A DNA stretch of 59,463 bases, from the IMG/VR virus record IMGVR_UViG_3300042330_000238, positions 1-59,463 of that record; one strand, written 5' to 3'. The notes under the pieces were generated by a model, which was not told the origin of the DNA, ran no database searches, and saw only the letters and a program-made list of their open reading frames with translations. Every line of letters begins with the position of its first letter. Within the stretch, counting starts at the first letter, position 1. This document shows positions 1 through 59,463 of the stretch, piece by piece. The stretch is from a virus. Lineage: Duplodnaviria > Caudoviricetes. A program made the translations under genes and the position numbers.

Positions 1-312
1 AGATTTTACAATCTTGGGCTTATACACAGCTTAGCTATTACTATTTCCTTCTTCTCTATGATCGTATAGATACAATCCTCATATAACCCTCAGAAGGTAG
101 GTTAGTGAATTTAGAGGACATTAAGACCACTCGTACTAATACGAAATTGAATTGCCCCTATTCATCCATTTCATTTGAACTTAATCAAAAGCGTCTTATT
201 TAATTCACAAATAATAATCAGATTACCTACTGATTTCCCCTTACAGACAGTCTTGGCTTGTCATTAAACTACCAACAATGTACATTGTTTTGACTTAGGG
301 AGTACTGATATT
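1..312 (-). ncRNA. Putative large structured RNA (3' part runs off the window)
   Basis: No ORF of 60 aa or more; higher GC than the flanks; back-to-back hairpins on the minus strand (AAUCAG/CUGAUU, UCGUA/UACGA, UCCUC/GAGGA, UCUAU/AUAGA, AGAUU-GUAA-AAUCU with a GNRA loop). Confidence 0.5.
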
Positions 313-315
313 AAA

Positions 316-514
316 AAACTACTTATCCATTTCTAAGTGGAATATTTCTCCTAGGATACCTCTATATCCGACTGTATTATTACAACAGCATCTGTTAATT
401 CAGATTATAGTAATCTATCTTACAATAAACAACATCATCTTAGCATGATTATTTCTCTCCTAACTACAAGTATACTTGCACTGCCAGAAACTATCTATCT
501 TCAGTAAGTAGTTT
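316..514 (-). ncRNA. Unassigned structured RNA motif, copy 1
   Basis: 10-bp closing stem 316-325/505-514; junctions CUGAAG and UGUAA shared with the copy at 525-718; G-U pairs favour the minus strand. Confidence 0.7.
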
Positions 515-524
515 AACTTTTAAA

Positions 525-718
525 AAATCACTTGTCCATATCTAGTAGAAATAGTATATCAGTCATTGTACATTTCAGATAAATGATGCCGAACTATTCT
601 TTACAATAAACACAACTGCTAGTACAGTTTATAATATTAGGAATCGAACCTAAATCTCTATCCATGAGAGTTATCCAGTGACGGACATTATTATTGTTTA
701 TCTTCAAGCAAGTGATTT
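525..718 (-). ncRNA. Unassigned structured RNA motif, copy 2 (with tRNA-like insert)
   Basis: 10-bp closing stem 525-534/709-718; same architecture as 316-514 with compensatory changes. Confidence 0.7.
631..694 (-). tRNA. Non-canonical tRNA-like cloverleaf (pseudo-tRNA; UGG at the anticodon-like position)
   Basis: Canonical T-arm UUAGG-UUCGAUU-CCUAA; 6-bp acceptor-like stem; D-like arm; 7-nt loop CAUGGAU; lacks U33 and CCA. Confidence 0.4.
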
Positions 719-723
719 AATTT

Positions 724-1386
724 TTAATTTCTTATTTCAAATAATATTTTATCTGATATAAATTTCATTCCTTTATCGTTTGGATGTGAAGCAATACCAC
801 TATTTTGATATTCTCCCCAAGCATAATTGGTCGGATCAGATTTCATTTCTAAAAGATCTACTAATATACATTTGTTTTCAATTGAGACTTCTCTTATTAT
901 TTTATCTTTTATTGATATGACTTCATAAGGATTTCCACTAGAATCAAATTGATATTGTGACCAAACTGTTGTTACTAATATAATATTATTACCATATTTT
1001 TTATAATAGTTTACAAGTTTTTTTAATGCATCTTTAAAATTACAAACATCACTTACGTTTTCACCAACTTTAATTACAACATAATCATATTGTAAAGATG
1101 TTGTAATTCCATAATGTTCTACACCAACATTAAAATTGTTTTCCCAAACAGCAATGTTTTTTCTATTTAATACATCAGTTTGTAGTTCTGTTTTTAATAG
1201 ACTACAAAAATCTTTATCAGGTGATGATGCAGCCATTCCCCAGTTACCTAACCATTCTCCACCAGGAGCACATTGTGTAATTGAATTACCAATTACTAAT
1301 ACTTTTGGAGGTGTATTATCAACCTCATCTTTTGAACAGCTTGTTAAACTTAATAACATTACTGATAACAATAATAATTTTTTCAT
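724..1386 (-). CDS. SGNH/GDSL-family esterase lipoprotein
   Basis: Lipobox LTSC after a hydrophobic signal; block I VLVIGNSIT, GEN, and C-terminal SHPNDKGM. Confidence 0.85.
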   Translation of the reverse strand: MKKLLLLSVMLLSLTSCSKDEVDNTPPKVLVIGNSITQCAPGGEWLGNWGMAASSPDKDFCSLLKTELQTDVLNRKNIAVWENNFNVGVEHYGITTSLQYDYVVIKVGENVSDVCNFKDALKKLVNYYKKYGNNIILVTTVWSQYQFDSSGNPYEVISIKDKIIREVSIENKCILVDLLEMKSDPTNYAWGEYQNSGIASHPNDKGMKFISDKILFEIRN

Positions 1387-1412
1387 TTTAATAATTTTAA
1401 TGATTAATAGTT

Positions 1413-1733
1413 TTATATTGTAAAATACTTAGCACCTCTATCTTCACAAAGGTCTCTAAATAATTGTACAACTGATTCTAAATGTAATCTCTTACCTCTA
1501 CTATCAAAGAATACTTCTTTGTTAATTGGTATTGTTTGAGACCATGTTTGTACTTTTTCTTCAGATTCTGAAGTTACAGGAACATTTTTAATATCACCTT
1601 TATAGTCTCTAAATGTTACTTTGTTTTCAAAATGAAATGTAATAACACCATTGTTTTCTTGGAATACTTCTTTTAACTTAGCAAATAATCCATTTTCTTT
1701 TTTCACTAATATTGGTTTAGCTTTTGTACTCAT
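1413..1733 (-). CDS. Hypothetical protein
   Basis: 106-aa ORF co-oriented with neighbours. Confidence 0.7.
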   Translation of the reverse strand: MSTKAKPILVKKENGLFAKLKEVFQENNGVITFHFENKVTFRDYKGDIKNVPVTSESEEKVQTWSQTIPINKEVFFDSRGKRLHLESVVQLFRDLCEDRGAKYFTI

Positions 1734-1743
1734 AATATTTAAT

Positions 1744-1914
1744 TTAATTAGTTAATAATTCTTGGTTATAGTCTAAAGAAATAGTTTCTTTAGCTTTAAA
1801 AAATCTTGATGAACTACTTTTAACTTGTTTCACGTAATGTGAACAATAATAAACTGGTAGTCCTATTATATTTACATGTAATTGAAAATATAATAGTGGT
1901 ATGATTTGTTTCAT
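1744..1914 (-). CDS. Small hypothetical protein (56 aa)
   Basis: Manually translated MKQIIPLLYF...ELLTN; ATGA overlap with the upstream ORF. Confidence 0.5.
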   Translation of the reverse strand: MKQIIPLLYFQLHVNIIGLPVYYCSHYVKQVKSSSSRFFKAKETISLDYNQELLTN

Positions 1915-2054
1915 CGTTTAAATTTTTTACGTTTTGGTATAAATATTGGAGTACTACTACCCCACCAAGTTGGTGTTGATTCAGTAGCATCACGATCTAT
2001 TTTTTCTTTAATATCTCTATGAAATGTCATTTCTGCTTTGGATAATTTTTTCAT
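1911..2054 (-). CDS. Small hypothetical protein (47 aa)
   Basis: Manually translated MKKLSKAEM...PIFIPKRKKFKR; AT-rich leader. Confidence 0.55.
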   Translation of the reverse strand: MKKLSKAEMTFHRDIKEKIDRDATESTPTWWGSSTPIFIPKRKKFKR

Positions 2055-2134
2055 GTTAATTTAATTTAAAACATTTGTTTAACTCGTTGAAATTCCAAAT
2101 ATCAACTTCAACGAGTTCTCCTAAAATATATAAT

Positions 2135-2350
2135 CTATTTTTCATGTGTAAATTCATTGTTAAATGGTATGAATGTTGAGCTAACTGTACCATATCCACC
2201 ATTACAAAGTATCTTTTCAGTGGCAATTAAAAATAACCATCCTCCAGGAACTCTTACTAATTCTTCAGTAAAATCACCATTCTTTTTTTCAATTTTATCA
2301 CCTAAAGCCATCTTATACATGTCAGATGTAAATATTTTACTTTTTTTCAT
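2135..2350 (-). CDS. Hypothetical phage protein (RVPGGW motif)
   Basis: 71-aa ORF overlapping the upstream gene. Confidence 0.7.
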   Translation of the reverse strand: MKKSKIFTSDMYKMALGDKIEKKNGDFTEELVRVPGGWLFLIATEKILCNGGYGTVSSTFIPFNNEFTHEK

Positions 2351-2765
2351 AATTTTTATTATTTAATTCATTATTTAAACCTTCATAATAATCAAACCAT
2401 ATTCCAGGTTTTTCAGCAACATCATCGTCTGTTACACCAACTCTAAGATATTTATTATCTGTTGTTGGTAACAATACTTGAGTAGAGCAATCTCCATCAT
2501 AAGAAATTGCTCCTTTTACTTTTTTTAATTCTTGAATTAATGAAACACTATTAAGACTGTCTTCAATTTCAAATTCTTCTTCTTCAAAACATAAATGAGA
2601 ATAACCCCTTTCTTCATATAATTTATTAGGAAATTGTTCTTCATATCTTAATTTTTCTAATGCTATTTGTTCATTATAATACTTTAAAGCATTTTCTTTA
2701 TTTAAAAATAATTTATCTATATTATATGAACCACAGTCATAATATAATGTAGCATATACTTTCAT
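2337..2765 (-). CDS. Hypothetical protein
   Basis: 142-aa ORF in the leftward gene train. Confidence 0.7.
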   Translation of the reverse strand: MKVYATLYYDCGSYNIDKLFLNKENALKYYNEQIALEKLRYEEQFPNKLYEERGYSHLCFEEEEFEIEDSLNSVSLIQELKKVKGAISYDGDCSTQVLLPTTDNKYLRVGVTDDDVAEKPGIWFDYYEGLNNELNNKNYEKK

Positions 2766-2783
2766 TTTAATTCATGTATTAAA

Positions 2784-3110
2784 TTAATCATTGGATAATG
2801 AATTAAATATTTTCATACCAATATGTTTAGATTCAACTTTTCTCATCTTTGTAGGAATACTCCATACTTTAGATTTATCATCAAATCTGAAATCATTTAA
2901 TACAAAATTCCAATAGATATTAAATAGATATGTCATATATGGTTGTGTTAAATAACCATTTTTATTATATCTATTTTTTAATCTACAGAATTCATCTTGT
3001 TGAACCAATCTAAGATGTTGAAATATCTCTTGTTGTTCAATAGCTTTGATCATTGATGTTATTTTAACACCTGAATAACCTTGTCTTTGTAATGTTGTTG
3101 ACTTTTTCAT
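2784..3110 (-). CDS. Hypothetical protein
   Basis: 108-aa ORF. Confidence 0.7.
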   Translation of the reverse strand: MKKSTTLQRQGYSGVKITSMIKAIEQQEIFQHLRLVQQDEFCRLKNRYNKNGYLTQPYMTYLFNIYWNFVLNDFRFDDKSKVWSIPTKMRKVESKHIGMKIFNSLSND

Positions 3111-3142
3111 AATATTTTAGTTAATTTATAATTAAATATATT

Positions 3143-3406
3143 TTATATATTTATTTTATTGTTCCAATTGATCACTAAAAACGGTACTGTTATAATAACA
3201 ATATATACTATTGATATAACATAAAGTATTGTAAGTATTGTTTTATATGCAGGATTATCATCAGGATTTAAAAATAATAATCCTATTAATTTTTTTTGTT
3301 TACAAAATCCATCACCAATTTGATTTCTTTTTTTAATAATATCTAACACTGTTAAAAGAATAATAAAACCAATTACAAAAATTGTAAATAATGTTGATAC
3401 TAACAT
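3143..3406 (-). CDS. Small membrane protein (2 TM)
   Basis: Two long hydrophobic segments. Confidence 0.65.
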   Translation of the reverse strand: MLVSTLFTIFVIGFIILLTVLDIIKKRNQIGDGFCKQKKLIGLLFLNPDDNPAYKTILTILYVISIVYIVIITVPFLVINWNNKINI

Positions 3407-3528
3407 ACTCCTTGATTTTTAACAATTAATACTTTATCTTGTTTAACATAACGTTTTTTACAAGACCATCCAGAACTACAAGCTGTTGTAAATAATACAA
3501 TCACACTTAATAAGATTAATTTTTTCAT
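3400..3528 (-). CDS. Small lipoprotein (42 aa)
   Basis: Manually translated MKKLILLSVIVLFTTAC-SSGWSCKKRY...; lipobox TAC. Confidence 0.6.
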   Translation of the reverse strand: MKKLILLSVIVLFTTACSSGWSCKKRYVKQDKVLIVKNQGVC

Positions 3529-3631
3529 TTTTATTTAATTTAATAGTTAATTTAATAACATACTAATAATTATTATAATTGCAATAATATATAATAGTTT
3601 TATTAGTATGTTATGTGATTTTGAATGATAA

Positions 3632-3844
3632 TTATTCATGTTCTTCCATTATTGGAGCATTCTTTAATTCATAATAAAACCATATGAATGTATTTAATAT
3701 TGATGATGCTCCTAATATTTTTAAACATAATGTTGCTTCTTCAACGTTTAAATCATATAATACAAATATTAATGATGAAAATATTGAAATTCCAAGTAGT
3801 AAATATATTACAATTTGGAATAATGTTTTTGTTGATTTTTTCAT
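3632..3844 (-). CDS. Small membrane protein (2 TM)
   Basis: Two hydrophobic segments, 70 aa. Confidence 0.65.
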   Translation of the reverse strand: MKKSTKTLFQIVIYLLLGISIFSSLIFVLYDLNVEEATLCLKILGASSILNTFIWFYYELKNAPIMEEHE

Positions 3845-3861
3845 AATATTTAATGTGTTAT

Positions 3862-4515
3862 TTATAAATTTTCTTTAATCCATTTATCAATGTCTATATT
3901 AATAATTTGACCATAATGTTTATTAATACAATCTAATTTAAGTTGATATAATTTATTAATAATTTCTTCTTTATTCCAACTATCTTTTAATTTCTTAATT
4001 GTAATAGTATTATCTTTAGGATTTACTTTAAGTATTTGATTAACTTTAATAGGATTATTAGTAATTGAAAAACTATTATCGTCTGAATATTCATTAATGT
4101 ATTCAACTAATACATCAGTAATAACTTCACCTTTATTATAAGATTCAATATATTTTTCAATAAATTGTTGTGATGGTTGAGGTAGATAATTAGAATTTAA
4201 CTTTTTATTACTAAATCCAATCATTAATGAAGTATCTGTTGTAGCTATGATTTTTTTATCTCCTTCTAATATAATTATATTATATTGTCGCTGAAATACT
4301 TTATTATCAATTTCAGAATAAAACCAATCACCTTCTTTTATCTCATCATCTGAAATAATATATAAATGATTGGAATACTGACTTCCATTTATTGAATTAT
4401 AATGACTTTTAGAAAAATTAGATACTAAATCTATATTTTGCCAATCATTTCCATCATAAATAATACCATCTAAATGTGGTAACATTACCACTTGTGCTCT
4501 TTTAAACTGATTCAT
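3862..4515 (-). CDS. Conserved hypothetical Bacteroidota-phage protein
   Basis: Motifs HLYIISDDEIKEGDW, KKIIATTD and LPQPSQQFIEKY, recalled from crAss-like phages. Confidence 0.75.
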   Translation of the reverse strand: MNQFKRAQVVMLPHLDGIIYDGNDWQNIDLVSNFSKSHYNSINGSQYSNHLYIISDDEIKEGDWFYSEIDNKVFQRQYNIIILEGDKKIIATTDTSLMIGFSNKKLNSNYLPQPSQQFIEKYIESYNKGEVITDVLVEYINEYSDDNSFSITNNPIKVNQILKVNPKDNTITIKKLKDSWNKEEIINKLYQLKLDCINKHYGQIINIDIDKWIKENL

Positions 4516-4553
4516 ATCATTTGTTTTTAAGATTAATAATTTGTTTTAAAAAT

Positions 4554-4621
4554 AAACCTCTAATAGCTGTGGTTTCTTCCACTCTTTTATCCAGGCTGAG
4601 CATGACTGGTATTAGAAGTTT
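4554..4621 (-). ncRNA. Small three-way-junction RNA with twister-like core segment
   Basis: 12-bp closing stem; CCAG-loop-CUGG-AUAAAA; GUGG/CCAC-AGC. Confidence 0.5.
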
Positions 4622-4627
4622 AATAAA

Positions 4628-4762
4628 TTTGCATTTTACACCTAAAACTTTAATAGTACAACAATCAGATTATTAGCTAAGCTATAATCTTTTATTCTTG
4701 TTTAATCTATAAACTATTGAAGAAACTGGTGCACTCAATGACTTGTGAAGTTATTAAGTTTT
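4628..4762 (-). ncRNA. Unassigned structured RNA
   Basis: Hairpin 4734-4758, GCACC/GGUGU stem and inserted AAUAGU/ACUAUU domain; no ORF. Confidence 0.5.
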
Positions 4763-4774
4763 TTTGTCTTTGTT

Positions 4775-5120
4775 GTTTACGGTGAACCAGCACACCTTTA
4801 TCATATCACTGGTTGTATAACATATGTCACAACATTTCTCTGTTCTATTGGAATTGATTTATGCAACGTTGCAAAGATAAATCTCCTCATCTGATCACAT
4901 TTGTATTCTTATTGGCTGTTCAGCGTAACCAGAATGTTCATCATTGTTATAAACAATAGAACATACAACTTCTTTGTATTTAAAACCCTCTGTACTTTAT
5001 TATAGTATCTAGTATCTTTCATTACGTCATCTAATAACTTGCAAGTATTTAAATGTGTTAGATTCATAGTTTTAGTTATACAATACATCAATTATAATAA
5101 TCACACCTTGGGAATGTGAA
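4775..5120 (-). ncRNA. Putative ~350-nt structured RNA
   Basis: Long-range complementarities UUGUAUAAC/GUUAUACAA, UGUUCUAUUG/CAAUAGAACA and CACAUUU/AAAUGUG, plus local hairpins. Confidence 0.5.
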
Positions 5121-5130
5121 ATGGTACATT

Positions 5131-5167
5131 AAAAAAGAAACTAATTTTATATAAGTTAGTTTCTTTT
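5131..5167 (-). terminator. Intrinsic terminator (possibly bidirectional)
   Basis: AAAAGAAACTAA/TTAGTTTCTTTT inverted repeat with A and T tracts on either side. Confidence 0.6.
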
Positions 5168-5332
5168 AAGTATATATATTTGTTTATCATTTTAACGAAT
5201 GGTATCCTACTACTATTATTCACGTAATACCTGTTATAAATGTCACATGACTTAAAATTATTTATATGTTAATGTTATAATCACATCGATCCATAATGTG
5301 AAGTTTAAAGCAATTTATACAGTTTTCTTCTG

Positions 5333-5380
5333 CAAGTTTCTGTATTAATCTAGTCTTAGAAACTTGATAAGTGACTAGAT
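5333..5380. ncRNA. H-type pseudoknot
   Basis: Perfect interleaved stems 5333-5341/5358-5366 (9 bp) and 5348-5355/5373-5380 (8 bp). Confidence 0.6.
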
Positions 5381-5425
5381 ATACACTCTTTGTGTTGAAT
5401 AGTGAAAGAATGACTTAAAAACTAT

Positions 5426-5602
5426 TTATATTAAAGATTCATATTCTTCAATATAATCATTTAATTGTTTTTGTAAAACATTAATTTCTTTTTGTGATTT
5501 AATTAAACTTTTTACATTATCACCACGACAATAATCATATTTATTGTATATTTTAATATATAATTGATCAATTAATATTTGTAATTCTTCAAATCTTTTC
5601 AT
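5426..5602 (-). CDS. Small hypothetical protein (58 aa)
   Basis: Manually translated MKRFEELQIL...EEYESLI. Confidence 0.5.
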   Translation of the reverse strand: MKRFEELQILIDQLYIKIYNKYDYCRGDNVKSLIKSQKEINVLQKQLNDYIEEYESLI

Positions 5603-5946
5603 AATTTTGTATATTTATGTTAGTAAATGTTAATAATTTGTATGTAAAATATATAAATAATACAATATACAATATACTTATGAATAGTATAAAATGTATG
5701 TAAAAGCTATTATATTATGTATTGAAGTGATAATTGATGATTTGTGAATTGGTGTTAGAGAGATTGGAATAAATAGTCACTCAATCACTATAACATACAA
5801 TTACATTTCTTAGGTTTAAGACGTAAAAAGTATAAATCGAAGTTGAAAGTATATTTAACCATAATTAAAATATTTAAATTATATGAATGGAAGATGATTG
5901 GACACCACGCAAAGTTACACAAAGTAACCACAATCTTGGTAGCGTC

Positions 5947-5974
5947 AAAAAAGAAAAGAGGTCGTTAGACCTCT
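5947..5974 (-). terminator. Intrinsic terminator after the 5980-6423 gene
   Basis: AGAGGUC-UAAC-GACCUCU followed by a U-rich tail. Confidence 0.85.
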
Positions 5975-5979
5975 AATCA

Positions 5980-6423
5980 TTAAGCTTGTTCCGTACCAAC
6001 TTTAGGTTGTGCAACAGGTTCAGGTGTAGCAACTACATTAACTACAAACTGTTTATGCAATTTAGCATAATCATCTGCAAGACACATACGAGCTTGAGAA
6101 TATCTACCTAAAGACTCTTGAGTCGAAGGATTGATATCCTGTGATTGACCTTCATAGAAAGGTGTTTCACTGTAAGCACGATATGCACGCATTTTACCTG
6201 CGTTAACCATATCAACAATCACTTGTTGTTGACGTTGTACAGCCTCAAGGTTGTTACCTCTAAACCATACAATGTTACGGTCAACAGTAATATTACCTGT
6301 AGCAATGTCGAAACCCTCTTGAGTAACGTCAATCCCTACAGAATGTAATTGTCCGCCATTTTCTACGTCGTAAGTCCACACTGCTTGTCCGTCTTCGTTA
6401 GCAAATACTTTAGCTATTTTCAT
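5980..6423 (-). CDS. Highly expressed early protein, possibly ssDNA-binding
   Basis: 147 aa; codon usage biased to C-ending codons and CGT; PFYEGQ..INP motif; own terminator; first gene left of the strand switch. The SSB function is only a guess. Confidence 0.6.
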   Translation of the reverse strand: MKIAKVFANEDGQAVWTYDVENGGQLHSVGIDVTQEGFDIATGNITVDRNIVWFRGNNLEAVQRQQQVIVDMVNAGKMRAYRAYSETPFYEGQSQDINPSTQESLGRYSQARMCLADDYAKLHKQFVVNVVATPEPVAQPKVGTEQA

Positions 6424-6440
6424 AATAATAAGATATTATA

Positions 6441-6541
6441 GTGTCAAGGCCGATTCATAGCTCAATAACACATAGTTATACATTAGGAGCTCCCGACAAT
6501 TCCCTTGACGGGTACACTCCAAAGTTTTGTACAAGTCGGGG
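6441..6541 (-). promoter_or_regulatory. Pseudoknotted 5' leader of the 5980-6423 gene
   Basis: Interleaved stems CCCGAC/GUCGGG and GUCAAGG/CCUUGAC, plus hairpins GUAC/GUAC and AGCUC/GAGCU; ends about 20 nt before the ATG. Confidence 0.6.
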
Positions 6542-6662
6542 TATGATTTTGGGTTAGTCAACACTCACGTCAATTAAAAACTTTTTGAAAATTTTGAAAA
6601 AAAAATATTTTTACTAAAAGCTATTGGTATAATAAAATAATTTGAAAATAATCACTAAAAAA

Positions 6663-6694
6663 TTAGGAATTGTCAAATAAATGTTATATCTTTG
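6663..6694 (+). promoter_or_regulatory. Bacteroidota sigma-A-type promoter
   Basis: TTAG-N20-TATCTTTG. Confidence 0.75.
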
Positions 6695-6696
6695 CA

Positions 6697-6967
6697 GTTC
6701 AGTAAAATAAATAAGCAACTTATTAAGGATATTGTTGAGTGGATTAAAGGCTAAGGGTTGATAGAGATGCCTCCACTGGACGGGTTTTGCGAGGTATGAC
6801 GACTTCAATAACACTGGTAAGCCAAGGTTTTCTACAGAACTAACGTTTTTGTGGGAAACCTCGCTATATCTATTAGTTAAATAACTTTATATGATTTAAA
6901 TATAATTAAGTAATGTTAATTATATTAATGCACCCACTATGCTTTATTGCATTTAGTGGGTTTTTTT
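6697..6967 (+). ncRNA. Putative small RNA between a promoter and a terminator
   Basis: No + strand ORF; GC-rich multi-stem core (GUGGA/UCCAC, AGGC/GCCU, GCGAGGU/ACCUCGC, long hairpin near 6826-6860). Confidence 0.6.
6933..6967 (+). terminator. Intrinsic terminator
   Basis: CCCACTA...TAGTGGG followed by T7. Confidence 0.8.
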
Positions 6968-7006
6968 ATGTTTTTTAAATAAATTTTAAAAATAATTCAC
7001 TTTTTA

Positions 7007-7038
7007 TTTGGAATTGTCAAAAAAAAGTATTATCTTTG
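7007..7038 (+). promoter_or_regulatory. Bacteroidota sigma-A-type promoter
   Basis: TTTG-N20-TATCTTTG upstream of the ClpP-like gene. Confidence 0.8.
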
Positions 7039-7062
7039 TATAAATAATTTAAATAAAAGAAT

Positions 7063-7584
7063 ATGTTTCAACTTTTACAACCACAAGACGAAGAAGATTT
7101 TGTACGTTATGTATATTATTTCAATAATGAAATTAATACAGAAACAGTAAATGAATTAATTGGTATTTTATCTGCTGTACCATCAGTAGATTTATTTATG
7201 ACTACACCAGGAGGAGAAATGCCTGCAGCAAGTGTATTAATGCACTTTATAAATAATCATCCTGATATTAATATTTATCTAACAGGATATATTGCGTCAG
7301 CAGGTACATTCTTTTTAACAGATTGTGTTAAACCTGTTTATTTAACTGAATCATTAGATTGGATGTTATTTCATATGGGTGATAGAGAGTTTGGAGGGAA
7401 GTTTAGAAAAGAACCTCTAAATAGAGATGAATTGTATAAGCAGTTAGAAGAATGTAATCAGACATACTCAGATAAATTTAAGAAATTAGGTTTAACACCT
7501 AAAGAGATTAAAGAGTATTTAAAGGGTGAAGATGTAATCCTTTATAGAAAAGATTTTGGTAGATTAAAAGTAAATAGAAAATAA
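7063..7584 (+). CDS. ClpP-like (S14) serine protease
   Basis: LFMTTPGG, YIASAG (catalytic Ser) and downstream LFH. Confidence 0.8.
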   Translation: MFQLLQPQDEEDFVRYVYYFNNEINTETVNELIGILSAVPSVDLFMTTPGGEMPAASVLMHFINNHPDINIYLTGYIASAGTFFLTDCVKPVYLTESLDWMLFHMGDREFGGKFRKEPLNRDELYKQLEECNQTYSDKFKKLGLTPKEIKEYLKGEDVILYRKDFGRLKVNRK

Positions 7585-7606
7585 TTTAAAAATAATTGCT
7601 AAAAAA

Positions 7607-7638
7607 CTTGCATATGTCAAATATATTTTGTATCTTTG
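7607..7638 (+). promoter_or_regulatory. Bacteroidota sigma-A-type promoter
   Basis: CTTG-N20-TATCTTTG. Confidence 0.75.
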
Positions 7639-7654
7639 TATAAATATTTAAAAA

Positions 7655-7888
7655 ATGACTAGAAAATTAATATGTTGTGATTTTGATAAACCAATATTGG
7701 TTGATGATCAACAACCTGAAGGATTTCAAGAATGGTGTGAAGGTATTATACATGATAAGTGTAAATTCACATTACCTGATAATACTTCTTACGATATTAA
7801 AATGTTTGTAGATTTAAACTACAATTTTAACACAGGTTCATATACAACCTTTTTAGAAAACAGATTTAAAGAATTAAATGATGAGTAA
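7655..7888 (+). CDS. Hypothetical protein
   Basis: 77-aa ORF right after a promoter. Confidence 0.65.
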   Translation: MTRKLICCDFDKPILVDDQQPEGFQEWCEGIIHDKCKFTLPDNTSYDIKMFVDLNYNFNTGSYTTFLENRFKELNDE

Positions 7889-8045
7889 AACGTATCAAGA
7901 ATGGGTTCAAGAAATCCAATGGTTAAGAGATAAAATTATATTACCTAACGGTAAGCGAATAGATAAACAATCTTTTATGACAGGTGGACAAGTAGATCCA
8001 AATAAACTAAACACTATTCTTTTAGATGAACACAGAAGACAATAA
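7881..8045 (+). CDS. Small hypothetical protein (54 aa)
   Basis: Manually translated MSKTYQEWVQ...DEHRRQ; overlaps both neighbours. Confidence 0.55.
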   Translation: MSKTYQEWVQEIQWLRDKIILPNGKRIDKQSFMTGGQVDPNKLNTILLDEHRRQ

Positions 8046-8202
8046 AGAAGAGTTTCAGTTTTGGAATGATGAGTGGAATACTAATGAATGTAAATGTCAT
8101 ATACCTAGAGGAAACAGTTTTACAGGAAATTGTTTAAATTGTAATAAATTAATAAAACCAATAAAAAATGATAAACCAGATGGTCGTAGATATAAAAAAT
8201 AA
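8026..8202 (+). CDS. Small Cys-rich (zinc-ribbon-like) protein (58 aa)
   Basis: Manually translated; CKC...CLNC. Confidence 0.5.
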   Translation: MNTEDNKEEFQFWNDEWNTNECKCHIPRGNSFTGNCLNCNKLIKPIKNDKPDGRRYKK

Positions 8203-8452
8203 ATATAACGAGATAGAAAAAGATTTAACAGATAATCAAGCGGATGTATTTTTAAGATATAATTATTTTACTAAAAAATATAAAGGTGATAGATTAAATG
8301 ATATTAATGTAGGATTATTTCTAAATGATAGTTATCAACCAGTAGCACAAATATTTGTTAGAAATAAAAAAGGTTATATTAGAACTCATCTAGTATTTAA
8401 TAAAGATGGTAATAAGATAATTGATAAACAAGTTTTAAATTTAAAAGTATAA
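8168..8452 (+). CDS. Hypothetical protein
   Basis: 94-aa ORF in a tight operon. Confidence 0.65.
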   Translation: MINQMVVDIKNKYNEIEKDLTDNQADVFLRYNYFTKKYKGDRLNDINVGLFLNDSYQPVAQIFVRNKKGYIRTHLVFNKDGNKIIDKQVLNLKV

Positions 8453-8643
8453 TGAATGATATAAAAATATCTAAAAATTTATTTAGATTAGAAGAAAATA
8501 ATATTGGAATTTTTTATGATTCTGATTTAAATGAAGGATTTATTATTAACAATAAAATAAATAAAATTTTAACTTTAGAAGATTTAAAAATATTAAATCG
8601 ATTATCTAAACAGTTATTTAAACATATTAAAACAGATGAGTAG
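8452..8643 (+). CDS. Hypothetical protein
   Basis: TAATG coupling. Confidence 0.6.
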   Translation: MNDIKISKNLFRLEENNIGIFYDSDLNEGFIINNKINKILTLEDLKILNRLSKQLFKHIKTDE

Positions 8644-8899
8644 TTTTGCAAGCAGAGGTTTAAGACAAACAGTCTTATTAAAAAACAAAGAAACTAAAAA
8701 ACATATTAAAGCTTTCTATAGTATAATTGGAGAAATTGATAAAATATCAAGACAGTTAGATCCTACAATAGAATATACTGAAGAAAATATTAATGAATAT
8801 GTTAATCCTATTTTAGGTAGAGACTTAGACAATATGGAAATGTTTTTATTATTAGGTAAATTAAATGTAGTTAATAATGAAACTAAAGATAACAATTAA
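8636..8899 (+). CDS. Hypothetical protein
   Basis: 87-aa ORF with overlaps. Confidence 0.65.
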   Translation: MSSFASRGLRQTVLLKNKETKKHIKAFYSIIGEIDKISRQLDPTIEYTEENINEYVNPILGRDLDNMEMFLLLGKLNVVNNETKDNN

Positions 8900-9164
8900 A
8901 AATATTAAATCTTATATAGAAGGGAACTCTAAAATGTTCCTTTCTAATGTAGGATTACAAGCACAACACTTACAAGAACAAGTTGCTTATAGATCACTTA
9001 TTTGTAAAGAGTCGTGTGTAAGTAAAGGTTATTGTGAAGAATGTGGATGTGACTTACCAGGAAAGTTTTATGTAGAAGAATCTTGTAATGGTGGTAAGAA
9101 ATTTCCAGATTTAATGAGTAGAGTAGATTGGGAACATTTTAAAAAAGAAAATAATGTTGAATAA
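8877..9164 (+). CDS. Cys-rich zinc-binding protein
   Basis: CxxxC...CEECGC...SC pattern. Confidence 0.7.
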   Translation: MKLKITIKNIKSYIEGNSKMFLSNVGLQAQHLQEQVAYRSLICKESCVSKGYCEECGCDLPGKFYVEESCNGGKKFPDLMSRVDWEHFKKENNVE

Positions 9165-9381
9165 AAAATATATGATTAAACATACTGATCTATTAAAAGT
9201 ATTAGAAAAATATGAAGAGTTTGAATCAACTTTTAATAGATTTGTATTAAAACATAAAAATTATAATTTAACAACAACCATTGAACAAGAAAAAGAATTA
9301 TGGGTTTGTAAAATTGAAGTAAATGAATCAGAAAATAATAAAGTACCTGAAGAAACTATTAAAGCATCTCCAGTACTATAA
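9154..9381 (+). CDS. Hypothetical protein
   Basis: 75-aa ORF. Confidence 0.6.
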   Translation: MLNKKYMIKHTDLLKVLEKYEEFESTFNRFVLKHKNYNLTTTIEQEKELWVCKIEVNESENNKVPEETIKASPVL

Positions 9382-9637
9382 TAAATTAGCACCTTTTCCT
9401 GTATATGATACAGATTATGTAAACGATGTAAAAAATAGAATTATGGAATTAGAAAATGAAAAAGAAATAAATTATGATGATGAACCAGTAGTGGCTTGTA
9501 AGTATTGTAAAAGTTTACATATTGTAACAGATGAAGTAGACAATGATATTTGTATGAGATGTGGATCAATTAATGAATTAAAAAGTTTTGAAAATATTCA
9601 TGAATATAAAGAATTTCTAAATGGCGAAAATACCTAA
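9323..9637 (+). CDS. Zinc-ribbon protein (crAss-like conserved)
   Basis: YDDEPVVACKYCKSLHI...CMRCGS. Confidence 0.75.
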   Translation: MNQKIIKYLKKLLKHLQYYNKLAPFPVYDTDYVNDVKNRIMELENEKEINYDDEPVVACKYCKSLHIVTDEVDNDICMRCGSINELKSFENIHEYKEFLNGENT

Positions 9638-10280
9638 TACAGAAAAAAGACCTTTAAAAGGAGAACCTAAATTAAAGGTAGATTTAAATGAAGAACAAAA
9701 AGAATTTGTTAAAATGTTTTATGAATATGATGTAAATTTTCTTTTAGGAGATTTCGGATCAGGTAAATCATTAGCCGCAGTACATACTGCATTATCTTAC
9801 TTTAGAAAAAAACAATGTAATGAAATTTGGATAACACGTCCAATGATTAAAAATCAATTAGCAGCATTACCAGGAGACGTTAAAGAAAAGATGGCTCCAT
9901 ATACTTTTCCAATTGTTCAAAACTTAGAAGTATGTCAAGGTAAAGAAGCTACTGATAAAATGGAAAAAGAAGGATTAATTAAAATCATGCCTATTGATGT
10001 AGCTAAAGGAGTTACATTTATGAAATCAGTTGTTATTGTAGATGAGTTTCAAGATATGGACTATGATGATTTTAGAACAATCTTAACACGTTTAGGTGAT
10101 GGTAGTAAAATGATATTCTGTGGTTCAAAGCAACAAATTCATAAATCAATTGGTAAAAACAGTTGTTTATATGATGCACTTAAATTAGAAGAAAGTGGAT
10201 TAGTAGGATTTAAAACATTAACTGCTAATCATAGAAATCCAATATTAACAGAAATTATTAAGTATTTAGAAAATGAATAA
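9621..10280 (+). CDS. phoH: PhoH-family ATPase
   Basis: Walker A GDFGSGKS, LPGDVKEKMAPY, VDEFQD, ILTRLG, NHRNP. Confidence 0.92.
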   Translation: MAKIPNTEKRPLKGEPKLKVDLNEEQKEFVKMFYEYDVNFLLGDFGSGKSLAAVHTALSYFRKKQCNEIWITRPMIKNQLAALPGDVKEKMAPYTFPIVQNLEVCQGKEATDKMEKEGLIKIMPIDVAKGVTFMKSVVIVDEFQDMDYDDFRTILTRLGDGSKMIFCGSKQQIHKSIGKNSCLYDALKLEESGLVGFKTLTANHRNPILTEIIKYLENE

Positions 10281-10656
10281 TAATGAAAAAGTAGCTAATC
10301 TAAATGTTCATATTAAATCTTTCTTTAGACAATGGATTTTATTTACTGCACCGTTTCATAAATTAAGTAATCAACAACAAAGAGTATTATCGCTACTTTT
10401 ATATTATCATTATAAATTAAAACAAGAGATTACAAATAATAAAATACTATGGAAAGAAGTATTTGATTATGAAACAAAAGTAAAGATATATACAGAATTA
10501 GAAATACAACCTTCAGCATTAGAAAATATGTTATCTAGTTTAAGAAAAAAAAATATCATTATCGATAAGCAAGTTTCTCCAATGTATATACCTAATATTT
10601 CTAAAGATTCAAAAACATTTACTATTAAATTTAATTTTAATATTAAACATGAGTAA
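10273..10656 (+). CDS. Putative winged-helix DNA-binding protein (RepL-like, crAss conserved)
   Basis: HTH-like segment IYTELEIQPSALENMLSSLRKKNII; synteny. Confidence 0.55.
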   Translation: MNNNEKVANLNVHIKSFFRQWILFTAPFHKLSNQQQRVLSLLLYYHYKLKQEITNNKILWKEVFDYETKVKIYTELEIQPSALENMLSSLRKKNIIIDKQVSPMYIPNISKDSKTFTIKFNFNIKHE

Positions 10657-10936
10657 AGAAATAAATGAAAAAAAAGTAAAAGATTTAATACATAAGATTG
10701 GTTTAGTAAATAATTTGACAGATGAACAAGTTAAAAACATTGTAGAGTCACAATTTAGATTTACATATGAAATAATTAAAAATATTTCTTTAGACGAACT
10801 CTCAGAAGAAGAAATAAAAGAATTAAAAAAAACTTTCTATTTTAAATATTTAGGAAAGTTATACACAACAGAAGAGATTATAAAAAGAAAAATAAATAAA
10901 TTAAATAAAGAAGATGGAAGATCAGAAGAGAATTAA
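10649..10936 (+). CDS. HU/IHF-like DNA-binding protein
   Basis: Helix-helix then FYFKYLGKLY strand; crAss synteny. Confidence 0.6.
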   Translation: MSKEINEKKVKDLIHKIGLVNNLTDEQVKNIVESQFRFTYEIIKNISLDELSEEEIKELKKTFYFKYLGKLYTTEEIIKRKINKLNKEDGRSEEN

Positions 10937-11276
10937 TAGTGCTGAAGCATTTAACATTGCACAAACATTTCCAATTGAACCAATGTTCAATAAAGTAATT
11001 GTAACATTAAATAAAGAAGAAGTAGATCATTATTTGGTGTTATCAGATAATATTATGTCAGAAGAACAATATGTAGTAGCATTTGGTTCACATGTACATA
11101 ACATTGCATTAGGTGATAAAGTATTACTTGATATTGAAAAGATGATGAGTAAGGAAATTAATCCTGAAAATCAAGATGAGTATATTACAAGAATTAAAAT
11201 TGATCCTATTACTGTAGATGGTAATATGTATGCGTTGATTGAAGACAGATTTATTAAAGCTAAATATAAAAATTAA
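10914..11276 (+). CDS. groES: GroES-like co-chaperonin
   Basis: IEPMFNKVIV, VVAFG...IALGDKVLL, ITVDGNMYALIEDRFI. Confidence 0.75.
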   Translation: MEDQKRINSAEAFNIAQTFPIEPMFNKVIVTLNKEEVDHYLVLSDNIMSEEQYVVAFGSHVHNIALGDKVLLDIEKMMSKEINPENQDEYITRIKIDPITVDGNMYALIEDRFIKAKYKN

Positions 11277-11277
11277 T

Positions 11278-11673
11278 ATGAAAAAAACATTATTATTTAT
11301 TTCTACAGGATTTGTAGTAATTACATTACTTGCAACGTTATTTGGAAAAATTACATTGGAACAGTTTGGATATATTACACCATTAGTATTGAGTATTTTA
11401 TATAGTGTCTATCAAAAATTATTAAATAATGAAAAAGATGAAACAGTTGACGTACTTCGTAATATGTTAGGTGATGCTTATAATAAATTTGCAGAAGAAG
11501 AAAGTATATTAGATTCTAAAATTGCACAATTAAGAAATGAAAATTCTAAATTAAGTATTGAATTAGAATCATACGCTATGACAAATAGAAATTTACGTGC
11601 AGGATTTGATTCTGAAAAACAAGTTGAAGATAAACAACCTGTAGAAAAACCTAAAAGAACAAGAAAAAAATAA
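11278..11673 (+). CDS. Membrane protein with coiled-coil tail
   Basis: Two N-terminal TM segments; ATG at 11278 follows the upstream stop. Confidence 0.65.
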   Translation: MKKTLLFISTGFVVITLLATLFGKITLEQFGYITPLVLSILYSVYQKLLNNEKDETVDVLRNMLGDAYNKFAEEESILDSKIAQLRNENSKLSIELESYAMTNRNLRAGFDSEKQVEDKQPVEKPKRTRKK

Positions 11674-11675
11674 TT

Positions 11676-12239
11676 ATGAAATTATTTGAAATGAAAGACT
11701 GGGTCCTTAGTGTTCGAGAAGAATGCTGGGGACTCTCTCCATTTAAGAAAATTCTTAAAAGAGATAAGAGTAGAGATAAAGCAACAGCTTTAAAAGAAAT
11801 GTTATTCATCTATTATTATTCAGATATTAAATCAGATTATTCTATTATAACAAACGAATTAATTAAAACTGAAGAAATTAAAAAGGATGTAGGATTACCT
11901 GATGAATGGAAGATTGATTCAGTAATGCAAGAAGCTATTGAATTTTATGAATCAAGATCAATAACAACTATTGGTAAATTATATCGTGATGCATTAAAAG
12001 CAGCTAATGATGTTTCTGAATATTTAAGAAATGCAGGAGCTATTTTAGCAGAAAGAGATGATAGAGGTAAACCTGTGGTAACAGTGAATGTTATTACTGC
12101 AGCAATTAATCAAGTTAATAAATTAATGAAAGATTTAAAAGCAGCAGAAAAAGAAGTTGTTAAAGAACAACAAGAATTAGAAGGAAGAATGAAAGGTAGT
12201 AAGGCGCTAAGTATTTTTGAGGAAGGTCTCGATTTTTAA
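11676..12239 (+). CDS. crAss-conserved protein, putative terminase small subunit
   Basis: RDKSRDK..A.KE..FIY..SD motif; helical; upstream of terL. Confidence 0.55.
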   Translation: MKLFEMKDWVLSVREECWGLSPFKKILKRDKSRDKATALKEMLFIYYYSDIKSDYSIITNELIKTEEIKKDVGLPDEWKIDSVMQEAIEFYESRSITTIGKLYRDALKAANDVSEYLRNAGAILAERDDRGKPVVTVNVITAAINQVNKLMKDLKAAEKEVVKEQQELEGRMKGSKALSIFEEGLDF

Positions 12240-12246
12240 CAACAAT

Positions 12247-12807
12247 ATGAGAAAGACAAATAATAAATGTGTCTATAGACATAGACGATTGGATACTAAT
12301 GAAATATTTTATGTAGGAATGGGTTCTAATAAAAGAGCAACTTCTCTAAATAATCGTAATGAATTATGGAAAAGAATTGTTAATAAAACAGAATATGTTG
12401 TAGAAATTGTTTCTGAAAATTTAACTTGGGAAGATGCTTGTGAATTAGAATGTTTACTAATTAAAGAATATGGTAGATTAGATGATAAAACAGGAAAACT
12501 TTGTAATTTTACAAATGGTGGTGATGGTAGTGTTGGAATTGTAAGATCTCAAAAAACTAGAAAACTTTTAAGTGATGCACTTAAAAATAGAAAATTTTCA
12601 AACGATACAATAGTTAAAATGAAAAAAGCTAAAGAAAATAAATATTATTTAGACGATAACCCGAATTCTAAAAAAGTTATAAATATAGAAACTGGAGAAA
12701 TATTTAACACATTAAAAGAAGCAGCTTCAAGTATTAATATGAATTACGGTAGTTTTAAATGGTCTATAAGAAAAGCTAAAAAATTTAATTTTAAATACTA
12801 TAATTAA
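12247..12807 (+). CDS. Free-standing GIY-YIG-like homing endonuclease with NUMOD repeats
   Basis: VYRH...FYVGMG..R, E..LI..YG, N.T.GGDG; C-terminal SKKVINIETGEIFNTLKEAA. Confidence 0.8.
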   Translation: MRKTNNKCVYRHRRLDTNEIFYVGMGSNKRATSLNNRNELWKRIVNKTEYVVEIVSENLTWEDACELECLLIKEYGRLDDKTGKLCNFTNGGDGSVGIVRSQKTRKLLSDALKNRKFSNDTIVKMKKAKENKYYLDDNPNSKKVINIETGEIFNTLKEAASSINMNYGSFKWSIRKAKKFNFKYYN

Positions 12808-12808
12808 T

Positions 12809-13036
12809 ATGAAATTTATAGAAGAAGGATATGATATATATAGAGGAAGACTTAAAGATCCATCCTTAAAAAAATTAAATTGGTATGAGGAAAATATTGT
12901 AAAACATCTTCCAACTACTGATGATTTTATTTTAAAAATAAAAATAGGAGATGAACATCTTATTGACATTTTAAAAGAAAAAAATGATTTGGAGTATTTA
13001 AATAATGAAAATGTACATGGAAGAAATATATTATAA
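12809..13036 (+). CDS. Hypothetical protein
   Basis: 75-aa ORF filling the operon gap. Confidence 0.55.
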   Translation: MKFIEEGYDIYRGRLKDPSLKKLNWYEENIVKHLPTTDDFILKIKIGDEHLIDILKEKNDLEYLNNENVHGRNIL

Positions 13037-14489
13037 TAAAGAAGGAAGAGAAAAGTTAATTAGTGGTGTAAATAAATTACATGATGCAGTAGCTTCTACT
13101 ATGGGTCCTAATGGTAGAACTGTAGTAATACCAGATGAAGATAGTTATGGTAAATATAAAGTTACTAAAGATGGTGTTTCTGTAGCAAGACAAGTTAAAT
13201 TAAAAGATCCTGTTGAAAATATAGGAGCTCAATTAATTAAACAGGCTGCTGAGAAGACTGTTGAAGAAGCTGGTGATGGAACAACAACTGCAACTGTATT
13301 AGCCACAACGTTTGTAAATAATCTTAAAGATTTTGAATATGTAGAAGTTGTTAAAGCATTTGATGATATAATTCCTAAAGTATTAGTAGAATTAAAAAAT
13401 AATTCAAGAGAATTAAAAAAAGAAGATATTAAACATGTTGCTAGTATTTCAGCTAATAATGATGAAGTAATTGGTAATATTATTCAAGACTCTTATAATC
13501 ATTCTGACATTATTAAAATTGAACAATCTAATAATATTACAGATGTTATAGAATTAATTGAAGGAATGAATTTAAATGTAAGTTATTTTTCAAAACATTT
13601 TATAAATAATGAAAAGAAAGGTACTTGTGAATTAGATAACCCTTATGTATTACTTTTAGATGGAAAACTAGAAAAGTTAGAAAATTTTAGAATTCCATTA
13701 GAAAAAGGTATGGATCAAGGTAGTTCATTATTAATTATAACAGAACACGTACATGAGCAATCATTACGTAAATTGGAATCAATTGTTCTTAGTAACAATG
13801 TTAATTTATGTATTATTAAAACACCTGGTTTTGGTCCACATAGAAAAGACTTAATTAGAGATTTATCTGATTTTACAGGTGCTACTGTAATTAGTGATAT
13901 GACTAAAGAATATAATGATAAAGTATTAGGAAAACTTAAATCTGCAAGTATTAGTAAGAACTCATCTATATTAGTTAAAGATGAAAGCATTGAATTAGAA
14001 GATTTAATTATAACCTTAAAAGAATATTCTAAATCAACAGAATTAACAGACTACGATAAAGAACTATTAAAACAACGTATTGATAATTTAACAGGTAAAG
14101 TATCTATTATTAAAATAGGTGGTAAAACTGAAAATGAAATGAAAGAACGTTATGATAGATATGATGATGCTGTTAAAGCTGTAGCTTGTGCATTAGAAGA
14201 AGGAATTGTACAAGGTGGTGGTATAGCGTTATATAATACTACGATTAATCTTTGTAATTCAAATTTTGGAGAAATTGTAGATGGAATATTTAATGCTTTA
14301 GATAAACCTTCTAATATTATAATGGATACTCGAAATTTTAATTATCAAGAAAAAAATATGTTTGATGAAAATATTATAGATCCACTTAAAGTTACAAGAA
14401 CAGCTTTAGAAAACGCAGTTTCAGTAGCTAAAACAATACTTAGTACTGATGCTATTGTATTAAATGAAATAGAATGGAACAAGAATTAA
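13005..14489 (+). CDS. groEL: Chaperonin GroEL (phage-encoded)
   Basis: TMGPNGR, VTKDGVSVA, AGDGTTTATVLA, KTPGFG, EEGIVQGGG, IIDPLKVTR. Confidence 0.95.
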   Translation: MKMYMEEIYYNKEGREKLISGVNKLHDAVASTMGPNGRTVVIPDEDSYGKYKVTKDGVSVARQVKLKDPVENIGAQLIKQAAEKTVEEAGDGTTTATVLATTFVNNLKDFEYVEVVKAFDDIIPKVLVELKNNSRELKKEDIKHVASISANNDEVIGNIIQDSYNHSDIIKIEQSNNITDVIELIEGMNLNVSYFSKHFINNEKKGTCELDNPYVLLLDGKLEKLENFRIPLEKGMDQGSSLLIITEHVHEQSLRKLESIVLSNNVNLCIIKTPGFGPHRKDLIRDLSDFTGATVISDMTKEYNDKVLGKLKSASISKNSSILVKDESIELEDLIITLKEYSKSTELTDYDKELLKQRIDNLTGKVSIIKIGGKTENEMKERYDRYDDAVKAVACALEEGIVQGGGIALYNTTINLCNSNFGEIVDGIFNALDKPSNIIMDTRNFNYQEKNMFDENIIDPLKVTRTALENAVSVAKTILSTDAIVLNEIEWNKN

Positions 14490-16741
14490 ATGGATTATAT
14501 AATTTTAATAAATACCAAACTCCTTTAACTGAAGAACTTAAAAATTCTTTACATAAAGAAGTTTGGTTAGATTTATTAGAATATATTAATTCTATTGAAT
14601 TTATTAAACGATTAATTGCTCCTGAAGAAATTAGAGGTTTTGCTAAAGACAGAACTAAAGATGAAGAATACGATGATGGTAGAATTAAAGTACGTGTAGA
14701 CAATCCTCACATACTTGAGGATATGGATTACTTTAGAGAACGTGCTTTGTTTTTTGAAAAGCATGGTAAGTATACACTACTTCATCCTAATCCAAATCCT
14801 AAATCAGATTATGCTTTATTTTGGAAAGAAGAACTTCGTCGTTGGAAAAATGGTGTAGTACGTGAATCTGATGGAGAATGGATTCCAGGTCAATTATATT
14901 TTTATTGGAACTATAGTCCAATATGGTTAGTAGAAACAGTAGGTATTACTAAAGACGGTAAAAAGAAAGGTGAACGTAGAAGAAAGTTTCCAAAACCTTG
15001 GTTAGGTGATTATTTATTTTATCACTACATGGAACAAGGTAGACAACGTGGACAACATGGTAAATTATTAAAAACTCGTGGAGTCGGATTTAGTTTTAAG
15101 ATGGGAAGTATCTCACCATGTAATATGTATACACTACCAGGATCAGGTAACCCTAATTTTCACTTAGCTTCTGAAAAAACATTCTTATCAGGAGATAAAG
15201 GTATATGGGGTAAAGTACTTGATACTTTAGACTGGATTGCTGAAACAACACCCCTACCTAAAATGCGTTTAGTAGATGATACTAGAAACATGTATATTCA
15301 ATTAGGATTTAAAGATGAGTATGGTACACGTAAAGGTATTATGTCTTCAGTATATGGTATATCACTTAAAGATGCACCTGAGAAAGCAAGGGGTATTCGT
15401 GGACCATTAATTCATTATGAAGAAGATGGTTTATTTCCTAATCTTGAAAAAGCATGGAATGTAAACTTAAAAGCTGTGGAAGATGGTGATGTAGGATTTG
15501 GATATATGCTTGCAGGTGGGACAGGTGGTACTGAAGGAGCTTCGTTCGAAGGTTCTGAAAAACTATTCTATAGTCCAGGTGCATATAATATATATGGTAT
15601 TCCAAATGTCTATGATAAAAATGCTACAGGTGATTCATTATGTGGATTCTTTTGGGGAGGTTATTTAAATCGTAATGGATGTTACGATGAAACAAATGGT
15701 GAGCCTGACGTAATTAAATCTTTGATTGAAATTCTTAAATCAAGATTTAATATTAAATATAGTTCTACAGATCCAAATGCAATTACACAAAAGAAAGCGG
15801 AAGAACCTATTACACCTCAAGAAGCTATTATGCGTACAGAGGGTACAGTATTTCCTGTTGCAGACTTAAAAGATTATTTAGAATCTGTAATGATGCAAAG
15901 AGATACATTCTTAGCTGAACATTATGTAGGTGAATTAATAAGAGGTCAAGATGGTAAATTAAAATGGAGACTTAATTCAGATAAATATCCTATTAGAAGT
16001 TATGATAAAGATACAGCTAATCGTGAAGGATGTTTAGAGATATTTGAAATGCCTAAAGAAAATGCTAATGGTGAAATACCTCGCAGTAGATATATTGCAG
16101 GAATTGACCCTATTGATGCAGACGCAGGAACATCTTTATTTAGTATATTAGTTATGGACACTTTTACAGATAGAATTGTAGCTGAATATACTGGTAGACC
16201 TAAACTTGCTGAAGAAGCTTATGAGTTAGCTTTACGTATTTTAGAATTTTATAATGCTGAAGCAAATTATGAAAGTAACTTAAAAGGTTTATTTAGTTAT
16301 TTTGATAAACGTAACTCTTTACATAGATTGTGTGACGTACCTCAAATATTAAAAGATATGGAATTTGTAAAAGGAACTAATCTTTATGGTAATAAAGCAA
16401 AAGGTACTTTAGCAAATGCTCGTGTAAATAAATGGGGTAGAGTACTTCAAGCTGACTGGATGTTAACTAAAGCACATGGAGAAGATGAAAATAAATTAAA
16501 TCTTCACACATTAAGAAGTATTCCTTATATTGAAGAATGTATTAAATGGAATGCTGATGGTAACTTTGACCGTGTATCTGCAGGTATTATGTTAATGATA
16601 TTACGTGAAGATAGATATAAAAGAACACAAAGTGCAATAAAAAATCAAGATAAAAAATTAGATACTTTGTCTAATGATAATTTTTTTAACAAGAATTACA
16701 ATAAATCAAAAGCTATTGACGAAATGAAAATAAAGTATTAA
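14474..16741 (+). CDS. terL: Terminase large subunit
   Basis: KTRGVGFS Walker A, IHYEEDG Walker B, GGTGG, nuclease AGIDPID and GNFDRVSA. Confidence 0.93.
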   Translation: MEQELNGLYNFNKYQTPLTEELKNSLHKEVWLDLLEYINSIEFIKRLIAPEEIRGFAKDRTKDEEYDDGRIKVRVDNPHILEDMDYFRERALFFEKHGKYTLLHPNPNPKSDYALFWKEELRRWKNGVVRESDGEWIPGQLYFYWNYSPIWLVETVGITKDGKKKGERRRKFPKPWLGDYLFYHYMEQGRQRGQHGKLLKTRGVGFSFKMGSISPCNMYTLPGSGNPNFHLASEKTFLSGDKGIWGKVLDTLDWIAETTPLPKMRLVDDTRNMYIQLGFKDEYGTRKGIMSSVYGISLKDAPEKARGIRGPLIHYEEDGLFPNLEKAWNVNLKAVEDGDVGFGYMLAGGTGGTEGASFEGSEKLFYSPGAYNIYGIPNVYDKNATGDSLCGFFWGGYLNRNGCYDETNGEPDVIKSLIEILKSRFNIKYSSTDPNAITQKKAEEPITPQEAIMRTEGTVFPVADLKDYLESVMMQRDTFLAEHYVGELIRGQDGKLKWRLNSDKYPIRSYDKDTANREGCLEIFEMPKENANGEIPRSRYIAGIDPIDADAGTSLFSILVMDTFTDRIVAEYTGRPKLAEEAYELALRILEFYNAEANYESNLKGLFSYFDKRNSLHRLCDVPQILKDMEFVKGTNLYGNKAKGTLANARVNKWGRVLQADWMLTKAHGEDENKLNLHTLRSIPYIEECIKWNADGNFDRVSAGIMLMILREDRYKRTQSAIKNQDKKLDTLSNDNFFNKNYNKSKAIDEMKIKY

Positions 16742-16755
16742 ATGTTTATTTTTGT

Positions 16756-16786
16756 TTTGAATTCTTATTAAAATTTTGTATATTGC
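16756..16786 (+). promoter_or_regulatory. Promoter upstream of portal
   Basis: TTTG...TATATTGC variant of the consensus. Confidence 0.55.
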
Positions 16787-16809
16787 AAAGTTTAATAAAA
16801 TTATAACAT

Positions 16810-19200
16810 ATGAGTCGTATAAATAACATACAACAACCTAGACAGAAACTTCCGTATAAACAAAAAAATAAAGATTGGCGTAAAGACAATTTAGATTTTG
16901 CAGACAGACATTCTTTTTATTATAATTCAGAAGTACGTCAAACATTAAAAAATAAAATTATAAATTTAAATCTTTATAATGGAATTGTTGATGTAAGAGA
17001 TTTAACAAATGTTGTTAATCCAAATCAACTTGATGCATCATATGTACCTGATAACATACCTCATCATCCAATTGTAGTTCCTAAAATTGATTTACTTTGT
17101 GGTGAAGAAATTAAAAGAAGATTTGATTGGTCTGCTGTTGTTGTAAACAGTGATGCTATTACAAAAAAAGAAGAAGATAAAAAAGCTTTTTTAATGCAAC
17201 GTCTTACAGAATTTTTAGAAGCTAATTATTCTGACGATGAATTAAAAACTAAAATGGAGGAACTTGGTAAATATATGAAATATAGTTGGCAAGATCTTCG
17301 TGAGAAGATGGCTAATCAAATATTGAAATATTATTGGCAAGAACAAAACATGGCTGAAAAATTTAATAAAGGATTTAAAGACGCTTTAATTATGGCTGAA
17401 GAAGTTTACTTAGTAGACATTAGTCATGATGAACCAGTATTAACTAAATTGAATCCTTTAAAAGTTCACGCTGTACGTTCAGGTAATTCTGATAGATTAG
17501 AAGATGCTTCAATTGTTATTATAGAAGATTATAAGTCTCCTAATCAATTAATAGATGAGTATTATGATGAATTAAAATCTGAAGAAATTGATACTCTTTT
17601 ACATTATAGTACAAACTCATCAAAAGGTGCTTATTCTGAAGATACAGATAATCATACATTATTTAGAGATTCTACTGAGAATATTGGAATGTATGAAAGT
17701 CTTTTAGATTTAGCAGAAGTTAATGGTCATGTGTTTGGTAAAAACTATACAGATATTAATGGTAACATTAGAGAGCTAAGAGTAAGATGGAAATCATTAC
17801 GTAAAGTTAAAAAAATAAAATTTTATGATGAATATGGTCAAGTTCAATATCGTTTTGAATCTGAAGAATATATTCCTGAAAAAACATTAGGTGAAGAATC
17901 TACTGACTTTTGGATTAACGAAGGATGGGAAGGAATTAAACTAGGTAAAGATATTTATCTTAAAATGAGACCTCTTCCTGTTCAATATGTAAAAGCAAAC
18001 AATCCTTCAAAAGGACATTTAGGTATTATAGGACAAGTTTACAATACTAATCAAGGTAGAGCAGTATCATTAATGGATAGAGCTAAAAACTATCAATATA
18101 TGTATGATGCATTGTGGGATAGATTAAATAAAGCTATTTCTACAAATTATGGTAAAATACTTGAATTAGATTTAGCTAAAGTTCCTGCAGGTTGGGAAAT
18201 TGAAAAATGGATGCACTTTGCAGTAGTAAATAAGATTGCTGTAATCGATTCATTTAAAGAAGGTAATCATGGTGCTGCTACTGGTAAACTTGCTGGTGGT
18301 ATGAATGCTATGGGTGGACGATCTATTGATATGGAAACTGGAGCATACATTCAACAACATATTCAGTTACTTGAATTTGTTAAAATGGAAATGGGTGAAA
18401 TATGTGGAGTATCTCAACAACGTCAAGGACAAATTTCAAATAGAGAAACTGTTGGTGGTGTAGAACGTTCTGTAAATCAATCGAGTCATATTACTGAATA
18501 TTGGTTTATGTTACATGAATCATTAAAAATAAGAGTATTAGAAGCATTTCTTGAAACAGCTAAAGTTGCATTAAGAGGTATTGAAAATAAAAAAATTCAA
18601 TATATATTAGACGATCAAACTATTGAAATTCTAAATATGGAAGGTGAAGAATTTGCAGAATCTGATTACGGTATTCTTGTAACTAATACACCTAAAACAC
18701 TTGAACTTGAACAAGCTATTAAACAATACGCACAAGCATTTATTCAAAACGGAGGTTCAATGTCTACAATTATGGATATTTATTTTAGTCCTTCATTAAT
18801 GGATATGCGTCGTAAATTAGAAACTGCTGAAGAAGAAATGTCTCAACGTCAATCTGCATCTGCAGATGAACAAAACAAAATAGCTCGTGAACAAATGCAA
18901 ATGCAACAAGAAAACATTGTAGCAGAACGTGAGTTAAAAGATTTAATAAATCAACGAGATAATGAAACTAAAGTTTATCTTAAAGAATTAGAACTATCTG
19001 TACAACCTGAAGTAGGTGATGATGGTATTGAAAATCCTTTAGATAGAGAAAAGTTTAATTTAGATGTTGAAACAAAAAGAAAAGATTATATTACTAAAAT
19101 GAAAGCTTTAGATAACGATATGAAAAAACATAAAGATCAAATGGATGCTAAGAAAGTTGATCAATCTATTGCTAGAATTAAAAAGAAAACAAGCAACTAA
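16810..19200 (+). CDS. Portal protein
   Basis: 796 aa after terL; P.QKLP...K...W N-terminus, PKIDLLCGEE, QRQGQIS.RETVGGVER; coiled-coil C-terminus. Confidence 0.92.
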   Translation: MSRINNIQQPRQKLPYKQKNKDWRKDNLDFADRHSFYYNSEVRQTLKNKIINLNLYNGIVDVRDLTNVVNPNQLDASYVPDNIPHHPIVVPKIDLLCGEEIKRRFDWSAVVVNSDAITKKEEDKKAFLMQRLTEFLEANYSDDELKTKMEELGKYMKYSWQDLREKMANQILKYYWQEQNMAEKFNKGFKDALIMAEEVYLVDISHDEPVLTKLNPLKVHAVRSGNSDRLEDASIVIIEDYKSPNQLIDEYYDELKSEEIDTLLHYSTNSSKGAYSEDTDNHTLFRDSTENIGMYESLLDLAEVNGHVFGKNYTDINGNIRELRVRWKSLRKVKKIKFYDEYGQVQYRFESEEYIPEKTLGEESTDFWINEGWEGIKLGKDIYLKMRPLPVQYVKANNPSKGHLGIIGQVYNTNQGRAVSLMDRAKNYQYMYDALWDRLNKAISTNYGKILELDLAKVPAGWEIEKWMHFAVVNKIAVIDSFKEGNHGAATGKLAGGMNAMGGRSIDMETGAYIQQHIQLLEFVKMEMGEICGVSQQRQGQISNRETVGGVERSVNQSSHITEYWFMLHESLKIRVLEAFLETAKVALRGIENKKIQYILDDQTIEILNMEGEEFAESDYGILVTNTPKTLELEQAIKQYAQAFIQNGGSMSTIMDIYFSPSLMDMRRKLETAEEEMSQRQSASADEQNKIAREQMQMQQENIVAERELKDLINQRDNETKVYLKELELSVQPEVGDDGIENPLDREKFNLDVETKRKDYITKMKALDNDMKKHKDQMDAKKVDQSIARIKKKTSN

Positions 19201-19245
19201 ATGCTATTAGAATTTTTTTCCAAAGGTTAATTAAATCAATTAATC

Positions 19246-19277
19246 TTTGGAATTTAATTCAAAATGTATTATATTTG
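19246..19277 (+). promoter_or_regulatory. Bacteroidota sigma-A-type promoter (capsid operon)
   Basis: TTTG-N20-TATATTTG. Confidence 0.8.
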
Positions 19278-19310
19278 CAAACTTTATAAATAACCTTAAA
19301 ATAAATTAGA

Positions 19311-20384
19311 ATGGAAGAAGATAATTTAGAAATGGGTATGTTTGATAATTTGGAATTAAACTTTGAAGCTGATATTCCAACATTTGAAGAAGACATTGAC
19401 CCACAAGATTTAGAAAATAATAATGACGATATTAATGATGTCACTGAGGATGATGATAATCCAGGGGAAGTAAGTGATGAAGAAGATGATTCAAATGAAG
19501 GTAGTGATGATGATGAAGACGCTAGTTCTTCTTCCACTATTTATTCTTCGCTAGCTACAGTCTTATCAGAACAAGGATTACTACCTTCGTTGGACATCGA
19601 AAACACAAAAATTGAAACAGTAGATGACTTTGTTGAAGCATTTAAAAAAGAATCAGAAATACAAGCTGATTTAAAATTAAATGAATATTTAGCAAATATT
19701 GACATTAATGCTGTTGCACAAAGTAAACAAAAGATTGCAGAATATAGTTCTATTGATGAAAATTCTTTATCAGATAATTTGGAATTAGCAAAACAATTAA
19801 TATATCAAGATTATGTTAATCAAGGTATAGGTGAAGCTAAAGCGACGAAATTGTTAAATCGTTTAATTGATTTAGGTGAAGATGCAATTTTAGAAGACGC
19901 TGTTGATTCATTAAGTTCTTTAAAAGAATTTGAAACACGTCAAATTGAATATCAAAAAGAACAATATAAAGTTCAATTACAAGAACAAGAAAAACAACAA
20001 AAAGAATTAGATGAAAATCTTAAAAAAATTATTTTTGAGAAAAAAGATTTAATTAATGGTTTTAAACCAACTAAAGCTTTTCAAGAAAAAGTTTATAAAT
20101 CAATTAATGAAGTCGTAGGTAAATCACCTGAAGGACATTTTGAAAATAAATTTATGAGAGATCGTAGAGCTAATCCTTTAGAATTTGAATCACGTATGTA
20201 TGCATTTTATGAGCTTACAGATGGATTTAAAGATTACTCAAAATTAATAACACCTGCTAAATCTAATGCAATTAAAGAATTAGAAAAAGCAGCTAAGAAA
20301 ACAACTATTGTTGATGGTGGTACTCCACTATGGGCACAAGATTCAAACAGTTACGATAACATCGGTTCAGTGTTGAATTTATAA
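19311..20384 (+). CDS. Putative scaffolding protein
   Basis: Very acidic N-terminus and helical body, between portal and MCP. Confidence 0.7.
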   Translation: MEEDNLEMGMFDNLELNFEADIPTFEEDIDPQDLENNNDDINDVTEDDDNPGEVSDEEDDSNEGSDDDEDASSSSTIYSSLATVLSEQGLLPSLDIENTKIETVDDFVEAFKKESEIQADLKLNEYLANIDINAVAQSKQKIAEYSSIDENSLSDNLELAKQLIYQDYVNQGIGEAKATKLLNRLIDLGEDAILEDAVDSLSSLKEFETRQIEYQKEQYKVQLQEQEKQQKELDENLKKIIFEKKDLINGFKPTKAFQEKVYKSINEVVGKSPEGHFENKFMRDRRANPLEFESRMYAFYELTDGFKDYSKLITPAKSNAIKELEKAAKKTTIVDGGTPLWAQDSNSYDNIGSVLNL

Positions 20385-20414
20385 TAAGTACACAATTAAA
20401 ATAATTATAAAACT

Positions 20415-21926
20415 ATGAGTTTAGGAAAATTTGTAATGACCAAAGGTAAAGCTTGGTCAGGTATGACACTTAAAAACCACATTGGTGCTATTTTCGGAAG
20501 TCAACCACAATTAATCTCACCTTTAACAACTGTGTTGTTACAAAATTCAGGAATGAAAAACTTAGATACAACTTTATCTTTGTTCCCTGAAAAGGTATTA
20601 CCTACTTCTGACGATTTCGTTTGGAAAGTAGTTGGTTCTGATGAAAGAAACATTCCACTTGTTGAAGCAAGATACAATGGTTCTGTTGTTACAGATGCTA
20701 CTGTAGGTGTAGGTGCGGCAAGAGCTACTTTTGAATTAGTATTTGCTGAAAAATGGTTCACTAAAATGCATTTGATTGCAGGTCATAGACCAGACGTATA
20801 TCAAATGAGAATTCTTGAAGAGCCTTATGAAGAAGGACAACATTACGTTTATACTTGTGAAGTATGGGGTGGTCAGGAATCGTTAGCTGGTATTCCAGGT
20901 GATGAACTTTTACCAGGAATGAAATTCTCTATTGAGGGTGCTCCTGTAGAAGACGAGTTATCAATTCAAGGTGCAGGTATTCAATTTACTTCTCCTTACT
21001 TAATGAGAAATTCAGTTACTTCAATTCGTATGGAACATAAAGTTTCAGGTAAAATGATTGACTGTAAAGTTGAACCAGTTTATTTTGCAGGAATTGAAAC
21101 TAGAGATCCTAATACAGGAAAAGTACACAAATCTGTAACTTGGATGCAAGAAGTATATTGGCAATTTGAAAAAGCTTTATCAAGAATTAAATCAAGAACT
21201 GTTATGTTTGGAAAAACTAACCGTGATGAAAATGGTCGTTTCTTGAATAAAGGTAATGCTAATATTGAAATTAAAGCAGGTTCTGGAATTAGAGAACAAA
21301 TGGAAGTGTCTAACACTACTACTTATAACAAATTCTCTATTCGTTTATTAGAAGATTTATTATCTGAATTATCAGAAGGTAAATTAGATTGGACAGAAAG
21401 AAAATTCATGTTACGTACAGGTGAAAGAGGAGCTGCTCAGTTCCACAGAGCTGTAACACAATTAGCGTCAGGTTGGTCAGCAATTGGATTTGATAATACA
21501 AACCAAAATGCTATCAAACAAACAACTTCAAAATTCCATAGTAATGCATTTGTTGCAGGATTCCAATTCACTGAATGGAAAGCTCCTAACAACATTCATG
21601 TTATGTTAGAAGTTGATCCAATGTATGATGATAAAGTTCGTAATAAAGTATTACACCCAGATGGTGGAGTAGCAGAATCTTATAGATATGATATTTTATA
21701 TATTGGATCTATGGAAGAGCCAAACATTCAAAAAGTTAAAGTTAAAGGTTCTGATGAATTACGTGGTTATATTGCTGGTATTCGTAATCCTTTTACTGGA
21801 CGTAGAGGTGGTGAAATGCAATTAATGGAAGATAGTGCTACTATGACAGCATTATGTGAAGGTTACGGAGCAATGGTTAAAGACCCTTCTCGTACTGCAA
21901 CATTAAAACCATCAATTATTGACTAA
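20415..21926 (+). CDS. Major capsid protein
   Basis: 503 aa; WSGMT..NH, RKFMLRTGERGA.QF, VDPMYDD, HPDGGVAESYRY; optimal codon usage. Confidence 0.93.
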   Translation: MSLGKFVMTKGKAWSGMTLKNHIGAIFGSQPQLISPLTTVLLQNSGMKNLDTTLSLFPEKVLPTSDDFVWKVVGSDERNIPLVEARYNGSVVTDATVGVGAARATFELVFAEKWFTKMHLIAGHRPDVYQMRILEEPYEEGQHYVYTCEVWGGQESLAGIPGDELLPGMKFSIEGAPVEDELSIQGAGIQFTSPYLMRNSVTSIRMEHKVSGKMIDCKVEPVYFAGIETRDPNTGKVHKSVTWMQEVYWQFEKALSRIKSRTVMFGKTNRDENGRFLNKGNANIEIKAGSGIREQMEVSNTTTYNKFSIRLLEDLLSELSEGKLDWTERKFMLRTGERGAAQFHRAVTQLASGWSAIGFDNTNQNAIKQTTSKFHSNAFVAGFQFTEWKAPNNIHVMLEVDPMYDDKVRNKVLHPDGGVAESYRYDILYIGSMEEPNIQKVKVKGSDELRGYIAGIRNPFTGRRGGEMQLMEDSATMTALCEGYGAMVKDPSRTATLKPSIID

Positions 21927-21998
21927 TAATAATTGGTTAAGTGCCTCTCTACACAATCTGCTGTAGAGGTGCACTATAAAATAATAAAAGTTTTAATT

Positions 21999-22025
21999 GG
22001 GAGTTCTTTAAAAACTCCCTTTTTT
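21999..22025 (+). terminator. Intrinsic terminator after MCP
   Basis: GGGAGTT/AACTCCC followed by T6. Confidence 0.85.
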
Positions 22026-22050
22026 AAAATAATCTTAAAAGGAAGAAGAG

Positions 22051-22920
22051 ATGAAAGAAGATGTTAAAGAGTTAAAAAATACTTTTACACTACCTGACGA
22101 AATTGTGGTAGTTAAATATATAAATAGAAATACAGGTATGGCAGCTAACGTTGACAAAAACCACGTTATTTCAGGAGGAATGCTTACAAATGCAGTTCGT
22201 AAATTTTCAGCACCAATTCAAAGAAATGGTTCTATTAAAAATGTTCTTACTAATGAAGAAAAAGAATATTTAGAATCTGCAACAGGTTTAAATTTATCTG
22301 TTTATGGAGAATTTTGGCAAACGTTTTTTGTAACATTACAAAAAGAAGATGCAAATAATAGATTTGATTTGAGTAATCCTATGGATTATATTTCAATTAA
22401 AATTTTAGAAAGTTTAACTAAAGAAGATATTTCACCTTCATGGGCTGTAAGAAATCAAAAACAAACTTATCAATTTGCTATCACAAGAGGTGATGAAGAA
22501 ATGCTTGAAGATAAAAAGAAATTTGATTCTAAGAAAGAAGCATTTAAATTATATGGTAAAATTGAAGATGATAAAGAAAAACTTTTAGGAGTTTATAAAT
22601 TGTTAACAAATAAACCAATAAGTAACGATTCTAGTTTAAGATGGTTACAAACTAAAATTGAAGAAATTATTGATTCTAAACCATTATCTTTTGTAAACAT
22701 TGTAAATGATAAATCTTTTCATACTAAAATGTTAATTAACGAAGGTATTGATAAAGGAGTAATTGTTAAAAAATCAAACAAGTATTCAACAGTAGACGGA
22801 TTAGATTTATGTAATTCAGGAGAAATTCCAACTTTTGATAATGCTGTTTCATATTTAGACAATGTTAAAAATCAAGAAGTTCGAGACATTATTGAAGCAA
22901 AGATTAATAAAGAGAAATAA
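22051..22920 (+). CDS. crAss-conserved protein downstream of MCP
   Basis: FDLSNPMDYI motif; synteny. Confidence 0.7.
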   Translation: MKEDVKELKNTFTLPDEIVVVKYINRNTGMAANVDKNHVISGGMLTNAVRKFSAPIQRNGSIKNVLTNEEKEYLESATGLNLSVYGEFWQTFFVTLQKEDANNRFDLSNPMDYISIKILESLTKEDISPSWAVRNQKQTYQFAITRGDEEMLEDKKKFDSKKEAFKLYGKIEDDKEKLLGVYKLLTNKPISNDSSLRWLQTKIEEIIDSKPLSFVNIVNDKSFHTKMLINEGIDKGVIVKKSNKYSTVDGLDLCNSGEIPTFDNAVSYLDNVKNQEVRDIIEAKINKEK

Positions 22921-22922
22921 AT

Positions 22923-23663
22923 ATGACAAACTTAGAAATGAGTAATGAGTTTGATATTCATTATAATAGTATTGCTGGACAATCTGCTCCTAATATAGAT
23001 GATTATGAAAAATCAGTTTTTTTTACAAAAGCACAATTAGAAATAGTTAAAAACTATTATGATTCTTTAAGTAATCGTAAACAAAAAGGTTTTGAGTCAA
23101 CTGAAAAAAGAAGAGTGGATTTAAAAGAACTTATTGTTAATTTTAAAAACAATACAACACTATCTTTAAATAGTGGAATCGATACTAATTCTAAGTTTTT
23201 TACAATACCAAATAATACTTTTTTAATTATTCAAGAAAGTGCTAAATTATCATCAACTAATAGTTGTATTAATAATAATATAGCAAACATTAAAGTTATA
23301 ACACATGATGAATATAATATTCAACGATTGAATCCTTTTAAGAAACCTGATGAAGATGTTCTTTGGAGATTAGATATTGCTAAATACAATAATGATCAAA
23401 TTGTTGAAATTATTTCACCATACGATATTTCAGAATATCATATGAGATATATTAAATATCCAAAACCTATTATCTTAAAAGATCTTGATGTCATATTTCC
23501 AAATGAAAATTTATCAATAGATGGATTTACTGAAGAATTACAATGTGAATTAAGTGAATCTATTCATAGAGAAATATTAGACAGAGCTGTTGAATTAGCA
23601 TTAAGAGATTATAAACCACAAAATCTTGAAAGTAAAATTCAATTAGATCAAAGAAACGAGTAA
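22923..23663 (+). CDS. Tail ring/adaptor protein
   Basis: YEKSVFFTKAQ, YIKYPKPIIL, CELSESIHREILDRAV. Confidence 0.75.
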   Translation: MTNLEMSNEFDIHYNSIAGQSAPNIDDYEKSVFFTKAQLEIVKNYYDSLSNRKQKGFESTEKRRVDLKELIVNFKNNTTLSLNSGIDTNSKFFTIPNNTFLIIQESAKLSSTNSCINNNIANIKVITHDEYNIQRLNPFKKPDEDVLWRLDIAKYNNDQIVEIISPYDISEYHMRYIKYPKPIILKDLDVIFPNENLSIDGFTEELQCELSESIHREILDRAVELALRDYKPQNLESKIQLDQRNE

Positions 23664-23697
23664 TTAAATTATTTATAAATTAAAACTATTTTAAATT

Positions 23698-24711
23698 ATG
23701 TACGGACCTAATCAAGTGGGTGAGTTAATTGTAGGTAATGCTGTTGCGACAGAAACTACAGTTGCAACATTTATTGCTACGGCAAGTGATAAAGAAGTTA
23801 AAGCGTTATCTGTAGACGGAGGAAATGTCGCAGCAGGTAAACCTTTTTATTTTTTACAAAAAACTAGCGGAAATGCTGGTAAAAATCTGAATTTTGAATT
23901 TTCAGATAGAATTGATCCTAGATATATTGATAAGATTACAGTTGCAGAATATGCTCCTGAAGTTTTAAAATCAGTAAAAGTTGATGGATTTACAGGTAGT
24001 GGTGTAATTGCTGCTCAAAGAACTTATGAAGTTGAAATCAGATTAGAAGATATGTTATCTCCTGAAAACTTTCAATTCATTCAAGGATATTATGTAACAG
24101 GTGAAGTATTAGGTTCTGATACTGCTACTACTGTTAGAGATGGAATTATCGCTTCTATTAATAAAAATTTAGAGCGTAGAGGAAATTCTGAATTTACAGT
24201 TGTTGCAGATGGTACTGGTATTTTAATTACTGAGAAATATCAAGAAAATCGTCCTGGTAAAATTGAAGGACGTAAATTTAATTTTACAGTTAGAGGTAAA
24301 GTTTTTAACAATGTTGAAAATGGTTACAATGCAAATTTAAATTTACTTACTGAAACAACTATTACTGATGGTTATGTTGGTCAAGGTACAGGTAAATTTG
24401 CTACAAACTTTGAATGGTTTGTAAAAGGTTATAAATATGATCCAAATAGATTGTTAGGTTATCCTGCAGATTTTGGAGATCGTACACCTTATTATACTTC
24501 TAAAGATGGTTTATATAATGTGATTCAAATTAAATATTTTGCACCACGTAATGAAACTTCTGTTGAAAGACAATATAAAGTATTAACTATTTTAGTTGAT
24601 AAAGTTACTGATACTTTAGCAAATAATGCTGCTACTAATTCAGTATTAGCTAATATTAGAACGGCTGTAGGTACATTAGCAACAGTACCTGCTAATTTAC
24701 CAGTTGTTTAA
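23698..24711 (+). CDS. Auxiliary capsid/structural protein
   Basis: 337 aa, beta-rich, highly expressed codon usage, followed by a strong terminator; crAss synteny. Confidence 0.65.
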   Translation: MYGPNQVGELIVGNAVATETTVATFIATASDKEVKALSVDGGNVAAGKPFYFLQKTSGNAGKNLNFEFSDRIDPRYIDKITVAEYAPEVLKSVKVDGFTGSGVIAAQRTYEVEIRLEDMLSPENFQFIQGYYVTGEVLGSDTATTVRDGIIASINKNLERRGNSEFTVVADGTGILITEKYQENRPGKIEGRKFNFTVRGKVFNNVENGYNANLNLLTETTITDGYVGQGTGKFATNFEWFVKGYKYDPNRLLGYPADFGDRTPYYTSKDGLYNVIQIKYFAPRNETSVERQYKVLTILVDKVTDTLANNAATNSVLANIRTAVGTLATVPANLPVV

Positions 24712-24734
24712 TAAAATTAAAATTAACCTACAAA

Positions 24735-24767
24735 GGGAGTTGAGTGAAAAACTCGCTCCCTTTTTTT
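24735..24767 (+). terminator. Intrinsic terminator
   Basis: GGGAGTTGAGT/ACTCGCTCCC followed by T7. Confidence 0.85.
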
Positions 24768-24779
24768 ATTTAAAAAAAT

Positions 24780-25355
24780 ATGATAACCGTAAATAATTTA
24801 GAAATACAAGAAAATGGTTCACAGTTAGCGATCAATGTTCAAACAGAAACAGGTTCACTAATTACTTCTATTTTATTGTGGAATATGAATACATTTAAAG
24901 ATTACACAAAAGCAATAAATTTAGATTATAAATTAGAACAACTTACAAATATAGAATCATTTATTGTTACTGCTGAAGAATTACAAATTTCATCTTTTGA
25001 CGATATTTGGTTTATTGAAGTACAAAGTGACTATGTACCTCTTGATAATTGTGGTAAATTTTTAGACCCTGCTTTAGGTATCACTTACAATTTATCACCT
25101 TATTATAAATGTTTATTAAATAGATTTTTTGAACATCAAAAGAATCCTTGCACTAATTGTACAAATCCTTTTATAGATGATTTAGTATTGTCTATAGGAT
25201 TAACATTAGATATTGTTGAAAAATCAATTGAAGAAGGATATTACTTACAAGCAATTAGTTTAATTAATAAATTAAAAAAATTCTGTTCTATTAAAAAATG
25301 TAATAATTGTGAAACTGTAGAATGTAGCTCTTGTAGTAAATTTAAACAAAATTAA
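24780..25355 (+). CDS. Tail hub/structural protein with Cys-rich C-terminus
   Basis: CxxC pairs; crAss synteny. Confidence 0.6.
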   Translation: MITVNNLEIQENGSQLAINVQTETGSLITSILLWNMNTFKDYTKAINLDYKLEQLTNIESFIVTAEELQISSFDDIWFIEVQSDYVPLDNCGKFLDPALGITYNLSPYYKCLLNRFFEHQKNPCTNCTNPFIDDLVLSIGLTLDIVEKSIEEGYYLQAISLINKLKKFCSIKKCNNCETVECSSCSKFKQN

Positions 25356-25357
25356 TT

Positions 25358-25996
25358 ATGATTGAAATAACAATTAAAAATCATTTAGGAGTATTAATTG
25401 GTTCGATTGAAAAAATATATAAAAGAGCACAGCTTATTGGAAAGTTAGAAATTATAGATATATATTATTTAAATATAATTTATAAACTATTAAATAAACT
25501 TGAATTGACAAATGATGAAAATAATCAATTAATTGATTATTATAATAAATTATCATTTTACTCAGAAAATATTTGTCCTCCAAAAGTTATTAAAAAATAT
25601 CAAACAACTCCTAAACCTAAATTTGAACAAGCTGAAAATACAGATTGTAATACAGTAATTAAAAATCAATCTATATTATATTGGCAAGAAGTTTATACAT
25701 TAAATAATTCTCAAATAACAGAATTAGTTGATGATACTAATTATTTAGTAAATATACCTTCAGATACATATGAAAACTTTGAACTAGGTAAAAATATAGA
25801 TTATACTAAAATAGGTAAAATTGTATTTTTAGCTTTAGAATCTAATACTACTGATTATATAGTTAAAGACGGATTAGATAACAATGTGACTCATACTTTT
25901 AATATTCAATTAATACCTGAATTAAATGCAACTTTATTTATATCAGATAATACATATAGTCACGGAATAATGAAATTTAAAATAATCAAACAATAA
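25358..25996 (+). CDS. Tail structural protein
   Basis: 212 aa within the tail module. Confidence 0.55.
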   Translation: MIEITIKNHLGVLIGSIEKIYKRAQLIGKLEIIDIYYLNIIYKLLNKLELTNDENNQLIDYYNKLSFYSENICPPKVIKKYQTTPKPKFEQAENTDCNTVIKNQSILYWQEVYTLNNSQITELVDDTNYLVNIPSDTYENFELGKNIDYTKIGKIVFLALESNTTDYIVKDGLDNNVTHTFNIQLIPELNATLFISDNTYSHGIMKFKIIKQ

Positions 25997-27927
25997 TGGA
26001 TTATACAAATATACCTACGGGTTTAAAAATAACTACACAAATTCCTTTAAACGTTAAAGAGTTTTCTAAAGATGAAGCTACTTTAGCATATTTAGGAGTT
26101 GATAATAATTTAGCATTTACATATCACGATCAATTAGAAGTATTATGTTTAGCTGAAAAATCAATATACGTATGGAGAGAAGTACAAATTGGTGAAGAAA
26201 ATACAGGATTAGTTCCTTTAGATTTTACATATCCTACAGGTCTTCCTACAGTATATGATATTAATTATTCAGGTAAAAAATATAATTTCTTTTTAAAAGA
26301 ATATGTAACAACAGATACACTTCAAGATTTAATAAAGATTGAAAATGTTGGAACAGGAGCTGAAGTTTATAAAGGATTTAACAGTACTACTAATAAACAT
26401 GAAATAAAAACTGTTATTATAGATAGTCAATCAAGCAATGGAGAATCTTTTGTAAGAGATGTTCAAGAAAATACAAACGATATTACTGTAAGAATAAAAA
26501 AATTAGTTTCAGATAATTTAACTATTACTTCTACAAATGATGAAGTTAGAATTGAAACACCTTCTACTGCAAGTATTCCAGCATTATATATAAACAGTTT
26601 ATATGTACCTACTTATAATGAATGGTTAACTGAAAATAAAGAACAAAATGGAGGTACTGCTGTATTAGGATTTGTATTTATAGGAAAAGGTAGTTTAGCA
26701 CAACCTTTTACAAACTCTATTACATACCCATTATTAGGAGGAACAGCAACTATAACAGCAGATACAGCTATTCAAAATGCTTTAGACGGAGATATAACGT
26801 ATGCTTTTCCATATAGTTATGTAGGAACAGGTAGCAGACTATTACCACAAAGAAGTGGACAAAAAATTATTGTACAAAGTAATAATGTTGCATATATTTT
26901 TCCAAATGATTTAAATTACTCTAATTTATATATTAAATTTGAAGAAAATATAAGTTTTAGTACTACAGGTTATATAGTAGACATGGATAATACTGCATAT
27001 TTTAATTCTGAATCTTCAATAGTGACTATAGAAATTGCTGAAAATAAAAATTTAGATATTAGTGACACTTTAGGATTTAGAAATTCAGGAAACACATCAA
27101 GCACGCCACCTTCTTATACTTCAGGAAGAATACTCACTTTTAGAGGAGAAGGAGCTTTATACTCTCAATATAATGGTGCAGATGTACTTACAAAATACAT
27201 TTTTAATGGAGAAGGAAACGATAATGATGATAATTTACACTATGATGTAAGATGTAGAGTTGTAGCAATATATCAAGGTATTTATTTGTGTAAAAATAAA
27301 ATGAGAATTGATTTTTATAATAAACTTCAATCAGGACAATTATTTTTAGATGTAAACTTAGGATTGCAAGCCTTTAAAATGACAGGAGGGCAAGTCAGAT
27401 TTTATGAGAAAGGGTCAATTGCATTTGGTAATTCAAATGGAAGAACTTACGGAGTTACTTTTGAACCGCAAGGTGCAGGAATAGGATATTGTAGTTTTCA
27501 ATTAAACAAAGCACAAATAGCAGGAAGCATACAATATTGTTTTGTAAGATTAAATAATGAAACAGTTGACTTTTTAGCATTTAATTCTCCAAGTGGTGAT
27601 GGTTTTAGCACTACTAATCCAGGAACTAATACTGTAATACAAGGATTGTTTCAAAATCTAGGAGCTTCTAAATGGGGAATAAATATGAAAAATTGTGTAT
27701 TTTCATACACAGGAATAGATTTTGATAAAGTAGATTTAACTTTAGGTAATAACCAATCAACAGTAAATTTCATAGGAAACAATGTTGTTGAAAGTTTAAT
27801 AATTAAACCTAGTAGAGCACAAGCAATTATTGACGGAATACCGTTATATTCAGCATATATAAAAACTTCAGGTGTAGCTTATCCTTCTACATCAGGATGG
27901 GTTAGAGATATTGTATTACCTGCTTAA
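25996..27927 (+). CDS. Tail fibre/spike protein
   Basis: 643 aa, G/T/N-rich and beta-rich; NVGTGAEVYK fibre motif. Confidence 0.65.
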   Translation: MDYTNIPTGLKITTQIPLNVKEFSKDEATLAYLGVDNNLAFTYHDQLEVLCLAEKSIYVWREVQIGEENTGLVPLDFTYPTGLPTVYDINYSGKKYNFFLKEYVTTDTLQDLIKIENVGTGAEVYKGFNSTTNKHEIKTVIIDSQSSNGESFVRDVQENTNDITVRIKKLVSDNLTITSTNDEVRIETPSTASIPALYINSLYVPTYNEWLTENKEQNGGTAVLGFVFIGKGSLAQPFTNSITYPLLGGTATITADTAIQNALDGDITYAFPYSYVGTGSRLLPQRSGQKIIVQSNNVAYIFPNDLNYSNLYIKFEENISFSTTGYIVDMDNTAYFNSESSIVTIEIAENKNLDISDTLGFRNSGNTSSTPPSYTSGRILTFRGEGALYSQYNGADVLTKYIFNGEGNDNDDNLHYDVRCRVVAIYQGIYLCKNKMRIDFYNKLQSGQLFLDVNLGLQAFKMTGGQVRFYEKGSIAFGNSNGRTYGVTFEPQGAGIGYCSFQLNKAQIAGSIQYCFVRLNNETVDFLAFNSPSGDGFSTTNPGTNTVIQGLFQNLGASKWGINMKNCVFSYTGIDFDKVDLTLGNNQSTVNFIGNNVVESLIIKPSRAQAIIDGIPLYSAYIKTSGVAYPSTSGWVRDIVLPA

Positions 27928-27939
27928 AATAAATAAAAT

Positions 27940-28698
27940 ATGTCAGTACAAATTAATAATGAAGATTATGCAAAACCTTGGAGACCTGGCGTATATCCTA
28001 AATCAACTACTGTAATATATAATAACCAACTATGGATTCTTAATGATTCTATAGTTGGTTTATTTAGTAGTTCAGATTTTTTAACTGAAGTTGCTAATGG
28101 AGATTGGATTGGAAGATATACTAAAGAAGGGGATTTTGCCACTGTAGCATTTTCAGGAGATTATAATGATTTAATAAATCAACCAGTTATCCCAGCAACA
28201 CAAATAAAAGAAATTGTTTATTTACAAAATAGATGGACTTTAACAAATGCTAATGTTTATTATAGATCTCGTGGAGATTATTCTGGATTTAATGACATGA
28301 TAATGGTTACTCAAATGGTAGGAACTTCTGATTATGCTAGTTTATCTCAAGCAAATAGAAGTAACTCTAGTTTCTTTTACGTAGCAAACGGTAATAAAAA
28401 ATTAGATAAAATTTATTTAGATATTTCAAGTGGAGGAACTACAACAACTAGTTATACAATAATGGTTGTAGCTTGTCAAAGAGTGAATTCTTCTAGTACA
28501 AATACATCTACGATAAATGAAATAAATTTAGGAGAATATAGTGTAACAAAGGCAAGTGGTGACGTAACTTCTTTTTATACAATAACTCCAATTGATGTTA
28601 CAATTCCTGATGGTTATATTGTTACGTATTTTCTAAAAAGATTAGATGGAACAGCGGAAGTAAATGTAACAACACATTTTCACTTTAAAAATATTTAA
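27940..28698 (+). CDS. Tail fibre-associated protein
   Basis: ATVAFSGDYNDLINQP fibre repeat motif. Confidence 0.65.
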   Translation: MSVQINNEDYAKPWRPGVYPKSTTVIYNNQLWILNDSIVGLFSSSDFLTEVANGDWIGRYTKEGDFATVAFSGDYNDLINQPVIPATQIKEIVYLQNRWTLTNANVYYRSRGDYSGFNDMIMVTQMVGTSDYASLSQANRSNSSFFYVANGNKKLDKIYLDISSGGTTTTSYTIMVVACQRVNSSSTNTSTINEINLGEYSVTKASGDVTSFYTITPIDVTIPDGYIVTYFLKRLDGTAEVNVTTHFHFKNI

Positions 28699-28702
28699 AA
28701 AA

Positions 28703-28894
28703 ATGAGCAGAAAAGAAAAAATAGATTTTTATCTAGGAAAATTAATGAGTAGAAAATTATTAGCATTTGTAATAGCATCTGTAGGTTTATTTACAGGACA
28801 TGTTACAGATACTAATTGGGTTATATTAGCCACAGCATATGTTTCTATTGAAGGATTTACAAATATTGTTGAAAGATTAAAACACAATGGATAA
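28703..28894 (+). CDS. Putative holin
   Basis: 63 aa, SRKLLAF plus 2 TM segments, upstream of the endolysin. Confidence 0.65.
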   Translation: MSRKEKIDFYLGKLMSRKLLAFVIASVGLFTGHVTDTNWVILATAYVSIEGFTNIVERLKHNG

Positions 28895-29087
28895 AACAAT
28901 GATACACGAATTTAAACTAACTATAATAAATTTTATAGTAATTGCTTTTGCTTTTACTAATATTGAAACAATACTTAAACCAATTGCATTGTTTATATCA
29001 ATTATATATACAATTTATAAAATAATTGAATTACATCAAAAATTTAAAGATAGAAAAAATGGATCAGATAAGTCTGGAGAGGATTAA
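28887..29087 (+). CDS. Putative holin/antiholin
   Basis: 66 aa, hydrophobic with a charged C-tail, overlaps the endolysin start. Confidence 0.6.
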   Translation: MDKTMIHEFKLTIINFIVIAFAFTNIETILKPIALFISIIYTIYKIIELHQKFKDRKNGSDKSGED

Positions 29088-29577
29088 AACACTTCATCCT
29101 AAAATTAGAAAAGAAGTTTTAGAATTATATACTAAAGTTAATAATTTAGAATTAGGTAAAGGAGTTAGATTAAGATTATCTTATACTTTTAGAACACATG
29201 AAGAACAAGATGAATTATTTAAAAAACGACCTAAAGTAACTAATGCTAAAGGTGGTCAATCAATTCATAATTATGGATTAGCATTTGATATTGTACTTAT
29301 GTATGATAAAGATGGTGATGGTAAATTTGAAGAAGTTTCATGGGATACTAAAAGAGATGGTGATAAAGATGGAATATCAGATTGGTTAGAAGTAACTAAA
29401 GTATTTACATCTGGAGGATATACTAATGGTTTTATAACCAATGGTAAAAAATGGGATTTACCTCATTTTCAAAAAGATTTTGGTTTATCGTGGCAAAAAA
29501 TGAAAACTAAAATAGATAATGATGATTTTACATCTGAAATAATAAACGGATATACTTATAAATATATAAACATTTAA
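29059..29577 (+). CDS. Endolysin, M15 L-Ala-D-Glu peptidase
   Basis: LHP, R...EQ..L, VTNAKGGQSIHNYGLAFD, DLPHFQ. Confidence 0.9.
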   Translation: MDQISLERIKTLHPKIRKEVLELYTKVNNLELGKGVRLRLSYTFRTHEEQDELFKKRPKVTNAKGGQSIHNYGLAFDIVLMYDKDGDGKFEEVSWDTKRDGDKDGISDWLEVTKVFTSGGYTNGFITNGKKWDLPHFQKDFGLSWQKMKTKIDNDDFTSEIINGYTYKYINI

Positions 29578-29578
29578 T

Positions 29579-29950
29579 ATGAAATTATTAATACAAAAAA
29601 CTTATAGCAATACATCTAATATTGTTAGATTAGAAATGTTATCTACTGAATTTAATACAGTAATTAAAACAATTAAAGAAAATGAAATACCTGTAATTGT
29701 TTTTACAGATACTGATGAATTTTTTCTAATTAATAATATTAATGAATTAATTGTTAATTCAAAAACAACTACTGACGTAATATTAAATATTTTAAATGAT
29801 GATTTAATAAGTCTAGGTTCTTCAGCTTCAAATAGTATTAGTAAATCTGTAGGAGATACATATACTACAAACGCTATTATAACATTAACTCAAGCAGAAT
29901 ATGATGCTATTACAACTAAAGACGACGAAACACTTTATTTTATAGTATAA
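29579..29950 (+). CDS. Tail fibre adaptor-like protein
   Basis: C-terminal LTQAEYDAITTKDDETLYFI motif. Confidence 0.65.
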   Translation: MKLLIQKTYSNTSNIVRLEMLSTEFNTVIKTIKENEIPVIVFTDTDEFFLINNINELIVNSKTTTDVILNILNDDLISLGSSASNSISKSVGDTYTTNAIITLTQAEYDAITTKDDETLYFIV

Positions 29951-31503
29951 TGAAAATAGGAAACAATGATATATCAGATTTAAAAATAGGTGATAATCAA
30001 GTTAATAATGTATTCTTAGGAGAAACTTTAGTTTGGGAAAAGCTTACTGAAGTGTTAATGGTTTCAGCCCCTGTAACTTACGGAAGTTATCTTGTTGGTG
30101 GTAGTGGTATAGTTGTAACTGATGGAGTTTGGAATAATGCTGATACTATCTCTTACCAATGGAAAAGAAATGGAAGTGATATTTCAGGAGCCACAACAAA
30201 CACTTACACTCCTTTACTTACTGATGAAAACCTACCTATAACCTGTGTTGTTACAGCTACAAACGAGTCAAACTCTTTAAATTATACAACAGCTCCATTT
30301 ACTTTAAAAGCTGGTTTATTATTTAATACTTCTTTAAATAATTTAGATTTTGGAGCGAACCAAACCACTCCAAATGATTGGACTGTAACTGCAAGATTTG
30401 ACAGACTTAATAAAACAAAAGATTTCTTTTTATTGGGAGGAACAAGTTCAGCAGGATTAAGATTTGAAGGCTCTAATTTTATTTTAAATTCAGGAGGTAC
30501 TAATTATTCATCAGCAATAACGAGTGGTGATAGTATTGATGTTAGACAATTCTTAAACGGAAATAATACTTGGGAATTTATAAAAGTTGGAACTACATTA
30601 ACGTGCAAAGTTAACGGTCAATTATTGAAATCAATTACCGTTGGCGCTACTGCTTCTTTGACTTATAGAAGAATTGGTAGATGGAATACTAATAATGCTT
30701 ATGATTTTGATGGAGTTTTAGACTATATTAATATCAATGGAACGTTGTATAATTCCCTTAATAATTGGGGTGGATTAACTCAATCAGGAGTTACAAAAAC
30801 TCAAATTTATTACGGTGAAATGGAAGATTCTATTTTTGTTGGTGGTCAATCAAATGCGGTTGCTAGAAATAATCAAGCTGATAATGCTTATCTAGGAATT
30901 ACATTTCCAATTGCTAAATCTAAATATTGGAATAATACATCTTTTACTTATCAAGACACAGTATTTGGTATTAATCAAGCATCAGATCCTGCTGGAAATT
31001 GGGGTGTTGAGTTTAGAAACGCTTATAATTTATCGCAAGTAAATCGCCAAAACTATCTTTTAAAATATGCTATTGGTGGAACTTCAATGGCTACTACTTG
31101 GATAGGAGGATCTTATACTATTGCTAAATTAATGGCTAGAACAGGTAGAGCTTTTAAAAATTTTATTTGGATTCAAGGAGAATCAGATGCTACAAATTTA
31201 ACTTGGGCTAATGCTTACCAAGCTAACTTAATTGAGTTTATCAGAAGAGTTAGAATGTATAGTACTTATGGAGACGATTTAAAATTTATCATATTTAGAT
31301 TACCAAATATCACACGTCCTGAATATTTATATGTAAGTACTATTCAAGCTGCTCAGGATTATGTTGCTGCAAATGTAGCTAATGTTGAATTAATAACTGC
31401 TCCAATAGGATGGAATGCTCCAGATGGTGAACATTATGACGCACCAACAATTGATGCAATAGCAGTTAAAATGTATAATGAATTACAATTAAGAACAGTT
31501 TAA
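29950..31503 (+). CDS. Tail spike with Ig-like, lectin-like and SGNH (SASA/CE6-type) acetylesterase domains
   Basis: N-terminal IG..DI..LKIG..QV..VFLG..LVW; YQWKRNG..I.GAT..TY Ig motif; GQSNA, WIQGESD and DGEHY catalytic blocks. Confidence 0.8.
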   Translation: MKIGNNDISDLKIGDNQVNNVFLGETLVWEKLTEVLMVSAPVTYGSYLVGGSGIVVTDGVWNNADTISYQWKRNGSDISGATTNTYTPLLTDENLPITCVVTATNESNSLNYTTAPFTLKAGLLFNTSLNNLDFGANQTTPNDWTVTARFDRLNKTKDFFLLGGTSSAGLRFEGSNFILNSGGTNYSSAITSGDSIDVRQFLNGNNTWEFIKVGTTLTCKVNGQLLKSITVGATASLTYRRIGRWNTNNAYDFDGVLDYININGTLYNSLNNWGGLTQSGVTKTQIYYGEMEDSIFVGGQSNAVARNNQADNAYLGITFPIAKSKYWNNTSFTYQDTVFGINQASDPAGNWGVEFRNAYNLSQVNRQNYLLKYAIGGTSMATTWIGGSYTIAKLMARTGRAFKNFIWIQGESDATNLTWANAYQANLIEFIRRVRMYSTYGDDLKFIIFRLPNITRPEYLYVSTIQAAQDYVAANVANVELITAPIGWNAPDGEHYDAPTIDAIAVKMYNELQLRTV

Positions 31504-31505
31504 TT

Positions 31506-32120
31506 ATGAATTTAATTAAAAAATATTTTTGGCAAATATTAGTTGTAGGATTAGTTATTTTACTTTTCCTACAACGTAGTTGTCAATCAGACGATAAGAT
31601 AGATAATTCAGGAATAATAGTTACTCCTCCAAAAATAGGAGGTTTTGACTATTATAAACCTAAAGAATTAAAAGGAACTAAATATATTCATATAACCACT
31701 AAAGGAGATACTATTGAAATAGAAAATCAAGTAAATAAAGATTTAGAATCTAAATATTTAAATGCTTTATCTGAAAATGAAAAGCTAAAATTATATTTAC
31801 AAGCAATTCAAAAAAGAACATATGTCGATTCTTTAGAAGATAAACATATTAAGTTTAGTTATACTGCTTTAACAACAGGTACTTTAGATAGTATTAAATT
31901 TAATTATGAAGTTAAATCAGATACACTTAAAATTAAACAACCTGTGTTTAGGTTATTAGGTGGACCATCTTTAGAATTTAATTATCTTACAATGAAACCT
32001 TCTATAGGATTTAACTTAGGTTTTCAGAATAAAAAAGGTAATATACTAACAGGAGGTATTAATTCTTCACAAGAAATAACTATTGGTTATTATCATAATT
32101 TGTGGACAATTAAAAAATAA
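31506..32120 (+). CDS. Putative spanin-like membrane protein
   Basis: N-terminal TM ending QRSC; C-terminal amphipathic beta strands; near the lysis genes. Confidence 0.45.
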   Translation: MNLIKKYFWQILVVGLVILLFLQRSCQSDDKIDNSGIIVTPPKIGGFDYYKPKELKGTKYIHITTKGDTIEIENQVNKDLESKYLNALSENEKLKLYLQAIQKRTYVDSLEDKHIKFSYTALTTGTLDSIKFNYEVKSDTLKIKQPVFRLLGGPSLEFNYLTMKPSIGFNLGFQNKKGNILTGGINSSQEITIGYYHNLWTIKK

Positions 32121-32152
32121 TTAAAAAAAGATATAAAATAATTGGTAAAAAA

Positions 32153-32184
32153 TTTGGATTTCTCAATTATTTGTATTATCTTTG
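32153..32184 (+). promoter_or_regulatory. Bacteroidota sigma-A-type promoter
   Basis: TTTG-N20-TATCTTTG. Confidence 0.8.
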
Positions 32185-32206
32185 TATTAATTATAAAACA
32201 TATAGT

Positions 32207-33133
32207 ATGAAGTTGGAAGAAATTAAGGAATTTTTAATAAATAAACCTGGTTATAAAAAAGAAGGTTCTAAACGATTAAGAGATCATTTAGTTAGAAAAG
32301 GATTTAATGTTACTACAAATCAATGTAAAATTGCATTAAGAGAAACTAGAAGCTTAGAAACTTTTGAAAAACAAAAATCACTAGGTAAAATTCTTATCTA
32401 TGATTTAGAAACATCACCTAATGTAGGATGGTTTTGGAGAGCAGGTTTTAAACAAAATATTAATACAAATCAAATATTAAAAGAACGTGCCATTATATGT
32501 GTATCATATAAATGGTTAGGTGAAGATACTGTTTACAATTTAACTTGGGATAAAAATCAATGTGATAAATTCTTAATTGAACAATTTGTAGAAGTATTAA
32601 ACGAAGCTGATTTAATTGTAGCACATAACGGAGATAATTTTGATATTAAATGGTTTAAAACTAGAGCGTTATATCACAGAATTCCAACATTACCTAATTA
32701 TAAACAATTTGATACTTTAAAAGTAGCTAAATCAAAACTTTATTTAAATTCAAATAGATTAGATTATATTTCTAAATTTTTAGGATTTGAAGGTAAAATA
32801 CAAACTACTCCTGATTTATGGGATAAAGTAGTAATGAAAAATGACAGAGAAGCATTAAAGGACATGTTAGATTATTGTGATGAAGATGTTAGACAATTAG
32901 AAAAAGTTTATAATGAATTACAATATTTAGATAATCCTAGAATTCATGCAGGTGTTTTAAATGGTCAAGTAAAACAAACATCTCCTATTACAGGTACTTT
33001 TAATATTGAACATTTTAAAACTATTACTACAAACTCAGGAACTATTAAACATATAATGATAGATCTCGATACTAATAGAGCTTTTGAAATGAGTGATACG
33101 AACTATAAGAAATTTTTAGAGATAAATAAATAA
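32207..33133 (+). CDS. DEDD/RNase H-like 3'-5' exonuclease (YprB/RNase_H_2-like)
   Basis: IYDLET, AHNGDNFD, DTLK, YCDEDV; ATG at 32207 lies downstream of the promoter. Confidence 0.85.
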   Translation: MKLEEIKEFLINKPGYKKEGSKRLRDHLVRKGFNVTTNQCKIALRETRSLETFEKQKSLGKILIYDLETSPNVGWFWRAGFKQNINTNQILKERAIICVSYKWLGEDTVYNLTWDKNQCDKFLIEQFVEVLNEADLIVAHNGDNFDIKWFKTRALYHRIPTLPNYKQFDTLKVAKSKLYLNSNRLDYISKFLGFEGKIQTTPDLWDKVVMKNDREALKDMLDYCDEDVRQLEKVYNELQYLDNPRIHAGVLNGQVKQTSPITGTFNIEHFKTITTNSGTIKHIMIDLDTNRAFEMSDTNYKKFLEINK

Positions 33134-33140
33134 CAAACTC

Positions 33141-33168
33141 AAGCCTTCAAGAAATTGAGGGCTTTTTT
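33141..33168 (+). terminator. Intrinsic terminator
   Basis: AAGCCTTCAA-GAAA-TTGAGGGCTT plus T tract. Confidence 0.85.
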
Positions 33169-33179
33169 AATATCCATAC

Positions 33180-33866
33180 ATGGCAACAATTAGAGAACTT
33201 GAATACGACGTTAGAGAAGCTTTACGTCAGTACACAGATGATAGTGAAATATCGTCAAAATATATTATGTATTTATGGGGAATTAAACGAAGTAAATATC
33301 TTCGTAATGATTTAAATAATTTACAAAAAACAATTGATACTTCAATACTTCAAACATTATGTTTAGAGTTAGAAGAAGTAAATGTTAATCAGTGTGGTTT
33401 AGATTTAGAATGTGAAACAATAATGCGTACTAAAAAAGCTATTCCTAAACCTTTAGAATTACATTTAAAAAGTGCACTAACAACAATTAAGCCTACTAAT
33501 AGAATAGAATTACCTTTTAATTTTGTAACAAAACAACGTGCAATATTTAGTAAATATTCTACATTTAATCAAGCAGTATATGTTTTTTTAGATGATGATA
33601 TGCACATTTATTTATTTAGTGAAAATGACGCTGTAAAATTAATTGAATGTATAACAGTTACAGGTATTTTTGAAAATCCTTTAGATTTAAAAAACTATTT
33701 TAATTGTTGTGGATGTGAACAACCTTCTACGTGTTTTAATGAAGATATTACTCAATATCCACTACAATCACATCACATAGATAGTATTCGTGAAGAAATT
33801 GTTAAAACATTGTTAGGTACATTACAAATACCTGAAGATAAAAATAATAACACAGATGATAATTAG
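33180..33866 (+). CDS. Tail ring protein
   Basis: QTLCLELEEV, GIFENP, YPL motifs; crAss synteny. Confidence 0.7.
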   Translation: MATIRELEYDVREALRQYTDDSEISSKYIMYLWGIKRSKYLRNDLNNLQKTIDTSILQTLCLELEEVNVNQCGLDLECETIMRTKKAIPKPLELHLKSALTTIKPTNRIELPFNFVTKQRAIFSKYSTFNQAVYVFLDDDMHIYLFSENDAVKLIECITVTGIFENPLDLKNYFNCCGCEQPSTCFNEDITQYPLQSHHIDSIREEIVKTLLGTLQIPEDKNNNTDDN

Positions 33867-34368
33867 ACGTACAGAAGGTAAAATTAATGTTGATTATGGA
33901 TTAAGAGATTATTATAAATATTATAATAAAAACAATAAACAAGCTGTTGATTCTAAACTTTTTAATAAAATCATTAGTGAATTTAATAAAAATATTGTAG
34001 AATTAATAATTGAAAAGGATTTAGAGTTTACTCCTATAATGTTACAATTTACTTTTTGTGTAAGAAAAATAAAAAAAGTTCCTAAGATAGAAAATGGTAA
34101 ATTAGTTAATAATAATCCTATTGATTGGAAAACAACTAAAGAATTGTGGGAATCAGATAATGAAACTAAAGAAAAGAAGATTATTATTAAATATAGTAAT
34201 AATCACACATCTAAATATGTGTTTAGAATAAAAGCATTAAAAACTGGTTTTACATATAAAAACAAACAACTATATCGTTTTAAAGCTTGTAGATCATTTC
34301 AAAGAATGCTTGCTAAACGAATATTAGATCCAAATAAAGAAAATTTTAACGCTTTTAAATTATATTAA
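33856..34368 (+). CDS. IHF-like crAss-conserved protein
   Basis: Basic protein; PIDWKTTKELW, N.HT..Y, YRFKACR..R.LAK. Confidence 0.7.
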   Translation: MIIRRTEGKINVDYGLRDYYKYYNKNNKQAVDSKLFNKIISEFNKNIVELIIEKDLEFTPIMLQFTFCVRKIKKVPKIENGKLVNNNPIDWKTTKELWESDNETKEKKIIIKYSNNHTSKYVFRIKALKTGFTYKNKQLYRFKACRSFQRMLAKRILDPNKENFNAFKLY

Positions 34369-34369
34369 A

Positions 34370-35077
34370 ATGATAAATGGATTACAAATAAGTTTAGGAA
34401 ATATCATATGGAAAGTTATGAGAAATCCTCTAGCTTTAGAATTAACATATGAACAAGCATCGGAATTTGCTTTAGAATTTATTAGATTAGTAGGAACTCC
34501 TCTAATATATATAGATGAAATTAAAAAACTAGAAATTAAAAATTATAAGACATCAATTCCTACAAACATTATAAATGTTAGAGGAATTCGTTATTTAGGA
34601 ACAGACGGTTGTCAAGATCCTATTGCTATGAGATATGCTACTGATTTATATCATGACTCTCAAGATAACAGTGATTATCCTACAGAATATACTTACACTT
34701 TACAAAATTGTGTAATAACCACTTCTCAAAAAGAAGGATTTATTGAAATTTCATATAAAGCATTGAGTGTTGATGAACATGGATATCCTTTAGTACCAGA
34801 TAATGAATCTTTTAAATATGGTTTAGAATATTTTATTTTACATAGATATGTAGAACCATTGTGGATGATGGGTAAAATACAAGATAAAGTTTTTCAATAT
34901 TTAAGTCAACAAAGAGATTGGTATTTAGGACAAGCAGATACTTCTACTAAAATACAAGGAATGGATCAATTAGAAAGTATGATGAATGGTTTAAATAGAA
35001 TAATTATTCAAGATCAATCATATGATACTTTTTATAAAAACTTTGGTCAAAAAGAATATACTAAAAAATATCATTAA
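34370..35077 (+). CDS. Tail tubular/ring protein (P22 gp4-like)
   Basis: G.IEISYKA..VDE.GYPLVPD motif; precedes the muzzle gene. Confidence 0.75.
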   Translation: MINGLQISLGNIIWKVMRNPLALELTYEQASEFALEFIRLVGTPLIYIDEIKKLEIKNYKTSIPTNIINVRGIRYLGTDGCQDPIAMRYATDLYHDSQDNSDYPTEYTYTLQNCVITTSQKEGFIEISYKALSVDEHGYPLVPDNESFKYGLEYFILHRYVEPLWMMGKIQDKVFQYLSQQRDWYLGQADTSTKIQGMDQLESMMNGLNRIIIQDQSYDTFYKNFGQKEYTKKYH

Positions 35078-35079
35078 TT

Positions 35080-38000
35080 ATGAATAAAACAGTTGTAATG
35101 ACTTATGATGGTATGAACCAAGATATAAGTCAATCTAAATTTTCAAATCAATTTTATTTTGAAGGTAAAAATATAAGAATATTGTCAACAGATTCTCAAA
35201 GTTCTAATTCTGTAACAAATGATAAAGGTAATAAGTTAGTTTTAACTGTACCTACACCTGTTATAAATTATACAACTAAAAGAATTACATATGGACAATT
35301 TGGTTCAAATGTTTTAAGTTATACTACAAATGATATTAATAATACGTATAATAGTACAGGACAACCTTCAACACAATTAATTATTGGTAATACAATAGGT
35401 AAAAAAAATATAATATTATTTACTACAGATAATAATGGATTTGACTGTATTTGGAAAGTAGATATTAAAACATATTCAATTACATTATTATATTTACGAA
35501 ATCTTAATTTTAACATTAATAATCCAATACAAGCTTTAATAAATTATGAAAATAATAATATTGAAAAAGTTTACTGGGTAGACGGTGTTAATCAAATGAG
35601 ATTTATAAATATTCATCATTCAATACTTAACGGTGACAATGATGAATTAATTGATATAGAATCAAGTTTAATTAATGTTGTAGGTAATTTTAAATTTAGT
35701 CAACCTCAAATTATTACTAAAGAACAAGGTGGTACGCACACTGCAGGGATGATTCAATACGCATATACATTATATCGTATAAACGGTGCTTCTACTAAAT
35801 TAAGTCCTTTAAGTGATTTAATATCTTTAGATAATGGTGAGCAAGGTGGTGGTAATATTAATGATAGTGTTTCATCTTATCCTGTAATTAAAATACCTTT
35901 TATTGATACAGATTACACTAATTTAAAATTATATTCAATTAAATATACTTCATATAATGAAATTCCTGAAGTTAGATTAATTTTAGATAAAAACATTCAA
36001 GGTCTTTCTGAATTAATTCATTATGACACAGGTTCTATAATCAATACTATTTCTTTAGATGAATTTACATTTTTAGGTAATAATGCAATATATATACCTA
36101 AACATATCAATACTAAATTCAATAGATTATTTTCTGCAAATTTTGAAGAAAAGAATTTTAATGTAGAATTAGATACTCGTGCATACAGTTTTGGACAAAA
36201 TCAAACATCTGTATATTTACATGAAGAACTTACTTATGATTCAATAGATGATTTAATTGAAGGTGATAATAATTTTTTAGTTAATTTATCTACTATTAAT
36301 AATGTACCTGAAAAACATAACTGTTTAAATAAAGATTTTGACACTTATAAATATCAATACAATAGTAATATTTTAGGTGGTACGGGAAGATATTTAAATT
36401 GGGGACTATTTAGATCTGAAGTAGGTGTAGGTACAGATAATATTACTAAAACACAATCTGAAGGTAAGTTTTTTAAAGATCGAGAAATTTATAGATTAGG
36501 AATACAATTCTATAATAGAAAAGCTCAAATTTCTTTACCTAAATGGATTACAGATTTTAAAACAAATGTATCAGGAGAACAAAGTAATTTAAATGGATTT
36601 TACGCAACATTAAAAATAAAATTTAATTCTGATTTTTTTACATGGTTAAATACAAGTTCTAACTTTTTAAATGATAATGGTATTTATGATGAAGATTTAA
36701 AACCTGTAGGATTTAAATTATTAAGAGCTGAAAGAACATTAAATGATAGAAGTATTATTTGTCAAGGTTTAGTTAATGGTTCATATGTTATAAAAAATAC
36801 TTCAGAAGATTCTTTTGGAAATTTTATTCCTGATACAGAACTTGACGAAAGAAGAAAATATAATTCACAACCAAAATTACCTTCATTAATGCGACCTTTT
36901 GATGGTTCAATTGCACCATTAAAAGGAATGTTTAATTATGCAAGAGTAGATGATAATGATAATAAACATCCTTCTACAACTGCATTTTGTTATAGAGTTC
37001 GTGATAGGGAAGCTGTTTTTCCATATGATTATATTGTTCCTCCACAATATACTACAATTTGTAATCCAACAGGACTTGTAGGACAAAGAGGTAATGGTGA
37101 AGCTGAAATATACAATGCTGTATCTTCAGCAGATAAAAGAAGTATGGTTTATCAGTTTAACCAATTAATGCAATTATACTCACCTGAAATAACATTTAAT
37201 CAAATACAAAAATTAGATAATACTGTTTTAACAACAGTTGCTTTAATTAAAAATGATTACAATGCTTTTTGGGGTAAAATGATTGATACTAATACAAGAA
37301 CAGTAGATACAGAAGGTAAAATATTTGGTGAAATTTCTCCTTATTCTTCTACATTTAATATTACTTCGGAAAATCCTGACAGCACACCAATTCAAGATCC
37401 ACCAAGTGAAACAGAATATCAGACATATGTAGATGGATTAGTTGCTGACCATAATACTACTTATGGTATTTATGCTTCAGAAGTTCCTTTATATATACCG
37501 ACATATGAAGAATACTCTGCAAGTTTATTACCAAGTATTGCAGATAATGAAGAAGGATTATTTCCTATTTCAGGAGACATAAAAGCATTTGCTTCTTGGG
37601 GATTAATTGGACCTCAAGGTGTTGGTAAAAGATATAGAGCAGCATCATATCAACCACAATATCAATTTTACAGAAGATATATAGGTGATATATTATATCA
37701 AAGTAATAATGTATTATATAATATATATGGAAATCCTTTAATAATAGAAACAGGTGCTAATAGAACTATTTATAATAGAGATTCTGATTTAGCTTTTTAT
37801 AATACATATAGTATTATGAATACTGATACAGGTGAAGAAAGTGATAATAGTCCTAATTGGAGAGTAAGTGAAATTAATTCTTGGGGTGCTAGATGTGGTT
37901 TAATTGTATTAGGAGATTCTTCTGAAGAAACAATTGAACGAAAAAATCTTCAAAATTTATTTTCTGAGTTAACAGGAGAAACTACTTTTGATCCACTAAA

Positions 38001-39510
38001 AGATATTTTACCAGATAATATAGGTAAATCAGGAATTATTTCAGAATTAATACTCAATAAATCTTCAATTTATTTAGGTTTATTATATGGTGGTAATGAT
38101 TACGAATCTCGTAAAAGAACTAATTATATTGAAATTGGTGAATATAGAAATTTAGTACCTAATATTTCTTTAGAATTAGAATATCATTGTAAAAATGGTG
38201 GAGATACATTTGTTAGTAATTTTAAATTTACTAAAATTGTAAAAACAAATACTGAAGTATATAGTTTAACAATACCTCAATTTACAGAAATTGTTGAAGT
38301 AAAATTAGAAAGTACTGTAGATAATAAAAATAGAAGTGATTATTCAATTGAAGATTGGGATAGTAGATTTCAACCTAAATATGAAGAATATCAAAATTAT
38401 AATAAAGTTTATTCACAAGAATCTAATTTCTTTGTAAGAAAAGATGTTGATTATAATTTTAAAGCTGTTTCAAAATTTGAAAACGGTATAATAAGTTCTT
38501 CAATAAAAGTACCAGGTGAAATAATTGATAGTTGGTTAACATATTTAACTAATGATGTAATGTATTTAGATGGTAAACATGGTTCTATAAATTGTTTACA
38601 TTCTTTTAAAGATGAAATATATTCATTACAAGATAGAGCTATTGCACAAATATCTATTAATCCTAGAGTACAAGTTCAAGGAAATGATGGAATTGCAATT
38701 CAATTAGGTACTGGACAAGTTTTAGATAGATATCAATATTTATCGACTATGACAGGAACATTAAATAAATGGTCTGTTGTAAATTCACCAAATGCATTTT
38801 ATTTTTATGATACATTAAATAAAACAATTAATGTTGTAAATAATGAATTATCTGATATAAAAGGAATGCATTCATATTTAATTAAAAATACAGATGTTAT
38901 TTTAGAATCAGATAATCCTTTAATTAAAGAAGGTGTTGTTAGTAATTATGATTATTTAAATAATGAAATTGTTTTTACATTTTTACAAAGTAATAAAAGT
39001 TTTACAATTGTATATAATGAGTTAAAACAAACATTTACTTCTTTTTATGATTATTTATCTAGTATGTATATTAGTTATGGAGATTTGTTTTTAGCATTAC
39101 ATCCTGATAATAATAAATTATATGAACAAGGACAAGGTGATTACAATGTATACTTTGACACATATTATCCAAGTAAAATTATATTTAATCTAAACCCTGA
39201 ACCATATTTTGATTGTGTGTTTGACAATATTAACTTTAAGTCAGAAGTATATATTAACAATGTAGATCAACCTGATTTAACACTTACAAAAATACAAGCA
39301 TACAATGATTATCAAGATTCTACATTAACACCTTTGGTTAATAGTAGAAACGGTAATTTAAGACGACGTTTTAGAGATTGGAATGCTGAGATACCAAGAC
39401 AAGGTAGAAATCGCATTAGAGGTCCTTGGATTAAGTTGTTATTACAATTTGATAACAGTCAAAATAAAAAATTAATATTGCACGATTTATTAGTACAATA
39501 TACAGTTTAA
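35080..39510 (+). CDS. Tail stabilisation/muzzle protein (P22 gp10-like)
   Basis: 1476 aa; GMNQDIS N-terminus, VYWVDG.N..RFIN, GDTF, RRRFRDW..IPR...RIRGPW. Confidence 0.85.
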   Translation: MNKTVVMTYDGMNQDISQSKFSNQFYFEGKNIRILSTDSQSSNSVTNDKGNKLVLTVPTPVINYTTKRITYGQFGSNVLSYTTNDINNTYNSTGQPSTQLIIGNTIGKKNIILFTTDNNGFDCIWKVDIKTYSITLLYLRNLNFNINNPIQALINYENNNIEKVYWVDGVNQMRFINIHHSILNGDNDELIDIESSLINVVGNFKFSQPQIITKEQGGTHTAGMIQYAYTLYRINGASTKLSPLSDLISLDNGEQGGGNINDSVSSYPVIKIPFIDTDYTNLKLYSIKYTSYNEIPEVRLILDKNIQGLSELIHYDTGSIINTISLDEFTFLGNNAIYIPKHINTKFNRLFSANFEEKNFNVELDTRAYSFGQNQTSVYLHEELTYDSIDDLIEGDNNFLVNLSTINNVPEKHNCLNKDFDTYKYQYNSNILGGTGRYLNWGLFRSEVGVGTDNITKTQSEGKFFKDREIYRLGIQFYNRKAQISLPKWITDFKTNVSGEQSNLNGFYATLKIKFNSDFFTWLNTSSNFLNDNGIYDEDLKPVGFKLLRAERTLNDRSIICQGLVNGSYVIKNTSEDSFGNFIPDTELDERRKYNSQPKLPSLMRPFDGSIAPLKGMFNYARVDDNDNKHPSTTAFCYRVRDREAVFPYDYIVPPQYTTICNPTGLVGQRGNGEAEIYNAVSSADKRSMVYQFNQLMQLYSPEITFNQIQKLDNTVLTTVALIKNDYNAFWGKMIDTNTRTVDTEGKIFGEISPYSSTFNITSENPDSTPIQDPPSETEYQTYVDGLVADHNTTYGIYASEVPLYIPTYEEYSASLLPSIADNEEGLFPISGDIKAFASWGLIGPQGVGKRYRAASYQPQYQFYRRYIGDILYQSNNVLYNIYGNPLIIETGANRTIYNRDSDLAFYNTYSIMNTDTGEESDNSPNWRVSEINSWGARCGLIVLGDSSEETIERKNLQNLFSELTGETTFDPLKDILPDNIGKSGIISELILNKSSIYLGLLYGGNDYESRKRTNYIEIGEYRNLVPNISLELEYHCKNGGDTFVSNFKFTKIVKTNTEVYSLTIPQFTEIVEVKLESTVDNKNRSDYSIEDWDSRFQPKYEEYQNYNKVYSQESNFFVRKDVDYNFKAVSKFENGIISSSIKVPGEIIDSWLTYLTNDVMYLDGKHGSINCLHSFKDEIYSLQDRAIAQISINPRVQVQGNDGIAIQLGTGQVLDRYQYLSTMTGTLNKWSVVNSPNAFYFYDTLNKTINVVNNELSDIKGMHSYLIKNTDVILESDNPLIKEGVVSNYDYLNNEIVFTFLQSNKSFTIVYNELKQTFTSFYDYLSSMYISYGDLFLALHPDNNKLYEQGQGDYNVYFDTYYPSKIIFNLNPEPYFDCVFDNINFKSEVYINNVDQPDLTLTKIQAYNDYQDSTLTPLVNSRNGNLRRRFRDWNAEIPRQGRNRIRGPWIKLLLQFDNSQNKKLILHDLLVQYTV

Positions 39511-39518
39511 AAATAATT

Positions 39519-39564
39519 AAGTATAGGTCATATTTTTGTAAAGTATGGTCTATACTTTTTTTTT
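39519..39564 (+). terminator. Intrinsic terminator
   Basis: AAGTATAGGTCATA/TATGGTCTATACTT plus T tract. Confidence 0.8.
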
Positions 39565-39586
39565 ATATAAAATATATATAAAAATA

Positions 39587-39618
39587 TTTGGAATTTTAAT
39601 AAAAAAAGGTTATCTTTG
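39587..39618 (+). promoter_or_regulatory. Bacteroidota sigma-A-type promoter
   Basis: TTTG-N20-TATCTTTG. Confidence 0.8.
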
Positions 39619-39647
39619 CATTTTTAATGCAAAACTAAATAATTTAT

Positions 39648-40304
39648 ATGATAGGAATTTATAAAATTACAAGTCCAAGTGGAAAGATTTATATAGGACA
39701 AAGTAAAAATATTGAAAAAAGATTTAAAGCATATTATAGAAAATTAGGTAAAAATCAACCTAGATTATATAGATCTTTTAAAAAGTATGGAATAAAACAA
39801 CATAATTTTGAAATACAAGAAAAATGTTCATTTAAACAACTTAATGAAAAAGAACGTTATTGGCAAGAGTATTATAATGTAATTAATGAAAATGGATTAA
39901 ATTGTGTTTATACTGAAATAGACAATAAACCAAGAATTATAAGTAGTGAAACTCTTAAAAAATTAAAAGAAAATTCTAGTAGATATTGGCTAGGTAAAAA
40001 ATTTACAAAAGAACATTGTGAAAACATGAGCATTTCTAGATTAGGTAAACCTGGAAAACCTTGTAGTGATAAAAATAAAAAACAACTTAGTGAACAAAGA
40101 AAAGGTGAAAATAATCCTATGTATGGTAAAAAAGGGATTCTAAATAAATGTTCAAAAAAAGTAATAAATACAGAAACAAATGAAATATATAACTCATTAA
40201 ATGAATGCTGTATAATTAACAACTTAAATCCAAAATACATGTCTAGGTATTTAAATGGTACTAGAAACAATAAAACAATTTTTAAATATTTAATAAATGA
40301 ATAA
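39648..40304 (+). CDS. Free-standing GIY-YIG homing endonuclease with NUMOD3/NUMOD1
   Basis: GIYKITSPSGKIYIGQS..I.KR; GENNPMYGK; SKKVINTETNEIYNS. Confidence 0.92.
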   Translation: MIGIYKITSPSGKIYIGQSKNIEKRFKAYYRKLGKNQPRLYRSFKKYGIKQHNFEIQEKCSFKQLNEKERYWQEYYNVINENGLNCVYTEIDNKPRIISSETLKKLKENSSRYWLGKKFTKEHCENMSISRLGKPGKPCSDKNKKQLSEQRKGENNPMYGKKGILNKCSKKVINTETNEIYNSLNECCIINNLNPKYMSRYLNGTRNNKTIFKYLINE

Positions 40305-42591
40305 TATGGAAGAACTTAATGAATTTAATACAGGAAATTCACATGAAATAAACCCGTTAGGTGGAATACCAATGGGTGTTGGTCAAAACGGGCAACAAAA
40401 TACAGTTGAAGAAGGAGAAACAATGAAAGGTGATTTTATATATAGTGATAGAATTATATTTACACCTGATGTTGTAGAACAATTTAATTTACCTAAATCT
40501 TTAACTGGTAAAACTTCAGCAGAAGCATCTAAAATAATTAATAGAAAATTTGAAGGTAGAAATGATAAAATTACAACTTCTACTAAAAAATCAATGTTAG
40601 ATAAAGTTGCTCAAGCTCAAGAAACTATTAAACAAATTCAAGCTCAAGAAATAGCTGCTGCACAACAAACAAATTCTACAGAAGTTCCAGATATGATGGA
40701 AGGTCAAATACCTCAAGGTATGGAAGAGTTTGTACCACAGCGACAAATGGAATTAGGTGGATTTACAGGTAGTCAAAGCGGATCAGGGGGAATGGGTATG
40801 GGTTCATTAGGACAAATATTTGGTTCGTTTGGTCAAGGTTTAAAAGATAATGCTCAACAAAAATATAATTCAAAATTACCTGAAGGATATGTTGATAAAA
40901 AAGATCAGCAAGATCAAATGAATAATCAGATGATTGATAAAACAAAAGACACGATAGCTCAAGCTACTGGCCCTGTTGGTCAAGTATTTAGAGGTGTTCA
41001 AAAAATGGGTCAAGGAATAGGTGATTCAATTGGAGGTGATAGTGGTGCTTTTGTAAGTGGATTGTTTTCTCCTGAAGAAGGAACTATGTCAGCTTGGACT
41101 GATGGTGATGTTAGTTTTGGAGATAAAATGTTATCTACTATTCCTGGAATAGGAGCAATTAAAGCTAATCAAAGAAAAGAAGCTAAGCTAGCTAAATTCA
41201 AACTTAATCAAGATACTTTAAGTTCTCAGATGAAAATATCTGATTTTGCATTCGGTGGTAATTTATTAGGTGAACCTACATCAGGTGGACCAATTACACC
41301 TATTAAAAAAACACCACCTCCAGTTGTTGTATCTAAAGATAACTTACAAAATTTAAACGTACAACCTCTTGAAGATAATCCTACACCTTCTACATCAAGA
41401 AATAAAAAAATGATTAATTTACAAAGTGGTGTGTTTAACGATAAGTTAGGTCATGGTTATTATTATTATTATGATAAAAAACCAGGTGATCCAGGATTTG
41501 ATGTTAAACAACATCGTGATTTTGTAACTGAAAAAAATCACTCATTAGGTCAAAGAAGTAGATTAGCAGACGGTACTGAAAACCCTTTATATAATTATGA
41601 GTTAAATAATTATCTTTCAGCAAATAAAAATTTTGCAATGGGTGGTAATATGTATGCAGGTGGTGGACCTTTTGATAAATCAATGGCTTCATATGATCCA
41701 AATAATATTAATAATACTGTACAACCAATTAACAGTGCTGTTAATGGTCTTACAAATTGGTTTAATCCTTCTTCAACATCTACTACTACAATACCAAACA
41801 ATGTTACAGCAATTTCAGCAAGAACTTTTGGTCCTCAAGGAGGTCATTCAACACAAGCTGAAATTAAAAATGTAACAGATCAAATTGGTACAGGTTTAAA
41901 CAAAGCAGGTGAATTTATTAAAGATAATAAAGGAGCTTTAAGATATGCACCAGTTGCAATGAATGCGTTTCAATTACACAAATTAAATAAAGAAGGTTAT
42001 GATACTGTAAATCCTATGATTAACAATACACGTTATAATCCACAATATATGGATGAAAAATCATTAACTAATCAAATTAATGCAGAATCTAATTATGCAG
42101 GTAATGCTTTAGTAAATGCATCAAATGGTTCAATGGGAGCGTTAAGTAATAGTATATTAGCATCTCAATTAAATAAAACTAGAGGATTATCTGATGCTTA
42201 CAGTAAAGTTGCAGATGTTAATCGTAATGAAAATAAAGCTGGACAACAATTTAATTTAAGTGTTGATGAAGCTAATATTGGAAGACGTATTGGTGCTGAA
42301 GATAGAACTGCAATGAATAAAGGGGCTTTTAAAACTGAACAATCTAAGTTACGTGGTCAAATTGGAACTGATTTAGGAGAAATTGGTAAAGAAGAAACTT
42401 ATAAAGATATGGCTAAAAAATTATATGGATATGATTTTAATGGTAAATATTATGTTGCTCCAGATGGTACTAAAAAAACAACACAAGAAATGGCAGATAT
42501 GATTGATAGTGATAAATATAATCGTCAACAAAAAAAATCACAAGTAGGTACTGCTGTTTTAAAAGGATTTAATAATAAAACAAAAGAATAA
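40297..42591 (+). CDS. Virion cargo (ejection) protein 1
   Basis: GNSHEINPLGGIPMG...VEEGET N-terminus; Q/G-rich; repeated xAxGG motifs. Confidence 0.75.
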   Translation: MNNMEELNEFNTGNSHEINPLGGIPMGVGQNGQQNTVEEGETMKGDFIYSDRIIFTPDVVEQFNLPKSLTGKTSAEASKIINRKFEGRNDKITTSTKKSMLDKVAQAQETIKQIQAQEIAAAQQTNSTEVPDMMEGQIPQGMEEFVPQRQMELGGFTGSQSGSGGMGMGSLGQIFGSFGQGLKDNAQQKYNSKLPEGYVDKKDQQDQMNNQMIDKTKDTIAQATGPVGQVFRGVQKMGQGIGDSIGGDSGAFVSGLFSPEEGTMSAWTDGDVSFGDKMLSTIPGIGAIKANQRKEAKLAKFKLNQDTLSSQMKISDFAFGGNLLGEPTSGGPITPIKKTPPPVVVSKDNLQNLNVQPLEDNPTPSTSRNKKMINLQSGVFNDKLGHGYYYYYDKKPGDPGFDVKQHRDFVTEKNHSLGQRSRLADGTENPLYNYELNNYLSANKNFAMGGNMYAGGGPFDKSMASYDPNNINNTVQPINSAVNGLTNWFNPSSTSTTTIPNNVTAISARTFGPQGGHSTQAEIKNVTDQIGTGLNKAGEFIKDNKGALRYAPVAMNAFQLHKLNKEGYDTVNPMINNTRYNPQYMDEKSLTNQINAESNYAGNALVNASNGSMGALSNSILASQLNKTRGLSDAYSKVADVNRNENKAGQQFNLSVDEANIGRRIGAEDRTAMNKGAFKTEQSKLRGQIGTDLGEIGKEETYKDMAKKLYGYDFNGKYYVAPDGTKKTTQEMADMIDSDKYNRQQKKSQVGTAVLKGFNNKTKE

Positions 42592-42593
42592 TT

Positions 42594-44492
42594 ATGGGAG
42601 TAAATAGATATACATCGTTAACACCATCACAATTTAATCCTTTATCAATGGAAGAAATCATGTTAGTTCCTGCAATGCAGAGAAAAAAACATGATGATTT
42701 ATTAGTTAAACAAGAAGGTATTCGTTCAGGATTAGCTAAAGTAGATCCTTTAGATGTACACTATGATGAAGCAATTAAATTAAAAAGTGAAATTGAAAGT
42801 GAATTAGATAATAATGCTGCAACTTTAGCTAAAACAGGTGTAAACGATCCTAATGTAACTTCTAAAATTATATCTTTAAATAGACGTTACAATGATTTAG
42901 TTGCACCTACAGGTAGAATAGGTCAAATTAATACTGCAAAACAAACATACGATAAGAAAAAAGCTTTATTTTTAGAAAATGCTACTAAACAATATGGTAG
43001 TGACAGAGCTTCACAACTATGGGAACAAAAAGTAAAAGATGAAAATACAGGTTATAAAGGATATGATGCTGAAAATAAAATTATAAATATAGGAGATTAT
43101 GGTATTGTTGCAGCAGAAGATTATGAAAAAGATTTGCAAGCTCGTAATAATATTTTAGGTAGTACAATGTCTGAAATTGAAAGTGGTGGTGGTCGTGTAG
43201 TTAAAAATGCTGATGGTAGTTATACTGCTTTTGATAGTAATAATAGACAAATGACTAAAACTAATTTAGATCAAGTTAATCAAATGACTGCAGCAATGCG
43301 TGCTAAATGGTTAACACCAGGTGGTGCGGGATATTCATTTAATCAAGAAGCAGGAATTAATCCTGAAAATTTTACAGCACAATTTCAAGGAGACATGTTA
43401 TCTCAATTGGAAACAGCTACAGGTATTTCTAACAAATATAGTTCTGAAGAAGGTGCAGCACCTATTGGAGATGGTTCAGGAACTTTAAATATGAGTGATA
43501 TTTATGGTGAAGATTATAATACTGCAGAAGTAGGTGGTAGTGCTCAAGATTATTCAGAAGTTGAAAGAATTGGTAATACTACAAATACAAAAGTTGGAGA
43601 AATAGAAGGTGACGGGTTTTCACCTGTAGATGCTGGAACAGGTGCTGTTTCAACAGAAATAAAACAAGGTGGTAAAACTTTTTCAGTTGATGATATAAAA
43701 GATCCTCGTCAAAAAGCACTATACGAAAATATGTATAAAAAATTAACAACTGAAGGAGTTGTTGGAGCAGATGGTAAAAAACATTTTATAAATGCAGATG
43801 GTCGTAAAAAAGGTAAAAATGATAAAACAAATGCTCAACTTGTTGTAAAAATGTTAAAAGAAACACCTGCTATCACATTAACAAGTAAATTAGTAACTAC
43901 TGACACAATGTTAGATAATAGTGGTTTTAGTTCTTCAATTGGTAAAACTGCAGATGAAAGAGATAAAACTATGCGTAAACAATTAAGACTTACAAATAGT
44001 GGTGCTAGAAAATTACTAGATCCTGAAACAGGTCAACCAATATCTTTTGAAGAAGCACAAGATAAATATGATTTAGACGGTGTAGATACTGTGACATATC
44101 ATGGATTTATATCTCCTTTAAATTGGGAAGAACAATCATTTAATGGTACAAATAGTAAAGCTTCACCACATGTAATTACTGTTAAAACTAAAGATGGTAC
44201 GTTTAAAGAATTTAAAACAAGTAGATTAAATAGTGATAATGTAGGTATTAATGTTGATAGACACAACGAATTACAAGAAAATTATAGAAATTGGTCAGTA
44301 AATCATAATGAATTTGTACCATTTAAATCTAAATCACCATCATTAAATAAATTAAAAGTTAAATATAATACATATAATCCTAAATATGATCCTAAAAGAG
44401 GTTCTTTACAATATGAAATAAAAGACACTAAGGGTGTTATTCATTATATGACAGAATCTGAATTTATTAATACTGTAAATGCTGTAAAATAA
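42594..44492 (+). CDS. Virion cargo/ejection protein
   Basis: 632 aa; NRY...S.F.PL..EE N-terminus; synteny. Confidence 0.65.
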   Translation: MGVNRYTSLTPSQFNPLSMEEIMLVPAMQRKKHDDLLVKQEGIRSGLAKVDPLDVHYDEAIKLKSEIESELDNNAATLAKTGVNDPNVTSKIISLNRRYNDLVAPTGRIGQINTAKQTYDKKKALFLENATKQYGSDRASQLWEQKVKDENTGYKGYDAENKIINIGDYGIVAAEDYEKDLQARNNILGSTMSEIESGGGRVVKNADGSYTAFDSNNRQMTKTNLDQVNQMTAAMRAKWLTPGGAGYSFNQEAGINPENFTAQFQGDMLSQLETATGISNKYSSEEGAAPIGDGSGTLNMSDIYGEDYNTAEVGGSAQDYSEVERIGNTTNTKVGEIEGDGFSPVDAGTGAVSTEIKQGGKTFSVDDIKDPRQKALYENMYKKLTTEGVVGADGKKHFINADGRKKGKNDKTNAQLVVKMLKETPAITLTSKLVTTDTMLDNSGFSSSIGKTADERDKTMRKQLRLTNSGARKLLDPETGQPISFEEAQDKYDLDGVDTVTYHGFISPLNWEEQSFNGTNSKASPHVITVKTKDGTFKEFKTSRLNSDNVGINVDRHNELQENYRNWSVNHNEFVPFKSKSPSLNKLKVKYNTYNPKYDPKRGSLQYEIKDTKGVIHYMTESEFINTVNAVK

Positions 44493-44494
44493 TT

Positions 44495-47400
44495 ATGGGT
44501 AAAAAACAATTTAAAAATGATCCAGTAGAACAATATGATGATTTTTTTGAAGCATTTAAAAGTTTAAATTCTCAAAATCCTATAAATAATAAACCAAAAA
44601 ATAGAGATTTAGGTGCTGCGATGGCACCTAAATTTCAAGGTTATAATACAGGTATAAATCAATCAAAATATGATTCTAATTTTAACTGGAACGCACAAGC
44701 AGATTATGAAGATATACAAGGTTCTATAAAAGAACATCGTGCTCAAACACAACCATGGTTAGATAAAGCAAGTGCTGGATTAGCTCGTGTGAGTACAAAA
44801 ATATTAGCAGAAACTGCTAAGTTACCAGGATATGTAGGAGGAGCAATAATGTCATTAGGTGCTGAAGAAGGTGAAGGATTTGAAACAGCATTTAATAATC
44901 AATGGATTAAATCAATTAATGAATTAAATGAAAAAGTAAATACTGAATATTTACCTGTATATGTTAAAAAATCAGTAGAAGAAGGAAACTTATGGGATAA
45001 TATTAGTTCTGTAGATTTTTGGGCAACCGAAGGAGCTGACGGTATTGGTTTTATTGCATCAATGTTAGTTCCTGGAGCAATATTTAAATCTTTAGGATTA
45101 GGTTCTAAAGCAATGGGTGCTACTACTAAAGGTTTAGCAATGATTAAAAATAATTCTAAACTTGCAGGTGCTGTCAGAACAATTGAAGGTTTAGGTCTTA
45201 ATGCTAAAAACTTTGATGTTGCGGGTACAGCTATTGTTAATACATATATTGAATCTGCTGCTGAAGCTGGGAATGCAATGGAAAACTTTAATAAAAATAA
45301 GGATTCTATTATAAATAGTTATTTACAACAAGGTTTATCAGTAGAAGAAGCTGAAAAACAATTTGTAGAACAAAAAGGTAGATTAGGTAGAGATATATTT
45401 GTATCTAATGTTGGTATATTAGCAATTCCCAATTTAATTCAATCTAAAATGATTTGGGGTAAAGCTGTTAATAAATTAGCTAAAGTAGATAATCCTTCAG
45501 TATTAAAAAAAATAGGTAATCGTAGTAAAGATGTTTTAGGTGCAACTGCATCTGAAGGATTTTTAGAAGAAGCAGGACAAATGACTGTTGAAAACATGTT
45601 TACTGATAAAGCTAAACGTGGAGAATTAAAAGAAGGTTTCTTTGGTACAGCTAAATCATTTAATATTAGTGAATTAGGACAAGCTTATTTGGATACTGTT
45701 TCATCTACTGAAGGTCAAAAAGCTATGTTTTTAGGAGCGTTCTTAGGTGGAGGTATGTCTGCATATAGTGGAGCTAAACAAGATATTTCAGATAGAAAGA
45801 ATTCAGCTAGTATTCAAGATTGGATTAATAGTGAAGAATTTAACTTTAACACATTATTAGAAGAAGATACTTATCTTAGAGATGAAGAAGGTAATATTCA
45901 ATATCATCCTAATAATGAACCTGTACAAGATCCTAAAAAGGTTATTAAAAGATTTGAAGCATTACAAGCAACTGAAAAATTAAATGCACAATATGAAAAA
46001 GCTGTTCAAAATGGAGACTATAAAACAGCAGAAGAAATACAAAAAATTGCAGAAACACAATTCTTATTACCGTTTGCAAGAAAAGGTGAACCAGGAATTC
46101 AAGCATTAAGAGAAAATTTAGAAGCAACTATTAAATCTGAAGATGTTCAATCTACAAATGAAAACAAACAAGCTGAATCTAAAGTTAAAGATTTAATTTC
46201 TCGTGCTGAAAAAATGCAAAAGAAATATGAAACTTATCAAGATTTTAGTAGAGATTTAATTGTGTTAAATAATGAAAATGCTACTGATGAACAAAAAATA
46301 GGTTTTTATAATTATTTAGCTGACAATTATGTTTATAAAGAAGGTTTATTATATGAATCTAAAAAACAACTTAATAAATTAAATCAACAAAAATCAGAAT
46401 TGTTATCTGAATTAGAAGATAATGTAATGATTAAAACTAATGAAATAGTTGATGAAAATACTCAAGATGATGCTTTTAAATATAAGTTTGAAGAAGATCC
46501 TCGTATTGTAAGAATTAATAAAGATATTGAAAATACTTCAAAAAAAATTAAAAGTATTAATAATAGAATTAATAATCAACTTTGGGATTCTGAAAAAGTA
46601 AATAAAATATTTGATAAATTTGTAAATCAAACAACTAAAGTTGAAAAAGCTACTTCACCAGAAGTTGAATTAGAATACGATACAATTATTTCAGATTTAG
46701 AATCAATATCTTCAAAAGAAGACTTAATAAACTATGTTAATAAACTAGATTCTAAATATACAGAAAATGATATTATTCAAAGTAAAATTGAAGATATATT
46801 TAAAGAGTTAGGTTATAAAGAATTATTACAAAAACAATTAGAACAACAACAAGCTGAAGAAAAAGATGCTGAGAAGTTTCAAGAAGATAAAGATTTTGGA
46901 ACTACTACAACACCTGAAACAACAGATAAAGTTGGTGAGAAAACAAACATACAAGGTTTAGAAACAGTTCAAACATCTAAAAATGCTGAAGTAGATAGTG
47001 ATAATAATGAATATGATCGTTCACCAAAAGAACTAGTTGTATTAGAAGAATCTACTAATCCTAGTAATGTAGATAAAAATCAAGGTTCTGCAAAAGTTCT
47101 TAGTACTAATAGAGATACAGGTGAAACCTTATTTAGTATATTAGAACCTTTTGTTCAATATGAAAAAGAATCTCGTGATAAAACTAAAGATGAAGTTACT
47201 TTTGAATTAGGAGATATTGTTTCAAATAATGTTTCTGAAATATTATTAAAATTAAAAAATGAAAATCTTACAGAATCTGAAATTAAAGAATTAGAAGAAA
47301 AGCTACCTATTAAAGTTAATTTTAAAAACGGTAATAAAAAAGTATTTTCATTTATAGAAGCATTAACTGACAATATTAGTAAAAATCCTGATTCACTAAA

Positions 47401-49036
47401 TGTATTTAATAATGAAACATTACCTTTAAGAAAATCAATCATACAAGCGTTAATTGATAATAAAGGTAGTTTTGAAGGTATTAAAGGAAATATTAAAAAA
47501 CAATTCTCAGGTGTTTTAAAATTAGGAGAACAAAATTCTAATATTTTAGAATTAGATGTTTTTAAAGGAATGACTCAAGAACAAAAGTTAGATTACTTTA
47601 AAAAAAATACTGTATATGTATCAAATAAAGGCGAAACTAAATTTACATATAACGATAAGTTAGATGAAAATAGTTCTTTAAAAGATATGCATAGAGGAGA
47701 AGTTTTTCTAAAAATACCAATGTTAAATGGTAAAATGTTTTATTTAAAATTAAACACTTCAAGATTAAGTGAAAATAAAGCAAGACAAACTTTTGAACTA
47801 ATTAAACTTTATTCAAATTTAATGAAAAATAAACAAAGTTCTGAAGCTCAAAATTTTGACTATAACTCATTAAGAGAATTTATTGAAACAAATAATTTAA
47901 ATGAAGTTTTACCTGAATTAGAATTAATTGAAAAAAGTAACGAACCTATTGAAATCAATTTAGAAAGATTAATTAATACTATTGTATTTTTTCAAAATAC
48001 TAATACTAAGACTAAATTAATTGTTGATGAAAACGGAACATTAGCGTTAGGAGAATTATTACAAAAGGTAAATAAAGAAGTTAATGATTCTATTGGTCAT
48101 TATACATATACTACAGATACATTAAATGGTTTAACAGAATTACAACAAGAAGCAATTGTAAAGTATTTAATGTATAAAAGACATAATGTTTTGATTACTA
48201 AAGATGAAACTTCAACATTTAATAATGATGATTATCTTAAATATTTATTAAGTGAACAATCTCCTGTTTTAACAACTAATGCAGTAGTTAACGAACCAAC
48301 ATTTCAAGGTTATTCTAATATTTATTTAAATCAAACAGTTACTAATAGTAATAAAACACAACCTAAAGAAGTACCTTCTGAAAAAGTTGAAGATTTAAGT
48401 GCTGAAGAATTATTAGCAAGTTTGAGTTATAGTGGAGATGTTTCACAACCTATCAAAACTACAACAAGTAATCAATTAAATAATAAAAATGAAGTTTCAA
48501 TTAACGAAATTGTAAAATTATTTAAACAAGTCAATATTCAAAATAGAAAAATAGGTAATGATATAGGTGATAAAGATTCTATAATGCAAATTTTATGGAA
48601 TTTGATATCTAAAGATGAAAATGATTCAAAAGCTACTGTAATTAGTTACGCAGGATTTGGAAAAATAAATATTGACGGTATATATACTGAAAACAATGTG
48701 ATGATTGCATTATCTGAAGTAATTAAAGATGAATTTATATTAGATGAAATATCTGAAAATTTTAATAAAATATTAAAATATGAAGGTTTAGAATATAAAT
48801 ATGATTTGAATAAATCTCAAGAAATTGTTGAAACTATTACTGAAACATTAAAAGAATCTAACGTTGTTGAAATATTTAAAAATGCTAATGAAGATACACA
48901 ACTTAAAATGTTTCAAAATGCTTTAAAATTAAATGACAAAAAAATAGAAGATTTTGAAGGAACAATTGAAGAATTTAAAGAACTTGTTAGTAATATTAAA
49001 GATATTAAAGAAATTAATAAAATTTGTGCTAAATAA
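44495..49036 (+). CDS. Large virion cargo/ejection protein
   Basis: 1513 aa; G/A-rich membrane-like N-half (SEGFLEEAGQ, LGAFLGGGM) then coiled coils. Confidence 0.7.
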   Translation: MGKKQFKNDPVEQYDDFFEAFKSLNSQNPINNKPKNRDLGAAMAPKFQGYNTGINQSKYDSNFNWNAQADYEDIQGSIKEHRAQTQPWLDKASAGLARVSTKILAETAKLPGYVGGAIMSLGAEEGEGFETAFNNQWIKSINELNEKVNTEYLPVYVKKSVEEGNLWDNISSVDFWATEGADGIGFIASMLVPGAIFKSLGLGSKAMGATTKGLAMIKNNSKLAGAVRTIEGLGLNAKNFDVAGTAIVNTYIESAAEAGNAMENFNKNKDSIINSYLQQGLSVEEAEKQFVEQKGRLGRDIFVSNVGILAIPNLIQSKMIWGKAVNKLAKVDNPSVLKKIGNRSKDVLGATASEGFLEEAGQMTVENMFTDKAKRGELKEGFFGTAKSFNISELGQAYLDTVSSTEGQKAMFLGAFLGGGMSAYSGAKQDISDRKNSASIQDWINSEEFNFNTLLEEDTYLRDEEGNIQYHPNNEPVQDPKKVIKRFEALQATEKLNAQYEKAVQNGDYKTAEEIQKIAETQFLLPFARKGEPGIQALRENLEATIKSEDVQSTNENKQAESKVKDLISRAEKMQKKYETYQDFSRDLIVLNNENATDEQKIGFYNYLADNYVYKEGLLYESKKQLNKLNQQKSELLSELEDNVMIKTNEIVDENTQDDAFKYKFEEDPRIVRINKDIENTSKKIKSINNRINNQLWDSEKVNKIFDKFVNQTTKVEKATSPEVELEYDTIISDLESISSKEDLINYVNKLDSKYTENDIIQSKIEDIFKELGYKELLQKQLEQQQAEEKDAEKFQEDKDFGTTTTPETTDKVGEKTNIQGLETVQTSKNAEVDSDNNEYDRSPKELVVLEESTNPSNVDKNQGSAKVLSTNRDTGETLFSILEPFVQYEKESRDKTKDEVTFELGDIVSNNVSEILLKLKNENLTESEIKELEEKLPIKVNFKNGNKKVFSFIEALTDNISKNPDSLNVFNNETLPLRKSIIQALIDNKGSFEGIKGNIKKQFSGVLKLGEQNSNILELDVFKGMTQEQKLDYFKKNTVYVSNKGETKFTYNDKLDENSSLKDMHRGEVFLKIPMLNGKMFYLKLNTSRLSENKARQTFELIKLYSNLMKNKQSSEAQNFDYNSLREFIETNNLNEVLPELELIEKSNEPIEINLERLINTIVFFQNTNTKTKLIVDENGTLALGELLQKVNKEVNDSIGHYTYTTDTLNGLTELQQEAIVKYLMYKRHNVLITKDETSTFNNDDYLKYLLSEQSPVLTTNAVVNEPTFQGYSNIYLNQTVTNSNKTQPKEVPSEKVEDLSAEELLASLSYSGDVSQPIKTTTSNQLNNKNEVSINEIVKLFKQVNIQNRKIGNDIGDKDSIMQILWNLISKDENDSKATVISYAGFGKINIDGIYTENNVMIALSEVIKDEFILDEISENFNKILKYEGLEYKYDLNKSQEIVETITETLKESNVVEIFKNANEDTQLKMFQNALKLNDKKIEDFEGTIEEFKELVSNIKDIKEINKICAK

Positions 49037-49068
49037 TTTGGTAATGTCAATTATTTTCACTATATTTG
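49037..49068 (+). promoter_or_regulatory. Bacteroidota sigma-A-type promoter upstream of vRNAP
   Basis: TTTG-N20-TATATTTG. Confidence 0.8.
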
Positions 49069-49084
49069 TAAAAAATAAAAATAT

Positions 49085-52000
49085 ATGAGTTGTACAAGAA
49101 TATCTCTTACAGGTGGAGCAGAGTCTTTACTGTATAAAGATTTATATGAAAAAATAGCTGATAAAAATGAAACTAAAGCTGATGAAATGTTTACATATTT
49201 TAAATCTGAAGCATTTATAGAAGATTTTGGTGATTATATATTAGACTATAAAAATAATGTTGTAAGTGATCGTATAAATGAAAATGGAGAACCATTATTA
49301 ATTTATGATGAAATTTCTAAAAAACATTATTATTTAAATAAAAATAATGAAAAAGTATACTACCCTCTAATTAACAGAGGGTTGGTTGCTTTATTTAGTA
49401 ATCAGCAAATTGATAAAATTGCTTCAAGATTAGCCTTGAATTATTTTAAAGGTTCTAATTTAGATTTTAATAATATTGATTTTAGTAACTCTGAAAAACT
49501 ACCTAATTTATCTAATTTTATTCAAAAACAAATTATTGATAAAATTCAAGAATTAAACGAAAAAGGTGGATTTAAAAATAAACTTATTGCTAAAACATTA
49601 ACAGAGTCATTAAATTACATTGATGAGTTTTCTACAAATGTAGAAAAAATATTTAAAGAAATGTCTATTTCAATTGAAGAAACTGATGACGTAGATGGTA
49701 ATATTGATATTACTGCAGGTGAAGAATTAAAAGATCCTGCATTTAATCAACATTCTGCTGAAAGAAATACTAAAGATAGTGTTAGTACTAATGTAAAATT
49801 AAGATTATCATTATTAGAAGATACTAATAATATTGATCCTATTTGGGGAGAACCTGTTTTTTTAAGTAGAGATTCAGTTCAATCAGATTTACAATTTATA
49901 TTATCAGATATTGTAGCTAAAAAAGGTAAAGATATTTTTGAATTACAATTAAATGCTTTAAGTAAAGTTTTAGATAGAAAACCTTTATTAAGACAATTAT
50001 ATAATTATTTAAGTGATGTTAATTTTAAAGAAGAATATCGTTCTGAATTTTCTCAAGCATTTAATTTACTTAAAAACAATCATATTGTAAGTAATTATTC
50101 TGAAGTTAACGGAACTGTTGTTCATACAACTTCTCAAATATCTGATTCAGGTTCTAAGACAACAACTATAAAAGAACAATGGGATAGTAATTTTCAAGAT
50201 AAATTCTTAAATAAAGATAACACCTTAAAAGAAAATGTTAAGCAAAATTTATTAACTAAAGGAATTCCTGAAATTAAATCGATATATGAAGAAATTTTAG
50301 AATTTAAAAGAAATTTTAATAATCTTGAACAAGATATTCAAATTGAAACTTTTGAAAATGTAAAATTAAAATTATTTACTTTTTTAGATAAATTAGGAAT
50401 TACTACAGATATTAATGCTGTTGAAAACTATTTAGATAATTATGGTGAGTTTTTAACAATTAAAGATAAGTTAAATAATTTAGTTACTTTAGCTGAACAA
50501 TCACAGTATCTTACAAATGGTATTATTACTAAATATGAAAGTCCTACAAAAGACTATTCAAGTTTTTTAACATTATCACAATCTTTTACTAACTTAGCTA
50601 AATCAGAAGCTTTCTTTTTAACAGATGGTTCTGATGCAACAATTAGAACAGGTGATAAACAGAAATGGATTTATTCATATCCTTCATATATTGCTACAAA
50701 AGTTAAACAATGGAAAGCTAATCCTGAATTACTTTTAGAATTATATAATTCAAGTAGTGATACAAAAGGTTCATATTATATGGGTATTTTAACAGGTTCT
50801 ATAGATGTAAATAGTAAACAACTTACTTATAAAGATTTAAATGAACAATTAGAATATTCTAAAAAAATATTAGAAAAGTTAGATGTAGGTATAATGAATC
50901 AAATGTCTGCAGATGGTAAATTTAAAACTACTACAGATTTAGCTTATTCAGATTATATTGTAGATGTTTTAAATAAAGTTTTAAAAGGTGATGACTTTAT
51001 TAGAACTACTACACAAGCAGATAAGACTACTGAATTTGCAATTAAAACAGGTATAAAAGTTTCTTCATATGCTGGAGTTAAAACAATAGTAAATGAAAAA
51101 GGTGAGGAAGAAAGTATTGTAGGTGTTAAAAATCAAACTAAAGATGTTTTCTTTAATTATTTTGCATCACAAGTTAATAGAATGATTGAAGCAAATCAAG
51201 AAGTTGAAAATGCTAAATTAGATTCTTCTATAAAATTAACACCTCATTATCATTATAAATATGATGTTGATACAATAAATAAAAATCCTGAATATATTTA
51301 TTCAAAAAATGGTAATGCTTTTAATTTTCAATATTTTGAAAAATTATCATTCAATGCTAAAAATAAATCACCATTAGAAAAACAAATTTCTGAATTAATA
51401 TTTGATAAAGAAGGTAATGTTTTATTTAATAAATTAACTAAAGAATCTAGTGAAGAATTATATGATTTATTTAGTAGATATTTAGAACTTAATTTATTTA
51501 ATTCATTTGTTAGAACAAGAAGTTATTTAACTTCTATGGGTATATTAAATATTAATGAAAAAGGTGATTATGTAATAAATAAAATAGATAATAATACTGT
51601 TACTAAAACATATTCTAAAATACATGAAGCTCAAAAACCTTACGCAGTAGTAATGGATTATTTAGTAAACAATTTAATATCTAATATAGAATATTCTAAA
51701 ATGTTTGCAGGTGATGTAGCTTATTATAAGAATATGATTGATTATAAAAAACGTATTCCTGCTACATATACAGATGGTTTACAGTTAAGAATTAAAGAAG
51801 GTCAAGAATATTTTAATATTGCTACAATTAATAGTGTAAATAGAAAATCTCCTTTTTATGATAAATTAGTAGAAAGTTTAGGAGAAAAAGACGCACAACC
51901 TTATGAGAAAATTAACTCTGCAGATGCTCAAGCTTGGATTACACCTCAACGTTGGAAATTTTTAATACAAGGTTTAGGTAAATGGTCTAAAGCACATGAT

Positions 52001-53185
52001 GAAGTTTATCGTAAAATGATGTCTGATAAAGTTGAAGAATATTCTGAAAAAGAATTAAAAATTGCAGCACAACCTTTAAAAGGTGTATTTTTTGGTAGAG
52101 ATGCTACTGGAAAACCAACATATTTAAAATATTCTCAAGCAGTATTATCTAAAGCATTAATACAAGGTTCTGATTTAGAAACAATGTATAACAAAATGAT
52201 TGATAATAATGTTGACGAACTTATTACATTTGATGGTGTTAAAGTAGGAGCTATTGAACCAACACAAATACATGATGAAAACGGTAATATTTTAGAAGAT
52301 TTTCCTCTAAATGTACAAACGTTATCTAACAGAGATTGGAAACTTCAACAAGACTTACCTACAAAAACATTTAAAAATATTGATGTTGGATCACAAATTC
52401 AAAAAAATATATTTGCAGGTTTAAGACATAATGAAACATTAGATGGATTTATGTTAGATGGTAAGTCTTATACAGGTAAACAAATAATGGATGAAATTGT
52501 TAAAACAGTTTCAGGATTATCTGATAAAGGTTTAAAATCATTAAAAGAAGAATTCAATATTGGTGATGATTATAAAATAGGAAATATTTCTGGATTTTAC
52601 AAATCATTAATTAGAGAATTAGAACAGCGTGGTGGTTCTGAAAATGTTATTAAAGCATTAGAAACTGAAACAACTATTGTAGGTATTCCTCAATCAGCAG
52701 GAAAATTATATAATATATTTGCTTCTATAATGAAAAGTAGACTTATTAAAATTAAAACTAATGGTGGAGCATTTATTCAAATGTCAAACTTTGGTTTAAA
52801 TAAGTCAGAAGTAGATAGTAAAGGTGTGATATGGAGTCCTAATGCATTAGAAACAGTCCATGAACCTCATATGTATATAGATCCTGATACATTAAGACGT
52901 ACAGTAAGACCTGGTGGTATATTAGTGTCAGGTAGTTTTATTGCAAAATATATACCTAATTGGAAAACTAAAACACCTGAACAAATATTTGGTTATACAA
53001 ATGAAAATGGCGAATTTGTTAAAGGTTTAATTGATCCTAAAATATTAGATAATATTATAGGTTATCGTATTCCTAATCAAGGTTTAGCTTCAAATGATGC
53101 TTTACAAATTGTAGGTATATTACCTGAATCTGCAGGAGATACAATTGTAGCTTATACAGGGATTACTACTAAAACTGGGTCTGAT
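49085..53185 (+). CDS. Virion RNA polymerase (two-barrel, phi14:2 gp66-like), exon 1
   Basis: D.KKR, DAQAWI, IGYRIPNQG, GDTIVA...TKTGSD, ending at the intron. Confidence 0.9.
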
Positions 53186-54139
53186 AAACGTTAATGTTTG
53201 ACCCAGTATAAAAATAAAAATATTGTTAATTGCTGGAAACTCCTAAAGCTTTGTAAACTACAACGTAATTTGAAAAAATAAGCGTGAATGTTTAAAAATT
53301 ACAAAGATGGCGAATGGACAATCAGCAGCCGAGCTCCTTTAATATGGAGAGGGTTCAACGACTAATGCTCAAATTAATAGTTCCCTATATGGGTAACACA
53401 AACAAAATCATATGAAAACAAAATTTAACAAAGAGTCAAGAAACTTGATTATTGGAATGTTATTAGGTGACGGAACAATTTCTAATAACTACGTGTTTAA
53501 ACTTTCACACGGAGAAAAACAAAAAGAATATTTAGAATGGAAAATTAAACTTCTTAATAAATATGGTATAAAAAATAATGGTTTAAAAGAATACATTCAA
53601 ACAGTAGGTTATAATATTGGATCTAAAGTTTATTATTCTCAATTAAGTATTATACCCTTTATTAAAGTTTTAAGAAGAGTAATTTATAATCCTAAAAAAA
53701 ATTATGCTAATCGCAAACTATTAAATAGATTAAACGAATTAACAATTGCAATTTGGTATATGGACGATGGTCATATTAACATTAGAAAAACTGAAAATAA
53801 AGTTCATGGTTTTTATATTAAAATTGCAACATGTTTAACTAAAGAACAAAACCAAATTATAATAGATTATTTTAAAGAAGTTTGGAATATATCTTTTTAT
53901 CAATTTAAAGAAGGTAAAGAAACTTATTCTTTGTGTTGTGGAACACAAGAAGGTGTTAAATTTATACAATTAATAAAACCTTATGTAGAATCATGTCCGT
54001 CGATGCTATATAAAATTCAATATGATTTGAGCCAACGTAAAGATTACGTTGCGTAGAGTTTAATAACTCGAAACACAATACACTAAAAATAGTGAAGATA
54101 TAGTCTGATCTCATATGAAAGTATGAGTTAACATAAATG
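53186..54139 (+). mobile_element. Group I intron (IA-like) with LAGLIDADG ORF
   Basis: P AATTGCTGGAAA, Q AATCAGCAG, R GTTCAACGACTA, S AAGATATAGTCT; P3 TATTGT/ACAATA; exon ends in U and intron ends in G; splicing restores GSDFDVDK. Confidence 0.93.
53412..54056 (+). CDS. Intron-encoded LAGLIDADG homing endonuclease
   Basis: LIIGMLLGDG and IAIWYMDDG double motifs; H...QKEY..WK. Confidence 0.92.
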   Translation: MKTKFNKESRNLIIGMLLGDGTISNNYVFKLSHGEKQKEYLEWKIKLLNKYGIKNNGLKEYIQTVGYNIGSKVYYSQLSIIPFIKVLRRVIYNPKKNYANRKLLNRLNELTIAIWYMDDGHINIRKTENKVHGFYIKIATCLTKEQNQIIIDYFKEVWNISFYQFKEGKETYSLCCGTQEGVKFIQLIKPYVESCPSMLYKIQYDLSQRKDYVA

Positions 54140-57121
54140 TTTGACGTTGATAAAATGTATATAATGTTTCCTAAAATTGTACCTCAATATAATTTGTCAG
54201 ATAAAATTTTTAATTATGTTCGTACAAATTTAAAAGGTAAAACTAAAGAGGAAACAATTGATAATATTAATAAAGTAATTGATCAAATTAATCCTGATTA
54301 TGATGAATCATTTAATGTAGATGATTTTGCAGAAGAAATTTTAAATATTTCAAATGTAAGTGATACCCAAGATTTAGAAAAACAATTATATAAAGATACT
54401 GTAAATTTATTTATTAACGTTTTACGTAAAACTAAAAAACAATCACCGTTATTAAAAGATATTAAAGATCAAACTGATTTTGACACGGTTGAAAGTTTAA
54501 AATATGATGTTAGAGATTTAGGAAATAAATTAATTGAATTATATAAATCAGTACTTACACATCCTGAAGTTTATTCAAGTGTAATGAAACCTATTGATAT
54601 TGATTTTATAGAAAAAGAAATTAAAGATATTTTTCCTGATAAATCTAATATATTTATGAATCATTTTGATCCTGAAGTAGACACTAAATTAAGATATTCT
54701 TTATTAGGTGGTAAAGCAGGAGTTGGACAAGAAGCTAATGCTATGGTTGATATTAGTAGACCTGGTAAATTAGTTTTAAATGATGTTAAAGATATTTTAT
54801 GGGGTCATCACAATATAGAAGGTGAATCAATATTTGACTTAGAGTTTTCTGAAAAATTATCTGAAGAAGATTTAAATTATTATGTTAATGAACTTGTTGA
54901 TAAAAATGCAGATTCTGAAAGAATTAAAGAGTTTAAAAATGAACTTCGTAAAGTAAAAACAATTGATTCTTTAACAGCTATTTTGAATGCATTTGTGGAT
55001 ATTGCAAAAGATCCATATATTTCTAAAGGTAACTGGACAACATCTACAACAAATGTTGGAAACTTATTATTAAGATTGGGTGCACATCCACTATATGTTG
55101 TAAACTTTTTAGCAAATGATGTTATTACACAATATGTAGAATTTCAAAAATCTAAAGAAGGTTTAACTGAAAATGAACCTGGAGATTTAATGGAATCATT
55201 TAAAGCAGAGCTAGTAATAAATAATTTAAATAATTATGCTAAAAAACAAGGATTTAAACTTGATTTGGGTGCAATTTATGATAAACAATTTAATAAATTA
55301 AATGTTGAAGAACGTAAAGAGAAATTAAAATATCGTTTAGATAAAGGATATATTAATCAACAACAATATGATGAAGAACTAGTTAGTATAGATAAAGAAC
55401 TTAAAGATTCTTTAAATATATTAAATAAAAAATTAAAGTTAGAAACAGATGATTTAGAAAAAGTAAGAAAAGATATTATAAGTATTAATAATTCTGTTTT
55501 TGATGCAAAACCTTTAAATATATTTGATAGAAATACTTTACAATATAATAAGTTTAAATTAAATTTAAAATACTTTAGAAATCAAAATAAGATTAAAAAT
55601 AAAAATGAAGATTCGTTAATGTTTGAAGTTAATTTACTAAAAACATTTAAAGATTTAGTTGAATACTCTAAAAATCTTGGTGAAACTGTAAGACTATCTA
55701 AAATTGATACTGATGGTTTTGGAAAAGATCACAATAGTTTATTTGGTATTTTTAATTTATATGAACAAGTTATAGATAAAGAGATAGATCAAGTTAAAGG
55801 TTCAATTAGAGGTTTTAATACTAAATTAAACAATACTACACTTGGAGTATATTGGAATCAATTAGAATGGGTTAAAAACCTTGTAGAGGCTAATCCTTTA
55901 TTATTTCCGTCAGGTATGTCGCAAGCTAAGAATATGTTTAATGAAATATCTAATGATTTATATGGTACTAACGCAATTGACGCTGAACTATTAACAGATT
56001 TAAGTAAACATTATAATAGTTATTTAATGTCTAAATTCTTTAATTTATCTAAAGAAGAATCACAAGATTTATTAGACAATCTTCCTAAAAGAATAAAAGA
56101 ATATAAAGATATAATAGGTGAAAAATATTTCATGTTAAATGAAATGAATATTAAAACTTATAAAAATAATAAATATTCTGATTCAATTCAATTAGGTAAT
56201 AGAAAGAAATCTAAATCTTATGATAGATCATTTACAAATTCTTGGAAAGATTTATTTATAGATAATCCCAAATTAGCTGAAGATTTAGTTAAATATGGTT
56301 TTATTACTTCAGGATTTCAAATGAATACTAATCAATTTTTTACATTCATACCTTCTGAATATTTTAATCAGAACGATATTAATCGTAAAATACAAGATAT
56401 TACTGAAGAAATTAATAATGAACAATTAAATGATTTTGTAGATAAATTTTATTTAAATAATTTAACTAATAAAAAATATGTTAAAAAAATAAAAGATAGT
56501 TTAATTTATACATTTACTAAAAATTTAAAAAGTGAACAAGATTTTACTAATGATTTTATAATGAAAGAACCTGGTAAATCTCGTAAATATGTAGAATTAA
56601 GAATACCTTCAAAATTAGGAGCAGATCCTTTAGCAAATATACCTAAACAATATTATAAACTTGTAGGTTATAATGAATTAAAACAAGGTGTTTATCAAAG
56701 AATTGAAGATGTTATTAATAAATTAAATGATAGATCTTTAATCACTTATTCAGACTATGTCGATGTTAAGACAACTATTAAACCTGACTTAGATGTACAA
56801 TCACCTCAAATAGAAGATTTTGTACCTACAGATAGTGTTGATAATTTATATGAAGATGTAAATATGGAAGAATTTTTAAATTCAATGCAATATGGTAGTG
56901 AGCCAATGATAGTATCTGAAGTTACACCAATTGTTGAAATTCAACAATTATCTTTATTTGATAATATTCAAGAATCTAAAACTATGAATAGTTTAAAAGA
57001 AATGTTTGAACAAAGTTTAATGTTAAATAAGTTTAACGAATCAGGAGTAAATAATGTAGATGATTTAAGTAAATTATCTGAAGATGAATTAGCAGAACTG
57101 CTTAAAAAAATATGTAAATAA
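54140..57121 (+). CDS. Virion RNA polymerase, exon 2
   Basis: Starts FDVDKMY; GKAGVG..AN, NAFVDIAKDP; spliced product about 2360 aa. Confidence 0.9.
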   Translation, partial: FDVDKMYIMFPKIVPQYNLSDKIFNYVRTNLKGKTKEETIDNINKVIDQINPDYDESFNVDDFAEEILNISNVSDTQDLEKQLYKDTVNLFINVLRKTKKQSPLLKDIKDQTDFDTVESLKYDVRDLGNKLIELYKSVLTHPEVYSSVMKPIDIDFIEKEIKDIFPDKSNIFMNHFDPEVDTKLRYSLLGGKAGVGQEANAMVDISRPGKLVLNDVKDILWGHHNIEGESIFDLEFSEKLSEEDLNYYVNELVDKNADSERIKEFKNELRKVKTIDSLTAILNAFVDIAKDPYISKGNWTTSTTNVGNLLLRLGAHPLYVVNFLANDVITQYVEFQKSKEGLTENEPGDLMESFKAELVINNLNNYAKKQGFKLDLGAIYDKQFNKLNVEERKEKLKYRLDKGYINQQQYDEELVSIDKELKDSLNILNKKLKLETDDLEKVRKDIISINNSVFDAKPLNIFDRNTLQYNKFKLNLKYFRNQNKIKNKNEDSLMFEVNLLKTFKDLVEYSKNLGETVRLSKIDTDGFGKDHNSLFGIFNLYEQVIDKEIDQVKGSIRGFNTKLNNTTLGVYWNQLEWVKNLVEANPLLFPSGMSQAKNMFNEISNDLYGTNAIDAELLTDLSKHYNSYLMSKFFNLSKEESQDLLDNLPKRIKEYKDIIGEKYFMLNEMNIKTYKNNKYSDSIQLGNRKKSKSYDRSFTNSWKDLFIDNPKLAEDLVKYGFITSGFQMNTNQFFTFIPSEYFNQNDINRKIQDITEEINNEQLNDFVDKFYLNNLTNKKYVKKIKDSLIYTFTKNLKSEQDFTNDFIMKEPGKSRKYVELRIPSKLGADPLANIPKQYYKLVGYNELKQGVYQRIEDVINKLNDRSLITYSDYVDVKTTIKPDLDVQSPQIEDFVPTDSVDNLYEDVNMEEFLNSMQYGSEPMIVSEVTPIVEIQQLSLFDNIQESKTMNSLKEMFEQSLMLNKFNESGVNNVDDLSKLSEDELAELLKKICK

Positions 57122-57615
57122 TGGATAAATCAAACTTATTAAGTAAAATAATTGTAGATACTTTAAACTACAGAATACAACAAGAAGAATTTTCTTCAAG
57201 ATTATATGAACAACTATCATTATGGTTAAATAATGAAGGTTTTTTAAATTGTTCAGAATTATATAAAAAGTATTCAGATGAAGAATTAAAACACGCACAG
57301 TGGTCTAAATCATATCTTTTAGATTATGGTATTACACCTTGTCTTATGAAACTAGAGTCTCCAGAAATGGAGATTACTAGTCTTAAAGATGTTTTTGAAG
57401 CGACTTTAGAACACGAACTTGATATTACAAGACAATGTGAAGAATTAGCTTCTACTGCTTTAAAAGAAGGGAATCATGTATTATATGCATTAGCTTCTAA
57501 ATATTGTGCAGAACAACAAGAAGAAATTGGTAAAGCTATTACTAATTTAGATATTTTTAAACTAAGTACTGATATGTTGATTATAGATCATTATGTTGGT
57601 GATAAATTATTATAA
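57121..57615 (+). CDS. Ferritin (non-heme FtnA-like)
   Basis: QQEEFSSRLY, DEELKHA, LEHE and EQQEE ferroxidase-type ligands; 164 aa. Confidence 0.88.
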   Translation: MDKSNLLSKIIVDTLNYRIQQEEFSSRLYEQLSLWLNNEGFLNCSELYKKYSDEELKHAQWSKSYLLDYGITPCLMKLESPEMEITSLKDVFEATLEHELDITRQCEELASTALKEGNHVLYALASKYCAEQQEEIGKAITNLDIFKLSTDMLIIDHYVGDKLL

Positions 57616-57618
57616 TAT

Positions 57619-59463
57619 ATGAGTATATCTTGTCCAAATAAACGCTTAAAAAGTTGGAAAGATTTAGTCCAAAAGGTAGGTGAAAATAAAGCCTACCTTT
57701 TATGGTCTGAATATAACGGTAATGTACCTGACAATTATTACAATGAAAAAAGTATAGAAGTTGAAGAAACTCAAGATAATGATATAATAACAAATGAAAA
57801 AAATTTATCTGAATTTGTAGATGAATCTGTTAAAACTTCTATATTTGATGAAAATACTTTGAATTTTAAAAAGAAAACATTATTAGATTTAAATAAGAAA
57901 TTATTATTTGGTAAAGGTACTTTAGATAAATCATATACATCTAAAGAAGTTTTACAAAATATAATTGATTCAAATTTAAATTTTAAAGATGAGACTATTG
58001 ATTTAATTTTTAAAGCAATGACATTATTAGAACGTTCAAATAGTCGTGTTAAAGTTATTAGTCAAGAAAGATTTGATAAAATGACTAAAGATTCTGATGG
58101 TGATGGTGTTGCAATAATGGCTTATAATTATGAATTAGAAAGTGTTATTTATTTACCTGAAAGTTCTTTAGCTAATTTTAGAAGTGATGACGTAATATCT
58201 TCTTTTTTACATGAAATTGCACATGAATTAAGTATTAATGCTTTAATTAATCCTATAACTTATGCTGAAAAACAATTTGCTGAATTAGTTACAAAAGCTT
58301 TTGAACAATATAAATATTTAGGAGAACGTAATTTTAGTAAAAGTTATGGTTTTACTAATGTAAAAGAATTTGTTGCGGAATTATATTCTAATAAAGAATT
58401 TCAACAAGAAATTATTAGTTTAGATAAATCATTATGGCAAAAATTTAAAGATGCTTTTAGAAGAATATTAGGATTACCTAAAACTTTAGCTAATGAAGAA
58501 TTAATAGATAGTATTTTATTAATTCAAGAAGTTGAAAAATATATTGAACAAGTAGGTACTACTTATACATATAAAAATGATTATAGTAATTCATTTGGTA
58601 ATGTATTATTTAAAAAAGTAGATTCTAAAAATATTAAATTAGATACTTTAGAAAAGAAACTTCAATATACTATAGATTTATCTAAAGATAGAATTGAACA
58701 ATTAATTGATAGAACAAGATCTAATAAGAAGTCTAAAAGTAAAAAAGATAAAGAAGAATTTTTAAAATCTTTTGAATCTTTATTAAATGAAATTAAAGTA
58801 TTAGAAAATACAGATAAGTGGAAAGCAATTGTATCCTATGTTAATTCATTTTCTAAAACATTAGAAAGAAGTAATAATATTTTAGATTCATTATTATATG
58901 ATGAAAAAACAGATACTTTTACTAAAGAAATTGATTCTGAAAAAATGTTAGAAGTTGTTTATGCTCATGAAGAATATGTAGCAGCTTATGATTTGTTAGA
59001 AAATATTCAAACATTAATTAAAGATAGTCAAAACGATATTACTGTAAACTCTGATGTACGTGCACAAACTACTGAAATTAAAAGTATTTTAAGAAACTTA
59101 CAAGAAAGTCATGATAAAATTGAAGGTACTTTCAATAACGTTCGTAAAGCATATGCTGTAAAATTATTTTCTAAACCTGAAAATAACACGAGAGTTGTTA
59201 CAGAATGGAGAGATAAATTATTTGCAGAATACTCTAAATTAAAAATACAAAACGAAACTCGTGAACAGTATTTTGGTAGAATGATTAATGGTAAATATAA
59301 AGAAGAATATCAACAAGCATTAAAAGATAGTGCTAAAAGTATTGTAAATGATCCTACTTTTGATATTTCAAGCTTTAGTTTACACGGTGAAGATTTATTA
59401 AATACTAATAGTAGTTTAATTAACATTATGTCTAATATTATTGGTAAAGTTAGAGATAACATT
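57619..59463 (+). CDS. Giant virion cargo protein with zincin metallopeptidase domain (partial, runs off the window)
   Basis: Open frame from ATG 57619 (MSISCPNK...) to the window end; FLHEIAH at about 58204-58224 and EFVAELYSN. Confidence 0.85.
   Translation, partial: MSISCPNKRLKSWKDLVQKVGENKAYLLWSEYNGNVPDNYYNEKSIEVEETQDNDIITNEKNLSEFVDESVKTSIFDENTLNFKKKTLLDLNKKLLFGKGTLDKSYTSKEVLQNIIDSNLNFKDETIDLIFKAMTLLERSNSRVKVISQERFDKMTKDSDGDGVAIMAYNYELESVIYLPESSLANFRSDDVISSFLHEIAHELSINALINPITYAEKQFAELVTKAFEQYKYLGERNFSKSYGFTNVKEFVAELYSNKEFQQEIISLDKSLWQKFKDAFRRILGLPKTLANEELIDSILLIQEVEKYIEQVGTTYTYKNDYSNSFGNVLFKKVDSKNIKLDTLEKKLQYTIDLSKDRIEQLIDRTRSNKKSKSKKDKEEFLKSFESLLNEIKVLENTDKWKAIVSYVNSFSKTLERSNNILDSLLYDEKTDTFTKEIDSEKMLEVVYAHEEYVAAYDLLENIQTLIKDSQNDITVNSDVRAQTTEIKSILRNLQESHDKIEGTFNNVRKAYAVKLFSKPENNTRVVTEWRDKLFAEYSKLKIQNETREQYFGRMINGKYKEEYQQALKDSAKSIVNDPTFDISSFSLHGEDLLNTNSSLINIMSNIIGKVRDNI

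Follow-up and report, generated by a model that had tools for sequence, protein, structure and literature searches.

A tandem pair of elements in a phage genome belongs to a previously uncatalogued family of structured RNAs

Two adjacent elements on the minus strand of a phage genome share one plan of helices and junctions, and they raise the question of what kind of genetic element they are. The window that we analyzed is a whole 59,463-nt stretch of DNA from a virus of the Caudoviricetes (IMG/VR record IMGVR_UViG_3300042330_000238), and the elements occupy positions 316 to 718. A first-pass annotation had proposed that they are copies of a functional folded RNA. We found that they are members of a previously uncatalogued structured-RNA family. 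The best reading of their function, to which we assign a probability of roughly 0.5, is that each gives rise to a stable trans-acting RNA that is cut out by tRNA-processing enzymes.

Every sequence feature quoted in the first-pass annotation was present on the minus strand where it had been placed, and no open reading frame of at least 40 amino acids overlaps positions 1-723 of the window. The parts of the two copies are:

525..718, minus strand: copy 2, a type A member of 194 nt (whole element, P1 5' strand to P1 3' strand; coordinates determined by script)
709..718, minus strand: copy 2 P1 5' strand AAAUCACUUG, partner CAAGUGAUUU at 525-534
702..708, minus strand: copy 2 J1/2 junction CUUGAAG
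695..701, minus strand: copy 2 P2 5' strand AUAAACA, partner UGUUUAU at 606-612
630..694, minus strand: copy 2 variable arm P2a, closing stem AUAAUA/UAUUAU, tRNA-like interior
about 637-653, minus strand: copy 2 T-arm hairpin UUAGGUUCGAUUCCUAA within P2a, from the T-arm scan
614..629, minus strand: copy 2 P2b hairpin AACUG-UACUAG-CAGUU, loop bases CUAG (619-622) complementary to the P4 loop
601..605, minus strand: copy 2 J2/3 junction UGUAA, followed by AG
550..600, minus strand: copy 2 variable arm P3, closing stem AAUAGU/ACUAUU, read by eye
535..549, minus strand: copy 2 P4 hairpin UCUA-CUAGAUA-UGGA, loop bases CUAG (542-545) complementary to the P2b loop
515..524, minus strand: spacer of 10 nt between the copies
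316..514, minus strand: copy 1, a type B member of 199 nt (whole element)
505-514, minus strand: copy 1 P1 5' strand AAACUACUUA, partner UAAGUAGUUU at 316-325
499-504, minus strand: copy 1 J1/2 junction CUGAAG
425..498, minus strand: copy 1 P2 domain, with P2 AUAGAUA (492-498)/UGUUUAU (425-431) containing two G-U pairs
450-491, minus strand: copy 1 arm P2a
434-449, minus strand: copy 1 P2b hairpin AUCAU-GCUAAG-AUGAU
420-424, minus strand: copy 1 J2/3 junction UGUAA
342-419, minus strand: copy 1 variable arm P3
326..341, minus strand: copy 1 P4 hairpin UCCA-CUUAGAAA-UGGA, loop CUUAG (333-337) complementary to CUAAG (439-443) of the P2b loop

As had been claimed, P1 differs in sequence and is paired in both copies (AAAUCACUUG/CAAGUGAUUU and AAACUACUUA/UAAGUAGUUU), P2 is AUAGAUA/UGUUUAU in one copy and AUAAACA/UGUUUAU in the other, and the loops can pair as UACUAG/CUAG and GCUAAG/CUUAG. 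The G-U pairs in P2 of copy 1 establish that the transcribed strand is the minus strand. Because single-sequence folding gave weak z-scores (-2.47 and -1.69), support for the fold comes from comparison between sequences and not from energy.

The plan seen in the window recurs far beyond chance. It was present in 32 of 109 IMG/VR stretches retrieved by one pattern, and an independent 16-nt anchor (the 16-mer of the copy 1 P4 hairpin alone) yielded 22 further IMG/VR members. Members are 140-272 nt long. In all, 54 other IMG/VR phage stretches hold one, as do a single Flavobacteriaceae genome and a cultured crAss-like phage, Cellulophaga phage phi14:2. A covariance model, R1, which represents the P2 domain and not the full element, scored 78.1 bits (E=2e-11) on the P2 domain of copy 2 (599-708) and 60.4 bits (E=3.5e-8) on that of copy 1 (418-505). 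R1 was specific, with matches only at family loci (35 in 325 kb and 25 in 234 kb), and on Flavobacterium phage Fpv1, Bacteroides phage DAC17, IAS virus and PhiCrAssBcn24 it gave nothing below E=0.5. The phi14:2 member was detected only by the covariance model; its RNA is predicted to span about positions 1283-1573 (about 290 nt) on the plus strand of NC_021806, with the P1 helix at its ends. The annotation had also guessed, correctly, at a phage of the Crassvirales or of Flavobacteriia: the major capsid protein of the window proved to be 64.6% identical to its phi14:2 counterpart.

Other searches added little. There was no blastn match among GenBank phages to window positions 1-1400 or to two members, and a search for IMG/VR relatives through the neighboring GDSL-like protein found none. 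In GTDB genomes, a first pattern gave no member by script among at least 120 matches listed; two tighter patterns retrieved six stretches, one of which, from Joostella sp. CR20, holds a real member. PHROG families on the neighboring ORFs suggest that the Joostella locus is a phage-derived region.

The motif had been described as belonging to no family known to the annotator, and in Rfam 15 (4227 models) the whole window had no match at gathering thresholds. At E up to 10, positions 1-1000 gave three chance-level matches (DLEU2_5, tRNA at 16.1 bits and IRES_APC). We found no description of the family in the literature; a set of 10,006 unnamed candidate phage RNAs may include it, as far as the accessible part of that paper goes (PMC10690425).

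Comparison of the members shows a fold that is a four-way junction of P1, P2, P3 and P4, in which P2 splits into P2a and P2b. Among 27 full-length members, 92.1% of cells pair, compared to 33.6-45.5% with slid partners, and double-sided changes occur at 26 of 36 pairs; none of 500 shuffles reached the observed values. Changes on both sides were found at all nine counted pairs of the 10-bp P1 (97.1% of cells paired), at 6/6 pairs of the P2a closing stem and at 5/5 pairs of P2b. P1, P2a, P2b, P4 and the kissing helix between the P2b and P4 loops (alignment columns 107-111/251-255) all covary in this set. P2 itself also covaries in a second set (alignment A6), made up of 27 P2 domains with an independent anchor; here 93.8% of cells are paired and 17 of 19 pairs have double changes, among them six of the eight P2 pairs. 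These data support the claim of a functional folded RNA with co-varying helices and a tertiary contact.

The P2b and P4 loops have at least seven complementary sequence combinations among members. The forms include GCUAAG/CUUAG, GCCAAG/CUUGG, UACUAG/CUAG and UAUCAG/CUGA, and further UUCAG/CUGAA, GUUAG/CUAAC, CAGG/CCUG and UAUCA/UGAUA. The contact first noticed in the two window copies is thus a covarying helix of the family. P2 extends about 8 bp above the junction, P2b has 5 bp and the P4 stem 4 bp; P2b is joined to the 3' strand of P2 by a linker of 1-3 nt, no shorter than the 1-nt linker from P2a, and the junction strands are 5-7 nt long. With a general rule for three-way junctions, these helix and linker lengths would bring the P2b and P4 loops to roughly equal heights above the junction. 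We therefore infer that P2b folds back and that its loop forms a helix of 4-6 bp with the P4 loop, probably within one molecule, which would lock the fold.

If instead the loops paired between molecules, as in phi29 pRNA, the RNA would self-assemble into rings, filaments or cages. This is the main rival explanation, and we regard it as rather unlikely. Genomes carry one or two copies of the element, and in all four two-copy genomes (the window and loci L296, L021 and L116) the loop pair differs between the co-resident copies and is never cross-compatible. Because the loop codes are orthogonal, types A and B would be in separate assemblies. There are precedents: ROOL and GOLLD are phage RNAs found near tRNA islands that form homo-oligomeric cages (PMC12286853, excerpted text), RNAs of less than 200 nt, including manA, form 8- to 60-mers (bioRxiv 10.64898/2026.07.01.735769, in the portion available), and pRNA multimerizes through loop-loop kissing (PMC4201828, excerpted text). 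However, the helix lengths and junction linkers would let both loops meet in one molecule, and the palindrome CUAG in both type A loops fits either model. The orthogonal codes may also reflect old paralogy alone. Types A and B, each present once in the window, are old paralogues whose kissing sequences are mutually orthogonal, and the same A-then-B tandem with a 10-nt spacer recurs in locus L296.

The claim of swappable inserts also held up. The variable arms are exchanged independently between members, and the interiors of P3 cannot be aligned across members. The P1 sequence of copy 2 recurs exactly in many type A members, and P1 is strictly sequence-invariant in most of them. A purely structural role leaves this invariance of the type A P1 unexplained.

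The junction strands that had been called invariant are nearly so in the independently anchored set. In J1/2, UGAA is conserved at U 27/27, G 23/27, A 26/27 and A 27/27, and in J2/3, GUAAG is conserved at G 26/27, U 27/27, A 27/27, A 25/27 and G 23/27. In the full-length set, the pair at the base of P2 is G-U in 27 of 27 members.

Near-invariant junction nucleotides amid variable helices, together with a loop-loop contact, are typical of small ribozymes. The element could therefore be a self-cleaving or otherwise catalytic RNA that aids processing of tRNA-array transcripts, whether a variant like the hammerhead or a ribozyme of a new class, but we consider this improbable. In the hammerhead, a GAAA strand follows stem II, three helices meet at the junction and the cleavage site lies before stem I. 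The CUGAAGA of copy 1 fits the hammerhead CUGANGA box, and the order of P1, box, P2 and purine-rich strand is like that of a type I hammerhead. However, copy 2, of type A, carries CUUGAAGA instead of the box, and in the independently anchored set the equivalent of hammerhead G5 is A in 4/27 and that of G8 is U or A in 4/27. The second strand after P2 is GUAAG, with U at its second position in 27/27, and not GAAA, and the junction has four helices, compared to three in the hammerhead. Despite the CUGAAGA of copy 1, we thus found neither the CUGANGA box nor the GAAA strand nor the three-helix junction as family features, and we rejected membership of the hammerhead class. Models of the hammerhead, twister, twister-sister, pistol, hatchet and HDV ribozymes had no match in window positions 1-1000 at E up to 10, and RNase P and RNase Z sites are already supplied by the flanking tRNAs.

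Many family members lie among tRNA genes. We found tRNA or tmRNA genes in the fetched flank of 21 of 49 loci (28 show none), no more than 200 nt from the element in 11 and, for tRNA genes, no more than 10 nt away, at tRNA-like spacing, in six. Elements between tRNA genes have spacers of 0-8 nt, and in loci L259 and L280 tRNAs are flush on both sides. Nearby tRNA and tmRNA genes are on the same strand as the element in 73 of 75 cases. ARAGORN found no tRNA genes in the window; the contig is rated 59% complete, and one of its ends lies 315 nt from the element.

This context bears on a role in cis. The four-way junction, the long-range loop contact and the conserved junction bases resemble riboswitch aptamers, tandem riboswitch aptamers are known, and many members have a U run after P1. 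Nevertheless, we give very little credence to a cis-acting element, such as a riboswitch-like sensor, an attenuator or a stabilizing or terminating structure, that serves neighboring genes. The spacers of 0-8 nt to tRNAs leave no room for an expression platform or a controlled ORF, there was no terminator-like site in window positions 1-1600, and the neighboring genes are not conserved. The best cluster of neighbor proteins occurs in only 11 of 50 loci, which suggests synteny between related phages and not a partner.

A feature acting as DNA and not as RNA is scarcely credible. A miniature inverted-repeat mobile element with terminal repeats resembling P1, or a recombination or packaging site, could account for P1 as a 10-bp terminal inverted repeat with invariant sequence in most type A copies, for arms shuffled between copies and for the position of the window copy near a contig end. 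However, the G-U pairs are conserved on one strand only (27/27 at the P2 base), five helices have compensatory changes, and no DNA-level function explains a covarying pseudoknot. The one or two copies per genome and the strand shared with 73 of 75 neighboring tRNA and tmRNA genes also argue against it.

Some of the variable arms resemble parts of tRNA: T-arm-like hairpins were found in 7 of 51 members, compared to 0.15 expected in shuffles, and the other 44 have no T-arm. A partner of the Ro60 (TROVE) protein like Y RNA, or another tRNA mimic whose T-arm modules attract tRNA-binding enzymes, would account for these hairpins, and bacterial and phage Y RNAs mimic tRNA, according to the excerpted text of PMC4201824. 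The 5' and 3' ends that form a closing stem, the tandem copies and the TROVE ORFs above the Pfam cut-off in three family-bearing phages point the same way. Still, such a role seems very unlikely. TROVE was found in only three of the 50 records (two of the 19 rated at least 90% complete), and it lies 7-9 kb from the element and not adjacent to it. Y RNAs are 80-130 nt long with a large internal loop, in the part of the same source that was available (PMC4201824), whereas the family has 140-272 nt and a four-way junction; 44 of 51 members are without a T-arm, and the Rfam Y RNA models had no match. We rejected membership of the Y RNA/YrlA class, as there is no adjoining Ro60 (TROVE) gene and the contig of the window contains no TROVE.

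Information on expression came from several sources. In RNA libraries (two freshwater metatranscriptome runs), type A cores with different inserts are found on contigs of 163-233 nt; the contigs give no ends or strand, and DNA carry-over is possible. These contigs are from relatives, and none covers copy 1, the arms of copy 2 or the coding region 724-1500. The available part of the published phi14:2 RNA-seq text names two other intergenic regions as highly transcribed, and not the region of the family member. Promoter-like sites numbered 17, compared to 11.2 expected, using a sigma-70 consensus that may not fit these hosts. Matches of the arms to possible antisense targets in the window's own genome were only 14-15 nt long (E 0.08-3), which is the chance level.

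In the stable, trans-acting RNA reading, each element would be a gene whose non-coding product, 140-270 nt long and read from the minus strand in the window, adopts a cloverleaf-like four-way junction. The functional face of this RNA would be the near-invariant core, consisting of the UGAA and GUAAG strands, the P2 helix and the kissing helix. The two strands could extend P2 through non-canonical G-A, A-U and A-G pairs. The core would most likely bind a conserved factor, from the host or the phage, that acts in tRNA metabolism or translation, and P2a and P3 may be tolerated, exchangeable expansion arms. Within a tRNA array, the enzymes that process the tRNAs on either side would also free the element from the polycistronic precursor, presumably with RNase P acting at 5' ends and RNase Z or exonucleases at 3' ends.

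A bolder proposal, which we think quite doubtful, is that the RNA is a modular chassis. A nuclease-resistant core locked by the kissing helix would be excised from tRNA transcripts, and would display two freely exchangeable arms, some of them T-arm mimics, as baits or decoys that draw tRNA-binding enzymes or the host's tRNA-directed defense nucleases. Alternatively, the core would self-assemble through the orthogonal loop codes into type-specific multimers. Either version, if true, would make the family a functionally new class of phage RNA that can be studied in culture, with phi14:2 on Cellulophaga baltica as the model. Because phi14:2 is cultured, has been studied by transcriptomics and has a member of the family, it is possible to test directly how the RNA is expressed and processed, what its oligomeric state and partners are, and what phenotype a knockout has. 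Well-supported classes of RNA with a complex fold and a covarying tertiary contact are rare, and this family offers two co-resident paralogous types with orthogonal loop codes and naturally swappable arms.

Among known RNAs, the family is like the tRNA cloverleaf in having four helices around one junction, a helix that closes the 5' and 3' ends, a contact between the loops of the second and fourth arms like that of the D-loop and T-loop, and genes among tRNAs. It differs in that an anticodon arm is not conserved and a CCA or discriminator pattern is absent, and in its junction strands of 5-7 nt. We rejected a tRNA identity: RF00005 reached 16.1 bits, compared to a gathering threshold of 29, on the P2a arm of copy 2 only (629-695), and ARAGORN found none. 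RNAC and RNAD of phage T4 (species 1 and 2) are small stable RNAs of about 120-140 nt in a phage tRNA cluster that are matured with the tRNAs and whose function is not known. The family is likened to them by description and is longer (140-270 nt), and we know of no four-way junction with a loop-loop helix in RNAC or RNAD. Placement like theirs, in a same-strand tRNA array at tRNA-like spacing, was found in 6 of 49 loci, which do not include the window.

The phi29 pRNA is of similar size, its 5' and 3' ends form a closing helix, several helices meet at its junction, and the complementarity of two of its loops covaries (PMC4201828, in the available portion). In phi29-like phages, the loops of separate pRNA molecules pair with one another on the packaging motor, whereas the family is found in the tRNA arrays of large phages, including crAss-like ones, and there was no Rfam pRNA match in window positions 1-1000 at E up to 10. 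The manA RNA (RF01745) is likewise a structured RNA of about 200 nt from aquatic phages, and it forms cages, according to the accessible part of the preprint (bioRxiv 10.64898/2026.07.01.735769). We rejected manA membership, with no RF01745 match in positions 1-1000 at E up to 10; the excerpted text of PMC2864571 places manA in cyanophages and gamma-proteobacteria, and not in crAss-like phages.

GOLLD and ROOL are also phage-encoded, often beside tRNA islands, and pseudoknotted. A variable linker of GOLLD sometimes holds tRNAs (PMC12286853, in the part available), much as the arms of the family sometimes hold T-arm hairpins. The family differs from both in length (140-272 nt, compared to roughly 580 to over 800 nt) and in phage and host range, being found in Bacteroidota phages of water. 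No GOLLD or ROOL model matched even at E up to 10, and we rejected membership of these classes; what is shared is the context of a phage tRNA island. GOLLD, ROOL and manA, RNAs of phage tRNA islands, were recently found to assemble in unexpected ways from RNA alone. Beside their tRNA and tmRNA genes, crAss-like phages of water have several uncatalogued RNAs grouped in an island. To the phage tRNA-island RNAs the family adds a compact form of 140-270 nt with more than 50 natural variants.

The window carries two neighbouring minus-strand elements with a spacer of 10 nt between them. Their extents, taken from the sequence, are:

Window 718..525, minus strand, 194 nt: copy 2, a type A member
Window 514..316, minus strand, 199 nt: copy 1, a type B member

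The first-pass annotation had described both copies as built on one shared plan, and all of the helix, junction and loop sequences that it quoted were found in the window. No ORFs of at least 40 aa overlapping window positions 1-723 were found. Single-sequence folding of the two copies was mildly better than that of shuffles (z-scores of -2.47 and -1.69), so it is the comparative evidence that carries the case for the fold. Immediately upstream of the pair, a minus-strand gene (724-1386) encodes a GDSL-like lipase/acylhydrolase (Pfam, 30 bits, just under the cut-off of 32.9) with what looks like a signal or lipoprotein-like sequence at its N terminus; a peptide-pattern search of IMG/VR found no relatives of this protein.

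We searched IMG/VR with a pattern made from two motifs common to both copies and recovered 109 stretches. Scripts requiring the closing P1 and the 3' hairpin identified 32 of these as members; the remaining 77 were without a closing P1 or 3' hairpin, and many were a coding repeat. Because this pattern forces its two motifs, a second search used the 16-nt P4 hairpin of copy 1 as sole anchor, giving 45 stretches (39 new). Three of the new stretches duplicated loci that had been counted before, and 13 in which the family core was absent upstream of the anchor were left out of the search with R1, a covariance model of the P2 domain (32 sequences, 101 positions). R1 matched 22 of the other 23 at E ≤ 0.01, and the locus it did not match (L284) is cut by the locus end. 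A covariance-model search had been proposed in the first-pass annotation; R1 recovered all members and one in Cellulophaga phage phi14:2. At E ≤ 1, R1 found nothing in 325 kb and 234 kb of phage DNA besides members and extra copies in family loci. Since the searches were pattern-seeded, the breadth of the family and its degree of conservation are known only in part.

The fold is a four-way junction of P1, P2, P3 and P4, in which P2 branches into an arm (P2a) and a hairpin (P2b). RNAalifold predicted P1, P2, P2a, P2b and P4 from a MAFFT alignment of 27 full-length members. Across the helices and the kissing helix, which joins the P2b and P4 loops, 92.1% of cells were paired, compared to 33.6-45.5% with partners slid by 1-3 columns. 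There were changes on both sides in 26 of 36 pairs (P1, 9/9; P2a, 6/6; P2b, 5/5; kissing pairs, 3/5), and none of 500 shuffles reached any observed pairing measure, bearing out the covarying helices and compensated loop-loop contact seen in the first two copies. P2 is invariant in these 27 members by construction of the search. In an independently anchored set of 27 sequences, six of eight P2 pairs had both-sided changes and 93.8% of cells were paired (34.5-50.4% when slid), in an alignment to R1 that leans towards the model. The junctions, originally called invariant, were nearly so in this set: J1/2 has U (27/27), G (23/27), A (26/27) and A (27/27), and J2/3 has G (26/27), U (27/27), A (27/27), A (25/27) and G (23/27). 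The facing GAA and GUA could extend P2 by non-canonical G-A, A-U and A-G pairs. In the copies inspected by eye, the closing stem of P3 adjoins P4. A G-U pair at the base of P2 was present in 27 of 27 members and fixes the functional strand; that the element acts as DNA is hardly credible.

At least seven to eight complementary versions of the kissing helix occur across the family (GCUAAG/CUUAG, GCCAAG/CUUGG, UACUAG/CUAG, UAUCAG/CUGA, UUCAG/CUGAA, GUUAG/CUAAC, CAGG/CCUG and UAUCA/UGAUA). We favor formation of this helix inside a single molecule. Pairing between molecules, with self-assembly through the loops, is the main rival and is unlikely; it has recent precedent in ROOL and GOLLD (PMC12286853) and manA (bioRxiv 10.64898/2026.07.01.735769) and older precedent in pRNA (PMC4201828). 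A single R1 match is the rule in complete genomes (13 of 14 records in one set checked). In all four two-copy genomes (the window, L296, L021 and L116) the two copies differ in their kissing sequences. L296 has an A-then-B tandem with a 10-nt spacer, as in the window, in L021 a type A copy precedes a more divergent one, and the copies in L116 are 0.9 kb apart. Members of type A are marked by CUUGAAG, a UACUAG-type loop and an often invariant P1 (AAAUCACUUG); type B has CUGAAG, a GCUAAG loop and a covarying P1. The two window copies have closer relatives in other phages than in each other, so a recent duplication did not give rise to the pair.

Members with an identical core have completely different P2a and P3 arms, and the two arms are exchanged independently of each other. 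L013 and L018 have a common P3 (97% identity over 98% of the arm) and unrelated P2a, and a common P2a without a common P3 was found in L084 and L093 (86.5%) and in L279 and L288 (94.7%). Arms of seven of 51 members contain tRNA-type T-arm hairpins, compared to 0.15 expected in shuffles (maximum 2). Window copy 2 is one of the seven, which accounts for its weak Rfam tRNA match. A tRNA-mimic or Y-RNA-like role is very improbable. Y RNA itself was ruled out by size, architecture and linkage to Ro60, found in 3 of 50 records at 7-9 kb. The TROVE (Ro60-like) proteins are encoded by ORFs of 545-566 aa that score above the Pfam cut-off and lie 7-9 kb from the RNA element, in three records:

G005:58846-59064
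G016:84075-84296
G029:90756-91517

The phage in the window is crAss-like: its major capsid protein shares 64.6% identity with the phi14:2 protein and matches gut Crassvirales more weakly. Homologues of this protein were present in 12 of 32 family-bearing records (9 of the 13 rated at least 90% complete), indicating that the family reaches beyond crAss-like phages; the records include one classed as a provirus and contigs >300 kb. The phi14:2 member (R1 match at 1295-1396, 35.9 bits, E=3.4e-4) was traced by eye over ~1283-1573, with its own P1 and the kissing pair UAUCA/UGAUA, in an unannotated gap that lost two small ORF calls in 2020. R1 found no member in four other reference phages. With tight patterns, one of six matches in GTDB genomes was real, in Joostella sp. 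CR20 (Flavobacteriaceae; NZ_JAESVF010000002.1, L302:540-740). This copy is of type A, has a covarying P1 of its own and is the sole member seen in any bacterial genome assembly. The adjoining small ORFs match phage protein families, so this locus is probably a prophage or phage-derived region. Public runs with the window's DNA are lake-water metagenomes. A GroEL-like chaperonin is also encoded in the window (13005-14489; PHROG 5725, E=5e-117), with the large terminase immediately downstream of it.

Genomic context was counted in 49 of 54 loci (two duplicates and three loci of the second set left out). According to ARAGORN, 21 of the 49 have a tRNA or tmRNA in the flank retrieved, within 200 nt in 11 loci and within 10 nt in six; of the 75 such genes, 73 share the element's strand. 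In L259 and L280, tRNAs lie on both sides of the element with spacers of 0-6 nt, and tmRNA genes are close to it in several loci and in phi14:2. There is no tRNA in the window, but 315 nt separate the pair from the end of the contig, which is incomplete (59,463 bp, rated 59% complete). A cis-regulatory role deserves as little credence as mimicry of tRNA.

Other RNAs were seen in these regions. Inside a 22-tRNA array, L021:4330-4512 (minus strand) is a tRNA-like gene, not called by ARAGORN, whose 5' part (acceptor and D arm) and 3' part (T arm and acceptor) both look normal and are split by a ~100-nt insert. Just downstream of the window pair is a second conserved non-coding stretch (34-309, strand unknown). 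Contigs of four freshwater metatranscriptome runs cover 41-262 at 95-99% identity, one extending to 309; its middle is variable, as one contig has six other letters for 113-208. Three IMG/VR contigs (L304-L306) are related to it at 87.5-93% identity with no family member adjoining, and it has no Rfam match. A conserved intergenic RNA between g004 and g005 of phi14:2 (NC_021806, ~3018-3400), with no Rfam match at E ≤ 0.1, adjoins family members in several phages and has homologues at:

L051:5334-5579
L018:10306-10435
L013:5423-5459
L116:7484-7608
L306:985-1066

The long non-coding RNA between g005 and g006 is a phage tmRNA (4031-4502). The accessible text of one report describes two highly, stably transcribed intergenic regions of unknown function in phi14:2 (bioRxiv 10.1101/2020.03.07.982082). 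One is this tmRNA and the other is the uncatalogued g004-g005 RNA, and neither holds the family member.

Contigs from the four freshwater runs were compared with window 1-1500. Two of the runs gave contigs of 163-233 nt that match the type A core (599-637) as well as the P4/P1' end (519-550) and are unlike the window between and outside these parts, as relatives with other arms. Family members are thus present in RNA libraries, in contigs that give no ends, strand or level and with DNA carry-over possible.

Our preferred reading, with a probability of about 0.5, is that the element would be cut from tRNA-type transcripts by the enzymes maturing the adjoining tRNAs, and would act in trans as a stable RNA with its compact core as functional surface and with an intramolecular kiss. 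A ribozyme, acting by catalysis, is improbable; the hammerhead was ruled out by its box, GAAA strand and junction.

The first-pass annotation did not recognize the family, and no Rfam 15 family matches. We found no published description in the literature, and it may be an unnamed entry among the 10,006 candidates of the Fremin et al. catalogue, to judge from the accessible part of that paper (PMC10690425). Model matches to tRNA, manA, GOLLD/ROOL and pRNA fail. In its genomic setting, the element resembles the orphan RNAs found in phage tRNA islands, of which T4 RNAC and RNAD are the classical examples. We rate it as a new family within this known, poorly understood kind of RNA.
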